A program made the position numbers and the translations under genes. The notes beneath the pieces were generated by a model. It saw only the letters and a list, made by a program, of their open reading frames with translations, ran no database searches and was not told the DNA's origin. This document shows positions 1 through 54,265 of a DNA stretch of 54,265 nucleotides, piece after piece. The number at the start of each line of letters is the position of its first letter. Position 1 is the stretch's first letter. This DNA is from Chloroflexota bacterium (GTDB taxonomy: Bacteria; Chloroflexota; UBA6077; JACCZL01), in NCBI GenBank assembly GCA_046154735.1, contig JBJXFJ010000108.1, forward strand, positions 1-54,265, in the 5' to 3' direction.

Positions 1-420
1 CTGCTCTTTGCCTTCGCGCTGGCCCGCGTCACGCCAGGACAGTCCAATCTCTACATCGCGTCCATCGGCTACATGATGTTCGGCTGGCCCGGCGCGGCGC
101 TGAGCATGCTCGCCATTGCGCTGCCGAGCTACGTGATGCTGCCTGTCTTGCGCAGTTATCATCACCTGCGCGCGTTTAGCGCGGTACCGCGCTTCACCCG
201 CGGCCTGGCCAGTACGGCGGTCGGCATCTTGCTGGCAACCACCTGGAACCTGAGCAAAGACTCACTGGAGCCGCCCGTCACCTGGGTCGTGCTCCCCGTG
301 GCGCTGGGCCTCATGCTATTCACGAAACTGCCCACGCTCGTCAGCCTGGCCCTGGCCACCATCGTTGGCGTGGTCATCGTGCTGACCATTCCCGGCGCCG
401 CCGGCTCCGTTCCGCTCTAG
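1..420 (+). CDS. chromate-ion transporter (CHR/ChrA family), C-terminal part; 5' end outside window
   Basis: Frame +1 is open from base 1 (LLFAFALARVTPGQSNLYIASIGYMMFGWPGAALSML...). The sequence is very hydrophobic and multi-TM, resembling a ChrA repeat unit. TAG stop at 418-420. Confidence 0.6.
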   Translation: MLFAFALARVTPGQSNLYIASIGYMMFGWPGAALSMLAIALPSYVMLPVLRSYHHLRAFSAVPRFTRGLASTAVGILLATTWNLSKDSLEPPVTWVVLPVALGLMLFTKLPTLVSLALATIVGVVIVLTIPGAAGSVPL

Positions 421-595
421 TGCACCGTCCAAATTGGTTTGTGGGGCTCCTCTGCCACCGGTGGTATCGGGCATCTTGCCCGACAGTGAAAAACGTACCG
501 CGCGGCGACGAGCAGGAACGCCCCAGACTGTCGGGCAAGATGCCCGACACCACCGATGACCTCTACCCGACCATCCATGATTGACAGAGCACTAG
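417..595. repeat. 179-bp palindromic (hairpin-forming) repeat element, copy 1
   Basis: Bounded by CTAG...CTAG. The ~70-bp arms are imperfect reverse complements of each other. A perfect 21-bp inner inverted repeat, TCGGGCATCTTGCCCGACAGT (467-487) / ACTGTCGGGCAAGATGCCCGA (527-547), flanks a 39-nt loop (488-526). A same-length copy lies at 2073-2251. Confidence 0.85.
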
Positions 596-855
596 ATGCT
601 TCGGGGAAAAGAGTGGACACGGGAATTGCGCCACGCCCGCGGCACTCCTGACCCATGTTCACTCTGGATTCAGCCCAAGTGGTATGCGGCGAGTAATCAC
701 CAATATCGAGCAGAGCTCGGTGTGGCCTCCGATGCAGCATGATTCGCTAGAACCGGTACACCATTGCGGCAACGCGTCATCATCGTGGCCCACGTTGTAG
801 CCACACCAATGCACTCGCGGAGCAGTCGGAAATCCGCGGATTGTTTGTCGTGTGC

Positions 856-1674
856 CTAGTAGTACACCGATCGGCCGGCGCCGCCAGTTGCAGCGACGAG
901 CTCCCCGCTGACGGCCCAGGACTTGTCCGATGCGAGAAATGCCGCGAGACTGGCGATCTCCGCGGCGTCCACCATCCGGCAGATGGCGTTGCCCCGCTGG
1001 GAATCCGGCGCGTAATCCCGAGTCTCGAGCTCATCAGGAGCAATACCCAGCTCCTTCGCCCGAGCAGCGTATTGTCCAGCAGTGCGCTCGGTGCGGGTCT
1101 GTCCGGGATGGATGCAATTGACCGTAATTCCGAACTGCCCCACTTGAACAGCCAGGGTCTTACTCAAGTGCACTAGGGAAACATTACGCGCACCGCCGCT
1201 CAGGTTGCCGGCGTTGCGCGCGTTGGACCCACTGATATTGATAATGCGGCCCCAGCGCTGTTCCTTCATGAACGGGATGGCGGCGCGAGCGCAGCGAAGT
1301 GCGCCCACATACTTCACGTTGAAATCCTGGAGCAGATCCTCGTCCACAACCGTCTCGATTGGGCCGGTGGCGGTCGTTGAGCCGCCGGGCGCAGAGCCGC
1401 TGTTCACCAGAATGTGCAGCCCGCCAAGCTCGGCCGCCGCCTGCGCCACCATCGCGTCAACCTCGGCTTTGCTAGTCACATCAGCCACGAGCGGGATGAT
1501 GCGACGCCCAGTCTCCGCGGCCAGCTCCCGCGCCGCTGCTTCCAGCGTTTCTTTGGTGCGGGCCACGATAGCGATATCAACCCCTTCGCGAGCCAGCTCT
1601 CTGGCGATGGCTTTGCCAATACCTCGGCTGCCACCTGTGACGATGGCGAACTTGTCTCGTAGCCCGAGATCCAT
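856..1674 (-). CDS. short-chain dehydrogenase/reductase (SDR) family oxidoreductase
   Basis: Start set at ATG 1674, with GGGAGG 7 nt upstream. N-terminal MDLGLRDKFAIVTGGSRGIGKAIA glycine-rich NAD(P) motif, plus NSGS and IHPG segments typical of classical SDRs. The longer ORF to 1785 adds 37 residues with no SD. Confidence 0.85.
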   Translation of the reverse strand: MDLGLRDKFAIVTGGSRGIGKAIARELAREGVDIAIVARTKETLEAAARELAAETGRRIIPLVADVTSKAEVDAMVAQAAAELGGLHILVNSGSAPGGSTTATGPIETVVDEDLLQDFNVKYVGALRCARAAIPFMKEQRWGRIINISGSNARNAGNLSGGARNVSLVHLSKTLAVQVGQFGITVNCIHPGQTRTERTAGQYAARAKELGIAPDELETRDYAPDSQRGNAICRMVDAAEIASLAAFLASDKSWAVSGELVAATGGAGRSVYY

Positions 1675-2072
1675 ACTGTGACCTCCCATCCTGTGCTGTG
1701 AAAACGCACCACGCCCCGTGGCACCAAGTGCGGCATCACTCAAGCCGGAACGCCGAATGGCTGAGTCCGAACTGAACCGCCACATCCGTCAACGAGCGAG
1801 GTTGATCGCCGTCATCTGGCCAGCGGTGCCGGCGCTTGCCTGTCGGCACTATAGTGGAAAAAGCGAAGCACATTCCCTCGGAGATCGCGCCCAGTCACGC
1901 GACCGGGTGACACAAGTAGGCTTCGTTTGGCGCCACGTGCGTTCTCAGTCGATTGAAGGGCCCTCGCAGAATGGAATCAGAGCTCAGCGCATACGGGGTG
2001 ATTGCACATTGAGAGCCAGGACTTGGGCTCAACCGCCGTGGAGCCCGCATTCGGGAATACGATTCGATGGCT

Positions 2073-2251
2073 CTAGTGCTCTGTCAACCATGGATCGTGG
2101 GGTGGAGGCAGTCGGTGGTGTCGGGGATCTTGCCCGACAGTCACGAACCGACCGCGCGGCAACGAGCAGGAACGCACCAGACTGTCGGGCAAGATGCCCG
2201 ACACGACCGGTGGAGGGAGAACCCCACAGACCAAGTTGGACGGAGCACTAG
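2073..2251. repeat. 179-bp palindromic repeat element, copy 2 (arms inverted relative to copy 1)
   Basis: Same length and the same CTAG termini as 417-595. Its left arm matches the reverse complement of the copy-1 right arm, and vice versa. Inner inverted repeat 2121-2141 / 2181-2201 around the 39-nt loop 2142-2180. Confidence 0.85.
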
Positions 2252-2294
2252 GTCGACTCCGCACCCGACTCCCGGACTGCGGGTTGTTTGAATG

Positions 2295-2879
2295 CTATGC
2301 GCTCACGTCGTGGGCCAGCAGAATCGCTTCAGCCACTTCTCGCATTGATTTTCGGCTGTTCATGCTCAGCTTCTGAATCTTCCGGAACGCCTCCGATTCC
2401 TTGAGACTTTGGGCTTCCATGAGCACGCCCTTGGCGCGCTCCACGAGTTTCCGGGTCTCCAGAGCATCGCGCGTATCGCCAAGCTCCTGCTCAAGCGAAC
2501 GAAATTCTTGAAACCGCGCAAGAGCCACCTCGATGGCCGGCACAAGCTCCGCCACACCAAAGGGCTTGACAATGTAGCCCATCACGCCAGATTCGCGCGC
2601 TCGATCAACAAACTCACGATCCGAATACGCCGTGAGCAACAACACCGGCGCTACCCGTTCTTCGGCGAGGATCTTTGCCGCGGCAATGCCATCCAGCTCA
2701 CCCGGCATCTGGATATCCATCATCACCAGATCAGGCTTGAGCTCTCGGGCTAGATTCACCGCGCTTCGACCGTCCGATGCCTCACCAACGATAAGGTACC
2801 CCTGGTTTTCCAGCATTTCCTTGAGGTCGAGTCGAACAATTGACTCATCCTCGACAATGACAATGCGATGCGATGCCAT
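2295..2879 (-). CDS. response regulator with ANTAR RNA-binding output domain (PdtaR-like)
   Basis: ATG 2879 is preceded by GGGAG 7 nt upstream. Receiver domain (IVIVEDE..., DLVMMDIQMPG acceptor Asp, VKP) followed by an ANTAR-type helical C-terminus (ETRKLVERAKGVLMEAQSL...SMNSRKSMREVA). Confidence 0.85.
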   Translation of the reverse strand: MASHRIVIVEDESIVRLDLKEMLENQGYLIVGEASDGRSAVNLARELKPDLVMMDIQMPGELDGIAAAKILAEERVAPVLLLTAYSDREFVDRARESGVMGYIVKPFGVAELVPAIEVALARFQEFRSLEQELGDTRDALETRKLVERAKGVLMEAQSLKESEAFRKIQKLSMNSRKSMREVAEAILLAHDVSA

Positions 2880-2903
2880 ACGTGTTCTCCCTGATATTGG
2901 CAA

Positions 2904-4412
2904 TTATGGAGTGGCGGAGTGCGGCGGCACGGTCCGAGGGAACGATATCAGGGTCCGGACACCCGCGTCATTCTCAATGTTCAAATCACCCTTGAGATCT
3001 TCACGCACGAGCGTGCGCACGATCTGTAGGCCCAGGCCACCCCAGTTGATGTCAAACCCTTCCGGTAAACCACGACCATCGTCACGGATATCGATGATCA
3101 TGCTGTCGTCAGTCTCTTCGAGGCGGACGACGATGGTACCCTCAGTCCGATCCACGTAGCCGTGCTCCACAGAGTTCTGGAGGAGCTCATTGATTATCAA
3201 GGCGCATGAGGTTGCTTGCTGCGCGGGCAGCATGAACAACTTTTTGCCCTCGAGCTTGAGCGATATTTTCTTGGCGGGGTCAAGCGTTCCACGAGTGACT
3301 TCACCTAGAATTCGGTTACAAACTTCGTGGATATTGATGACGCTTGTTTCATCCTTCGAGAGAAACTCGTGGACAAACGCGACACTCAAGATTCGATTAA
3401 TCGATTCTTGCAATTGCGCGGACACCTCTTCGGAGTCCGTCCGCCGAGCCTGCAAGCGCAGAAGCGCGGCAATTGTCTGGAGATTGTTTTTGACTCGGTG
3501 ATGTATCTCCTGGATCATCGCTGACTTGATCTTGAGCTCTTGCTCCTTCCGCGTCTCTTCCGTGATGTCTTGGATTGCGACGATTGCCCCCGGTGCCACA
3601 TCACGGAGACCGAGGATGCGGCCCACAAGTCCATCTCTCCGAATAGGAAGCAGAGGAATGACCCGCTTGATCCAGATCTGGTCCTGCTCTTCAACCCTCT
3701 GCTCCATGCAAACGCTGCGCTCCATGGCCTTAAAGCAGATGTACTCGTTGGTCTCGAGATCTGAGAGCTGGGTGTTGACAATTGAGTCGGGATAGCCAAG
3801 TCGCCGATAGAGGTGCTCCGCTACCACGGTTGTGTAGCGAATCTGACCACCGTTATCGATGATCAACACGCCGTCATGGAGCCCCAGGCGACCGAGAGTT
3901 TCGCCGCCACGGAGCAAGCCGAGGCGCAACATCTCACGCACGTGCGCAATGGCCCGGCGAAATGTGATGTCGCGCCGCCGTTGCCGCTCATGCTCAAGCA
4001 TCGCCATCTCACTCACCAACACGCCAATGACTCCACGCTCGCCATTGATGGGCATGGCCTCGTGCATGGTAGGGACACCGGAGATCACAATCGCCCGCTC
4101 ATGGTGCGCCGTGGGTGACTCAAGACTCCGAAATGCGAGCGGAGAATCAGCCTGCTGAACACGCAGACCCTCTTCACTCTGCACATAAAGCGACGGCACC
4201 GGCTGAGGTTGCGCGTGCCCAACAACCAGCATTTCGCCGTGATTCACCGGGATCAAGAGCTTCAGATCCGCGGAGCTGAGATCGGCCACCAGGGGCATGT
4301 TGTCCAGAACATGCTGAGCGCATTCTCGATCGCTCGCGCTGAGCGCGAGCTCGGCGAGGTGATGCAGAGGTGCGGCACCCGTTGAGGTCTCAGCCGCCAC
4401 GCGAACAACCAT
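2904..4412 (-). CDS. sensor histidine kinase, HisKA_2 type (PdtaS-like), with N-terminal GAF/PAS-like sensor region
   Basis: H-box HHRVKNNLQTIAALLRLQ, N-box NELLQNSVEHG and G-box DDGRGLP at the C-terminus. TAA stop 2904-2906 abuts the ANTAR regulator gene. Confidence 0.85.
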   Translation of the reverse strand: MVVRVAAETSTGAAPLHHLAELALSASDRECAQHVLDNMPLVADLSSADLKLLIPVNHGEMLVVGHAQPQPVPSLYVQSEEGLRVQQADSPLAFRSLESPTAHHERAIVISGVPTMHEAMPINGERGVIGVLVSEMAMLEHERQRRRDITFRRAIAHVREMLRLGLLRGGETLGRLGLHDGVLIIDNGGQIRYTTVVAEHLYRRLGYPDSIVNTQLSDLETNEYICFKAMERSVCMEQRVEEQDQIWIKRVIPLLPIRRDGLVGRILGLRDVAPGAIVAIQDITEETRKEQELKIKSAMIQEIHHRVKNNLQTIAALLRLQARRTDSEEVSAQLQESINRILSVAFVHEFLSKDETSVINIHEVCNRILGEVTRGTLDPAKKISLKLEGKKLFMLPAQQATSCALIINELLQNSVEHGYVDRTEGTIVVRLEETDDSMIIDIRDDGRGLPEGFDINWGGLGLQIVRTLVREDLKGDLNIENDAGVRTLISFPRTVPPHSATP

Positions 4413-4446
4413 GGTCCGTCAGCCCATCCAATCAGGGAGCGGCGGA

Positions 4447-5067
4447 CTACTCGAAGATCTTGAGCAGGCCGAGCGCTGTATTTCCCAGAAGTGCAAGAAG
4501 AGTGTACTTGATCGTATTTCCGAGCAGGCAGGCAATAAACACCTTCCGGATCGGGAGGCCCAGTGAGCCTGCAATAAGACCAATGGCGTCAAAGAACGGA
4601 TTCGGAAAGCTGGCGAAGATGAAGACTGTTAAAACACCATTCTTCTTCATCCACGATTCCGCGCGCAGCCACCATTTACCCCGACGTGTCTCAAGCGCTT
4701 CTCGGCTACCGATCCCGACCATATAGCCAGTCATCTCGCCCACCGCGCTGCCAAGACCGGCGAACGGCCCGACGATCCACGGGTTGACGAGCGTTCCAGC
4801 TCCAAGAACCGCCGCGAATCCAGGCGCAGGAAGCAGGACCGTAGCGCTCGAGAAGAACATAATCAGGGAAATTCCCGGATAACCGTACTGGAGCAAGGCC
4901 AATGGATCCACACCGCTGGCAAACGCCACCCCAACGCCCACCATGAACGCAAGAAGAGCAGCCACCGCCGCCACCCAGATCCATCGGACGGTGCCATGAT
5001 GCGATCGTGGAGGCGTTCCAGAAAGGTCGGCCGGCGGCGAGCCAATCTCACCGCTCTGACTGAGCAC
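4447..5067 (-). CDS. DedA/VTT-domain (YqaA-like) membrane protein
   Basis: Polytopic membrane protein with FFSSATVLLPAPG...GAGTL...GEMTGY...FPNPFFDAIGLIAG, the pattern of SNARE-associated/VTT domains. GTG start. Confidence 0.7.
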   Translation of the reverse strand: MLSQSGEIGSPPADLSGTPPRSHHGTVRWIWVAAVAALLAFMVGVGVAFASGVDPLALLQYGYPGISLIMFFSSATVLLPAPGFAAVLGAGTLVNPWIVGPFAGLGSAVGEMTGYMVGIGSREALETRRGKWWLRAESWMKKNGVLTVFIFASFPNPFFDAIGLIAGSLGLPIRKVFIACLLGNTIKYTLLALLGNTALGLLKIFE

Positions 5068-5197
5068 GCGAGCCTCTCATGAACACTGACATATGATGGT
5101 TCATCATAGCCACCCCGCATCTGGCATGCAACTGATATGTACACACCGGGTGCGGCCGGAACTTGCCCGGGACTGGAGGTCGTGGGGGGACAGAAAG

Positions 5198-5437
5198 ATG
5201 AGGATGGACGCGCAGCGTTTTGAAGACGGTCAGCGTTTGCGTCGCAACGTGCTTGGCGAGTTGTATGAGGAGCGCTCCCTCAGCCATGCACCGGATGTCA
5301 CCCACCCGTTTCAGGAACTGGTAACGGCATTTGCCTCGGGCGAGGTGTGGTAACCGATGGTGTCTTGCGGCATCCCAGCAGCGCTCGACAGAGTCCGCGC
5401 CTGCGAGGAAGTGTTTCGAGAGATCGACGGCGAATAA
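5198..5437 (+). pseudogene. carboxymuconolactone decarboxylase-family gene remnant (in-frame stop plus internal deletion)
   Basis: The N-terminal 51 codons (MRMDAQRFEDGQRLRRNVLGELYEE...PFQELVTAFASGEVW) look like the CMD-family N-terminus. They run into TAA 5351-5353. The same frame then resumes with a CMD-like C-terminus (GIPAALDRVRACEEVFREIDGE, stop 5435-5437). The ~45-50 central residues are missing. Confidence 0.5.
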
Positions 5438-5450
5438 CCCGTCACTTACA

Positions 5451-5841
5451 GAGCCGCATCCCTTGAGAGTGCGGCTCCTCCTCCCGGATTCCCGGGTAGC
5501 GCCATCGGCTCCGGCGCCCGGTTCAGAGCCGCGACCGTCAGCGAGCGGGTCCTCGAGCGATCTCATCAACACCGACATCGGCCGTCACCACCGGACCGAG
5601 CCGTATCCCGTGAGGGTGCGGTTCCCGAGGCAGGTACCCTCAATAGTGAACGGAGGAATTTGCCTCAGGAGCCGCTCGCTGACGGTCGCGGCTAGGATCC
5701 GGTGATGATGATCACAACCGGCGGGCGGAGATTCCGGGGAGGCCCCACACCCTCACGTGATGCGGCTCGGAGGCGGCGATGTTGGCTCATGTTGGTGACA
5801 TGGAGATCGGGGAGGACCCGCATCCACACGGGCTGCGGCTC
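5451..5841. repeat. array of six GAGCCGC-N11-13-GCGGCTC hairpin repeats spaced 71-75 bp apart
   Basis: Hairpins lie at 5451-5477, 5526-5551, 5598-5624, 5669-5693, 5742-5768 and 5815-5841. Type A (loop ATCCCNTGAGNGT) occurs twice forward and twice reversed. Type B (loop GACCGTCAGCGA) occurs once in each orientation. Three A copies are followed by CTCC(T)CCCGGAAT-like sequence. Confidence 0.7.
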
Positions 5842-5846
5842 GGTGG

Positions 5847-5966
5847 TCACCGAGAGTGGATGGTGCGCAGAAGGCGGCCATCGATGACCAGCAATCCGGT
5901 GAGGATGAGCGCCATGCCGGCGAGCTGCTCGGGGCGCACGGCCTCGCCCAGGATCAGTGCTCCCAG
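5847..5966 (-). pseudogene. C-terminal fragment of an EamA/DMT-family transporter gene
   Basis: The minus-strand frame reads ...LGALILGEAVRPEQLAGMALILTGLLVIDGRLLRTIHSR*, with the stop at 5847-5849. This is the typical last TM helix of EamA-domain proteins. An in-frame TGA lies about 20 codons upstream, and no start or N-terminal part exists. Confidence 0.4.
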
Positions 5967-6334
5967 TCTCACGCGTCTGATGGAGAGGCCGCGGACTGAG
6001 CGGCGGTACCGAGACGCTGCGCAGCCTCAAAGAGGACGTGGGCACCGTGCGGGAGGCCCTGCTTCGCAAGACGACAATGACCGTGGTGCAGCCCCAGGCG
6101 CTGGCCGTTCGCTGAGCTCAGCAGGCCACCCAGCGCGCCTCTGCGGCGCAAACATTGTCCCATGTTCTGGGCACACCCAAGCCAAACGGGACGCGGACAA
6201 ATCGTGAGCGCAGCGCCACTCAAATCTGGATTTCAACCCACATTGCACACCATGCGGACGCACGCTGCTTTCTCAACGGGGTACTCCTGTGAACCGAACG
6301 CGGCAGCATGGTAGCATCGAGGTGAGTTCTGTCT

Positions 6335-6670
6335 ATGCTATTTGTCGATGTCCTGAGCGCACGTGAGACCTTCGAGACTCTCCAGGAGAGCGTTGCGGAG
6401 GAAATTGCAGCCGTGCTTCGATCCGCGCGGTCCGGGATCGTGCTGCGCCGAATTGTGACCGAGCCCGAGCCAAGCGAGATCGAGATCTGGGTTGAGCTTA
6501 GCTCCGATGAGCAGTTTGCACGCCATGGCCGAGCCATCGCGGAACGCGTGGCTGAGCGCATTCGCAACGAGCAATTGATCGATGTCTGGGTCATGTTCCG
6601 CATCGTCCCGCTCAGCCAGGCCTTTCTGAATGGGCACCCCCGTGCACGCGGACACGTGACACTCGATTAG
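6335..6670 (+). CDS. hypothetical protein (two beta-alpha-beta-like half repeats)
   Basis: ATG 6335 with GAGGTGA 9 nt upstream. The composition looks coding. I recognise no family motif. Confidence 0.5.
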   Translation: MLFVDVLSARETFETLQESVAEEIAAVLRSARSGIVLRRIVTEPEPSEIEIWVELSSDEQFARHGRAIAERVAERIRNEQLIDVWVMFRIVPLSQAFLNGHPRARGHVTLD

Positions 6671-6701
6671 ATCTCGAGTCGCGAACGACGACAATCTTCC
6701 C

Positions 6702-8639
6702 CTATGGGATTGGCGCCTGGGTCTGGCGGGCAGGGGCAGCTTGCGATGCAGCGCCAGTGCCACTACCGGAATCCGCTTGCGGTAGCTTGAAATACTGGCG
6801 CAGAATCCTCATCGCAATCGGCGCCGCGTTCTTACTCCCCGTTCCCTTCTCCACAAACACGGTGACGGCGACCTCAGGATCCTCAACTGGGGCGAATCCC
6901 GTGAACCAGCCATGAGTAGGAAGAGCGCCGCTGGCATCGCGCGGCCCGGTGTACTCGCCTGTACCAGTCTTACCGGCAATCCTTAGCTCGGGAATGCGTA
7001 GATCCTTGAGCAGAACACCGGAAAAGCCAGCCTCCATGCCTTCCAGTATGACTGAACGCAGTTGCGGCGGAATATCCACATCACGAATGATCTGTGGCGG
7101 AACGGTACGAACTTGCTGTCGATCCGTGTCCGCGATCTCCTTCACCAATCGCGGACGAACCAGCTTTCCGCCATTCGCGAGGGCATTGGTAAAATTTGCC
7201 ACTTGAAGCGGCGTGGAGAGAACGTAACCCTGTCCAATGGACATGTTGTACGTATCGCCTTTCACCCAGCGTTCACCCCGACGCTGGAGCTTCCAAGCCT
7301 CATCCGGAACAACCCCGGCGGCTTCATTCGGCAGATCGATCCCCGTGGGCGCCCCATAGCCATAGAGGCGAGCATATGCGGCGAGACGCTCATTTCCGAG
7401 ACCCTGGAAGCGCTCTGTCTCGTAGCCACCACCAAGGTAAAAGAAGTACACGTTAGAGGAATTGGCCAGGGCCGAAACCATATTTAACCGGCCAAGAACG
7501 GACCAATCCGGAAAGATCTGCCGATAGTTCGGATCGTACTCACTGGGAACAAATATGGCCCCCTTGCTCTCGATGATCGTATTCCGGTTGGCAACACCAT
7601 CTTTCAGCGCCGCGGCGGCCGTGACCAGCTTGAACGTTGAGCCAGGTGGATAGAGGCCCGAGGCCGCACGATGAAAGAATGGCTGAGCCGGGTCCTTGAA
7701 GAGGAGCTCTAGCTCGGCCTCGCGGCTGTCATCTGCAAAGATGTTGTTGTCATAGGTTGGCAAGCTCACCATGGCGAGCAGGTCGCCGGTCTTAGGGTTC
7801 ATAACTATGGCAACACCGGTGGTCTCCCCATTCAAACCTTCCTGGAGAATGCGCGCGGTATCCCGCTGGAGATCCAGATCGAGACTCAAGATCAGATTTC
7901 GGCCAGGGTCCGGATTCTCTACACGAATCTCGTTGACCGGCCGACCGCTGGCTTCCACCTCGTACATTCGGCGACCGGGCTGCCCGCGCATGACCGACTC
8001 GTACTGTTCCTCAAGTCCGGCCGCTCCGATGCGATCGTTAATCGTGTAGCCCTCGCGATCGATTTTTGACCGATACTCAGCGGGGGAGAGCAGCGTCGGC
8101 GAAATCAGGCCCGTGTACCCGAGCAGGTGCGCCAACAAGGGGCCCTCACTGTACTTCCGCGTAGATTCCACGCTGATCACAACACCAGGAAGCTCCTCAT
8201 GGCGTTCTTCGATCCGTAATGCCGCGGTCCGTTCCACGTTGTACTTCACCGGAATCGGTGTAAAGAGATCGTCATCAGACCGGCGGCGCTCGATGACGCG
8301 CCGGAGGTCAAGGGTCGACATGCCCAACAGGGTCGCAAGTCGATCATAGATCTCGGCCTCGCGGCGCGCCGGGATGTCCGCCGGGACGATGGATGCCACG
8401 AAAATTGGCGCATTTGATGCCAGCAACTGGCCACGACGGTCATACATGACACCGCGTGGCGGCTTAATAGCACTAATGCGGACGCGATTGTTATCAGCCT
8501 TCTGGCGAAAGGAAGGGCCTTCAACAATTTGAAGCCGCCAGAGTTGCGCGCCCAGCACAAGGAAGGCGAGAACCACGACCGCCCGAAAGAGATTTGCCGG
8601 GAGGCTCGGCGCGCCCGTTCGCTCAGATACATCAAGCAT
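6702..8639 (-). CDS. mrdA: penicillin-binding protein 2 (peptidoglycan D,D-transpeptidase)
   Basis: N-terminal anchor LFRAVVVLAFLVLGAQLW and a PBP dimerisation region. Transpeptidase motifs STFK (PGSTFKLVTA), SSN (NSSNVYF) and KTGT (AGKTGTGE). Confidence 0.9.
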   Translation of the reverse strand: MLDVSERTGAPSLPANLFRAVVVLAFLVLGAQLWRLQIVEGPSFRQKADNNRVRISAIKPPRGVMYDRRGQLLASNAPIFVASIVPADIPARREAEIYDRLATLLGMSTLDLRRVIERRRSDDDLFTPIPVKYNVERTAALRIEERHEELPGVVISVESTRKYSEGPLLAHLLGYTGLISPTLLSPAEYRSKIDREGYTINDRIGAAGLEEQYESVMRGQPGRRMYEVEASGRPVNEIRVENPDPGRNLILSLDLDLQRDTARILQEGLNGETTGVAIVMNPKTGDLLAMVSLPTYDNNIFADDSREAELELLFKDPAQPFFHRAASGLYPPGSTFKLVTAAAALKDGVANRNTIIESKGAIFVPSEYDPNYRQIFPDWSVLGRLNMVSALANSSNVYFFYLGGGYETERFQGLGNERLAAYARLYGYGAPTGIDLPNEAAGVVPDEAWKLQRRGERWVKGDTYNMSIGQGYVLSTPLQVANFTNALANGGKLVRPRLVKEIADTDRQQVRTVPPQIIRDVDIPPQLRSVILEGMEAGFSGVLLKDLRIPELRIAGKTGTGEYTGPRDASGALPTHGWFTGFAPVEDPEVAVTVFVEKGTGSKNAAPIAMRILRQYFKLPQADSGSGTGAASQAAPARQTQAPIP

Positions 8640-8755
8640 GAATGATCCTAGAACAGCGTGCCCAATTCTACACTGCGAAGCTCAAGGAACACCGTGCAAG
8701 CCAGAATACGTGAATGCACAACTCGTTTGCGGCCTGAACGGCGGACATTCCCGCG

Positions 8756-8761
8756 TATAAT
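8756..8761 (+). promoter_or_regulatory. candidate -10 hexamer TATAAT upstream of the phosphofructokinase gene
   Basis: A perfect TATAAT lies 33 nt upstream of GTG 8794. There is no convincing -35 (best is CTGAAC at 16-bp spacing). Confidence 0.3.
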
Positions 8762-8793
8762 CGGCCGTTGGACGCTTCTCAGGGAGTAGGCAA

Positions 8794-9915
8794 GTGATTC
8801 GTCGAATCGGTATCCTGAGCGGAGGCGGTGATTGCCCGGGAATCAATGCTGTCATTCGCGCGGTCACATATTCCGCAATTGTCTCGCACGGTTGGGAAGT
8901 TATCGGGATTGAAGATGGCTATGATGGTTTGCTGGCACCGGATGGTACACGCCGACTTCGTATTGCGGACGTGCGCCGCATCCTCGGCCTCGGTGGCACC
9001 ATCCTGGGCACGACGAACCGATCCAACCCCTTTGCGTACCGCTCTCAAGAAGGCGGTCAGACGGTCATTCGCGACCGATCTCGAGAGGTTGTCGAGGCTG
9101 TGCGTGCCTTGGAGCTCGATGCACTCGTTGCAATTGGCGGCGATGGCTCCCTGAAAATCGGACTCCAGCTTTTTGAACTGGGCATTCCGATCGTTGGCGT
9201 CCCGAAGACGATTGACAATGACCTCTCCGCCACTGACTACACGTTCGGGTTTCACACGGCGGTCGACGTGGCGTCCGATGCGCTCGATCGCCTGCATACC
9301 ACCGCGGAAAGCCATCACCGGGCAATGCTCCTGGAGGTCATGGGCCGTGATGCCGGCTGGATCGCCCTGGAGAGCGGCATCGCCGGAGGCGCGCACGCCA
9401 TCATTATTCCCGAAGTCCCATTTGATCTCGATGTGTTATGTAAATTCGTTCACTTCCGCGAGCACGACCTAGGAGCGAAGTACAGCGTTGTCGTGATCGC
9501 TGAAGGCTGCGCGATCCCCGGCGGAGGTCAAGTGATGGAGCAGTCCATAATTCCCGGGGCGGCCGCTAGACTCTCAGGTATTGCGGTGTGGCTGGCAGGG
9601 CAGCTTGCCGTCCGGACCGGCGTGGAGACGCGTTCCACCATCTTGGGGCACCTTCAGCGTGGCGGAAGTCCAAACCCAGTGGACAGGATACTGGCCACAC
9701 GATTTGGCGCCGCTGCTGTGAAGCTTTTGGCCGCGGAGCGCTTCGGAGAAATGGTGGCTCTGCACGGTCAAGATATTGTGGGCGTTCCACTGAGGGACGC
9801 TGTCGGAACAATACGGAACGTGCCCGTCACTCACCAACTCATCACCCAAGCGCGCGAGATTGGCGTCTGTTTTGGTGACCGGCTGCCGCCACGAGACGGC
9901 CAACAGCCTCAGTAA
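8794..9915 (+). CDS. pfkA: ATP-dependent 6-phosphofructokinase
   Basis: MIRRIGILSGGGDCPGINAVIRAV, IGGDGS and PKTIDNDL motifs. GTG start with AGGGAG upstream. Confidence 0.9.
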   Translation: MIRRIGILSGGGDCPGINAVIRAVTYSAIVSHGWEVIGIEDGYDGLLAPDGTRRLRIADVRRILGLGGTILGTTNRSNPFAYRSQEGGQTVIRDRSREVVEAVRALELDALVAIGGDGSLKIGLQLFELGIPIVGVPKTIDNDLSATDYTFGFHTAVDVASDALDRLHTTAESHHRAMLLEVMGRDAGWIALESGIAGGAHAIIIPEVPFDLDVLCKFVHFREHDLGAKYSVVVIAEGCAIPGGGQVMEQSIIPGAAARLSGIAVWLAGQLAVRTGVETRSTILGHLQRGGSPNPVDRILATRFGAAAVKLLAAERFGEMVALHGQDIVGVPLRDAVGTIRNVPVTHQLITQAREIGVCFGDRLPPRDGQQPQ

Positions 9916-10019
9916 CCTGACACGAGAGGCAATCAGGTCGCGGGGTCGCGGGTTGCACCAGTCTCTTGGTGTTCTGTCAATTCTCTGGATCCCAGAATCT
10001 GGGAAATCGAAGCGCGGCG

Positions 10020-11201
10020 TTAGTCGTCCTGAAGTGACCCACTCCGTCGACGGAGGAACGACGGTGCATCGAAATCGTCGTCTGCTGGCGTCGGATCTCC
10101 ACCCAGTGACCGCGGAGGCCGCGCCGGGGCATCAACCCGCGGGCTCTCCCTCATGCGATGACTCTGTTGCTTGAGCCCCGTAGCGATCACTGTGATCTTG
10201 ATATCGGCCTGCGGATGCGGATTGACCACGGCTCCAAAGATGATGTTCGCCGATTCATCCACAGCTTCGCGCACGGCCTCAGCGGCCTCAGCCACCTCAC
10301 TGAGTGCGAGATCAGGCCCCCCTGTGATGTTCAGCAACACACCCCGCGCGCCTTCAATGGAGACATCCAGCAACGGACTGTTCAATGCGGCCTGAGCGGC
10401 CATGAGCGCTCGATCTTCACCTCGTCCCTCGCCAATGGCCATGAGCGCTGGGCCGGAGTCGGCCATGATCGATTTGACGTCCGCAAAATCGAGGTTGATT
10501 AGGCCGGTCATAGTCACCAGGTCTGAAATGCCCTGAATGCCCTGTCGAAGCACGTCATCAGCCATCTTAAAGGCATCGACAACGGTCATACGAACGTCAC
10601 CGAGCCGCAGTAGCTTATCGTTTGGAATCACGATAAGCGCATCAACTTCATTACGAAGCCGCTCCACACCCTCCTCGGCGATACGGGCTCGTTTCGCCCC
10701 CTCGAATCGAAACGGCAGCGTTACGATCCCAACGGTGAGTGCCCGAATGTGCTGTCGCGCGATCTTAGCAATGGTTGGCGCCGCGCCCGTGCCGGTGCCG
10801 CCGCCCATGCCAGCAGTGACAAAGACCATGTCCGCGCCATCAAGCGATTCAATGAGCTCATCCTGATCAATCTCCGCGGCGCGCTCGCCCGCGGTAGGAT
10901 CTCCCCCAGCACCCAGTCCTCGCGTGGACTTTGCACCGATGATGATTTTGCGGTATGCGCTCGACACGGCCAGCGCCTGGGCATCCGTATTGACAGAAAT
11001 GAACTCAACGCCCTGGACGCTGGCGTCCACCATGCGATTTACCGCATTGCCGCCACCGCCACCCACGCCCACAATCTTGACCTCGGTAAAGCCCTTTGCC
11101 GGCGAAAACAGGGGCGAATTGATAATGCGTGGCACCACCGCCTCTGATCGCGTCAGGTCAAGTACTCGCCCGGGGTCAAATCCACCGTTAAGCTTGGACA
11201 C
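10020..11201 (-). CDS. ftsZ: cell division protein FtsZ
   Basis: GVGGGGGNAVNRM tubulin signature, NTDAQAL, and a C-terminal DFDAPSFLRRR tail. Start set at GTG 11201 (GGAGG 9 nt upstream). The ORF-track start 11318 would overlap the upstream ParA-like gene by 131 nt. Confidence 0.9.
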   Translation of the reverse strand: MSKLNGGFDPGRVLDLTRSEAVVPRIINSPLFSPAKGFTEVKIVGVGGGGGNAVNRMVDASVQGVEFISVNTDAQALAVSSAYRKIIIGAKSTRGLGAGGDPTAGERAAEIDQDELIESLDGADMVFVTAGMGGGTGTGAAPTIAKIARQHIRALTVGIVTLPFRFEGAKRARIAEEGVERLRNEVDALIVIPNDKLLRLGDVRMTVVDAFKMADDVLRQGIQGISDLVTMTGLINLDFADVKSIMADSGPALMAIGEGRGEDRALMAAQAALNSPLLDVSIEGARGVLLNITGGPDLALSEVAEAAEAVREAVDESANIIFGAVVNPHPQADIKITVIATGLKQQSHRMRESPRVDAPARPPRSLGGDPTPADDDFDAPSFLRRRSGSLQDD

Positions 11202-11955
11202 GGCGTATGACCTCCTCTGCGAGCGTGCTATAGATATCCATGGCCTTGTCTGCACCCGCGTACTGAAACACCGAGGTGCCTGCGGATCCCGCTTCCAGAA
11301 TCTTGCTGTTCGTTCCAACTTCTACGTCGAACACCTTGCCACTCCATCGCTCTCTTAGATATTCGGACACCTGGCGTTCTTCGCGTAGTCGGCGATCGAG
11401 CTTGCTGAGCACGATACCCAGCACTTTGAGGCGTGGATTCAGATACAAGATCTCCTGGATACTCTCTTCAAGCATTTGAAGTCCTTGAAGAGAAAAGAAC
11501 CGCGCTTCCGTTGGGATAACCACCTGGGTTGCCGCGACGAGTCCGTTAATAGTGAGCAAGCCAAGAGATGGTGGCGTATCAATCAAAATGAAGTCGTAGC
11601 GTGAATCCACCTGCAGCAGGTGGTCTCGGAGTCGCAATTCGCGACCAAGCTTGTTCATCAGTGCCGCCTCCGCGCTGGCCAATGGCACTGAGGCGGGAAC
11701 AACGTCCAGCTTACTCACCCCGCCATTTTCAACAGCGAGTACGGGCAACGGAAAATTTCGATCAAGGAGCGAGTCTGCAACGGTATGACTTACGCGCTTC
11801 TCAAGGCCGAACGCGCTGGTTAAGTTCCCCTGTGGATCCATATCAACCAGCAGGACGCGTTTCTCCCGCCGAGCAAGCGCGGCACCTAGATTCGCGGTCG
11901 TGGTAGTCTTGCCGACACCGCCCTTTTGATTGGCGATGGCGATCACAGTCGCCAC
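11188..11955 (-). CDS. ParA/MinD-family ATPase (orphan, no parB nearby)
   Basis: Deviant Walker A in MATVIAIANQKGGVGKTTT, plus MDPQGN and FILIDTPPS. GTG start with GGAG 8 nt upstream. TAA stop 11188-11190 lies 14 nt inside ftsZ. Confidence 0.85.
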   Translation of the reverse strand: MATVIAIANQKGGVGKTTTTANLGAALARREKRVLLVDMDPQGNLTSAFGLEKRVSHTVADSLLDRNFPLPVLAVENGGVSKLDVVPASVPLASAEAALMNKLGRELRLRDHLLQVDSRYDFILIDTPPSLGLLTINGLVAATQVVIPTEARFFSLQGLQMLEESIQEILYLNPRLKVLGIVLSKLDRRLREERQVSEYLRERWSGKVFDVEVGTNSKILEAGSAGTSVFQYAGADKAMDIYSTLAEEVIRRVQA

Positions 11956-12137
11956 AGATATCTCCGTTCATGTAAACAGAACAATAACTTTCGAAATGGT
12001 AGCATGGGTGTCGCCAACTCGACAGTAACTTTCATGGCTAGCGGCGCTTCGATTCCGTCTCAATTCTCTCGTCCAAAGATGATTCGACGCTTTTTGACAA
12101 GAGTTGAGGCGAATGGCGCTAACACGGACACTGCCCA

Positions 12138-12698
12138 ATGATTCAATGCCCCGGCTGTGGCGGCCGGAATCTGGAATCCGCGCAGGCTTGTGATTGGTGT
12201 GCGCGGCCATTCAAGTCAAATACAGTTTCTCGGCCTCCACCGCGCTACCTGCTGCCAATCATCCTTGGCCTCGGTCTGATTGGGCTTGTCAGCTTCACGG
12301 TTTTTATGCTGTCATCACTGTCACGCTCGAGTGGTCAGCCGAATCAACCCGCAGTTTCCTCCAGCCCAATTCCATCGGCCAGTCCGCGCCCGGTCCCCAC
12401 CACGATAATTCCAACAGTGACAGCTCAGTCGACCGCCGCGCCCCTCGTGCGACAAGCTCGAGTGGTCAACACGAATGGTGACGGAGCACTCGTGCGTCGC
12501 GAGCCATCGGTCAATGCCCCCAGTTCGGGCCTGGTCCGCGAGGATGGTGTTGTCCAGCTCCTCGGCCCTGAGGAGACAGTTCAGGCTCAGGTCTGGCGCC
12601 AGGTTGAGGACGCTCAGGGCAATCAGGGATGGATTCGAGCCGACTACCTGGCCATCATCGAGCCGGCCACGCCACTTCCGCTCGCCCCGCCACCCTAA
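12138..12698 (+). CDS. zinc-ribbon / single-TM / SH3-like domain protein
   Basis: N-terminal CPGCG...CDWC zinc ribbon, TM helix LLPIILGLGLIGLVSFTVFML, a Pro/Ser-rich linker, and a C-terminal bacterial SH3-like segment (ARVVNTNGDGALVRREPS...WRQVEDAQGNQGWIRADYL). Confidence 0.7.
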   Translation: MIQCPGCGGRNLESAQACDWCARPFKSNTVSRPPPRYLLPIILGLGLIGLVSFTVFMLSSLSRSSGQPNQPAVSSSPIPSASPRPVPTTIIPTVTAQSTAAPLVRQARVVNTNGDGALVRREPSVNAPSSGLVREDGVVQLLGPEETVQAQVWRQVEDAQGNQGWIRADYLAIIEPATPLPLAPPP

Positions 12699-12796
12699 CT
12701 GAAGTTTCGCACCAACACGGCAATGAATGTCCCATGCCTCGGGTCAAGAACTTCGATATTTCCTGGCGAAATCGAGCCGGCGCGACAGTGTCACGA

Positions 12797-12805
12797 TGCT
12801 ATAAT
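12797..12805 (+). promoter_or_regulatory. candidate extended -10 promoter element (TGcTATAAT)
   Basis: TGCTATAAT lies 49 nt upstream of ATG 12854. No clear -35 is present. Confidence 0.3.
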
Positions 12806-12853
12806 GAGCGGGCATACCGCGCACACGCCCGGCACCATGAGTAGTTCCAAGTC

Positions 12854-13252
12854 ATGACTGACCGCATTAACCGAGAGATCGACGACCTGCTGCGCCACAT
12901 TGAGAATCGGGAGCGCCGTTCGGTGACCCGCCGGTTCCAGCGCTGGTCAAAATCCGCATCCGAAACGTGGCGAACCATGTTTGGCGGATTTCTGCGCCGG
13001 TCCCCGGTTGAGCAGTTCATGATTGCCAGCATCGCGCTGCTCATGTTGTCACTCGTTGTGCAATATGCTTCGCGTACACTGGCCTTCTATGCCAGTGTGC
13101 TGAGCATCCTGCTCTTTGTACTCGCCCTGATCATCTCGGTGAGCTCGCCGGGGCGAGGGGGCTTTCAGAAGCGGTGGCGCGGACGAGTCATTGACTACAG
13201 TCAACCGACGATCTGGTCCAACATTCGACGTTGGTTTCAGCGCCGCCGATAG
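12854..13252 (+). CDS. hypothetical membrane protein (two predicted TM helices, Arg-rich termini)
   Basis: ATG start. Hydrophobic stretches FMIASIALLMLSLVVQYA and FYASVLSILLFVLALIISV. No recognisable family. Confidence 0.5.
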   Translation: MTDRINREIDDLLRHIENRERRSVTRRFQRWSKSASETWRTMFGGFLRRSPVEQFMIASIALLMLSLVVQYASRTLAFYASVLSILLFVLALIISVSSPGRGGFQKRWRGRVIDYSQPTIWSNIRRWFQRRR

Positions 13253-13580
13253 CGCCGCAACATCTCGTGCCCCGTCGATAAGTCTGGCGCAATCGTTTGC
13301 TGGACATGCACCACGTGTTCAAGTGTGGCACGCTTCGCCACACTCCGCAGACTCGAGACACGGCCGCGCACCACTCAGGAATGACACGGTGTTGGGCACT
13401 CCCATTCGAGCTCATGCTGACTGTCTTTCGTCTCGTTGCCGCGGCCATTTCCGTGCTACTGCTTTTGCACCTTGAGTTGGCGGCTGAACCGGGCGAGGCC
13501 GAGGCTCAGTCCGCTCCCACTCTACCTTCAGACCGGCCGGGACTCACGGGCGTGGTCGGTCACTGGCGGTGCCCACCAAG

Positions 13581-14546
13581 TTATCGAGGGCGCTCCACCG
13601 TATAGCTGGCAATCTCATGGAGGATGTCGCGGGCTGCCCCCGGAGGCACGATGCTCAGCGAAGCCTGAGCTTCAGCGATGAGCCGTCGGGCCTCGTCGTA
13701 AGCGTCATCTATGGCGCCGCTAGTGCGCACCAACTCCACTAACTCGGAAAGATCGACATCTTCTCGCTCAAACCATGACGCGTACTCGTCCGCGGGCAGC
13801 TTGTCGCGCAGACACAGCACAGGAAGAGTCACCGTTCCCTGCTTCAGGTCAGAGCCGACTTGTTTACCGAGCACGCGCTCATCCCCGATGAAGTCGAGAA
13901 TATCGTCCACAACCTGGAAGGCCAGGCCCAGCCGATCGCCATAGTGGCGCATCGCTTGAACCTGCGGCTCATCGAGGCCCGCCAAAATCGCCGAGCCCTG
14001 GCAGGCGAGCACGAAGAGAGAGCCAGTTTTACCCCAGATGGTCTGGTAATAGGCATCTCGAGTGAGTACTCGATGAGCCTTCCCTAGCCGTGAAGCCTCT
14101 TCAATTTGGCCCTGGCACATGCTGGCCAATGTTTCGGCGAAGAGGCCAATCACCCGCATGTTGCCGGTGGCAACACACCGAGAGGCGGACTGTGCAAAGA
14201 GGTAGTCACCAACCAGTACTGCCAATGCATTGCCGACACGTGTAAACAGCGTTTCATCGCCCCGCCGCAACGCGGACTCATCCACAACGTCATCATGGAC
14301 CAGGCTTGCCGCGTGGAGCAGCTCCACGCCCACTGCCATGTCCGTCATCGCCTGGGGCAACGCGTCACCCAGCCGGGCCGTGAGCAGTGCCAGTGCGGGG
14401 CGCATCCGCTTGCCGCTACCTGGCAGCACCATACTGAGCATCGGCCCCATGAGCGGGTGATCCGACTGCGCCGTTTCAATGAGCGTTTGCTCAACCGCTC
14501 CAAGCTCATGTTGGATCAGCGCAAACGACGGTGCCGTGCTTGTCAT
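13581..14546 (-). CDS. polyprenyl diphosphate synthase (trans-IPPS, IspB/HepT-like)
   Basis: First and second Asp-rich motifs, LVHDDVVDE and VVDDILDF. Length is 321 aa. Confidence 0.85.
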   Translation of the reverse strand: MTSTAPSFALIQHELGAVEQTLIETAQSDHPLMGPMLSMVLPGSGKRMRPALALLTARLGDALPQAMTDMAVGVELLHAASLVHDDVVDESALRRGDETLFTRVGNALAVLVGDYLFAQSASRCVATGNMRVIGLFAETLASMCQGQIEEASRLGKAHRVLTRDAYYQTIWGKTGSLFVLACQGSAILAGLDEPQVQAMRHYGDRLGLAFQVVDDILDFIGDERVLGKQVGSDLKQGTVTLPVLCLRDKLPADEYASWFEREDVDLSELVELVRTSGAIDDAYDEARRLIAEAQASLSIVPPGAARDILHEIASYTVERPR

Positions 14547-15370
14547 AGAGCCGATCCGAGACCAGGCAGACTCATTGCAATTGCGGGGAACAATCGAACG
14601 GCATTACGACTCGATTCCTCAGCGATTTGATCGATGTGGACCTCACGCAACGCCGCGAGTCGCTCAGCAATAATGCTGACCCGGGCAGGCTCGTTGCGTG
14701 TCCCGCGAAAGGGCTGAGGTGCAAGATAGGGACTATCTGTCTCAATGAGATAGCTTGATGAATTGACAGCTCGTGCCACTTCCGGTAACGCACGCGCATT
14801 CTTAAACGTCACGGGCCCGGCAAATGAAATAAGCAGACTTGCCCGGGCTGCCCGATGCATGAGCGGCAGATCCCCGGAAAAGCAGTGCAGCACTCCGACG
14901 GGGACGTCAGGTGGCTCGGAGCCGACCCACGCTTCCAGAATCTGAAGTGTGTCGTCATCAGCATTGCGATTATGCACGATAACGGGCAGTGTCATTCGCT
15001 TGGCAATGTCAAGATGCGCGCCAAACCAATCGCGCTGCTCACTCGCATCGGAGAACTCTCGAAAGTAATCCAAACCTGTCTCACCAATGGCCACAACCTT
15101 TGGGGCGGTCGCAAGCTGTTCCACAATTTTCAGATCGACTTCCTTCGTCTCATGTACGTGGTTCGGATGAATGCCTACCGCCGCAAAGCACATCGCTTCC
15201 CGCTGCGCCAGATCAACCGCCGCTGCGCTCGTTGCAAGGTCATAGCCAACGCAAACGATTGCCCCAACACCCGCCTCGCGTGCTCGCTCCAGGAGTGCCG
15301 GCAAATCGGAATTTAGATCTGGATCCATAGGATGCGCGTGCGTATCCACCAGTGGATAGGCGGCAATCAT
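14543..15370 (-). CDS. TatD-family metal-dependent hydrolase
   Basis: VDTHAHP, HCFSG and ETDSPYL motifs. 4-nt overlaps with both neighbouring genes. Confidence 0.85.
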   Translation of the reverse strand: MIAAYPLVDTHAHPMDPDLNSDLPALLERAREAGVGAIVCVGYDLATSAAAVDLAQREAMCFAAVGIHPNHVHETKEVDLKIVEQLATAPKVVAIGETGLDYFREFSDASEQRDWFGAHLDIAKRMTLPVIVHNRNADDDTLQILEAWVGSEPPDVPVGVLHCFSGDLPLMHRAARASLLISFAGPVTFKNARALPEVARAVNSSSYLIETDSPYLAPQPFRGTRNEPARVSIIAERLAALREVHIDQIAEESSRNAVRLFPAIAMSLPGLGSAL

Positions 15371-16053
15371 TCTAGCACAGGCCCCTGCCCGGCTCCCGCG
15401 ATCACGAGTGTAAATTCGCCCCGCGGTTCGTGTGCGGTGAAATGCTCGAGAACGGTGCTCACGGAACCACGGACGGACTCTTCGAATTTCTTGGTAAGCT
15501 CCCGTGCCGCCACCATCGGTCGATCGCCTAACTCCGCGGCAATATCCGTGAGAGCTGCTCGAAGTCGGTGAGGCGACTCAAATGCCAGCAGCGCATGATC
15601 AAGACTGGCATGCGCGGCCAGGAGGCTCCGTCGCTGGCCTGACTTCCGAGGAAGAAACCCCAGAAACGTAAACGCATGCATCGGAATCCCGGATGCCACG
15701 AGAGCGGCAATAACCGCGGATGGTCCCGGAATCGGGATCACTGGATACCCAGCGTCAATTGCGGCACGTATGAGTGGATAGCCAGGGTCGGAGATTCCCG
15801 GGGTGCCCGCGTCAGAGATAATTGCCACGTCCCCGTCTTCCAACCGCTCAACCAGGCGCAATACCTTTCCAGAGCCCGTGAACGCGTGGAAGCTCGTCGT
15901 TGGGGTTTCAATCTCATAGTGCTTAAGAAGCACTCGTGATGTCCGAGTATCCTCCGCGGCAATGAGATTCACCTCGCGAAGGACGCGAACTGCCCTGAAG
16001 GTCATATCCTCCAGGTTACCGATCGGCGTTCCAACGACGTAAAGTGTACCCAT
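15367..16053 (-). CDS. rsmI: 16S rRNA (cytidine1402-2'-O)-methyltransferase RsmI
   Basis: MGTLYVVGTPIGNLEDMTFRAVRVLREVNLIAAEDTR is the typical RsmI N-terminus. The start is ambiguous: ATG 16053 is chosen here, and TTG 16140 is the ORF-track start. Neither has a good SD. Confidence 0.8.
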   Translation of the reverse strand: MGTLYVVGTPIGNLEDMTFRAVRVLREVNLIAAEDTRTSRVLLKHYEIETPTTSFHAFTGSGKVLRLVERLEDGDVAIISDAGTPGISDPGYPLIRAAIDAGYPVIPIPGPSAVIAALVASGIPMHAFTFLGFLPRKSGQRRSLLAAHASLDHALLAFESPHRLRAALTDIAAELGDRPMVAARELTKKFEESVRGSVSTVLEHFTAHEPRGEFTLVIAGAGQGPVLE

Positions 16054-16305
16054 TGAATTGCGAGCGGCCGATGACCACTCTCCTGAATTATAGGAATCAT
16101 TGTGGGGCGAGCGCGTGGGCTGTACTTGCGCATTGTTCAACTAGGGTCAGGCAACTGGTAATCCCCGAATCGGTTAATCCGGCCAAGTCAATCTGTCCCT
16201 GCCATGGGCTCCACAATACGTTGCCCTACGGCAGGCATGGTCATACAATATGTTGTGATAGTAGTGTGATTATGGCACCGATTAGTGGCGGAACCAGGGA
16301 ATGCG

Positions 16306-16334
16306 TTGACGGTGCCTCTATCTTTTGGTATGTT
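16306..16334 (+). promoter_or_regulatory. candidate sigma70-type promoter of the guaB3-guaA-pur block
   Basis: TTGACG (16306-16311), a 17-bp spacer, then TATGTT (16329-16334), in the divergent rsmI/guaB3 intergenic region. Confidence 0.45.
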
Positions 16335-16356
16335 GGTACCAAGCGACCCACTGTTA

Positions 16357-16421
16357 GCCCAGTTGCGGAGGTCACCTGAGCGCGTTGATGCGCCGGTGAC
16401 CGGGTGAAACTGGGCTTTTTT
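16357..16421 (+). terminator. intrinsic-terminator-like hairpin inside the guaB3 5' leader (candidate attenuator/riboswitch expression platform)
   Basis: Outer stem GCCCAGTT (16357-16364) / AACTGGGC (16408-15). Middle stem GGTCACC (16370-76) / GGTGACC (16395-16401). Apical stem GCGC-GTTGAT-GCGC. TTTTTT follows at 16416-21. The hairpin lies 27 nt upstream of ATG 16449 and downstream of the candidate promoter. Confidence 0.55.
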
Positions 16422-16448
16422 GTAACCTTCGCCAGGGGGAGGTAGTCA

Positions 16449-17639
16449 ATGCCAGGCGGACTCATCGATACCATTGAAGCCCAAATGACACGCCCCAGCA
16501 CACGCACACGGTCAGATCGTTTGCGCCATGCCTACGGGTTCGATGACGTCGCCATTGTGCCCGGCAACGTCACCGTGGATCCCAGTGAGACGGATGTAAG
16601 CTGGAACATTGGCCAGCGCCGGCTGGGGCTGCCGGTGCTCGCTTCCGCCATGGATGGTGTTGTCGACGTTTCCTTTGCGATTACCCTGGGCAAACTCGGT
16701 GGGCTTGCGGTCCTCAATTTAGAAGGCGTGCAAACGCGCTATGAGCAGCCAGAAGACGCTCTGCGCCAGATCGTTGAGTCACACCCTGACAATGTGACCG
16801 CCCTCATGCAAAGGCTCTACCAGGAGCCAATCAAAGATGAGCTCATCACCGAGCGAATTCGCGCGATCAAGGCGGCTGGCATTCCCGTTGCGGTCTCATC
16901 CACCCCGATATCGGCTGAGCGATTCGGTCAAGTGGCGGTAGACGCCGGAGTAGATATCTTTGTGGTGCAGTCCACGGTGTCCACAGCACGCTTTAAGACA
17001 AGCTCTGGGCCAATCCTAGACTTTGCACGCTTCTGTGCAGCCATGCCGGTGCCCGTGGTTGTGGGCAACTGTGTCTCCTACACGGCCGCTACGGAGCTCA
17101 TGGAAACTGGAATCAGCGCTCTTCTTGTGGGTGTAGGGCCTGGCGCGGCATGTACGAGTCGCGAGGTGCTTGGGATCGGCGTTCCGCAGGTCACCGCGAC
17201 GATGGATTGCGCCGAAGCGCGCGACGACTACTACGAGCGCACCGGACGCTATGTGCCGATTATCACAGATGGCGGCATGCGCACAGGGGGCGATCTCTGC
17301 AAGGCTCTCGCCAGTGGCGCGGACGCGGTCATGCTTGGCTCACCGTTCGCCCAGTGCGCCGAAGCGCCGGGCAAGGGGCACCACTGGGGCATGGCCACAC
17401 CACACGGGGCACTGCCGCGTGGCACGCGCATCAAGGTGGGCCTGCATGGGACTGTTGATCAGACCCTGTTTGGTCCCACATCTCGGACCGATGGCACGGA
17501 GAATCTTATTGGAGCTATTCGAACCTGCATGGGTGTGGTTGGCGCGTCAACGCTGCGTGAGATGCATGACGCTGAGCTGGTCATCGCCCCCGCCATCAAA
17601 ACCGAGGGAAAGATCTGGCAGCTTGCCGGGGCACGCTAG
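16449..17639 (+). CDS. guaB3: GuaB3-type IMP dehydrogenase-related protein (no CBS insert)
   Basis: FDDVAIVPG, GVGPGAACTSREVLGIGVPQ and IITDGGMRTGGD motifs. The ~396-aa length with no CBS pair fits the GuaB3 class. Confidence 0.8.
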   Translation: MPGGLIDTIEAQMTRPSTRTRSDRLRHAYGFDDVAIVPGNVTVDPSETDVSWNIGQRRLGLPVLASAMDGVVDVSFAITLGKLGGLAVLNLEGVQTRYEQPEDALRQIVESHPDNVTALMQRLYQEPIKDELITERIRAIKAAGIPVAVSSTPISAERFGQVAVDAGVDIFVVQSTVSTARFKTSSGPILDFARFCAAMPVPVVVGNCVSYTAATELMETGISALLVGVGPGAACTSREVLGIGVPQVTATMDCAEARDDYYERTGRYVPIITDGGMRTGGDLCKALASGADAVMLGSPFAQCAEAPGKGHHWGMATPHGALPRGTRIKVGLHGTVDQTLFGPTSRTDGTENLIGAIRTCMGVVGASTLREMHDAELVIAPAIKTEGKIWQLAGAR

Positions 17640-17642
17640 CGC

Positions 17643-19352
17643 GTGACCGACGACCAGACCGAAAACTCCACCAAACCGCCGGCATCGCCCTCAAGCGATG
17701 CTGGTTCTCATCGCATCTCGATTAGCGATGACATTGAGATCTCAACGTATCTAGAGATCGGTACTGCCGGTTCAAAGTCTGCCTCGGCATCAAGCACCGC
17801 TCGTGAACCTATCACCCGTGATTGCATCGCGGTCATCCACTTTGGCTCCCAGTACAGCCAGCTCATTACCCGCCGGATTCGCGAGCTTCACGTTTACTCA
17901 GAACTGCTCCCTCACAACGTCTCCGAAGAGCGAGTAAAGGCGCTCAATCCTAAAGGGTTCATCCTCTCCGGCGGCCCATCCAGCGTATACGATGAGCATG
18001 CTCCGACGATTCCACGCTTCATCCTCGATAGCGGCAAGCCGATTTTGGGTGTGTGCTACGGGATGCAGGCACTCGTCCATCAGCTTGATGGCGTGGTCGC
18101 CCCAAGCGACAAGAGAGAGTATGGCCACGCCGTGCTCAATGTCGCGGACAGCAAGTCACCACTCTTTGAAGGTCTGCCGGATCGATTCCCCGTCTGGATG
18201 AGCCACGGCGACGCTATCACTCGCCTCCCCCAGGGCCTGAAACCGATTGCACACAGCGACAATTCCCCGGTTGCTGCCATGAGTGACGGAAATAGCCTGT
18301 ACGGCTTACAGTTCCATCCGGAAGTCGTCCACACGGCCAATGGAAAGGAGCTGCTCGCCAACTTCGCATTTCGGGTGTGTGGCTGTGAGGCGTCCTGGAC
18401 GCCAGACACCTTTATCGAGACTAACATTGAGGAAATCAGAGGGCGAGTAGGCAGCGGCCGCGTGATTTGCGCTCTCTCCGGCGGCGTTGATTCAGCGGTG
18501 GTCGCGAGTCTGCTTCATCGCGCCATTGGTGACCAGCTTATCTGCATCTTCGTGAACACGGGATTACTCAGGCGTGGGGAAGCCGAGCGCGTGGTTGCCA
18601 CGTTTGACCAGAATATGCAAATGAATCTACGCCACGTTGACGCCACGGGCCGGTTTGTGAGTCGTCTCGCGGGCATCATCGACCCCGAGGAGAAACGCAA
18701 GGCCATTGGCGATGAGTTCATCCAGGTCTTCCGCGAAATTGCCGGTGAATATGGTGACCATGACTTTCTCGCTCAGGGCACGCTCTACCCCGATGTGATC
18801 GAGAGCGCGGGCTCCGGCCTAGGGGCTGAGCACGTCATAAAGTCACATCACAATGTGGGTGGATTGCCCAAGGACCTCCCCTTTGAGCTGGTGGAGCCTC
18901 TGCGCTATCTCTTCAAGGATGAGGTCCGCGAGGTCGGTATTGCCCTAGGACTGCCTGAGGACATGGTCTGGCGACAGCCATTCCCCGGTCCCGGCCTGGC
19001 CATACGTATCATTGGCGAAGTCACGTCGGAGCGGCTGGAGAAGGCCCGCGGCGCGGACTTCATTGTGATGGATGAGATCCGCCAGGCGGGGCTATACCGC
19101 CAGGTCTGGCAGAGTTTTGCCGTGATCACGCCGGTGCGCACGGTGGGCGTCATGGGCGACAAACGCACTTATCATGAAGTTGTCGCCGTGCGGATTGTCA
19201 CGAGCGATGATGGCATGACGGCCGATTGGGCCCGCGTGCCGTACGACTTGTTGGCGCGCATCTCCAACCGAATCGTGAACGAGGTTCCCGGGGTGAATCG
19301 GGTGGTCTACGATATCAGCTCCAAGCCTCCAGGAACGATTGAGTGGGAATAA
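17643..19352 (+). CDS. guaA: GMP synthase (glutamine-hydrolysing), with ~55-aa low-complexity N-terminal extension
   Basis: GATase motifs GVCYGMQ and QFHPEV, ATP-PPase P-loop SGGVDS, and C-terminal [12 protein letters not shown] 17643 is the only canonical in-frame start before the conserved core. Confidence 0.9.
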
Positions 19353-19640
19353 GCCGAATGAGTTCCCAGAGACCTAGCATGTGCCGTCCAGCCGTCGCAA
19401 GGCCAGCCATTTTCTCAGGCATGCGTCAGGGTTTCCCGTCCCCACTGGGAGCGCCGCCATCCCTTGCGGCCCGGCCGTCGAGGCCGCACCTCGACATCCC
19501 AAGCGGCGACCGGGAGTCCGGACGGGAGCGCTCCGAGTGGGGGCGGGCCGGCTTTGCCCCCGGAGGGCCGGGAATCTTTGAACCGTACCCCGTTCACTCA
19601 GGCACGTCAGGGTGTGTTCCCAGGGACTGATTTGGCAGCG

Positions 19641-20939
19641 ATGAACGTCCTAGTCGTTGGAAACGGCAGCCGCGAGCACGCCATTTGCTGGAAATTGCGA
19701 CAGAGCCCGCACCTGGGATTGCTCTTTTGCGCTCCGGGAAATGCCGGCACACGCTTGGTAGCGGAGAATGTTGCCCTGAATCCTGCGGACCATCAGTCGA
19801 TGGCCTTGTGGTGTCGCACAACGGCGATCGACCTCGTCATCATTGGCCCAGAGGCTCCGCTGGCAGACGGATTGGCGGACTCCCTTTCTGGTGCAGGGCT
19901 GCTGGTCTTCGGACCGAGCGCCGCCGCTGCGAGGATCGAGAGTAGCAAGATCTGGACAAAGGAATTCGCCCGTCGGCACGGCATTCCCAGTGCCCATGCC
20001 CTGGCCACGGCAGAATTTGAGCAGGCCATGGCGGCCCTTGAGCAGTTCAGCTTCCCGATGGTCATTAAAGCGGATGGCTTGGCAGCCGGTAAGGGTGTGG
20101 CTATTGTGGAGAGCTCGGCCTCAGCAGAAGCAATAGTGCGCGGCTATTTGCTGGAGGACCAGCTTGGCCCAGCCGGGAAGAACCTGCTCGTCGAGGAGTT
20201 TCTTGAGGGCGTGGAGGTTTCGCTTCTGGCGTTTACCGATGGCGAGCGGTATGCCCCCATGCCACCGGCTCGGGATCACAAACGGATCTCTGACGGCGAT
20301 CGTGGGCCGAATACCGGCGGAATGGGCGCCTTTGCGCCGGTTCCGGACGTTGACGTGGCAGCGCTCGCAGATCAGTTTATCGGACCGGCGGTGCGAGGAC
20401 TCGCGGAGGAGGGGCACCCATTCCGGGGCGTCCTGTACGCGGGTCTCATGCTCACCACCAGCGGACCGAAACTCATTGAATACAACTGCCGCTTTGGAGA
20501 TCCGGAAACGCAGGTGCTGTTGCCTCTGTTAGAGACTGATCTACTCGAGATCTGCGAGGCGGTCGCTCAAGGCAAGCTCGATCCAGCCGCGGTCACCTGG
20601 CGCGACGACACGGCGTGCGGCGTGGTCATGGCCGCCTCGGGTTATCCGGGCACCGTCCGCTCGGGCGATGTGGTTCAGGGCTTTGAAAGTGTGCCCTCCG
20701 ACGTGAAGGTCTTCCAGGCCGGAACAACCGTTGATAGCAACGGCCGCACGGTGACAGCAGGCGGCCGCGTGCTCACGGTTACCGGTTTAGGCGCGAACAT
20801 TGACGAGGCCCGAGCCCGAGCATACGCCGGCGTCGAAGCACTATCATTCGACGGCGCGCAAATTCGCAGCGATATTGGGCTCCCCACGGATCGGCAAGCG
20901 CGCGGCATGAGCCCCACGATGACAGGAACGGACGCATGA
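19641..20939 (+). CDS. purD: phosphoribosylamine--glycine ligase
   Basis: MNVLVVGNGSREHAICWKL N-terminus with an ATP-grasp body. Start moved from 19464 to ATG 19641. The upstream 59 codons are GC-rich, repeat-like spacer. Confidence 0.9.
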   Translation: MNVLVVGNGSREHAICWKLRQSPHLGLLFCAPGNAGTRLVAENVALNPADHQSMALWCRTTAIDLVIIGPEAPLADGLADSLSGAGLLVFGPSAAAARIESSKIWTKEFARRHGIPSAHALATAEFEQAMAALEQFSFPMVIKADGLAAGKGVAIVESSASAEAIVRGYLLEDQLGPAGKNLLVEEFLEGVEVSLLAFTDGERYAPMPPARDHKRISDGDRGPNTGGMGAFAPVPDVDVAALADQFIGPAVRGLAEEGHPFRGVLYAGLMLTTSGPKLIEYNCRFGDPETQVLLPLLETDLLEICEAVAQGKLDPAAVTWRDDTACGVVMAASGYPGTVRSGDVVQGFESVPSDVKVFQAGTTVDSNGRTVTAGGRVLTVTGLGANIDEARARAYAGVEALSFDGAQIRSDIGLPTDRQARGMSPTMTGTDA

Positions 20940-22228
20940 TTCCTCGCTACTCCAACCCTGAGATGGCCCGCGTGTGGTCTGATGAGCACAAGATGGAAGT
21001 CTGGCTGAGGGTGGAGATTGCCGCATGTGAGGCCTGGGCAGCCGCGGGCACAATCCCTGAGTCAGACATGGTCCAGATCCGCGAGGCCACCTTTGACATG
21101 GCGCGCTGGGACGAGCTCTACCGCGAGACGCATCATGATGTCATTGCCTTCATCCGCACGGTGTCCGAGCGCATCGGCCCGGCGGGCCGATGGATCCACT
21201 ATGGGATGACGTCACAGGATGTCTGGGACACGTCCACATGCATGCAGATGATGGAAGCCGCGGAGCTTCTGGAACGCGATCTGGACGCACTGGAAACCGC
21301 GGTTACGACACTGGCGGTGCGTTACAAGGACACCCCGGAAATTGGGCGCACACATGGCGTGCACGCAGAGCCTACGACGTTTGGCCACAAGCTGACTGTC
21401 TGGATTGATCAACATCGTCTTAATCGTCAGAGAATGCGACGGGCACGTGAAGAGATTTCTATCGGCATGTTTTCCGGTGCAGTTGGCACCCATGCCAACG
21501 TTCCGCCCGAAATCGAGGAGCACGCGTGCGCCATCCTCAATCTCACCCCGGCCCCCGCCTCATCTCAAATTATCCAGCGTGATCGCCATGCCGCGTACAT
21601 GACCGCCCTGGCGGTGGTGGCCGCCACTCTGGAACAGCAGGCGCTCGAGATTCGACTACTTCAGCGCACCGAAGTCAGCGAGGTAGCGGAACCCTTTGGC
21701 GCCGGCCAGCAAGGATCATCGGCTATGCCGCACAAGCGCAACCCAGAACTGGTGGAGCGCATCTGCGGACTAGCGCGGGTCGTCAGGGCTAATGCCATTC
21801 CTGCTTTGGAGAACGTGGCCCTCTGGCATGAGCGTGATATCAGCCACTCCTCGGTGGAGCGCATCATTCTGCCTGACTCATGCATTGCATTGGATTACAT
21901 CATCCAAATGTTCACCGGTATCGTCCGAGATCTGGATGTCTATCCGGAACAGATGCGCGCGAATCTCGAATCAACCCGTGGACTAATCTACTCAGGTCGA
22001 GTACTCATTGCCCTGGTGGAAGCAGGCATGCAGCGGAACGATGCCTACCAGCTCATTCAGAGCTATGCCAAGCGCGTCTGGGCAGGCGATGGCGATTTAC
22101 AGACACATCTCACCACTGACCCCAAAGTGCGTGAGCTGCTGAACACGGATACCGTCTCTGAGCTTTTTTCACTGGACTATCACTTGCGACACATCGACGT
22201 GCCATTTAAACGACTCGGTCTTCTATAA
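20936..22228 (+). CDS. purB: adenylosuccinate lyase
   Basis: Fumarate-lyase signature GSSAMPHKRNP. 4-nt overlap with purD. Confidence 0.9.
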   Translation: MIPRYSNPEMARVWSDEHKMEVWLRVEIAACEAWAAAGTIPESDMVQIREATFDMARWDELYRETHHDVIAFIRTVSERIGPAGRWIHYGMTSQDVWDTSTCMQMMEAAELLERDLDALETAVTTLAVRYKDTPEIGRTHGVHAEPTTFGHKLTVWIDQHRLNRQRMRRAREEISIGMFSGAVGTHANVPPEIEEHACAILNLTPAPASSQIIQRDRHAAYMTALAVVAATLEQQALEIRLLQRTEVSEVAEPFGAGQQGSSAMPHKRNPELVERICGLARVVRANAIPALENVALWHERDISHSSVERIILPDSCIALDYIIQMFTGIVRDLDVYPEQMRANLESTRGLIYSGRVLIALVEAGMQRNDAYQLIQSYAKRVWAGDGDLQTHLTTDPKVRELLNTDTVSELFSLDYHLRHIDVPFKRLGLL

Positions 22229-22230
22229 TC

Positions 22231-23142
22231 ATGCACCCCTGTCTTAGTTCGGGTGCGGACTTCCCTCCCCCGCTGTCCAAACCAGATCTCCCCGGGTTGC
22301 CGGTCTTCTCTCGAGGTAAGGTTCGGGACATGATTGATCTGGGCGACCATTTACTCATGGTCGCCAGTGATCGCGTCTCCGCGTTTGATGTGATCATGCG
22401 TGAGCCGATTCCGGGCAAAGGAATCGTCCTCACATCCTTCTCCGAGTTCTGGTTTGAACAGACTCGAAAAATCATCCAAAACCATCTGGTAAGTGCCAAC
22501 GTGTCTGACTTCCCGTCGGCCGTCGAGCCCTATAAGGAGTTGCTCGAGGGACGAGCAATGCTCGTGCGCAAGGCGCAGCGCATCGATATCGAGTGCGTCG
22601 TGCGCGGCTACATCGCGGGTTCCGCATGGGCTGAATATCGGCGGCATGGAACGATGGCTGGTGAGCCGCTACCCGCCGGACTCATGGAATCCGAGCGCCT
22701 GCCGGCGCCGCTCTTCACTCCCGCAACCAAATCCGATACTGGCCACGATGAGAATATTTCAATGTCACACATGCGAGAAGCGGTCGGCGCTACGCTCGCA
22801 GATCAACTGCGTGACGTCAGCGTCGCCTTGTACAGCTTTGCGGAGAAGCATGCGCGGAAGCGCGGCATCATTCTGGCGGACACAAAATTCGAGTTTGGGC
22901 TCATCGATGGCGAGATCACGCTCATAGACGAGGTGTTGACACCAGACTCGAGTCGATTTTGGCCCGCGAATGTTTATATGCAAGGCCGCTCACAGGAAAG
23001 TTTTGACAAGCAATACTTGCGCGACTATCTGGAGTCTACCGGTTGGAACAAAGAGCCTCCTCCGCCCGCGCTACCAGACGAAGTGATCCAACAAACGGCC
23101 GAGAAATATCGAGAGGCATACCAGCGTGTTGTGGCTCGCTAA
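22231..23142 (+). CDS. purC: phosphoribosylaminoimidazole-succinocarboxamide (SAICAR) synthase
   Basis: GKVRDMIDLGDHLLMVASDRVSAFD and the rest of a SAICAR synthetase layout. The start lies 2 nt after the purB stop. Confidence 0.9.
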   Translation: MHPCLSSGADFPPPLSKPDLPGLPVFSRGKVRDMIDLGDHLLMVASDRVSAFDVIMREPIPGKGIVLTSFSEFWFEQTRKIIQNHLVSANVSDFPSAVEPYKELLEGRAMLVRKAQRIDIECVVRGYIAGSAWAEYRRHGTMAGEPLPAGLMESERLPAPLFTPATKSDTGHDENISMSHMREAVGATLADQLRDVSVALYSFAEKHARKRGIILADTKFEFGLIDGEITLIDEVLTPDSSRFWPANVYMQGRSQESFDKQYLRDYLESTGWNKEPPPPALPDEVIQQTAEKYREAYQRVVAR

Positions 23143-23380
23143 GGTCAACATCGTTCTCAAGCCCGTGGTCAACGATCCAGAGGGACTGGCAATTCAGAGC
23201 GGACTGAAATCCCTTGGGTTCGATGACGTTGCCGAGGTCCGCTCCGGCAAGCTCATTGAAGTTCGACTCGAGGCACCCGATCGAAAATCCGCACGTGAGC
23301 AGGTTGTGAGCATGTGTCGCAAGCTGCTCGCAAATCCGGTAATTGAGGACTATCGGTTTACGGTCGGGGAAATGAAGTGA
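23126..23380 (+). CDS. purS: phosphoribosylformylglycinamidine synthase subunit PurS
   Basis: 84-aa product AKVNIVLKPVVNDPEGLAIQSGLKSLGFDDVAEVRSGKLIEV... typical of PurS. GTG start overlapping the purC end. Confidence 0.8.
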   Translation: MLWLAKVNIVLKPVVNDPEGLAIQSGLKSLGFDDVAEVRSGKLIEVRLEAPDRKSAREQVVSMCRKLLANPVIEDYRFTVGEMK

Positions 23381-23436
23381 GACTCACAGCGGTCACCGGC
23401 CGAGAGCGGCTTTGAAATCGATCCACGGTGATCTAC

Positions 23437-23550
23437 CTAGTACAGAGGAGTGGATGTAGCACAGTATCCGGTTCGACCGGGCCGGACTATCGGGCAAGAT
23501 GCCCGACACCGCCCCAGAATTCCCGAGCTACATCCGCCAAGTTGTACTAG
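23437..23550. repeat. 114-bp truncated/divergent member of the palindromic repeat family
   Basis: CTAG...CTAG termini. Shares ACTATCGGGCAAGATGCCCGACACC and CCAAGTTG-N-ACTAG with the right arm of the 2073-2251 copy. It has only one half of the inner inverted repeat. Confidence 0.6.
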
Positions 23551-23580
23551 TACGGGACAACTCGACGCACGACTTTGAAG

Positions 23581-24423
23581 CTAAGACGACGTCGTCGCTA
23601 CTGGCATCTGCACCCTCTTCATTACCTTGCGAAGCTCTGTGAGTACGGATATGGGAACATGCTGAGAACCGATCGCTGCCCCTCGATCTCTGCCGTGGGA
23701 ATCGGAACCACCAGTGGTCAATAGTCCCAATTTATCAGCAGCGTCCAGAAAATGGTTCCGAACACCATCGTCGTGAGCCACTGTCCAGCATTCAATACCA
23801 TCCAGCCCGGCACCGATCAGAGACGCCAGGTCGTGCGCCTCAAGTAACGGCTTGCCCCGAGTAGCCTTTCCGGGGTGCGCGAGAATCGCGGCGCCACCCG
23901 CTGCGTGAATGAGTGCAATTCCATTTTCGATCGAGGCCGTCGCTGGCTGCTCTGCGGCACGGCGAAGGAATTGCCACGGATTGGGCAGTCTCCCGAGGCC
24001 GCGCGCACGCGTTATTGCCAGAACTACTGACGTACCCGTTGGATATCGGCTGTGAGCTCGTTGGAGCGCAGAAAGCGGAATATCCTGGCCTGCGTCACGT
24101 AGTTCTTCCAGGAGCATCCCAACGTGCACCCGCATGGCTCGTTCCGCTGCGCTAAACTGAGCTTCGATGAGCGGGTGGGTATAGTCGAAGCCGTAACCAA
24201 GCAGGTGGACCACCCGCCGCCCCCAGCGTACGGTCAGCTCAACCGCGGGAATCACCTCTACTCCCCGCCGACGGCCTTCCGACACCGCCTCCTGCGTACC
24301 CCCGACCACGTCGTGATCAGCGATTGCAATTGCCGTGAGCCCTTGTTCAGCGGCACGCTGCACAACCTCAGTCGGAGACAATCGGCCATCGGACCAGGTG
24401 GAGTGGAGGTGGAGATCGATCAA
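23581..24423 (-). CDS. PHP-domain metal-dependent phosphoesterase (TrpH/YciV-like)
   Basis: MIDLHLHSTWSDGRLSPTEVVQRAAEQGLTAIAIADHD and later His/Asp ligands (HPGKA, GGSDSHG). TTG start. Confidence 0.8.
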   Translation of the reverse strand: MIDLHLHSTWSDGRLSPTEVVQRAAEQGLTAIAIADHDVVGGTQEAVSEGRRRGVEVIPAVELTVRWGRRVVHLLGYGFDYTHPLIEAQFSAAERAMRVHVGMLLEELRDAGQDIPLSALQRAHSRYPTGTSVVLAITRARGLGRLPNPWQFLRRAAEQPATASIENGIALIHAAGGAAILAHPGKATRGKPLLEAHDLASLIGAGLDGIECWTVAHDDGVRNHFLDAADKLGLLTTGGSDSHGRDRGAAIGSQHVPISVLTELRKVMKRVQMPVATTSS

Positions 24424-24603
24424 TAGGAATGACCTGCGGGGTGTGGTGCCGGTGTCATCGCAATCCTGGAAAAGTCATTCATGCCTGAGGTCAGGCTCGC
24501 GTCCGGGGACATGGAGATCTCCCCGGTCACCCCGTGTTGATCTCTTGAGTCGCGAGCTAGCAGCTCGCCTCCACCGACTATCAGATCCCCAAAAGTGCAC
24601 CGG

Positions 24604-25197
24604 CTAATCAAGCGCGCCTTTTGTGCTCGGAATCTCACCCGCGATGCGCTCATCGTAGCGCGTGGCATCATCCAGTGCCCGGGCCACTGACTTGAACGCG
24701 GACTCCACGCGGTGGTGATCGTTGGCGCCCAGCATTGAGTGGACATGGAGCGTGACACGAGCTTCCTGGGCAAGTGAGAGAAAGAAATGCGGCACCATTT
24801 CCGTAGCTAGCGTGCCCAGAGATGGTCCCTTTAACCCCAGCTCAACGAAGGCATTGCCACGGCCGCTGAGATCCACCGAGGCCATGGAGAGCGCCTCGTC
24901 GAGCGGAACAATGGCGTGCCCAAAGCGACGAATCCCGCGACGCTCACCGAGCGCTTCGGCGAGTGCTCGACCTAAACCGATGCCAATATCCTCCACCGTG
25001 TGATGGTCGTCAATGTGCAGGTCACCCTTAGCCTGAACGGTAATATCAAATCGACCATGGCGAGCCAGGCTTTCCAGCATGTGGTCGAGAAATCCAATGC
25101 CGGTTGAGATGTTGGCCACGCCGGTGCCGTCCACGTCCCACCGAACGGCTATGCTCGTTTCACGGGTTTCTCGGCTGCTGGTCCCGACTCGACTCAT
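24604..25197 (-). CDS. hisB: imidazoleglycerol-phosphate dehydratase (monofunctional)
   Basis: HIDDHHTVEDIGIGLG and GANDHHRVESAFK motifs. At 197 aa there is no HAD phosphatase domain. Confidence 0.9.
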   Translation of the reverse strand: MSRVGTSSRETRETSIAVRWDVDGTGVANISTGIGFLDHMLESLARHGRFDITVQAKGDLHIDDHHTVEDIGIGLGRALAEALGERRGIRRFGHAIVPLDEALSMASVDLSGRGNAFVELGLKGPSLGTLATEMVPHFFLSLAQEARVTLHVHSMLGANDHHRVESAFKSVARALDDATRYDERIAGEIPSTKGALD

Positions 25198-26297
25198 TGA
25201 ACGGGAGCCTTGCGGAGCATCTCGATTAGGCGATCCGTTTGTGGCGGTGTTCCCACGCTAATGCGGATGAATTTGCGCAGTCGTTCTGAGTTGTAGAAGC
25301 GAACCAGAATTCCCTGATCGGCGAGATATCGCGTTAGCTCCGAACCTAAGATACCTTCCGCACGCACAAGAATGAAATTGGCCGCGGACGGGTATGGTGT
25401 CAGGTAGTCAATACTACTGAGCAATTCCATCAACCGTCGCTGCTCAGAAACAATGGCGCGGACGTTCGCCTCGAGCCAGGCACGATCATTGAGCGATGCT
25501 TCCATCGCAATGACTGCCGCCTGGTTGATATTGAACGGCGCTTTCAGCTTCCACATGTGCGGGGAGAGGCTGGAAGGCAGGATCGCGTAACCCAATCGGA
25601 GTCCCGCCAGACCAGCCCATTTGCTGAAGGTACGCAGAAGCACCAGGTTGTCACGCTCCGCAACCATGGATGCCAGCGACTCACCCCGAAATTCGGCATA
25701 GGCTTCGTCAACCACGACCAGGACACCGGTGTCGAGCAACCGCTCCACAAGCTCTCGGGAGACGGGGTTCCCAGTCGGATTGTTAGGCGAGGCGAGAAAC
25801 GTGATCTTAGTCTTTGGCGTGATCGCCCTCAGCGCAGCACCCAGATCGATGTCGAAGCGCTCGTCTCGAGGCACGTCAATGAGTGGAGCCTCATACTGTT
25901 GAGCCACAAATGCGTAAACGCCGAACGTCGGCGAAAAGTCCACGACCTCGTCGCCCGGGTTGAGCACCGCACGCATGAGGAGATCAATCAGCTCATCTGA
26001 CCCGTTGCCCAGAAATAGCTGCTCTGGCCCCACACCCACGTATTCTGAGAGGACGTTGCGCGCATGCTCCTGATCCGGATCTGGGTAAATGTGATAACCA
26101 CTGAATTCCGCGAGTGACTGATTTACCATTGGCGAAGCGCCGTAGGGGTTCTCGTTAGCATCAAGCTTGATTACCTTGCTAACAGGAATCCCGAGACGGC
26201 GAGCGAGCCTATCAGGGTCTTCCGGTGGGGAGTACGGCGTCATCGAGGCGACAGCGTTGCGAATGAGTGAACGCGGTCGCGGTGGCGGAGTCGTCAT
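25194..26297 (-). CDS. hisC: histidinol-phosphate aminotransferase
   Basis: Class-II aminotransferase with PLP-lysine region TFSKWAGLAGLRLGY. 4-nt overlaps with hisB and hisD. Confidence 0.9.
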   Translation of the reverse strand: MTTPPPRPRSLIRNAVASMTPYSPPEDPDRLARRLGIPVSKVIKLDANENPYGASPMVNQSLAEFSGYHIYPDPDQEHARNVLSEYVGVGPEQLFLGNGSDELIDLLMRAVLNPGDEVVDFSPTFGVYAFVAQQYEAPLIDVPRDERFDIDLGAALRAITPKTKITFLASPNNPTGNPVSRELVERLLDTGVLVVVDEAYAEFRGESLASMVAERDNLVLLRTFSKWAGLAGLRLGYAILPSSLSPHMWKLKAPFNINQAAVIAMEASLNDRAWLEANVRAIVSEQRRLMELLSSIDYLTPYPSAANFILVRAEGILGSELTRYLADQGILVRFYNSERLRKFIRISVGTPPQTDRLIEMLRKAPVQ

Positions 26298-27634
26298 TGT
26301 AGATCCTTCAATCGCAGCTCGATAGCGTACGCGTGACCATGGAGCCCCTCAGCCCGAGCAAGATCCATGGCTGGCGGACCGAGACGCTTCACGTCCGATT
26401 CGCCCATCGCAAAGACGGAAGTTATCTTGACGAAGTCATCCAGGCTCACCGGTGACGCAAAGCGGGCAGTGCCCCCCGTTGGCATGATGTGACTTGGACC
26501 GGCCGAGTAGTCGCCGATACTCTCCGCAGCAAGCTCCCCCACAAAGACGCCACCCGCGTTGCGCACTGACGGGAGCCAACGCCAGGGATCGCGAGTGCAG
26601 ATGGCCATGTGCTCAGGAGCATACATATTGGCCAACTCCATCGCCTCTTCAATGGACGAAGTGACCACGGTCATACCACGTGCAGCAAGTGATTCGCGCA
26701 TAATCTGCGCCCTGGGCGCCTGCTCAAGCTGCCTCTGCGCGGCAGCCAACACGTCATCAATAACTTGCGCGGACGTGGCCAGAAGCACCGGTTGAGCCAT
26801 CGGGTCATGCTCCGCCTGGGCCAACAGGTCGGAGGCAAGGTACTCCACATTTGCATGCTCGTCGGCAATCAGCACGCATTCAGTTGGCCCAGGCAACCCA
26901 TCAATTCCCACAAAACCATTCACGAGCCGCTTCGCCGCCACGACGAATAGATTTCCGGGGCCCACGATCTTATCCACACGCTCCACAGAATTCGTGCCAA
27001 GCGCGAGCGCGGCGATAGCCTGAGCGCCGCCAAGTCGGTAAACACTGTGGGCGCCAGCCAGGTAGGCAGCAGCCAGGAGCACCTCTGAGATTTCACCATT
27101 GGGTCCGGGAGGTGACGCTACCACGATCTCTTCCACACCAGCCACGCGTGCTGGGATGGCCGCCATGAGAACTGAGCTGGGATAGGGCGCACGGCCGCCG
27201 GGTGCATAGATCCCCACGCGCTGGAGCGGCCGGATAATCTGTCCGAGCGCACCATCACCTCGGTAGTCCAACCATGAATTACGGCGGGCGCGCTCGTGAA
27301 AGTCACGCAATCGATCGGCGGCCACCTGCAGGGCATTTCGCAGTGACGCGTCGATCGCATCCCAGGCGATCGCGAGCCGCTCCGGAGGAACAATAAGGTC
27401 CGACAGCTCGACACCATCAATGACCTGGCTGTAATGCCTGAGCGCGACATCACCCCTGGCAGCCACGTCCGCGATGATCCGGCGCGCAACTTCCTCCACG
27501 CCAATGCGCTCGCCAAATACTTCCGCAATGCGTGCCTGAACGGCCTCCGGCAAGGGGACGTCATCAATCATGCGCTGCTTCACAATGGCGGATCGGGCTG
27601 CCTCAGCACTCTCAAATCGGCGAATCTCGATCAT
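26294..27634 (-). CDS. hisD: histidinol dehydrogenase
   Basis: LLAQAEHDP and IGDYSAGPSHIMPTGGTARF motifs. Confidence 0.9.
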   Translation of the reverse strand: MIEIRRFESAEAARSAIVKQRMIDDVPLPEAVQARIAEVFGERIGVEEVARRIIADVAARGDVALRHYSQVIDGVELSDLIVPPERLAIAWDAIDASLRNALQVAADRLRDFHERARRNSWLDYRGDGALGQIIRPLQRVGIYAPGGRAPYPSSVLMAAIPARVAGVEEIVVASPPGPNGEISEVLLAAAYLAGAHSVYRLGGAQAIAALALGTNSVERVDKIVGPGNLFVVAAKRLVNGFVGIDGLPGPTECVLIADEHANVEYLASDLLAQAEHDPMAQPVLLATSAQVIDDVLAAAQRQLEQAPRAQIMRESLAARGMTVVTSSIEEAMELANMYAPEHMAICTRDPWRWLPSVRNAGGVFVGELAAESIGDYSAGPSHIMPTGGTARFASPVSLDDFVKITSVFAMGESDVKRLGPPAMDLARAEGLHGHAYAIELRLKDLQ

Positions 27635-28662
27635 GCTTCGTCCACCTCAGCCTCTCCGAAGAGCTGACGGCGTAACGATTCAAACGTCCAGGCCTTGTGC
27701 TCGAATACGTAGCGCAAGGGAATGGCCGTCACATCTGCCGCGCCGGCCTTTCGCAGGGCATCCACCGCCTTCTGAAGCAGGCTGTCATCCACCACTATGG
27801 TAGTGGCGAACCAGCCACTCTGACCGCCCACCTTGGAGTACACCGGAGCCACTGTGGGTCCCTGCAGCCCGGCCACTTCGCCGTGGCTCGTGACCATTTG
27901 GGCAATTGTCTCAGGACTATCGCCATGTATGTTCGCGGTGAGCGAGTAATAGCTCCGTGCCCGCAAATGAGCTTCAATGAGCTCCAAAATCTGGCGCGTA
28001 ACCTGTAATTTAGCGTCCGAATCACGAAGGGCAACGCGATTCGCAATCAAGCAGGCCTGCGAATCGAGAATCGTTCCACCATTCACTGATTTCAGGCGAT
28101 TTTCACGGAGGGTCACGCCGCTGGATGTGAGATCACAGATCATATCGGCGTAGCCCATGGCAGGCGCCGCTTCCATCGCGCCGCTGCTCTCGACGATCGA
28201 GAAATAGTTGATACCTCGGTCGAAGAGAAACTGACGGGTGAGATTGACATACTTGGTGGCAATTCGCAGCTCGCGCCCGCGCGAGCGCAGGTCGGCAGAA
28301 ATCTCCGCCAGATCGGCAATACCGCTTACGTCAATCCAGCCTTCCGGCACCGCCAGCACAAGTGAACAGTGGCCAAAGCCCAGTTTGGGATGCAACATGA
28401 TGACATTGTCGTCTTCCCGCTCATGTTCACGAACGATGTCATAGCCGGTAATACCGATGTCCACGCTGCCCTCGCTGACCTTTTCCACGATGTCAGGCGC
28501 GCGCTGGAACAGCACCTCCACGCCACGCAGCGAGCGGACCGTGGCACGATATTGCCGGGGGTTGCTCCGATTCACACCCAGTCCACATGATGAAAGAAAC
28601 GCGAGCGCGGCATCTTCCATGCCCTTGGAGGGAACGGCTAACCGTAGGCGTGCTTCGCTCAT
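27631..28662 (-). CDS. hisG: ATP phosphoribosyltransferase, long form with C-terminal regulatory domain
   Basis: LRLAVPSKG and DLTSSGVTLRENRL motifs, plus a HisG_C-like tail (YYSLTANIHG...TAIPLRYVFE). Length is 343 aa. Confidence 0.85.
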   Translation of the reverse strand: MSEARLRLAVPSKGMEDAALAFLSSCGLGVNRSNPRQYRATVRSLRGVEVLFQRAPDIVEKVSEGSVDIGITGYDIVREHEREDDNVIMLHPKLGFGHCSLVLAVPEGWIDVSGIADLAEISADLRSRGRELRIATKYVNLTRQFLFDRGINYFSIVESSGAMEAAPAMGYADMICDLTSSGVTLRENRLKSVNGGTILDSQACLIANRVALRDSDAKLQVTRQILELIEAHLRARSYYSLTANIHGDSPETIAQMVTSHGEVAGLQGPTVAPVYSKVGGQSGWFATTIVVDDSLLQKAVDALRKAGAADVTAIPLRYVFEHKAWTFESLRRQLFGEAEVDEA

Positions 28663-30194
28663 GAGACCAGTACCTGAGACGAGACAAGCGCCTGAAAGAG
28701 CTCGGCTGTCGGCACGAGCCGCTCCTCTCGCTTTTCCATGTCTCGGAGCAGCACGGAGGATTCTTCCCGCTCGCGCGCACCAATCAACACTACGTGCCGC
28801 AGTCCGGCTCTGTCCGCATGGCGCAGATTGCCTCTGACACCACGATAGCGCAGGTCAAGGTCAACGCTGAGCCCCTGTTCACGCAAGAGCTGCGCAACCC
28901 TGATGGCTTCCATCGTATCGGCTTGTTCCACCGGTGCCACGAGCAGAGGGACAACCCGCACGTTGGCTTCCCTCCCATGCTCCTGCTCTAGCGCCAGATC
29001 AACCCGCTCCAGCCCGAATGAGAACCCGCACGCTGGAATCTGGGAGCGGCCGCCGAGTGCGCGGATCAAGCCATCATAGCGTCCTCCACCACAGAGCTGA
29101 ACTGGCCCCTCTGGGCCATCGTGGTACATCTCAAAGACCATTCCGGTGTAATACCTGAGGCCGCGTGCCAGACTGAGGTCCACGACGATGTTGTGGCCGC
29201 TATAGCCATATGCATCGAAGACCTCAAGGGCCTTCTGGATTTCTTCGAGCGGAGCCGGATCCAGACCGTGCTCGTTGAAGATTTCTCGGGTGGTGGGCAG
29301 TGCTGATTCCAGAGGTCCCGCCGCCCGGTGAAGCGCGAGAACGCACTCCATGGCTCGATCCACCTGCCCAATGAGTTTTCTGCGCTCACCTTTTCGTAGC
29401 AGGCGTTGGACAATCTCCTCTGGGGTTCGGGTGCTGCCTTCCAGCCCGAAGCTCGCGCGCTCGAGGAGATCGATGGTCATGCGAGTAGCGTCACCGGGGC
29501 CTAGCTCTTCCAATAGGGTGGTTGGGGCAACACCCTGGTCATCCAATGGTGAAACGGCCGGTGCTCCCAGTAGATCCAGCATCCGCTCACGGATCGCCGT
29601 ATGATCGGTGGAGCGATGGATGAGCATTTCCATATGCCCCAGGATCACGGACTGAGCATGTTCCTCAAGTCCAAGTTGGGCGAGCGACTCGAGGACAGCG
29701 CCAAGGTGGCCCACAACGATTCGGTGTCCCGTAAGTCCGGTACGCTCAAGCGCTCCACAGGCGATTGCCAGAGTCTCCGCATCAGCCTCGGGAGCCGGGC
29801 CACCAACGCACTCAAGGCCCACTTCAGTGTACTGACGATACCGTCCACGCTGTGGCTTTTCATACCGGAAAGCGGGTCCGGCGTAGGATAGACGCACCGG
29901 CAGCGGTTGATCCTGCAGGTGGTTCACGTAGGCACGCATGACCGAGGCCGTGAACTCCGGCCGCAAGCACAGTCGACGATTCCAGTGCGTGAACGTGTAC
30001 ATTCGCGCGGCGATCTCTTCACCGGATTTACGGAGAAAGAGGTCAAGATTCTCGAGCACCGGAGTGACGATTAGCCGATAGCCGTAGCGTTCAAAGTGCT
30101 CCAGGAGCTGAACCTGGAGTGAGTCAAGCCGAGCGGCGCGATCCGGCAGTAAATCAAGCGTGCCGCGCACGCGCTGGATTTCAGAAATCTCCAT
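28659..30194 (-). CDS. histidyl-tRNA synthetase-like protein (HisS or HisZ-type paralogue) with anticodon-binding-like C-terminus
   Basis: MEISEIQRVRGTLDLLPD N-terminus, motif 2 FRYEKPQRGRYRQYTEVGLE, LARGLRYYTG, and motif 3 GGGRYDGL. The C-terminal alpha/beta domain is VRVVPLLVAP...HVVLIGARE. 4-nt overlap with hisG. Start ATG 30194 is chosen over the GTG at 30362, but the SD is weak. Confidence 0.75.
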   Translation of the reverse strand: MEISEIQRVRGTLDLLPDRAARLDSLQVQLLEHFERYGYRLIVTPVLENLDLFLRKSGEEIAARMYTFTHWNRRLCLRPEFTASVMRAYVNHLQDQPLPVRLSYAGPAFRYEKPQRGRYRQYTEVGLECVGGPAPEADAETLAIACGALERTGLTGHRIVVGHLGAVLESLAQLGLEEHAQSVILGHMEMLIHRSTDHTAIRERMLDLLGAPAVSPLDDQGVAPTTLLEELGPGDATRMTIDLLERASFGLEGSTRTPEEIVQRLLRKGERRKLIGQVDRAMECVLALHRAAGPLESALPTTREIFNEHGLDPAPLEEIQKALEVFDAYGYSGHNIVVDLSLARGLRYYTGMVFEMYHDGPEGPVQLCGGGRYDGLIRALGGRSQIPACGFSFGLERVDLALEQEHGREANVRVVPLLVAPVEQADTMEAIRVAQLLREQGLSVDLDLRYRGVRGNLRHADRAGLRHVVLIGAREREESSVLLRDMEKREERLVPTAELFQALVSSQVLVS

Positions 30195-30564
30195 CCGTAA
30201 TGTGGCCACCCTCTCCCGGTGAAAACGCTTTCGGATTCTAACACGGGCTGAATCGGTAGGTTGAAACACTGAATCACGATACCCAGAACGCAGCGACTGA
30301 GAATCCCGTCGGAATAGCTGAGCGCCCAATCTCTTCTTCCCTGAATCAGTGTCTGCTTCCACGCCATTCCTTGAAGGCGATCGGGTCTGTCACTGAGCTT
30401 GAGTCATTAGGCTGAATGCGGCACACTCAAGTCGTGAGAATCGAGGAGTCATCGCCACTCGTCTACCTGCTCATCCTGACCCTGGCCCTGGGGCTCATCG
30501 GAACAGTACTTATCATGTTCTGGTCCCAGCTCAGCAGCCTCATGCGAGGTCTTGGGGCGGCCTA

Positions 30565-31260
30565 GTGCAGGTGTTGCGGCACGTCTGGGCAACGGGCCTT
30601 GCCTCACTCTTTCCCTCGCGCTGCGTGGGCTGCGGACGGCGGGATACAGATCTTTGCGATGCCTGTCGATCGAACCTTCTGCGCTTACCCGACCGACGCT
30701 GTCCACACTGCGCGGCGCCCGCGGGGCGGCTCGGCGTGTGTGATCGATGCCGCACCCATCGAGTCTATCTCGACAGCATTCGAGTGGATCTCGCCTTTGA
30801 CGGCCCACTGCGTAAGGCGATTCATCTCTTGAAATATCGGCATGGGACGTATTTGATCCCAATGCTCAGAGACTTAGCCCTTGAGTCCATACGCGCCCGG
30901 CCGCTCCGACCAGATGCAATTGTTCCCGTCCCAATTGGACCACGCCGCTTGCGGGAACGCGGCTACAATCAATCCATACTCCTCGCGGAAGCGATCGGTA
31001 GCGCCCTCAACCTCCCTGTCATGGTAGCCCTGGACCGAGTGAAGGAAGGCCCCTCCCAAACTCGACTAAACGTCAGTGAACGGCGAGCAAATGTGCGCGA
31101 CGCATTTGCCGTACGGCGAGATCTTGATCCGGACGGGCTTCGCCTGCTGCTTATCGATGATGTCATGACCACGGGCGCTACGCTTGACGCGTGCGCTCGA
31201 GCGCTCAAGCGAGCCGGCGCGGCTCGGGTATTTGGCCTGGCGGTGGCACGTGAGGTCTAG
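30565..31260 (+). CDS. ComF-family phosphoribosyltransferase-like protein
   Basis: Cys-rich N-terminus (CVGCG..CDAC..CPHC..CDRC) and PRTase motif LLLIDDVMTTGAT. Confidence 0.8.
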   Translation: MQVLRHVWATGLASLFPSRCVGCGRRDTDLCDACRSNLLRLPDRRCPHCAAPAGRLGVCDRCRTHRVYLDSIRVDLAFDGPLRKAIHLLKYRHGTYLIPMLRDLALESIRARPLRPDAIVPVPIGPRRLRERGYNQSILLAEAIGSALNLPVMVALDRVKEGPSQTRLNVSERRANVRDAFAVRRDLDPDGLRLLLIDDVMTTGATLDACARALKRAGAARVFGLAVAREV

Positions 31261-31335
31261 CGGGACAGAGCCATTCGTGATTGCAACTTGGCCACGTAGG
31301 CACAATTTTTTCGCATCCACAAGCTGGGCAGATCC

Positions 31336-31995
31336 ATGACCAACCTGCAATTCTCCGTACTGATTGTTGACAACGATAACGAGCGGCGAGCCCATATTCG
31401 CAATCTCATCGATGCCACCGACGAGCTCCGGTGCATCGGAGATGCATCTCACGGACGTCAAGCCGCCGCGCTCGCTCAGCAGCTCAATCCGGATGTCGTC
31501 GTCATCACGCTACTTCCCTCGCTCGAGGACAACACTCACGCCCGAGGATTGATCCGCCACGCCGCCGAGAGCGCTTCAGTCCTGCTGATCGGCGATTCGA
31601 GTGATCTCGCCCTCGCAAGTCTATCTGTTACAGGGGAGCCTCTCAGGAGAATTGACGCATACGCCGTTGACACGCACCTGATTCTCAGCTTACGAGCGCT
31701 CGTCTTGCATTCACCACGATCCTCGCAGCACATCAGTCGGCGGGTGCTGACCCGAGTAGTCCAGGCTCAGTCCTCCACCCCATTGCCCCACCTCACTCCG
31801 CGACAACTTGCAGTACTTCGGCAGGCCGCACGCGGGCTCACAAACCGCGATATCGGGTCACTGCTCAACATTTCGCAAGCAACCGTGGACAAACACCTGG
31901 CGGATAGTTATGTCAAATTAAGCGTGTCATCACGCGATGAAGCCATCAAGTGTGCCAGGCAACTCGGGTGGCTGGATGACGAGCCCGCGGGCTGA
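31336..31995 (+). CDS. LuxR-family transcriptional regulator with degenerate (pseudo-)receiver domain
   Basis: C-terminal HTH LTPRQLAVLRQAARGLTNRDIGSLLNISQATVDKHLADSYVKL. The N-terminal receiver-like fold has the acceptor position replaced (PDVVVITLLPS instead of ...D..MP). Confidence 0.75.
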   Translation: MTNLQFSVLIVDNDNERRAHIRNLIDATDELRCIGDASHGRQAAALAQQLNPDVVVITLLPSLEDNTHARGLIRHAAESASVLLIGDSSDLALASLSVTGEPLRRIDAYAVDTHLILSLRALVLHSPRSSQHISRRVLTRVVQAQSSTPLPHLTPRQLAVLRQAARGLTNRDIGSLLNISQATVDKHLADSYVKLSVSSRDEAIKCARQLGWLDDEPAG

Positions 31996-32013
31996 CTGAT
32001 TCGGTGCGGAACG

Positions 32014-32979
32014 TCACAGGGGTGAACCGTTAGCCAACCCTTGTTGCAAGCGGGCGGTACGCCGAGCATGCCCCTCCTCCTGAAGCGTAAACCAGAGATA
32101 GAAGGCAAAATAGCTACGCCAACCTGTCCAGGCCTCGGCAATTGCGCGGACTTCATGTTCCGTCGCTAAACGTCCCATGCCATACTGCTGGCCTATGATC
32201 CGGCGTAGTCCGCCATCACCAGCCGGGATGACATCAGGCTGCCCCACGCCGCGCATGAGCACGTATTCAGCCGTCCAACGACCGACGCCCTTGAGCTGCT
32301 GGAGTCGTTCGAGGGCAGTCTCCGCCGGCATCGCGTAGAGCGCATTTAGATCAAGGCGACCCTCCACTACCTCGTGAGCAAGATTCAAAATGTAGCGCGA
32401 CTTCTGGCGGCTGAACTGGATTTCCGCCAACTCTGGTTCCGTGATCTCTAGCACCCGCTCCGGCGAGGGAAAGAGCATCCAGGATTCTCCATCGAGCGTG
32501 AAGCTATCACCAAAGCGCTCCACGAAGGCGCGCTTACACTTACCTGCAAAGCTCACATTGATTTGCTGTCCAATGATCGCCCAGACGATGGTCTCGAAGA
32601 GATCTGGGAACAGCACTGGCCTCAGGCCGCGAAATCGTGTGAGTAGGCCGCTCCCGAACTCATCCTTCCGCGCAATGGAATCCAGCAGCGGCCGAACATC
32701 CGTGCGAGCTCCGAACATGCGCTCCACAATGGGTCGGACGAGATTTTCCGGGTTGTTCGGCAGTTGCGTGCTCTGCAATGACACCAGGAGCGTATCGGCA
32801 CCATCAGCCGGCTGTGAAACGCTGAGGAGGGATGGTTGCCCATCGATCACGAGGGGTCGGTGATACGAGCGCTCGCCCAATCGCTCAACGATGGTCGCAG
32901 GCGAGCCACGCAGGTAGGCCAGCGGAAGATCGAAGCTGAATGGTGCGATCACTGAGATCAAACACTGGAACGTTTCCAT
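32014..32979 (-). CDS. alkA: DNA-3-methyladenine glycosylase II (AlkA-like, HhH-GPD)
   Basis: FETIVWAIIGQQINVSFA, helix-hairpin-helix LKGVGRWTAEYVLMRG and IPAGDGGL. Start set at ATG 32979, 1 nt after the TGA (32981-32983) of the upstream gene. Confidence 0.8.
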   Translation of the reverse strand: METFQCLISVIAPFSFDLPLAYLRGSPATIVERLGERSYHRPLVIDGQPSLLSVSQPADGADTLLVSLQSTQLPNNPENLVRPIVERMFGARTDVRPLLDSIARKDEFGSGLLTRFRGLRPVLFPDLFETIVWAIIGQQINVSFAGKCKRAFVERFGDSFTLDGESWMLFPSPERVLEITEPELAEIQFSRQKSRYILNLAHEVVEGRLDLNALYAMPAETALERLQQLKGVGRWTAEYVLMRGVGQPDVIPAGDGGLRRIIGQQYGMGRLATEHEVRAIAEAWTGWRSYFAFYLWFTLQEEGHARRTARLQQGLANGSPL

Positions 32980-32980
32980 G

Positions 32981-33715
32981 TCAGGCAGGACAGCAGAGCT
33001 TGCACGGGCGATAGCCAGACTCAATTGCTTGAGACGGAGAGGAGAATGTAACCGCGTTGTGCGGCTTCACCCGTCGTCCCGCGTAGCAGAATGGCAGACA
33101 GAAGATTCGAGTGGTGGTGCAGCCATTGAATCGCTTTCCCTGCCGCGCCCGCCGAGCAAGAGCGTCCACGTCAACACCCTCCAGCAACAGGATTGCTCGC
33201 TTCTTGGATGGACCACCAGCCCCGTAGTTCACCAGCGTGTAGTCCGTACGCACGGCCCGGTGACAGGGTACCAGCACCGGTATCGGATTGCTGGCCATGG
33301 CATCACCGACCGCGCGCGCGGCCAACGGCGCGCCGATGGCCCGTGCGATCCAGGAGTACGACCGAATCTCCCCTCGTCGTACGGTCATGACCTCACGCAA
33401 CGCGCGCTCCTGCAGAGGCGTCACGGATGAGAGATCCACGGTCCCCCGAAACCTCCCCCGTCTGTCCAACACGTCTCTCACGGCGCGGCCGAGCACTGCC
33501 GGCACTTCGCTGGAAGGTACCGGCCGCTCACCAATGCGCTCATAGCACTTCTGTTCAAAGTCTTCCGCACTCAAATCCAGATCACTGAAGCGCGCTGTCC
33601 GACCAGAGAAAGCGAGGCTGAGACGCCCGTAGTCCGAATCAAAGGCCGCGTATTCAAGCGGCTGCGCCGGTCCAGAGTCCGATGTGGCTCGCTGATTTAT
33701 CGAAACCGTAATCAA
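32981..33715 (-). CDS. methylated-DNA--protein-cysteine methyltransferase fused to a C-terminal Ada-type Cys4 zinc module
   Basis: MGMT DNA-binding/active-site domain (TPLQERALREVMTVRRGEIRSYSWIA...NPIPVLVPCHRAV). It is followed by TTRIFCLPFC...GYRPCKLCCP, the Ada N-terminal zinc-domain pattern. Confidence 0.75.
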   Translation of the reverse strand: MITVSINQRATSDSGPAQPLEYAAFDSDYGRLSLAFSGRTARFSDLDLSAEDFEQKCYERIGERPVPSSEVPAVLGRAVRDVLDRRGRFRGTVDLSSVTPLQERALREVMTVRRGEIRSYSWIARAIGAPLAARAVGDAMASNPIPVLVPCHRAVRTDYTLVNYGAGGPSKKRAILLLEGVDVDALARRARQGKRFNGCTTTRIFCLPFCYAGRRVKPHNAVTFSSPSQAIESGYRPCKLCCPA

Positions 33716-33784
33716 CCTCCATATGCCAGTTCCGTCCTTGCCGGAACGCTCATCGCTAGTTCGGTAATGAGAGCTGCACGCTGC

Positions 33785-34684
33785 TTAAGCCGCACTAGCC
33801 AGCGGCCGACAGTGTTTGCACGGCCGATATCCCGCGGCACTCGCAGCTCGCTCGTCGGAGAACATCACCTGGTGGATCAGTTGAATTCGGCGTGCGTCCC
33901 GGCAGGTGGGATAACAGTAAATTCGGGTCGTATCGGAGCCCAGGTAACGCACTTTGCGCCGCGCCAGCTCGTCAATTGCCTCAGTGGAAACACCCTCACG
34001 CTCGAGCAAGGTCCGTTTGATCCCACTTCCGTAGGCATAGTTACCAATACCGCCCGTGGAAGGCACGACCCGATGGCAGGGCAAGAGCAAGGGTACAGGG
34101 TTCCGATTCATGATGTTTCCCACGGCACGCACCGCGCGCGGGCTACCGGCTTCGGTTGCGAGCCACGCATACGGTCGCAGTTCACCTCGTGGAATCGTGC
34201 GCATCTTCTCAAGCACGACCCGTTCAAAAGTTGGCAACCCATCGAGATCGACTGGAACATCGCTCGACCACCGCCCCTCGGCTGCATCAACCACCGCTTG
34301 AGCAATTTGGGATGGTATCTCCCCAATGACCGCGTCTCGACCAAGCCGGCGGCGGTACGCCAGTTGAACTGTCTCGGCGTCTCCGGGATCGAGGGACACA
34401 AAGGTCACACCGCGTGCATTGAAGCCCACCCAGACCTGGCCGAGCGCCGTTGAGATCCGGCCAAGCTGATCACTCATGGCTGCGCTGATGCGACCAAGAA
34501 GGGATGGCGGCGCCGAAACCGCGAGTGCATGCAGCGCGGAGGTCACTTCTTTGAGACGCAGCAACGCGAGCGTGCATGCCTCGCAGCCATCGAGATGTGC
34601 ACGGACTTCGGCCTGGATTTTGGAGTCCAGTTCCGCCGTCCGATACGCGTCCAGCAGTCTCGCGGTTTGTTCACAACTCAGCAT
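33785..34684 (-). CDS. zinc-binding anti-sigma (ZAS, HxxxCxxC) domain fused to MGMT domain and Ada-type Cys4 zinc module
   Basis: ATG 34684 with GGAGG 6 nt upstream, overlapping the sigma-factor stop by 14 nt. The N-terminus is MLSCEQTARLLDAYRTAELD...AHLDGCEAC (H-x3-C-x2-C). The centre is TFERVVLEKMRTIPRGELRPYAWLA...NPVPLLLPCHRVV. The C-terminus is TTRIYCYPTC...GYRPCKHCRP. No TM helix is present. Confidence 0.7.
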   Translation of the reverse strand: MLSCEQTARLLDAYRTAELDSKIQAEVRAHLDGCEACTLALLRLKEVTSALHALAVSAPPSLLGRISAAMSDQLGRISTALGQVWVGFNARGVTFVSLDPGDAETVQLAYRRRLGRDAVIGEIPSQIAQAVVDAAEGRWSSDVPVDLDGLPTFERVVLEKMRTIPRGELRPYAWLATEAGSPRAVRAVGNIMNRNPVPLLLPCHRVVPSTGGIGNYAYGSGIKRTLLEREGVSTEAIDELARRKVRYLGSDTTRIYCYPTCRDARRIQLIHQVMFSDERAASAAGYRPCKHCRPLASAA

Positions 34685-35243
34685 GGGAGTCCTCCAAGAA
34701 TTCTTCACGTAGGCGGGCCAGACTTCGAAATACTTTCCCCCTCGCCGCCGATTCCGTTCCACCCCTGATGACGGCAATCTCGGCATAAGTCAGATCGCTG
34801 ATAAATCGCAGGGTCAACCACTCCCGCGTGATCTCATCCACTCTCCCAAATGCAGTTCGCATTCGATCGAGCTCACCGTCAACTACGGTTCGCTCCGGAT
34901 CGCTGAGATCGGCAACTTCCGGGACGTTCTCAAACGGTACGATCAGTAGCCGACTTTTTCGAGCACGAATACGGTTAAGTGCCAGATTTCGGGCGATCTT
35001 CAGTAGCCACGACCGAACGGCCAGGTCAACAACCTGCACTTCACTGTATTGCGTGCGCAGCGCGCGAATTGCGCGGACGAATGTGTCCTGTGCTACCTCC
35101 TCTGCATCCCGGGGATCGGACACTACCGCGAGGGCGTACGCATACACTCTGTTCTGGTGTGTCGTGACGAGCTCAGAAATGGCCGTGTCATCTCCATTTC
35201 GCACGCCAAGCAGGATTCTGACTGCCTTCGTCTCAGTAATCAC
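34671..35243 (-). CDS. ECF (group IV) sigma-70 family RNA polymerase sigma factor
   Basis: Region 2 (HQNRVYAYALAVVSDPRDAEEVAQDTFVRAIRAL) and region 4 (LTLRFISDLTYAEIAVIRGGTESAARGKVFRSLARLRE). Start set at GTG 35243 (GGAGG 4 nt upstream). The ORF-track ATG 35327 is the alternative. Confidence 0.8.
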   Translation of the reverse strand: MITETKAVRILLGVRNGDDTAISELVTTHQNRVYAYALAVVSDPRDAEEVAQDTFVRAIRALRTQYSEVQVVDLAVRSWLLKIARNLALNRIRARKSRLLIVPFENVPEVADLSDPERTVVDGELDRMRTAFGRVDEITREWLTLRFISDLTYAEIAVIRGGTESAARGKVFRSLARLREEFLEDSHAEL

Positions 35244-35306
35244 CTGTCCTCCCTGCGCGTGGTTTGCTACGCTCAATAAACACCAGAATGGCGCTCCGCG
35301 TTCGCG

Positions 35307-35924
35307 GTGACGTTCAGATTCATTCACCGGGATTTCACTGTGACCGATCAGACTTCAGACACGCCAATACTCAACATTACCGGGAGCCTCGCGGCGCTTG
35401 GTCCGATGCACCGCGAGCTGCTGCCCCTATATTCACGGTGGATGAACGATTTTGAGGTGACACGAACACTGGCCGTTGGATGGTTGGCGATGACCATGGA
35501 GCGAGAGGTGGAGTGGTATGAGCACGCTTCACGAGCCTCGAACCAGGTTACGTTCACGATCTACGCGTTACCCGAACTACGCCCGATAGGAAACGCCGGA
35601 TTGACCGAGATCGATGATCGGCATGGGACAGCGGAATTTGGAATCTTGATCGGGGAAAAGGACTATTGGGGTAGGGGCATTGGCACCGAAGTCACGCGGC
35701 TCGTCCTGGACTACGCGTTTCATGGTCTGGGACTGAACAATGTCATGCTGCGGGTATACGCGACCAACGAAGCCGGTATTCGCGCCTATTCACGGGCTGG
35801 ATTCAGGACCATCGGCCGCCGGCGGGAGTCTCGCCGTTGGGGAGCCGCGCGGGTCGACACAATACTTATGGACTGTCTCGCGACTGAATTTCAGGAGTCC
35901 GTCCTCGCAGGCCGTTTCCTGTAA
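35307..35924 (+). CDS. GNAT-family N-acetyltransferase (RimJ/RimL-like)
   Basis: LYSRWMNDFEV..., TEIDDRHGTAEFGILIGEKDYWGRGIGTEVTRLVLDYAF (acetyl-CoA motif), and NEAGIRAYSRAGF. The start is either GTG 35307 or GTG 35340. Confidence 0.8.
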   Translation: MTFRFIHRDFTVTDQTSDTPILNITGSLAALGPMHRELLPLYSRWMNDFEVTRTLAVGWLAMTMEREVEWYEHASRASNQVTFTIYALPELRPIGNAGLTEIDDRHGTAEFGILIGEKDYWGRGIGTEVTRLVLDYAFHGLGLNNVMLRVYATNEAGIRAYSRAGFRTIGRRRESRRWGAARVDTILMDCLATEFQESVLAGRFL

Positions 35925-35944
35925 TCCTGCCAGTGCCCGGTCAC

Positions 35945-37252
35945 TTACCGTGAACGCTGACTGGCTTCATACCCCTGAGCGACCACCGCCATATCCGGCA
36001 ATCGAGGAAGCGCCCGTAGAGCTAGTTCCAGTTCACAGCGCGTACCCGGGCGAGAGCCTGGGTTCGGGCGGTAGCAGGAGCCCGACGACCCATCGTCATT
36101 TTGGTGTGAAGTGAGCCCCCGGAAGAGATCGTGTCGAACTGACGACACATGCGGACTCTCTGCCGACCAGACGCCAATCGCCGAGACGCTTGGATAGCTC
36201 AGTACTCGGCGGATCTGGCGAAGCTCCACATCGAGGCGCGCCCAGGGCTCATCAGCGCGGTAGACACCCGGTAGCTCCCGGGATGTGCCCAGCTCCTCCA
36301 CAATGACCGGCAACGCCCGCCCGTTCTCGCAGGTCATTCTGGTTGTGTGCTGGAGGTCCCACTGGATCGGTACGTCTCCGCCGCCAGTATCGTCCCACCA
36401 GTCAAACGTATGCAGGGTATAGGCGTGGATTGGCGCCTCGCAAAAGAGGTGGCGTGCAATGGGGGAATCGGAATTTCCAGGGTCCAGGATCCCTCCACCC
36501 ATAGTGCCCGGCAGAATCGGCGTGACACCGTCAATTCTGCGAATCTCAATGGTCACGTCATCGATAAAGCGAAGAATCATGCTCGGGTTTTCCTGGGTGT
36601 GAATCTCATTTCCAAGCTCCCACGCCCAGATAACGTCAAGAGCGCCGTGCTGTTTCACGGTTAAAATGATTTCACTCAGAAATTCTCGATAGCTGCCGCG
36701 CCAGGTGGAGGAATAAAAAGGAAGCATGAGCTGTCGGTATCCGTGCATCCAACCCAGTGGCGCGGATGTATCACCGGGAACCTCGCGGTACTGGTCCATG
36801 AGAGCGACAATGAGCTTGAGACGGTGCTGACGCAGTAGTGGTGCCATCTCAACAATTCGCTCACCGATCTCCCTACCAGTCAGATTCAGGTGACCAATTT
36901 TGTCCGTTGAGAACACACGCACCACTCCTGCGTTCAACCAGGCCGCGTACTCCAAATTCTCTCGCACATCGGCCGGCCTCTCGTGAAAGAGCAGCGCGTG
37001 CATATTGAGAATGAGTGACTGGCCGTTGGCGAAGTTGCGCGGAGCGAGATTAGGATTTTGCCCCGGGGATCGCGTCGCCACGTGGACATCGATGCCTGAC
37101 GCGCGAACGGCTTCGGCGCTTGCCGGTGCAGGAGGCGGAGCACCCGTTGACGCCATCACGATGATGACCGCGGAGAGCAGTAGAACGGGAAGCCGATACG
37201 CCGCTCGGCCTAGATTGTGCAGAACTTGGATGGACTCTTCTGAGGATCTCAC
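35945..37252 (-). CDS. secreted/anchored glycoside hydrolase family 5-like protein
   Basis: N-terminal signal-anchor LPVLLLSAVIIVMASTGA. WAWELGNE is a candidate acid/base Glu and VIVEELG a candidate nucleophile Glu, in a TIM-barrel-length protein. Confidence 0.65.
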   Translation of the reverse strand: MRSSEESIQVLHNLGRAAYRLPVLLLSAVIIVMASTGAPPPAPASAEAVRASGIDVHVATRSPGQNPNLAPRNFANGQSLILNMHALLFHERPADVRENLEYAAWLNAGVVRVFSTDKIGHLNLTGREIGERIVEMAPLLRQHRLKLIVALMDQYREVPGDTSAPLGWMHGYRQLMLPFYSSTWRGSYREFLSEIILTVKQHGALDVIWAWELGNEIHTQENPSMILRFIDDVTIEIRRIDGVTPILPGTMGGGILDPGNSDSPIARHLFCEAPIHAYTLHTFDWWDDTGGGDVPIQWDLQHTTRMTCENGRALPVIVEELGTSRELPGVYRADEPWARLDVELRQIRRVLSYPSVSAIGVWSAESPHVSSVRHDLFRGLTSHQNDDGSSGSCYRPNPGSRPGTRCELELALRALPRLPDMAVVAQGYEASQRSR

Positions 37253-37384
37253 GCATCACTCCGACCGTCATGATCCATTCACGATCAGTCGGAACAACGA
37301 AGGATTTATGCGGCACGGGATGGGATTGCACGGTCCGCCACAGGGAGAAGTCACCATCGTCGTGAAACTTGAAAGGGGATACAC

Positions 37385-38335
37385 ATGGCCACATCAATGC
37401 CACGCGAGACAGAAAACGTCGTCCTTGGGCGTACGGGCATATCCGTCCCGCCGCTGGGTATCGGCACCTGGCAGTGGGGCGACCGTATCTGGTGGCAGTA
37501 TGGAGATCGCTACACCGATGCGGATCTGAGTCTTGCTTACCGGGCCGGAGTTGATCACGGGATTCGGCTTTTTGACACCGCCGAGATCTATGGCATGGGT
37601 ACATCGGAACGCCTGCTGGGTCAATTCAGCGAGCGAGATCCATCGATCATTACCGCGACAAAGTTCTTCCCGTTTCCCTGGCGATTTCGGGCTGGAGACG
37701 TCGAGCGCGCGCTGCGGGGAAGCTTGCGCCGGCTTGGAACTGACCATGTGGATCTATATCAGATTCACTGGCCCATACCACTGGTGCCCATTGAGAAATG
37801 GATGGATGGCCTGGCTCAAGTAGTGCAGAATGGTCTGACTCGCGCCGTTGGTGTTTCGAACTACAATCGAGGACAGGTTGCGCGCGCAGTCAGAGCGTTG
37901 GAGGCCCAGCAGATCCCTCTCGCCTCCAATCAGATCGCGTACAGCCTTCTGAACCGAGCGCCGGAGCACAATGGCGTCTTGCAAACGTGCCAGGCGCTCG
38001 GCGTATCAGTGATTGCTTATAGCCCGCTAGGAATGGGCATGCTCAGTGGGAAATATACGGCGGAAAATCCACCACCCGGCATCCGTGGCCGTCGCTATCC
38101 ACCGAGTAGACTCAAATCCATGGAGCCACTCATTCAATCGATAAGGTCCATTGGCCTGGCTCGAGACAAAACGCCGTCTCAGATTGCGCTGAACTGGGTC
38201 ATCTGCAAAGGCGCGATTCCAATTCCGGGGGCGAAAAACGCGCTCCAAGCAGAGGAAAATGCCGGTGCACTTGGCTGGCGGCTATCGAGCAACGAGATCG
38301 CGACCCTCGATGATGCGAGTGCGCGGATCGCTTGA
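37385..38335 (+). CDS. aldo/keto reductase
   Basis: GIGTWQWGD, LFDTAEIYG, VDLYQIHWP and IPIPGAKN segments. Confidence 0.85.
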   Translation: MATSMPRETENVVLGRTGISVPPLGIGTWQWGDRIWWQYGDRYTDADLSLAYRAGVDHGIRLFDTAEIYGMGTSERLLGQFSERDPSIITATKFFPFPWRFRAGDVERALRGSLRRLGTDHVDLYQIHWPIPLVPIEKWMDGLAQVVQNGLTRAVGVSNYNRGQVARAVRALEAQQIPLASNQIAYSLLNRAPEHNGVLQTCQALGVSVIAYSPLGMGMLSGKYTAENPPPGIRGRRYPPSRLKSMEPLIQSIRSIGLARDKTPSQIALNWVICKGAIPIPGAKNALQAEENAGALGWRLSSNEIATLDDASARIA

Positions 38336-38380
38336 CGATTCGGCTTGGCACCCACCAATACTTGCCAAGCTCCGTGACTC

Positions 38381-38414
38381 GTGACCTCCGGACTTCCGGA
38401 CTTCCGGAGGTCAC
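38381..38414. terminator. 12-bp-stem hairpin between convergent AKR and epimerase genes (possible bidirectional terminator)
   Basis: GTGACCTCCGGA (38381-38392) pairs with TCCGGAGGTCAC (38403-38414), with a 10-nt loop. There is no clear U-tract on either strand. Confidence 0.4.
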
Positions 38415-38425
38415 AAGCAATGGGA

Positions 38426-39376
38426 CTATTGCGCGTTTCCGGCTTTCAGCCAGTCCGCGTAATCCTTCACCGCGTCATTCAGGCTCCACGCGGGCTTGTA
38501 GCCCGTATCGGCCGTGGTGTGCGCCAGTGACAAGTAAGGGTTGTTCTTATGCCCGGGACCTGAACCGGGGTTGAGCTGAGCGGTGAAACCCGGAACAGCC
38601 GTCTGAACAGCCGCCAGCAGCTCTCCCCACTTGGTAGCCCGGCCGCCACCCACGTTATAGACCTTCCGCGGAAGGCTCTCTGCGAGGTGAACCTTCTGAA
38701 TTCCCTGAGCACAGTCCTTCACGTAGCAAATGTCACCGGCATCGTCAGCATAAGGAACGCCGCCGCGCCCACCAGCGAGATTTGGATCCTGCCCCTTCAC
38801 CGCGGCGTGTGTGAGGCGACTCGGCAGATTTGCCATGGTGTGATAAAGCGGACCCCAGATGCCGGCGATGCGCAGCATCACCACATCCATTCCGGCTCGC
38901 TCGGCATAGTGGAGACCAAGAATCTCAAAGGACTTCTTGAATGCCTCCGTGGGATTGTGGGAGGGCAAGGGAAGGGGGTCATCCTCAGAATAGGGGCCGT
39001 CTGCCAGACCGGAATAGACCGCAACGGAGCTCGCCACGGACAACCGTTTGACCTTGAGCTCCTCGGCCACCTGGAGAATGTGGAGCAACCCGTCCATATT
39101 GGTCTTGAAATCTTCCGCGGGAGTCAGCGCACCAAGTCCTGGCACCGCGAGGTGCACGATTCCGTCAACGCTGTACTTCTTGCCAACTTCAGCGAGTGCC
39201 GGGCCATCCGCAACGTCCACGACCTCCACCTTGGCTCGATTGCCCAAGTATGGCTGAATGAAATCTGGCTCTCGCTTGGTGCGCCACATCGTCAGGACAA
39301 CGTCTTCACCGGCATCGATGATCGCTTTCGCCGTGTGCAGACCGATGAAGCCCATTCCACCCGTGATCAATTGCAT
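38426..39376 (-). CDS. NAD-dependent epimerase/dehydratase (extended SDR)
   Basis: MQLITGGMGFIGLHTAKAIIDAG Rossmann GxxGxxG start. Length is 316 aa. Confidence 0.8.
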   Translation of the reverse strand: MQLITGGMGFIGLHTAKAIIDAGEDVVLTMWRTKREPDFIQPYLGNRAKVEVVDVADGPALAEVGKKYSVDGIVHLAVPGLGALTPAEDFKTNMDGLLHILQVAEELKVKRLSVASSVAVYSGLADGPYSEDDPLPLPSHNPTEAFKKSFEILGLHYAERAGMDVVMLRIAGIWGPLYHTMANLPSRLTHAAVKGQDPNLAGGRGGVPYADDAGDICYVKDCAQGIQKVHLAESLPRKVYNVGGGRATKWGELLAAVQTAVPGFTAQLNPGSGPGHKNNPYLSLAHTTADTGYKPAWSLNDAVKDYADWLKAGNAQ

Positions 39377-39645
39377 GCTTATCTCTCTCCCGGCCCCGGC
39401 TCAGGCAACGAGCACAGCCAACCAATCGCCCTGAGACAGAGGCCTAAACTACGCGGTATTGTGGTCGAGTCATCTCGCAAGCGCAAGCATCTCGATTTCC
39501 CGAACGGAGGCCCTGTAACCGTCGGTTAGAGAAGCCGCGACATCCGGAATGACGTGCTCGCGTGAGAAATCCTCGGAGGCACGATGGACCGAGCGATTCA
39601 AACGGTACAATGACTCTACTCATATGTCCCCTACGGTGTTGAGCA

Positions 39646-40644
39646 ATGGCTGTTGAGTTTCGAGACTATTACGAGGTCCTGGGAATTCCGCGCTCCGCGG
39701 ATGAGAAGGCCATTCGGGCGGCCTACCGACAGCTTGCTCGGAAATACCACCCTGATGTGAACCCGGGCGACAATAGCGCCGAATCGAAGTTTAAAGAGAT
39801 CAATGAGGCGTACGAGGTACTTTCCGATCCCGAGAAGCGATCCAAGTATGATGAGCTTGGTGCACGCTGGAAAGACTACGACGCCTGGCAGCGCGCCCGG
39901 CAGGCCGCCGGCAAGCCCGGCGCAAGCCCTGGAGATTGGTCCGATCTTTTCCGCGCCCAGGAATCTACCGGCCACTCACGCTCTTACGCCACGAATGCTG
40001 AGGATCTTCAGGATCTCTTCGGTACGGATGCTCCATACTCCGATTTCTTCGAAACGTTCTTCGTGGGTGGCAGACAATCAGCGCGCCCACATCGGGGGCT
40101 CGATCTCGAAGCCCAAGTGGAGATTGATTTTTCCGAAGCGGTCAGCGGAGCTACCCGGATCATCGATATACCGCGGCCAGGCGGGGGCAGCCGGCGGATT
40201 GAGGCCAGGATTCCCCCGGGGGTGGACGATGGCACGCGAATACGCCTTGCCGGCCAGGGTGAGCCCGGGAACAACGGCGGCCCGTCGGGCGATCTTTACC
40301 TCGTCACGCGGGTCAAGCCGAGTCCGATCTTTTCACGCATTGGCGACCAGCTTCGTCTGATCACGCACGCGCCGTTGACGCGTATGCTCCTGGGTGGTGA
40401 GATTGAAGTCCACACGCCTACCGGTCGGGTAGCGCTGAAGCTGCCACCCGGCACGACTGACGGACAGACCTTCCGACTCCGAGGGCAGGGCATGCCCAAA
40501 ATGGCTGCTCCACAGTCCCGCGGAGATCTGGAGGTGGAAGTCCACGTCACGTTGCCACTCAAGCTCACGGCCGAGCAGCGCCGGTTGATTGAAACATTTG
40601 CCGAACTTGAAGGAGCCGCAGCAGCCGCGGAGAGCGCCGCATGA
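39646..40644 (+). CDS. cbpA: DnaJ-class co-chaperone without zinc-finger domain (CbpA-like)
   Basis: J domain DYYEVLGIPRSADEKAIRAAYRQLARKYHPDVNPG. There is no CxxCxGxG repeat region. Two DnaJ C-terminal beta domains are present. Confidence 0.8.
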   Translation: MAVEFRDYYEVLGIPRSADEKAIRAAYRQLARKYHPDVNPGDNSAESKFKEINEAYEVLSDPEKRSKYDELGARWKDYDAWQRARQAAGKPGASPGDWSDLFRAQESTGHSRSYATNAEDLQDLFGTDAPYSDFFETFFVGGRQSARPHRGLDLEAQVEIDFSEAVSGATRIIDIPRPGGGSRRIEARIPPGVDDGTRIRLAGQGEPGNNGGPSGDLYLVTRVKPSPIFSRIGDQLRLITHAPLTRMLLGGEIEVHTPTGRVALKLPPGTTDGQTFRLRGQGMPKMAAPQSRGDLEVEVHVTLPLKLTAEQRRLIETFAELEGAAAAAESAA

Positions 40645-40919
40645 CCACCATTCAACACACGATTACCATTCGACTCACGCGCCAGGCCGCGGCCCAGTCT
40701 CTCGGCATCACCATGACTCGACTCGTGAAATACGAGCGCCTGGGCCTTGTGGAGCCAGCCATTGAGAATCGCCGACCGGTCTACGGGCCCGGCGAGCTGG
40801 CCCGAGTACGGAAGATTCGACGGCTTGTCGACGATTTGGGCGTGAATCTGGCCGGGGTGGAGATTATCTTGCGCCTGCTTGACCAGATGGCGGATCTGGA
40901 GCCGCGCGCTCGCCCCTGA
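40641..40919 (+). CDS. MerR-family small regulator (CbpM/HspR-like chaperone modulator)
   Basis: 92 aa with HTH ITMTRLVKYERLGLVEP. 4-nt overlap with the CbpA-like gene. Confidence 0.7.
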   Translation: MTTIQHTITIRLTRQAAAQSLGITMTRLVKYERLGLVEPAIENRRPVYGPGELARVRKIRRLVDDLGVNLAGVEIILRLLDQMADLEPRARP

Positions 40920-40954
40920 CAACAATCCTGAATGACAATTCACTGCGCAGCTCG

Positions 40955-41698
40955 ATGACTGCGCCATCGCAAACGTGTGGAGCGCCCATGAATACCCCTG
41001 TCTGGCTCATCGATCTCCGTGGTGAGGCCGAGTTACCCGAAGGCACATTCAACCTTGACGGCCTGGTTATCCAGCCGTCCACTTACGCCGTACTTGGTAT
41101 CGGAATTCGGACTGGCTTTTTCTCAAAGCGAACAGTCTGGACAACGGTCAACCATATGGTACGAGCTGACGGTGCGCGAGCCTGGCTTACTGGCTCACTG
41201 AACCAGATGAGCCCTCGCCCGCCTGACGGCGTGTGGCTCCAGGGGGATCTGCAGGTGAGACAGCGCACAGAAAGTCTCGGAACTATGGGCTGGGCAGGGG
41301 TGAGTGACGGCAGCGTCGTTGAGTTCGGACTGATACCTCATGACCCCAGGATGCTCGCACGTCGCATCACTCGCGAATCAATCGTCAGCCTGAATGATCG
41401 AAGCGTTGAGATTGCGAGCGCATCCCTGGAGGATGAACCACTCCTGAAGATTGACCGGGAGATCGAGGAAGAAGTTCGACGACGACTCTGGGAAACATCA
41501 GGCTCACTCTCAACGGATGCACTCGAGCGCATCACCGTTACTGTGAGCGGTGGTCTGGTTGTCCTCGGTGGAATGGTTCCTCGAGATACTGACCGTGCAC
41601 TGGCGATCACAATTGCCCATGAACCGCTCGAAGCTCGTGGGGTGATTGACCACGTGGAGACCGCGCAGGGAATCGCCGCTTCAGGCGGAGACTTTTAG
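40955..41698 (+). CDS. hypothetical protein with C-terminal BON-like domain
   Basis: The C-terminal ITVTVSGGLVVLGGMVPRDTDRALAITIAHEPLEARGVIDHVE resembles BON domains. I do not recognise the N-terminal two thirds. An alternative start is ATG 40988. Confidence 0.5.
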   Translation: MTAPSQTCGAPMNTPVWLIDLRGEAELPEGTFNLDGLVIQPSTYAVLGIGIRTGFFSKRTVWTTVNHMVRADGARAWLTGSLNQMSPRPPDGVWLQGDLQVRQRTESLGTMGWAGVSDGSVVEFGLIPHDPRMLARRITRESIVSLNDRSVEIASASLEDEPLLKIDREIEEEVRRRLWETSGSLSTDALERITVTVSGGLVVLGGMVPRDTDRALAITIAHEPLEARGVIDHVETAQGIAASGGDF

Positions 41699-41783
41699 CC
41701 GCACCGGAACATCCTCCTGGAAACGTCTACGGTCCAGACCATCTGGAGAGAACCCAACCGCTCGGGTGGGACTGCTGGCAGAG

Positions 41784-42020
41784 TTACACCTCCAGCAAGA
41801 CAAACGGCTCGTTAGGTGATTCGCGCCGAAACAGGGGGAGCGCGCAGTTAAAAACCGGTCGACCACCAGGAGTCATACCCTGACGCTGTCCGTAGTGAGA
41901 GTGCCCGTGCACCACGGCATCCACCTGGAAACGGTCAATTGGCTCCGCGAGACGGGACGACCCCAGGAACGGAATAACCTCCACGCACTCACCGTCCACA
42001 GTGGCGCGAATTGGCGAGCC
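41784..42020 (-). pseudogene. C-terminal remnant of a calcineurin-like metallophosphoesterase gene
   Basis: ...GSSRLAEPIDRFQVDAVVHGHSHYGQRQGMTPGGRPVFNCA... carries the terminal GHxH motif block only. The frame is closed by TGA at 42021-42023. Only ~95 nt remain before the next gene on the other strand. Confidence 0.5.
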
Positions 42021-42118
42021 TCAGGACGGAGATTCTGGCCGCACCTCACGACTCTGGGCCGCCAGGGCATGTAAGATTGACGAAGTAGTTGCGGTTCAAC
42101 CGACAAGGAGACATTCAC

Positions 42119-45100
42119 ATGCGCGTGGCGATTGGCGCGGACCACGCCGGCCTGCCCCTCAAAGAACCATTGAAGGCACTCCTGGCGGAGTCCGGCCACG
42201 AAATTGTGGATCTCGGAACACATTCACCAGAGCCCTGTGATTACCCCGACATCGCGCGAGCAGTAGGGGAAGCCGTGATCCTTGAACGGGTGGATCGAGG
42301 CATTGTCCTCTGCGGCTCTGCACAGGGAGCATCAATCGCGGCGAACAAACTCTCTGGCATCCGAGCGGCCGTAGGCCACGACAACTACTCCGCTCACCAG
42401 AGTGTTGAGCACGATGATGCCAATGTCCTCTGTCTGGGCGCTCGTGTGATTGGACAAGCGCTCGCTCTCGAAATCGTGGGGGCCTGGATGGCTGCCCATT
42501 TCACTGGTGAGGAACGACATTCACGCCGAGTGCAGAAGGTGCGCGATCTCGAACGCCGAATGCCACTCCTGGAGCTTGGCCTTGCCGGCCAGAGCGCCTG
42601 GATGGACAACATCTCGCTCGATCTACTCAACGGCGATTTTCGGCAGCTCATTGCTCGGGGGATCACCGGCGTAACATCGAATCCGACAATCATGGAAAAA
42701 TCGATCTCCTCGAGCGTTGCCTATGATCCAGCAGTCCGAGATCTTGTTCGCCGAGGAGCCTCGGCTCGCGACATTGCCGTGTCGCTCTGGGTTGATGACA
42801 TCCGCGGCGCTTGCGATCAGCTCCGCCCGATCTATGATCTCACTCAAGGCGCGGACGGATTCGCGTCCATCGAGGTGGACGCAGAGCTAGCCAATGACAC
42901 GCAACGCACGATTCAGGAGGGCCGCCGACTCTGGGGGGAAGTGGATCGTCCCAACGTGATGATCAAGGTGCCGGCTACTCCCGCCGGGCTCCCGGCCATT
43001 CAGCAGCTCACCTCTGAAGGCGTGAACGTGAATATCACCCTGCTCTTCTCGCAAACTGTCTATGAGCAGGTCATGGAGTCATACCTCACGGGACTGGAGC
43101 GCTGGATGCAGTCCGATGATCACACCGGAGCGCCGCCAGCGAGTGTTGCCAGCTTTTTCGTCAGCCGAGTTGACTCGAAGGTGGATGCGGCCCTCAAGGC
43201 AAAGATCGCCGAGTCACTCAGTGACGAGGAGCGTGCTGAGCTTGACTCACTCCGAGGGACCGCTGCCATTGCAAACGCCAAACTTGCCTACCAGAGCTTC
43301 CTCACACACTTCGCAGGACCTCGCTGGAATCGGCTGGCAAACCAGGGTGCGCGGGTGCAGCGTCCACTCTGGGCAAGCACCAGCACAAAGGATCCCAGTT
43401 ATCGCGATGTGCTGTATGTCGAGGAGCTCATCGGCCCAGACACGGTCAACACCATGCCGCCCCAGACGATTGAAGCATTTGCGGACCACGGATACGTGCG
43501 GCCGAGCGTCGCGGAAGGCCTGGATGAAGCGCGACAACAGCTTGCGTCTCTTCACAAGCACGGCATCGACCTGGCGCGCATCACGGAGCAGTTGCAGCAG
43601 GAGGGTGTGGAGGCATTCGCAACCTCGTTTGACGCACTCTTGCAGTCCATCGATCGCAAACGCGACGCGATTATTCGGGACGATCAGACTCGCCTCCGCG
43701 TGCTGCCCGGCCCCATTTCTTCAGAGATCACCGAGGTCACTGGTCGGTTTGCCGAGCAAGGACTGGTTGAACGCATCTGGAAACGTGATGCGAGTCTCTG
43801 GACATCAGACGCGGGAGAGGCAGCCTCGATCGAGAATCGGCTCGGCTGGCTTGATGTCGCCCTCCATATGCGTGAGCAGCGCCGTCGTCTGACCTGCTTT
43901 GCCGAACAAGCCGTCCGCGATGGGTACAAACACGTGGTGCTGCTTGGCATGGGCGGCAGCTCGCTCGCGCCGGAGGTATTTAAGCGCACCTTCGGGAGTG
44001 CACCAGGCTACCCGACCCTGACCGTCCTTGATACGACCGTGCCGGATGCGATCGTGGCTGCCGAGCAGTCTATTGAAATCTCAAAATCGCTCTTCATTGC
44101 GGCCAGCAAATCCGGCACCACCGTCGAGACACTGTCACATCTCGCCTACTTCTGGGAAAAAACGGGCGAACAAGGGGAGCAATTCACTGCAATCACCGAT
44201 CCGGGCACACCGCTCGAAGCATTAGCACGAGAGCGGGGATTCCGCGACTGTTTCGTCAATCCGCCCGATATCGGCGGGCGATACTCGGCGCTCTCCTTCT
44301 TTGGTCTGGTGCCCGCGGCGCTGCTTGGGCTGGACCTGGAAGAAGTGTTCAAACACGCGCTCAATCATCGCGATTTGTGCCGCGAACTGGCGATCACGGG
44401 CCGTAACACGGCACTACAGCTCGGCGTGTTCATGGGCGTAGCGGCCAGAGCAGGACGAGACAAGCTGACGCTCATTACGCCCGATGCGATCTGCAGCTTT
44501 GGACTCTGGGTGGAGCAGCTCATTGCGGAAAGCACCGGGAAGTCCGGTACCGGGATCATCCCGATTGTGAGTGAGCAAGCCGGACTGATCCAAGCGTACG
44601 GTCATGATCGCGCATTCGTCGTGATCGAATCTCGGGACGAATCTGCTGGAACCGCCGAGCACACGGACTTGATTCAGTCACTCACGGAGGCCGGGCATCC
44701 AGTTGCCGTGCTGCAGCTTGACGGCGTTTACGATCTCTTCGGCCAATGCTTAACTTGGGAATTTGCCACGGCCGTGGCTGGCGTTGTGCTCAACATCAAC
44801 CCGTTCAATGAACCAAATGTGCAGGAAGCCAAGGATCAAACGAACCTGGCGCTCGATGCATTCAAGCAATCAGGTCAACTCCCATCCGTGGCTCACCAAA
44901 CCGTGCAGGCCGTGGCGCAATTCATAGGGTCAGTTCAGCCCGGCGACTATCTGGCAATTCAGGCGTATCTCCCATACGACGAATCGATGGAGAAGGCGCT
45001 TGATACGCTACGGTTAGCCGCTCGCGACAAGTATCACGTCGCAACCACCGTGGGCTTTGGCCCTCGGTTCCTTCACTCCACCGGCCAGCTTCATAAGGGC

Positions 45101-45325
45101 GGGCCAAGTTCGGGTGCATTTGTCCAGATTGTTTGCGACAACGCCGCTGAGCTACCCATTCCGGAAGCCCCGTATAGTTTTGCGGTGCTAAACAAGGCCC
45201 AGGCTGTGGGTGACTATCAAGCACTTAAGGCGCACGGTCTACGTGTGATTAGACTGGACGTAGGCCGTTCGGCGCTCACGGGTATTCAGGAGCTCACCCA
45301 CCTGATTGCCGGGAAGTCACTTTAA
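42119..45325 (+). CDS. triple-fusion protein: ribose-5-phosphate isomerase B + transaldolase + glucose-6-phosphate isomerase
   Basis: ATG 42119 with AAGGAG 8 nt upstream. Residues 1-145 are RpiB/LacAB-like (MRVAIGADHAG...GIVLCGSAQGASIAANK). Residues ~148-515 are transaldolase (GVTSNPTI, catalytic-Lys block NVMIKVPAT). Residues ~520-1068 are PGI (LLGMGGSSLAPEV, ASKSGTTVET, GGRYSALS). Confidence 0.85.
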   Translation: MRVAIGADHAGLPLKEPLKALLAESGHEIVDLGTHSPEPCDYPDIARAVGEAVILERVDRGIVLCGSAQGASIAANKLSGIRAAVGHDNYSAHQSVEHDDANVLCLGARVIGQALALEIVGAWMAAHFTGEERHSRRVQKVRDLERRMPLLELGLAGQSAWMDNISLDLLNGDFRQLIARGITGVTSNPTIMEKSISSSVAYDPAVRDLVRRGASARDIAVSLWVDDIRGACDQLRPIYDLTQGADGFASIEVDAELANDTQRTIQEGRRLWGEVDRPNVMIKVPATPAGLPAIQQLTSEGVNVNITLLFSQTVYEQVMESYLTGLERWMQSDDHTGAPPASVASFFVSRVDSKVDAALKAKIAESLSDEERAELDSLRGTAAIANAKLAYQSFLTHFAGPRWNRLANQGARVQRPLWASTSTKDPSYRDVLYVEELIGPDTVNTMPPQTIEAFADHGYVRPSVAEGLDEARQQLASLHKHGIDLARITEQLQQEGVEAFATSFDALLQSIDRKRDAIIRDDQTRLRVLPGPISSEITEVTGRFAEQGLVERIWKRDASLWTSDAGEAASIENRLGWLDVALHMREQRRRLTCFAEQAVRDGYKHVVLLGMGGSSLAPEVFKRTFGSAPGYPTLTVLDTTVPDAIVAAEQSIEISKSLFIAASKSGTTVETLSHLAYFWEKTGEQGEQFTAITDPGTPLEALARERGFRDCFVNPPDIGGRYSALSFFGLVPAALLGLDLEEVFKHALNHRDLCRELAITGRNTALQLGVFMGVAARAGRDKLTLITPDAICSFGLWVEQLIAESTGKSGTGIIPIVSEQAGLIQAYGHDRAFVVIESRDESAGTAEHTDLIQSLTEAGHPVAVLQLDGVYDLFGQCLTWEFATAVAGVVLNINPFNEPNVQEAKDQTNLALDAFKQSGQLPSVAHQTVQAVAQFIGSVQPGDYLAIQAYLPYDESMEKALDTLRLAARDKYHVATTVGFGPRFLHSTGQLHKGGPSSGAFVQIVCDNAAELPIPEAPYSFAVLNKAQAVGDYQALKAHGLRVIRLDVGRSALTGIQELTHLIAGKSL

Positions 45326-45345
45326 CCGGACTCAGGTAGTCCAAA

Positions 45346-45846
45346 GTGAAGGCAGAGCACTCATTACCGGCGCGTTGGCCAGGGTCCGCTCCGTTCCGCA
45401 TTTCAGCCTGGAGCATTGCCCTGGCAGTGCTCTCGCTGCTCATTGTCACCGGCTGCCAGGCTACGGTTGCGTTACCGGTTCCTACCGCGCAACCCTCAGC
45501 TACCGTCCCAATCAGCATAGTTGAACCAGGGAGCGAGCGGCAGGACTGGGCACGGAATGCAACGTGGACTCCTGGACAGCTTGAAGCTCATTTCTCGAAA
45601 CACGGCCGGGAAGGCCCCTACGCGAGCATTGCGGACTATGATCGCGCGGCTCGTGAGGCTATCGTGAGGGGCACCCAGTTCACCTACGTTGACCGCGAGT
45701 CACGAGCGCAACGACTGGGTTTCTATGAGGCTGTCTCGAACCGCTTCACGTCACTCACCTCGGACGGGCGGCGCATCACAACGTTTTTTCATCCGGACCG
45801 GAGAGACAACTATGTCCGCGGACTGGATCGATCCACGTACCGATGA
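45346..45846 (+). CDS. predicted lipoprotein with uncharacterised C-terminal domain (HFSKHG motif)
   Basis: GTG start. Signal peptide with lipobox LIVTGC (Cys37), a Pro/Thr-rich linker, then a ~110-aa domain QLEAHFSKHGREGPYASIADYDRAAREAI.... Confidence 0.6.
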   Translation: MKAEHSLPARWPGSAPFRISAWSIALAVLSLLIVTGCQATVALPVPTAQPSATVPISIVEPGSERQDWARNATWTPGQLEAHFSKHGREGPYASIADYDRAAREAIVRGTQFTYVDRESRAQRLGFYEAVSNRFTSLTSDGRRITTFFHPDRRDNYVRGLDRSTYR

Positions 45847-46145
45847 CACCAATGCAGAACGTCCGATCGATTATTCACCGCCTGTTGATGAAGCTCGGTA
45901 TTCGTCACTACAGACTCTTCTTACTGCAACAAGAAGGTCAGATCTTAGCCGGCGGTATCGAATGCGTGTCAGGATTCGTACTAGACGAGACCGGTGCCGT
46001 CCATGGATTCTGGCTCGCTTATGATGAGCGGATCGAGCAATATGTGTTGCAACCATTCTTTGCCGTAAACGAACCTGCTCTCCAGTTCGCCAACGATCCG
46101 GAATATCAGCAGGCTTGCTTGATGATGTCCATTCAAGCGACCTGA
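45843..46145 (+). CDS. small hypothetical cytoplasmic protein, translationally coupled to the lipoprotein gene
   Basis: ATGA stop/start overlap at 45843-45846. It encodes 100 aa with no signal peptide and no recognisable family. Confidence 0.5.
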   Translation: MTPMQNVRSIIHRLLMKLGIRHYRLFLLQQEGQILAGGIECVSGFVLDETGAVHGFWLAYDERIEQYVLQPFFAVNEPALQFANDPEYQQACLMMSIQAT

Positions 46146-46243
46146 GCGCGGCTCGCTCGCCCAGCGATGTCCAAATCTCGACACCGTGGTATCAGCGAAG
46201 GTCAACAGCAGGTCTGTTGACTGACTTCAGGACGGCGGCGTAG

Positions 46244-48184
46244 ATGGACCGGTTGCGATTGCAGCCCAGAGGAAGGCTTCCGCAAAAGCCTCTGTACGCA
46301 TATCATGTTCATGGGGAAATCGGCACAGGCTCATTCACAAGCCAGTCGGGGCTGTCCGCCCCTCACCGATTGGAGCCGCGCAAGGTGCTGGGTTACCAGA
46401 AACTATCGATTCTCACGGTTGCCGCGACGTACGCGCTCATCGTCATTGGCGGAGTGGTGCGCGTAACGGGATCCGGTTTGGGCTGTCCGGACTGGCCCAC
46501 CTGCCATGGGCAACTACTGCCTCCCCTGGAACAAGCGGCACTCATTGAGTTCACACACCGGTTGGTTGGAGCCCTGGTCTCGCCGCTGATATTGGCAACT
46601 ACTGCCGGGGCGTGGATCTGGCGACGCTCGGATTCGGCAGTGCGCCACACGGCTACCGCCCTGCCACTGCTTCTGGCCGTTCAGATCCTGCTAGGCGCAG
46701 TTGTTGTCTGGCTCGAGCTCCCCGGCATGGTGGTGCTCGTACACCTGGGGTTCGCAATGGTCATTCTGGGCGGTCTCACCTGGGTAAGCGTGCTTTCCGG
46801 GCCGGCCCCTCACGTGGCTATCTCGGACGCTCCTTCACTCACGAAGTTTTACCGCCTGGCCCGAGCAGGCATGGTCGCCACCTTTCTGCTCGTCCTCCTC
46901 GGTGCACTGGTACGTGCCCAGGGGGCAAGCTGGGCGTGCACTGGGTTCCCCACCTGCAATGGATCGTGGCTTCCCTTTGGCTCGAATCGGTTCATTGATA
47001 TTCATCTCACTCATCGTCTGTTTGCCTATCTTGTGACGGCGCACCTCATCGTCATCGCAATACGAGCCCTGAAGCTGAAGGGACTTGATCTGTCTCTACG
47101 TCAGCTCGCCGTCGCGGTGGTTCTGCTGGCATTTGTGCAAATCGGCATCGGTGCCGTGGCCGTCTCCACGGGCGTTGGCGCGTTAAGCCAAGCACTCCAC
47201 CTCGCCGGCGCAGCCGCGGTGTGGATGGCCACTGTGGCCCTCACCGCGCAGGCGTATGCCCGCGTGCGGGGATTTCCCGCTGCATCAGCATCGCTGAGCT
47301 CGCCCGAGACGGCGAAGCCGAGGAGCATCGTCGCGGCATACATCGGTCTCACTAAACCTCGAGTGATGTCGCTTCTGCTTCTCACAACGCTGGCTGCGAT
47401 GATGATTGCTCAAGGCGGGATGCCGCCGCTGCCACTTGTGTTGTGGACACTTATCGGTGGGGCACTGGCCTCCGGTGGCGCATCAGCGATCAACTGCTAC
47501 TTTGATCGAGACATTGATCTGCTCATGGATCGCACAACGACCCGCGCAATACCCTCAGGGCAGATTAGTCCGAAGCGGGCTCTTACCTTTGGAATCGTGC
47601 TGGGAATTCTGTCGTTCGCAATTTTGACGACATTTGCGAATCTTCTCGCCGCGAGTTTAGCACTGGGCGCGCTGCTCTTCTATGTTGTGATTTACACCCT
47701 CTGGCTAAAGCGCTCATCGCCGAACAATATCGTCATCGGGGGAGCGGCCGGGGCGGTCCCCCCACTCGTGGGCTATGCCGCGGTCGCCGGCCAGCTTGAC
47801 CTATTGGCCATCTACCTTTTCGCCATCATTTTCTTCTGGACACCACCACACTTCTGGGCGTTGGCGCTGCTCATGCAGACGCAATATCGCCGCGCCGGAA
47901 TACCCATGCTGCCGCTTGTCTTTGGCGAAACGGAGACTCGTCGCCAGATCGTGCTCTACAGTATTCTCGTCGTGGCGCTCACCCTCATCATTTTCTCGGT
48001 CCGACTGCTGGGCCCAGTCTATCTCCTGGGCGCGGCCACCCTTGGAGCGCTACTCCTTTACTATGCGATCAAGCTCTGGCGGGACGCGACAACCGATTCC
48101 GCTCGGCAAATGTTCAAGTTTTCAATGCTCTATCTGGCGCTCTTATTCACCGTCATGGTGATCGACCGTCAGGTCATACTCTGA
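46244..48184 (+). CDS. fusion of heme A synthase (CtaA/COX15) and protoheme IX farnesyltransferase (CtaB/heme O synthase)
   Basis: The N-terminal half has RVTGSGLGCPDWPTCHG and FTHRL...H-rich TM helices (COX15). The C-terminal half starts near AAYIGLTKPRVMSLLL, with NCYFDRDIDLLMDRT and FFWTPPHFWALAL (UbiA-type CtaB). Confidence 0.85.
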   Translation: MDRLRLQPRGRLPQKPLYAYHVHGEIGTGSFTSQSGLSAPHRLEPRKVLGYQKLSILTVAATYALIVIGGVVRVTGSGLGCPDWPTCHGQLLPPLEQAALIEFTHRLVGALVSPLILATTAGAWIWRRSDSAVRHTATALPLLLAVQILLGAVVVWLELPGMVVLVHLGFAMVILGGLTWVSVLSGPAPHVAISDAPSLTKFYRLARAGMVATFLLVLLGALVRAQGASWACTGFPTCNGSWLPFGSNRFIDIHLTHRLFAYLVTAHLIVIAIRALKLKGLDLSLRQLAVAVVLLAFVQIGIGAVAVSTGVGALSQALHLAGAAAVWMATVALTAQAYARVRGFPAASASLSSPETAKPRSIVAAYIGLTKPRVMSLLLLTTLAAMMIAQGGMPPLPLVLWTLIGGALASGGASAINCYFDRDIDLLMDRTTTRAIPSGQISPKRALTFGIVLGILSFAILTTFANLLAASLALGALLFYVVIYTLWLKRSSPNNIVIGGAAGAVPPLVGYAAVAGQLDLLAIYLFAIIFFWTPPHFWALALLMQTQYRRAGIPMLPLVFGETETRRQIVLYSILVVALTLIIFSVRLLGPVYLLGAATLGALLLYYAIKLWRDATTDSARQMFKFSMLYLALLFTVMVIDRQVIL

Positions 48185-48209
48185 CGCCCCGCGTCATAAG
48201 GATTCAACA

Positions 48210-48500
48210 ATGGTGCTGAACGCCAAGGCCATGGAGTGGGCCGCCGGATTTGGAATCGACTCGGCGAAGCTCAAGAGCGCGAAGGTCAAGATCTTTGGAA
48301 AATGGTACTTCCCCGATATTCCCGCGAATCAGCGGCTCGTCAACTTACAGACTGGTGAAGTTGAGACATTCGTGGCAGGCCTGCGGGCCGGGACCATTCT
48401 CTACGTTCTCGAGGATGAGCTGAAACAGGCAAAGCTCGGACCGTTTGGCGAGCCCGCCGCGGAGACTCCCCCACCAGACAAGGCGGCCGAGCCGTCCTGA
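48210..48500 (+). CDS. hypothetical small protein
   Basis: ATG with AAGGA 7 nt upstream. It encodes 96 aa and sits between ctaAB and the SCO1-like gene. Confidence 0.5.
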   Translation: MVLNAKAMEWAAGFGIDSAKLKSAKVKIFGKWYFPDIPANQRLVNLQTGEVETFVAGLRAGTILYVLEDELKQAKLGPFGEPAAETPPPDKAAEPS

Positions 48501-48550
48501 CGGCCATCATCCGCGCATCACGGCTTTCCTGGAAGCACATTGGCGCACTC

Positions 48551-49117
48551 GTGCTTGCCCTCTCAGTCAGTATGGCGTGCCAGCGCGAGCCTGAGCTCCC
48601 CTCCTACTGGTTAGCACCAGATTTCGACCTCATCGATGAAACCAGTACGCCCTATCGTGGAGCCGACCTGGCGGGTCGCGTTGCGCTGGTGAACTTCATC
48701 TACACGAGCTGCGCGGATACTTGCCCGCTGCTCACGGCCAGCATGAAAAGGGTCCAAGAGCGCCTGGTGGCGGAAAGGCTATTACCAGGCAAGGTCATGC
48801 TGCTGTCCTTTACCGTGGATCCAGAGCGTGATAGCCCGGCCGTTTTGAAAGACTACGGTGAGCGCGTAGGGGCAACGCCTGATGGGTGGAAATTCCTTAC
48901 CGGTGATCGCGCAATGCTGGAAGCCACCCTGCTCCAGGGATTCAAGCTCCCGTTTCGTGGACCCACGCCAGCGGGCCCACTGAAACCAGGATTTGAGATC
49001 ACCCACACGAATCGCGTGCTCCTGCTTGATCGATCCGGAATGATTCGAGGCTTACTGAATGGGGAAGATCTAGACGTGGATCAGGTGGTGCGCTCAATGA
49101 AGCGTCTGGCAGCCTAA
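48551..49117 (+). CDS. SCO1/SenC-family copper chaperone (thioredoxin fold); true start probably upstream and non-canonical
   Basis: CxxxC motif FIYTSCADTCPLL and a conserved His region (ITHTNRVLL). The first canonical start (GTG 48551) leaves a truncated signal peptide. See the finding at 48497-48553. Confidence 0.75.
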   Translation: MLALSVSMACQREPELPSYWLAPDFDLIDETSTPYRGADLAGRVALVNFIYTSCADTCPLLTASMKRVQERLVAERLLPGKVMLLSFTVDPERDSPAVLKDYGERVGATPDGWKFLTGDRAMLEATLLQGFKLPFRGPTPAGPLKPGFEITHTNRVLLLDRSGMIRGLLNGEDLDVDQVVRSMKRLAA

Positions 49118-49169
49118 CTTGGGTGACGAGCACTCAACTCTCTGAATTGCGGTGTCATATCTTGAATGG

Positions 49170-49592
49170 CTACGCCAACTGAAGCATTAAGAAAATCACC
49201 CACCCCGTCACGACGACATAGCCCCAGATGGGCGCCGCGATACGCGCAAGTGGGCGGTGACGATCGAATCGTCCGCGCAGTGCGAAATACAGGACAACCA
49301 GAACAAGTGGGCCGAGAAGTGTGGCAAGAATTGTGTGGCTGACCAGAATCACCAGATACACGATCCGTACAATTCCCTCGCCCGCGAATATCTTCGGCTC
49401 AAACATGATGTAGCGGATGACATAGATGATGAGAAAAAGTGCCGCGAAGAGCGTTGCCGTCAGCATACTGCGCCGATGCCCATCAATCTCCTTGCGACGA
49501 ATCAAGATCAGGCCACGGAGCAGGAACACGCCGCTTATTGCGATCAACACCACGTCTATCAGTGGCAGCCATTGAGCCATGAGCTCACGCAT
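49170..49592 (-). CDS. DUF420-family membrane protein
   Basis: Four TM helices with H-containing segments (IDGHRRSML, ILVSHTILATL), typical of DUF420. Start set at ATG 49592 (GAGGA 10 nt upstream). The ORF-track start 49688 overlaps the divergent ABC gene. Confidence 0.65.
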   Translation of the reverse strand: MRELMAQWLPLIDVVLIAISGVFLLRGLILIRRKEIDGHRRSMLTATLFAALFLIIYVIRYIMFEPKIFAGEGIVRIVYLVILVSHTILATLLGPLVLVVLYFALRGRFDRHRPLARIAAPIWGYVVVTGWVIFLMLQLA

Positions 49593-50595
49593 GCACAGCA
49601 CTTCCTCACAGGATTCAGCGAGCGTCGACGGAGCACATCGAGTTGCGTCCGACGGACCCATTCTATCCAACCCAGGTGGATCTGCCATTTATGTCGAGCA
49701 TCTGCGGAAGATGTACGGCACGCATGAGGCTGTCGCCGATATCTCATTTGACGTCTCCACGGGGAGCATCTTTGCCATACTGGGTCCAAACGGTGCCGGT
49801 AAAACGACCACGGTGGAGATTCTGGAGGGGTATCGGAATCGGGACTTGGGTGCTGTGCACGTGCTCGGACTCGATCCAGCTCGCGATGCGGCCCAGCTCC
49901 GAAATCGTGTAGGCGTCATGCCCCAGCAGGGCGGCGTCTATCCGCAGCTCCGGCCGCTAGAAGCGCTGCAGCTCTTTGCGAGCTTCTACAGCAACCCCCG
50001 TGATCCCATGGAGCTCATTCAGGAGGTTGGCCTCGAAGATGCGCTCAAGCAGCGCTACCGCTATCTCTCAGGCGGACAACAGCAGCGTCTCTCGCTTGCC
50101 CTGGCACTCGTCGGCCGGCCTGAGCTTGTGTTTCTCGATGAGCCCACAACCGGCATGGACCCACGGGCCCGACGCGCTACCTGGGACACTATCAGAGGCC
50201 TGCGTGATGAGGGTGTCACCGTGGTAATCACCACCCATCTGATGGACGAGGCAGAACAGCTTGCGGACGATGTTCTGATCATCAACCATGGACGTGTGGT
50301 GGTGAGAGGCTCACCGGCGTCGCTCATGGCATCCACCGGCAGTACGCTTGTCCGCTTTCGCACCAGCACGCCACTGGATCTCGATGCACTGAGTCGGCAC
50401 ATTCGGCAACCTGTGCGATCGATTGAACGCAATGCCTACGATATCGATGCAACGCCAACGCCTGAGCTCATCTCGGCGCTGAGCCGGGGGCTTGAGGAGC
50501 AGCACGCTCTTCTCTCAGAGCTGCGGGTAGGAAACCCGTCACTTGAAGAGGCGTTCCTGGAGCTCACACAATCGATCTCCGAGCCAGCTACATGA
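49579..50595 (+). CDS. ABC transporter ATP-binding protein (ABC-2/DrrA-like)
   Basis: Walker A GPNGAGKTT, signature LSGGQQQRL and Walker B LVFLDEPTTGMD. The start is ATG 49579 or 49591; no clear SD. Confidence 0.85.
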   Translation: MSSRMHSTSSQDSASVDGAHRVASDGPILSNPGGSAIYVEHLRKMYGTHEAVADISFDVSTGSIFAILGPNGAGKTTTVEILEGYRNRDLGAVHVLGLDPARDAAQLRNRVGVMPQQGGVYPQLRPLEALQLFASFYSNPRDPMELIQEVGLEDALKQRYRYLSGGQQQRLSLALALVGRPELVFLDEPTTGMDPRARRATWDTIRGLRDEGVTVVITTHLMDEAEQLADDVLIINHGRVVVRGSPASLMASTGSTLVRFRTSTPLDLDALSRHIRQPVRSIERNAYDIDATPTPELISALSRGLEEQHALLSELRVGNPSLEEAFLELTQSISEPAT

Positions 50596-50697
50596 TTGCT
50601 GGTCGCCGGTGCGGCGCTGGAACAGTGTCTCAGACCTCTCGCAGACCACACCCAGTGCAGTGCAAGCTCTAATCCAGGCCTGCGGCGGGCGAGCCGC

Positions 50698-51438
50698 ATG
50701 AACGGCTATTCATTGCTGCTCTCGGCTGTGCGGGCGCAAACCGTGATGGAGCTACGTCTTGCCTTCAGGCGGGGTGAGAGTGTCTTGCTTACGCTCATCG
50801 TCCCGCCCGTTCTGCTCGCATTTCTGGGAACGATGGGCCCCATGACGAGCATCACCGAGCGATCGCTCGACGCGCTCGTCCCGGGCATCGTGACGCTCGC
50901 GGTAATCTCAAGCGCCATGGTGAGCCTTGGAATCGCCACAGCATTTGAGCGCTACTATGGCGTACTCAAGCGGTTGGGAAGCACCCCACTTCCCCGCGCC
51001 GGCTTAATCGCGGCCAAGATTTGTGCGGTGCTGGTACTTGAGATCGTTCAGATTGCGATCATCGCGGCCATTGCGGGATTCCTGCTTCACTGGCATCCGC
51101 CAGCCGGCTGGTGGCCCGCGGTGCCGGTGCTGATAGTGGGCACATTCTGTTTCGCTTCTCTGGGCCTCTTCATGGCCGGCACGCTCCGGGCGGAAACAAC
51201 GTTGGCCCTGGCAAACGGTCTCTATCTGCTTTTCCTCCTGGCCGGGGGATTGGTGCTGCCGATTGACTTTCTGCCGGGGTGGCTCCAGCTCGTGGCATAC
51301 GGACTCCCTGCCTACGCCATGGAGTCCGTTCTCAGCGCCGCGCTGCTCCAGGGATCATACGGAGATTCGCTGCCCCTATTCGTGATCTGGTCGGGAGTAT
51401 CACTGGCCGCCGCGGTACGCTTCTTTCGCTGGGAATAG
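50698..51438 (+). CDS. ABC-2 type transporter permease
   Basis: Six-TM ABC-2 permease-like product starting MNGYSLLLSAVRAQTVMELRLAFRR. The alternative TTG 50596 directly follows the ATPase stop. Confidence 0.75.
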   Translation: MNGYSLLLSAVRAQTVMELRLAFRRGESVLLTLIVPPVLLAFLGTMGPMTSITERSLDALVPGIVTLAVISSAMVSLGIATAFERYYGVLKRLGSTPLPRAGLIAAKICAVLVLEIVQIAIIAAIAGFLLHWHPPAGWWPAVPVLIVGTFCFASLGLFMAGTLRAETTLALANGLYLLFLLAGGLVLPIDFLPGWLQLVAYGLPAYAMESVLSAALLQGSYGDSLPLFVIWSGVSLAAAVRFFRWE

Positions 51439-51573
51439 ACCTCCGAAGCAACTCATTCAAGACGAATTCTGACACCCATTGCTGAATTCCAGATCGACAA
51501 GTCAACTCTCATTGCTGGATTGAGGGACTGGTCCCGATAATAGCGACAGTTCTCGACCAATTCATGGGAGCGT

Positions 51574-52293
51574 GTGAGCGTAAACTTCTCTATGCATGTC
51601 ATCCGGAATGCCTCACTTATCCAGAACAGAGTCCGCATAGCCAGTGCTGCACACCTCGTGGCACTCGTGAGCTTTACCGGCGGCCTGTTTCTTTCACGAG
51701 ACCAGGAGAATCTCTGGGTGGTCTATTCCACCATGGTGCTTGGCCTCGGACTCTATTCATTGGGCCAGCATTTCTTGCGTCGATGGGGTCCGCGCTACCG
51801 CTACGATGGTTTAATCGTTCAAGCGCTGAAGGGTCTGGACAAACGGTATACCTTTGGCGCGTTCATTGATCCAAAACTGCCTGATTACATCGTCATTGGC
51901 CCCCAGGGTATCGTGCCGCTTGTTGCCCGGCCGCAGGGCGGAACGATTATCTGCCGTTCTGACAAGTGGTCACGCGAGCGAGGGCGCTGGGGAATCCTAT
52001 CGAGCATATTTGGACCCGCACTGAAGAACCCAACTGTTGACGCGCGCCAGGCATCCGCACAAGTCCAAGCGTTCTTGACAGAGCGTCTCGGCGCCGAGGC
52101 GATGGAGGGTGTTCCCATTCTACCGACGGTCGTATTCCTCAATTCTCAAGCCCGACTGCGCATCGACGGTACGAGCGTTCCCGTGATCACGGCCAAGGAG
52201 CTCCGCACACATCTGCGCAAGGGCAAACCCGCCATTGCAACCAGGCAATCTGACGCAATTGTGGCGCTGTGGCAATCACTCGCCAAGGTGTGA
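51574..52293 (+). CDS. membrane-anchored NERD (nuclease-related) domain protein
   Basis: Two N-terminal TM helices, then LIVQALKGLDKRYTFGAFIDPKLPDYIVIGPQGIVPLVARPQGGTIICRSDKW, the NERD pattern. Confidence 0.65.
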   Translation: MSVNFSMHVIRNASLIQNRVRIASAAHLVALVSFTGGLFLSRDQENLWVVYSTMVLGLGLYSLGQHFLRRWGPRYRYDGLIVQALKGLDKRYTFGAFIDPKLPDYIVIGPQGIVPLVARPQGGTIICRSDKWSRERGRWGILSSIFGPALKNPTVDARQASAQVQAFLTERLGAEAMEGVPILPTVVFLNSQARLRIDGTSVPVITAKELRTHLRKGKPAIATRQSDAIVALWQSLAKV

Positions 52294-54265
52294 CCTGCAG
52301 GGCTCTTGTTATCGCGGTTGGCATCGTGCTCACCGTGACCATTGGGCTCGCTTCATGGCACCGTCCGACACCGCTGCTCACTGAGCGACTAACCATCAAG
52401 GTTACCAGCGCGAGCGCGATCACGTCGGTCATGAATTCGATCTCTGAGCGCGGACTGGGGGCAGCCGCGTCTCTTGCACCGCTTCCGTTGATTGACCTAT
52501 TCGCGCGCCCAGACCAGCCGGGGCGCGTGCAAGCGATCGTGGAGCAGTTACCAGACGTCCTCCAGGTCGCCATCAGTGTTCAGGTTCGATCTCAGATCAC
52601 GCCCAACGACCCGCTGTTTCGTGATTACCAATGGGATCTTCGAAAACTGGAGATGGAATCCGTCTGGGAGCTGTCACAGGGTGATCCAAGCGTCATTGTG
52701 GCGGTACTGGACACCGGAGTTGATCGCGGGCACCCCGATCTTGCGCCGAACCTGCTCAGTGGATTTGACTTCGTGAACGATGATCCGGATCCATCCGATG
52801 ACGGTACGCATGGCACTCATGTGGCGGGGATCATCGCCGCCGTGGGCAACAACAGTGAGGGTGTCACGGGCATGGCGCCGCGAAGCCGGATTCTGCCCGT
52901 AAAGGTGCTGGATGCGCAGGGTTTGGGGCCCGACGTGGCCGTGGCCAAAGGCATCATCTACGCTGTTGAGCAGGGAGCTCGCATCATCAATGTGAGCTCC
53001 GGCACACCGTTTCCATCCCTGGCACTCAAGGAAGCCGTTGAGTTTGCTGATCGGCGCGGAGCACTGGTGGTGGCGGCGGCAGGTAACACCGCTGAGCGAG
53101 ACAATGCGGTGGTGTTCCCCGCGGCCTACCCGCAGGTCATTGCCGTGGGCGCTCTGGATGAGCGAGATGCGCCTGCCCCGTTCTCACAACGGCAGCCTTA
53201 CGTGGCGATCTCAGCGCCGGGCGTGAATATTGCCAGCACCATTTGGCGAGCGGGGAACAATGGCGCCGCGTATGGCTCGGGCACGGGCACATCAGCCGCG
53301 GCGCCGCACGTGTCCGCACTGGCCGCGTTGCTCTGGTCAGCCGATCCCCGTCTCAATAAATCCGACATTCGCCGCATTATGCTGGACACGGCTGATGATC
53401 TCGGTCCGGCTGGTCGGGATGAGGCCACCGGAGTGGGCCGGCTGAATCCGAACCGAGCCCTACGCAGTATTGATGCGTCGGTCCGCCGCCCGTTGTCAGA
53501 GACGCGCGGATCTATCGAGCCGGCTCAAGCGCCATCCCCACCCGCACCGGCGCTCGCAGCTCCACTCAGGCCGGTGACGCCACCCTTGGTGGGCGGCCCC
53601 GCTATTGCCGGCCCACGCCAGTGGTTCTTTGCGGACGGCCGCACCCGTGACAATGCCGAAACGCGCGTGGTGCTGTTTAACCCCAGCGAATCGTCCGTTT
53701 CTGGCCGGATAGCCTTCACTACGAGCGACGGTCGCGTGAGCCAGCAACCGATTCGGGTTGATCCCTTCGGGCGTCTCACGATTTGGGCGAACGACGTTGT
53801 TCCCGATAGTGATTTCTCAATCAAGATCGACGCGGACGAAACGCTCTACATTGAACGCACCGTCCTTTTCGGCCATGACGCGTCAACCGTGGCCGCCGTG
53901 CGCAGCCCGTCCACCACCTGGTATTTCGCAGAGGGTATAGCGGACGACGTCTATGAGACGATCCTGGTTATCACGAACCTGGAAAAGCGGCCCGCGCAAA
54001 TCTCGATTCGCACCTTCTCTGAAGGCGGTCCACAGCCGGAATTCCCGATCACGCTGCCTGAAGGCGGTCGCGTGGCACTTCAGCCGTCCCGAGTGGCGGG
54101 GGATGGGGCGTTTTCTACCATCGTCTCCGCCGATGTCCCGGTACTCGTGGAACGCGGTGTCTATTTTGACGGCGGCCGCGGTGGGGACGCGAACTCCGGC
54201 ACCAAAGCACCTTCTCGCGTGTGGTACTTTGCTGAAGGTGACACGCGTGGGGATTTCAACGCGAC
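52290..54265 (+). CDS. S8-family (subtilisin-like) serine peptidase with N-terminal membrane anchor and C-terminal repeat domains; 3' end outside window
   Basis: GTG 52290 overlaps the NERD stop (GTGTGA), with anchor ALVIAVGIVLTVTIGLA. Catalytic triad: VAVLDTGVD, DGTHGTHVAGIIAA, SGTGTSAAAPHV. Then ~100-aa repeats each begin W(Y/F)FA(E/D)G. The frame is open to the window end and is not listed in the ORF track. Confidence 0.85.
   Translation, partial: MTCRALVIAVGIVLTVTIGLASWHRPTPLLTERLTIKVTSASAITSVMNSISERGLGAAASLAPLPLIDLFARPDQPGRVQAIVEQLPDVLQVAISVQVRSQITPNDPLFRDYQWDLRKLEMESVWELSQGDPSVIVAVLDTGVDRGHPDLAPNLLSGFDFVNDDPDPSDDGTHGTHVAGIIAAVGNNSEGVTGMAPRSRILPVKVLDAQGLGPDVAVAKGIIYAVEQGARIINVSSGTPFPSLALKEAVEFADRRGALVVAAAGNTAERDNAVVFPAAYPQVIAVGALDERDAPAPFSQRQPYVAISAPGVNIASTIWRAGNNGAAYGSGTGTSAAAPHVSALAALLWSADPRLNKSDIRRIMLDTADDLGPAGRDEATGVGRLNPNRALRSIDASVRRPLSETRGSIEPAQAPSPPAPALAAPLRPVTPPLVGGPAIAGPRQWFFADGRTRDNAETRVVLFNPSESSVSGRIAFTTSDGRVSQQPIRVDPFGRLTIWANDVVPDSDFSIKIDADETLYIERTVLFGHDASTVAAVRSPSTTWYFAEGIADDVYETILVITNLEKRPAQISIRTFSEGGPQPEFPITLPEGGRVALQPSRVAGDGAFSTIVSADVPVLVERGVYFDGGRGGDANSGTKAPSRVWYFAEGDTRGDFNA

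Follow-up and report, generated by a model that had tools for sequence, protein, structure and literature searches.

In the adaptive response, the textbook example, a DNA-repair reaction itself acts as a signal. To our knowledge, every version described so far relies on an AraC-type activator, Ada or AdaA. A locus of a Chloroflexota bacterium raises the question of whether the same chemistry may also be read out by an ECF sigma factor. The window, i.e., the whole stretch of DNA analyzed, comprises 54,265 nucleotides (GCA_046154735.1, contig JBJXFJ010000108.1). A first-pass annotation had noted here an ECF sigma gene next to an anti-sigma domain fused to MGMT and an Ada-type zinc module, and had proposed an alkylation-sensing switch. 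Four genes follow each other on the minus strand, namely those for the ECF sigma factor, the anti-sigma::MGMT::Ada-Zn fusion, a second MGMT::Ada-Zn protein and an AlkA-like glycosylase. The features are as follows:

35279-35304, minus strand: predicted ECF-type promoter (-35 CGAAC at 35304-35300; 16-nt spacer; -10 GTGTT at 35283-35279)
34671-35243, minus strand: ECF sigma factor gene (190 aa; start GTG 35243; Sigma70_r2 and Sigma70_r4_2)
33785-34684, minus strand: anti-sigma::MGMT::Ada-Zn fusion gene (299 aa; start overlapping the sigma stop by 14 nt)
34472-34684, minus strand: class I anti-sigma domain of the fusion (aa 1-71; from zf-HC2, profile, AlphaFold2 and Foldseek)
33959-34471, minus strand: two-lobe O6-alkylguanine-DNA alkyltransferase of the fusion (aa 72-242; PF01035; Cys203 codon 34078-34076)
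33803-33946, minus strand: Ada-type Zn(Cys)4 methyl-acceptor module of the fusion (aa 247-294; PF02805; C257, codon 33916-33914, C261, C289 and C292)
32981-33715, minus strand: second MGMT::Ada-Zn gene (244 aa; PF01035 and PF02805; no anti-sigma helices; start codon uncertain)
32014-33024, minus strand: AlkA-like HhH-GPD DNA glycosylase gene, the last of the operon (PF00730)

All sequence observations of the first-pass annotation were confirmed, with refinements to two gene starts. The sigma gene ends at the TGA given for it, read on the minus strand as 34673-34671, and the fusion starts at the proposed ATG (34684-34682) with GGAGG at 34695-34691, 6 nt upstream. A start at ATG 34786, the longest frame returned by the ORF finder, was rejected, since homologues and the ribosome-binding site favour 34684. 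The span of 33785-35327 assigned to the pair held for its left part, whereas its right edge is merely the GTG of the longest ORF. The sigma factor most likely starts at GTG 35243, with GGGAGG 4 nt upstream. This start was favoured over 35327 because the conserved ECF promoter at 35279-35304 sits downstream of 35327. The second MGMT::Ada-Zn gene and alkA were found downstream on the same strand, as described. Within the operon, neither a sigma-70-type promoter nor a convincing terminator was found, and the 69-nt gap ahead of the second MGMT gene contained no ECF motif. The GC content was flat between 26 and 42 kb, giving no indication that an island was acquired recently.

The domain scan returned the predicted order, with Sigma70_r2 and r4 on the sigma factor and zf-HC2, MGMT and Ada_Zn_binding, one after the other, on the fusion. 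The sigma factor comprises regions 2 and 4 only (Pfam Sigma70_r2, 1e-13; Sigma70_r4_2, 5e-7) and scored 63 bits with NCBIfam TIGR02937 (sigma70-ECF; cut-off 42.9). Its nearest solved relatives are AlgU, SigE, SigW and CnrH.

The N-terminus of the fusion had been read as a zinc-binding anti-sigma (ZAS) domain with the signature H-x3-C-x2-C and without a following transmembrane helix, and both parts of this reading were borne out. The Pfam family zf-HC2 matched aa 4-37 with 25.5 bits (cut-off 22.2), and NCBIfam anti-sigma and RsrA-type models matched aa 1-73 below their cut-offs. Compared with the PDB, the N-terminal profile found RsiW (3.6e-7), DdvA (2e-4), RslA (6e-4) and ChrR (7e-3); RsrA matched it weakly (E 0.78). 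AlphaFold2 predicted four helices (4-15, 21-33, 35-53 and 60-70), the last of which is followed directly by strand 1 of the MGMT N-lobe. When the isolated-domain model was searched with Foldseek, the best 11 matches were all anti-sigma chains, mostly from sigma/anti-sigma complex structures, at probabilities of up to 0.98, TM of 0.60/0.67 and weak E-values of about 0.16. The putative zinc ligands C4, H30, C34 and C37 were fully conserved, or conserved to over 90%, in alignments A1 and A2, and the anti-sigma residues L11, D12, R15, T16 and E18 were conserved. No transmembrane helix was seen after the anti-sigma domain, and the whole fusion was modelled as three modules, soluble throughout (pLDDT 93). 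Judged from the sequence and the predicted structure, the N-terminal domain truly belongs to the class I anti-sigma domains and would be expected to bind the sigma factor, at sigma-2 and sigma-4, and to keep it from RNA polymerase; the natural sigma fusion in Streptomyces supports such binding indirectly.

The MGMT domain had been called complete, with PCHRVV, and was recovered as such: DNA_binding_1 (PF01035) matched aa 153-232 with 5e-27, and the motif is present. The catalytic set Y172, R186, N195, C203, H204, R205 and E230 was invariant in alignment A1, with P202-C203-H204-R205 forming PCHR. The two-lobe fold matched Ada-C (1sfe; E 1.4e-11, TMt 0.78), human AGT, M. tuberculosis OGT and SsOGT in Foldseek, with E-values of about 1e-10 to 1e-11. 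The C-terminal Ada-type Cys4 module was likewise found as announced (TTRIYCYPTC...GYRPCKHCRP); Ada_Zn_binding (PF02805) matched aa 247-294 with 9e-11 over positions 18-64 of the 65-position profile. In Foldseek, 51 columns aligned with the methylated N-Ada/DNA structure 1u8b at 37% identity and an rmsd of 1.8 Å. C257, C261, C289 and C292 form the pattern C-x3-C ... C-x2-C, equivalent to C38, C42, C69 and C72 of Ada. The fusion, with its order anti-sigma-MGMT-Zn, gave no Pfam match to HTH_18 or HTH_AraC, while the true Ada proteins from the family search (P0264 and P0269) do show AraC-type domains.

The second MGMT::Ada-Zn protein (PF01035, 5e-24; PF02805, 2.6e-10) shares 36-38% identity with the fusion over the MGMT and Ada part. 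Since this paralogue carries the Ada-Zn module without any anti-sigma element, such a module need not be regulatory. The related locus L001 also has a second MGMT::Ada-Zn gene. The AlkA-like protein matched PF00730 (8e-18) and, below the cut-off, the NCBIfam AlkA model PRK10308 (7e-29), and its gene is kept after the sigma/fusion pair in the Chloroflexota loci L001, L048 and L054.

A search for this architecture and gene neighbourhood, as the first-pass annotation had proposed, found the three-domain protein and its adjacent sigma gene repeatedly, in many phyla, and neither the architecture nor the adjacency is due to chance. A sigma homologue was located directly upstream on the same strand in all 80 related loci, which were drawn from many phyla and comprise 48 loci of class A and 32 of class B; gene contexts in high-GC loci were taken from called genes. 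Class A proteins, i.e., the window protein and 47 relatives, have the full class I anti-sigma domain. In class B this domain is incomplete, with helix 4 and at most half of helix 3 kept. The sigma tree divides in step with the class of the partner, and class B sigma factors cluster apart from those of class A. Across the 80 relatives, the partner is translationally coupled to the ECF sigma gene; the overlap of stop and start measures 11 nt in 44 of the 48 class A loci and 4 nt in 23 of the 32 class B loci. In most cases, the pair stands alone as an operon of two genes that has a promoter of its own.

Conservation differed between the cysteine centres. One to four zinc ligands were lost in 13 of the 48 proteins with the anti-sigma domain, while none of the 80 complete family members had lost the Ada Cys4 centre. 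That PCHR is invariant over the 80 loci is in part a circular result, since PCH was included in one of the two patterns searched for. In Kitasatospora, the MGMT cysteine is replaced by threonine (PTHR), the Ada Cys4 centre is kept, the sigma gene is adjacent and a separate, real Ogt is encoded. This pattern fits a sensor rather than a repair enzyme. In two Streptomyces species, sigma, MGMT and Ada-Zn form a single polypeptide (88% identical over the full length), the sigma part of which matched an unfused Streptomyces sigma factor with 2e-35. Graded forms of the system are distributed over about eight lineages at phylum level; its anti-sigma domain may be full with zinc, lack the zinc or be reduced to a helix-4 remnant, and there are also putative sensors with a dead MGMT and single-chain sigma fusions.

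An ECF-type promoter had been suspected in 35244-35340 and upstream of other repair genes, and candidates were found in both places. CGAAC-N16-GTGTT at 35279-35304 is located some 35 nt ahead of the start codon of sigma. The dyad precedes the sigma gene in 42 of the 48 class A loci, at the same position in several phyla, and in 25 of the 32 class B loci. Among relatives, the same motif precedes Ogt genes (L053 and L060) and an ATL-like PWHRV gene (L061). Ogt genes flank the sigma/partner pair in Streptomyces and Kitasatospora. The sequence context points to alkylation repair as the likely regulon. Within the window, GAAC-N15-18-GTGTT occurred four times compared to 1.2 expected, which is marginally above chance (four of 100 shuffles reached four), and 35279-35304 is the sole match outside a long ORF. 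The matches at 8181, 36912 and 44405 were rejected as targets, as they lie inside long ORFs and have off-consensus spacing.

As an explanation of this locus, an autoregulated ECF sigma/anti-sigma pair that runs an alkylation-repair operon, with the anti-sigma factor itself being the suicide methyl acceptor, is slightly favoured; sigma binding, a methyl trigger and release would be its putative steps. At rest, the four-helix anti-sigma domain would keep the sigma factor from core RNA polymerase. Upon methylation of the DNA, the fusion would irreversibly move a methyl group onto itself. The likeliest acceptor would be Cys257 of the Ada-type Zn(Cys)4 centre, taking the methyl group from a methylphosphotriester, which is the signal of E. 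coli Ada, and a contribution of MGMT Cys203 is possible. The modified fusion would then stop restraining the sigma factor, either through an electrostatic or conformational switch or through destabilisation and degradation as for alkylated alkyltransferases. Methylation of Ada Cys38 is an electrostatic switch (PMC10779285), and alkylated AGTs are destabilised via the interface of N- and C-lobe and then degraded (PMC4605297). Free sigma factor would transcribe from CGAAC-N16-GTGTT and yield more sigma factor and repair proteins, until fresh unmethylated anti-sigma factor ends the response.

Originally, any of the three cysteine centres had been considered as acceptor. The Ada Cys4 centre appears to be the best candidate sensor, as no complete family member among those examined lacks it, whereas the loss of ZAS ligands in 13 of 48 members and the threonine in Kitasatospora MGMT count against the other two. 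The ZAS cysteines were rejected as a conserved sensor, given the ligand losses and the absence of helices 1-3 in class B. If the mechanism is shared by class B, its reduced helices would imply a very reduced inhibitory interface or something other than simple sequestration. In the Streptomyces single chain, physical release of the sigma factor is impossible, which counts against the release model. There is about an even chance that a suicide acceptor in the partner of an ECF sigma factor, namely an Ada-type Zn(Cys)4 whose accompanying MGMT may be active or not, constitutes a third wiring of the adaptive response, in which each repaired lesion would free or activate one sigma factor.

Electrophiles might instead oxidise or alkylate the zinc cysteines of the anti-sigma domain and free the sigma factor as in RsrA, with MGMT and Ada being mere passenger repair enzymes. 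Such a thiol/zinc switch would make use of the full C4/H30/C34/C37 set of the window protein, whose C-to-H spacing of 26 is also that of RsrA (C11/H37), and would agree with the weak match to the NCBIfam RsrA model. Zinc motifs are enriched among soluble class I anti-sigma domains, but zinc is structural in RsiW, the closest solved relative (PMC7406223). In view of the 13 members lacking ligands, and of class B retaining sigma adjacency and promoter despite missing helices 1-3, this switch was judged decidedly unlikely. Plain negative feedback, in which the anti-sigma domain only buffers the sigma factor, the repair-protein level is self-limited and any induction occurs via proteolysis or outside transcription, was rated as unlikely. 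It leaves unexplained why the partner constantly carries an Ada-type Zn(Cys)4, the role of which in E. coli is signalling (PMC10779285), and why in Kitasatospora a dead MGMT with an intact Ada centre stands beside the sigma factor when a separate Ogt exists. It is in line with the usual two-gene operon with its own promoter, with no other sensor being evident and with anti-sigma turnover governing many ECF pairs.

The single-chain proteins of the two Streptomyces species, which cannot release their sigma factor, and class B, without a complete anti-sigma domain, would be accommodated by an Ada-like co-activator. In this case, the methylated protein would remain with the sigma factor or holoenzyme and stimulate transcription, e.g., via a raised DNA affinity of the methylated zinc module, and the DNA affinity of N-Ada does rise on methylation (PMC10779285). 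However, the class I anti-sigma domain is complete in the window protein and 47 relatives, its fold is known solely for inhibiting sigma factors, and no sequence-specific helix-turn-helix other than that of MGMT is present, and co-activation was regarded as very unlikely. That the sigma factor and the repair protein just share an operon, the N-terminal helices being vestigial, would suit the database annotation, which simply reads 'MGMT family protein'. This is scarcely credible, since the two genes adjoin in every one of the 80 loci, from various phyla, and their overlap is conserved; the conservation of L11, D12, R15, T16 and E18 and the natural fusion of the sigma gene also speak against it.

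The methyl-triggered sigma/anti-sigma pair, as the favoured reading, combines known kinds of system, namely ECF sigma/anti-sigma pairs and the Ada adaptive response. E. coli Ada has the same two suicide methyl-acceptor modules, with the Cys4 motif aligning residue for residue (1u8b and 1sfe), is self-induced and has repair genes including alkA as output. Its order is Zn-HTH-MGMT, whereas in the fusion MGMT precedes Ada-Zn, the AraC helix-turn-helix is missing and the Ada module lacks Pfam positions 1-17. The output of Ada is conveyed by the Ada box and sigma-70, in contrast to the class I anti-sigma domain and dedicated ECF sigma factor with its own promoter type found here. In B. subtilis AdaA/AdaB and the split systems of Aspergillus, methylphosphotriester sensing is separable from O6-alkylguanine repair, parallel to Kitasatospora, but they still rely on an AraC-type DNA-binding activator (PMC10779285).

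On the anti-sigma side, SigW-RsiW, SigL-RslA and RpoE-ChrR share the four-helix N-terminal domain, the H-x3-C-x2-C motif and co-transcription with the sigma gene, and the best matches in sequence and fold are among them. Proteolysis controls the membrane proteins RsiW and RslA and ChrR has a cupin sensor, whereas the fusion is soluble with repair methyl acceptors. SigR-RsrA is similar in having a zinc anti-sigma factor that is soluble, ligands spaced alike and cysteine modification as signal. In the fusion family, however, the zinc ligands are dispensable, and the cysteine proposed to be modified lies in another domain, with damaged DNA as donor. ECF41 and ECF42, with fused C-terminal regulatory extensions (PMC8999054), resemble the Streptomyces single chain; here the extension is a repair methyl acceptor, and in the window the sigma factor and its partner are separate genes.

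The first-pass annotation had also been unaware of any description of such a system. In the literature on anti-sigma or ECF factors combined with alkyltransferase, Ada, alkylation or MMS, no characterised example was found, but the sigma-MGMT neighbourhood has already been catalogued as ECF122 (Casas-Pastor et al. 2021), and the claim was narrowed to this extent. In PMC8999054, ECF122 is a group whose sigma factor has a conserved 6-O-methylguanine DNA methyltransferase neighbour, with an actinobacterial example, and it is listed there as having no cognate anti-sigma factor and an unknown mechanism. The main text of Casas-Pastor et al. 2021, in the journal and bioRxiv versions, mentions neither MGMT nor ECF122. 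The published example shares its actinobacterial origin with the class B loci. ECF122 is described in PMC8999054 without an anti-sigma factor, whereas the zinc anti-sigma domain is complete in the partner in the window and still represented by helix 4 in class B.

This looks like a widespread, so far uncharacterised bacterial switch for alkylation repair, unlike the classic Ada regulator of E. coli. If true, the chemistry of the adaptive response would be coupled to a wholly different device, an ECF sigma factor with a class I anti-sigma domain, and intracellular DNA alkylation would be a new sensory input of ECF sigma factors. It would also account for the mechanism of the 'orphan' ECF122 group and provide a natural stoichiometric lesion counter, reusable as an orthogonal alkylation biosensor. 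Carriers exist among cultured Streptomyces, Kitasatospora and Nonomuraea, which makes the idea directly testable. In the databases, these proteins bear the plain name 'MGMT family protein', which hides the proposed regulatory role.

The ECF sigma gene of the window opens a compact minus-strand operon of four genes.

Genes and putative promoter of the operon in the window
35304-35279, minus strand: promoter motif; GTG 35243 follows after about 35 nt
34671-35243, minus strand: ECF sigma factor (Sigma70_r2 1e-13, r4_2 5e-7; sigma70-ECF superfamily model above cut-off)
33785-34684, minus strand: fusion gene, 299 aa, start ATG 34684 (zf-HC2 aa 4-37, MGMT aa 153-232, Ada_Zn_binding aa 247-294)
32981-33715, minus strand: second MGMT::Ada-Zn gene, 69 nt after the fusion gene, without anti-sigma helices
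32014-33024, minus strand: AlkA-like HhH-GPD glycosylase, after the second MGMT gene

All three Pfam domains of the fusion protein scored above their curated cut-offs, the MGMT match being the DNA-binding/active-site domain. The first-pass annotation had expected these sigma and partner domains in this order, and its statements on the sequence, i.e., the sigma/fusion overlap, the ribosome binding site, the domains and the downstream MGMT::Ada-Zn and alkA genes, were all correct. The sigma stop codon TGA (34673-34671) is located 14 nt within the fusion gene, and GGAGG lies 6 nt 5' of ATG 34684. The gene coordinates of the first-pass annotation were retained apart from the right edge at 35327, a GTG that marks the longest ORF; GTG 35243 is the most likely start of sigma. 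The start of the fusion gene, at 34684, is likewise inside its longest ORF (ATG 34786). Neither a sigma-70-type promoter nor a convincing terminator was found in the operon interior, and the GC content was flat around the operon. The starts of the two distal genes are uncertain; the second MGMT gene has TTG 33715 as its sole in-frame start, directly abutted by GGAGG (gap 33716-33784), and with TTG 33024 as its start, the alkA ORF would share 44 nt (32981-33024) with the 3' end of that gene.

In the AlphaFold2 model of the fusion protein (pLDDT 93, pTM 0.76; alignment of 117 homologues), four helices (4-15, 21-33, 35-53 and 60-70) are joined, with no linker between, to the first strand of an alkyltransferase with two lobes (aa 72-242), which is followed by a small zinc module (aa 247-294). 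Foldseek aligned the middle part with E. coli Ada-C (1sfe, E 1e-11, TM 0.78) as well as human AGT, M. tuberculosis OGT and Sulfolobus OGT; for the C-terminal module, the match was 1u8b, methylated N-Ada bound to DNA (37% identity over 51 columns, rmsd 1.8 A). The MGMT catalytic set (Y172, R186, N195, PCHR 202-205 and E230) and the Ada cysteines C257, C261, C289 and C292 were invariant in an alignment of 20 sequences. The N-terminal part carries the full zinc anti-sigma (ZAS) ligand set C4, H30, C34 and C37. Its profile matched RsiW (3.6e-7, all four helices aligned), DdvA, RslA and ChrR, each the anti-sigma chain in a solved complex with sigma. When this domain was modelled alone (pLDDT 91), the best eleven Foldseek matches were all anti-sigma chains (RsiW, RslA, MucA, RskA and DdvA), most of them from sigma/anti-sigma complex structures; probabilities reached 0.98 with weak E-values, as expected for a helical domain of 70 residues. 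With zf-HC2 also above cut-off, the anti-sigma type assigned in the first-pass annotation was upheld, and the N-terminal 78 residues are predicted to act as an anti-sigma domain of class I.

The sigma/partner pair is real and conserved. More than 120 full-length relatives (about 295 aa, 45-68% identity) were retrieved by protein search; MGMT and methylated-DNA-cysteine methyltransferase are their only functional names. With each GTDB species represented by one genome, a scan yielded 288 relatives, and in all 80 loci fetched a homologue of the window sigma was encoded directly upstream on the same strand. The closest locus (L001), from a Chloroflexia MAG with 67% identity, has an operon of the same four genes, which makes a Chloroflexota origin of the window probable; in most lineages the operon consists of two genes only. 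Two classes, cleanly apart in a neighbour-joining tree of the sigmas, were distinguished. Class A (48 loci including the window) has the full anti-sigma domain and occurs in Chloroflexia, Acidobacteriota/Thermoanaerobaculia, Gemmatimonadota, Latescibacterota and Zixibacteria; in 44 of these 48 loci, the sigma gene runs 11 nt into the partner gene. In class B, mostly from Actinomycetota, Chloroflexota and Dormibacterota, the partner starts at an ATGA overlapping the sigma stop, and of the anti-sigma domain it retains no more than helix 4 and the C-terminal half of helix 3, with a conserved 'AP..ll..V'. Profile-profile comparison placed this remnant on the class A domain at columns 41-78 (probability 95.9%, E 6e-9). 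The second MGMT::Ada-Zn paralogue of the window has no adjoining sigma gene and lacks even helix 4.

Homologous loci with class B, ZAS-ligand loss or variant partners
L046-L049, L051-L066, L068-L072, L074-L080 (e.g., L046 5983-6756): class B, 32 loci
L012, L015-L017, L019-L022, L025, L027, L029, L030, L073: class A members lacking one to four ZAS ligands, Gemmatimonadota/Latescibacterota subclade
L087 3501-4301, L088 3501-4352 (Kitasatospora): Cys-to-Thr partners (proteins P0277, P0278, P0279, P0223, P0237)
L083 4001-5395 (Streptomyces sp. WM6378), 464 aa: single-chain sigma, MGMT and Ada-Zn
L086 3001-4509 (S. violascens), 502 aa: single-chain sigma, MGMT and Ada-Zn

In two Thermoanaerobaculia loci, a stand-alone PP2C/SpoIIE phosphatase (SpoIIE 2e-41) is encoded just downstream of the pair (L039 7076-7774; L041 6849-7571), and similar phosphatase genes are present in L028, L032, L033 and L043.

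When 1.84 billion cluster representatives were searched exhaustively with HMMER, 125 clusters reached E <= 1e-30, and one of these, P0261 of Streptomyces sp. WM6378, is a single-chain protein. It combines sigma region 4, MGMT and Ada-Zn within 464 aa, and its residues 41-176 align to the entire sigma of Streptomyces sp. SH5, which is unfused (43% identity, E 2e-35). The S. violascens protein has the same layout and 88% identity to P0261 over its full length. Since the fusion is present in two independent assemblies, a sequencing artefact is unlikely; these proteins are a Rosetta-stone fusion of sigma with partner and speak for a direct functional link between the two. An Ogt gene follows each of them.

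Upstream of sigma, CGAAC(G)-N16-GTGTT was found in 42 of 48 class A loci and TGCAAC-N16-G(G/T)GTT in 25 of 32 class B loci; about 10 nt separate the motif from the ATG in Kitasatospora. The copy at 35304-35279 is the only match in the window outside a long ORF and falls inside the interval 35244-35340, for which an ECF-type promoter had been suggested. We infer the use of this predicted promoter from the motifs. A GNAT acetyltransferase gene (35307-35924, plus strand) is divergent from sigma; its longest ORF begins at GTG 35307, against the sigma promoter, and as the Pfam domain begins at residue 33, the true start may be ATG near 35406. Further class B motif copies, some of them back to back, precede Ogt genes in L053 (6755-6781; stand-alone, located 3' of the pair) and L060 (about 1046-1049, both strands; divergent), a divergent ATL-like PWHRV protein in L061 (4009-3983, minus; 4033, plus) and an EamA permease in L065 (5180-5183, both strands). 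An Ogt gene also adjoins the pair in Streptomyces and Kitasatospora loci. Since repair genes (Ogt, ATL-like) carry the motif or adjoin the pair, the output is likely alkylation repair.

Very probably, sigma and its partner are a cognate pair in control of alkylation-repair genes. The system would be an autoregulated sigma/anti-sigma pair whose anti-sigma factor is consumed by the lesion being repaired; that methyl transfer is the inducing signal is favoured only slightly. Three cysteine centres had been named as candidate switches. One to four ZAS ligands are lost in 13 of 48 class A members (e.g., C4 to R/S/I, H30 to Q, C37 to L/S/I), in which the helices, PCHR and the Ada Cys4 are kept, and the motif is entirely absent in class B. 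In Kitasatospora-type class B partners, which derive from the unbiased HMMER search, the MGMT catalytic cysteine is Thr (PTHR or PTYR) and the Ada Cys4 is intact; the two checked (P0277 and P0279) still adjoin sigma, with a separate intact Ogt nearby. The Ada Cys4 was present in every complete member examined, although invariance within the 80-locus set is partly circular, as retrieval used two peptide patterns, one with PCH and the other with the Ada motif. Because ZAS ligands and the MGMT cysteine are lost in some members and the Ada Cys4 is kept, the comparison points to the Ada-type centre as a candidate common sensor; the ZAS centre does not fit this role, nor does the MGMT cysteine in Kitasatospora. 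The same type of centre serves in E. coli Ada, where an electrostatic switch is thrown by methylation of Cys38 (PMC10779285). The non-regulatory second paralogue carries the same Ada module as the fusion protein. Alkylated alkyltransferases are destabilised via the N-/C-lobe interface and then degraded (PMC4605297), and by analogy lobe destabilisation is a plausible second route for members with active MGMT such as the window protein, in whose model anti-sigma helix 4 is joined directly to the MGMT N-lobe. How the signal would reach sigma may differ from simple sequestration, to which the class B remnant (helices 3b and 4) and the covalent fusion are hard to fit; the partner may instead activate transcription as Ada does, or work through a conformational or intramolecular switch.

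The pair does not belong to the Ada regulator family because it has no AraC helix-turn-helix and the domain order is reversed. Its sensing step is plausibly like that of E. coli Ada and its output step like that of class I sigma/anti-sigma pairs. The sigma-MGMT gene neighbourhood is already catalogued, so that the novelty assumed in the first-pass annotation did not extend to it: the entry on ECF122 in a 2022 review, citing Casas-Pastor et al. 2021, lists this group among those without a cognate anti-sigma factor, with a 6-O-methylguanine DNA methyltransferase neighbour, a mechanism given as unknown and an example from Cellulomonas (PMC8999054). The class B proteins are probably these ECF122 partners. 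The literature search found no paper in which anti-sigma factors are brought together with the adaptive response or with alkyltransferases; sigma factors are unmentioned in a 2023 review of the alkyltransferase family (PMC10779285), as is alkylation in an ECF stress-response review. Thus, the anti-sigma domain on an MGMT protein, the class B remnant, the conserved promoter, the fused and dead-MGMT variants and the alkylation-switch reading appear to be undescribed. The mechanism we infer is directly testable in cultured actinomycetes.

Just past the GNAT gene, a 435-aa ORF (35945-37252, minus strand) had no Pfam match at E <= 0.001. Convergent with alkA, a LuxR/GerE-type regulator is encoded at 31336-31995 (plus strand); its receiver domain was below the Pfam cut-off (21 vs 30 bits), and the protein is perhaps an atypical or degenerate response regulator. 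A ComF-like double-zinc-ribbon phosphoribosyltransferase (30565-31260, plus strand) and a 567-aa histidyl-tRNA-synthetase-family ORF with an N-terminal extension of about 65 aa (28659-30362, minus strand) seem unrelated to the sigma/partner operon.
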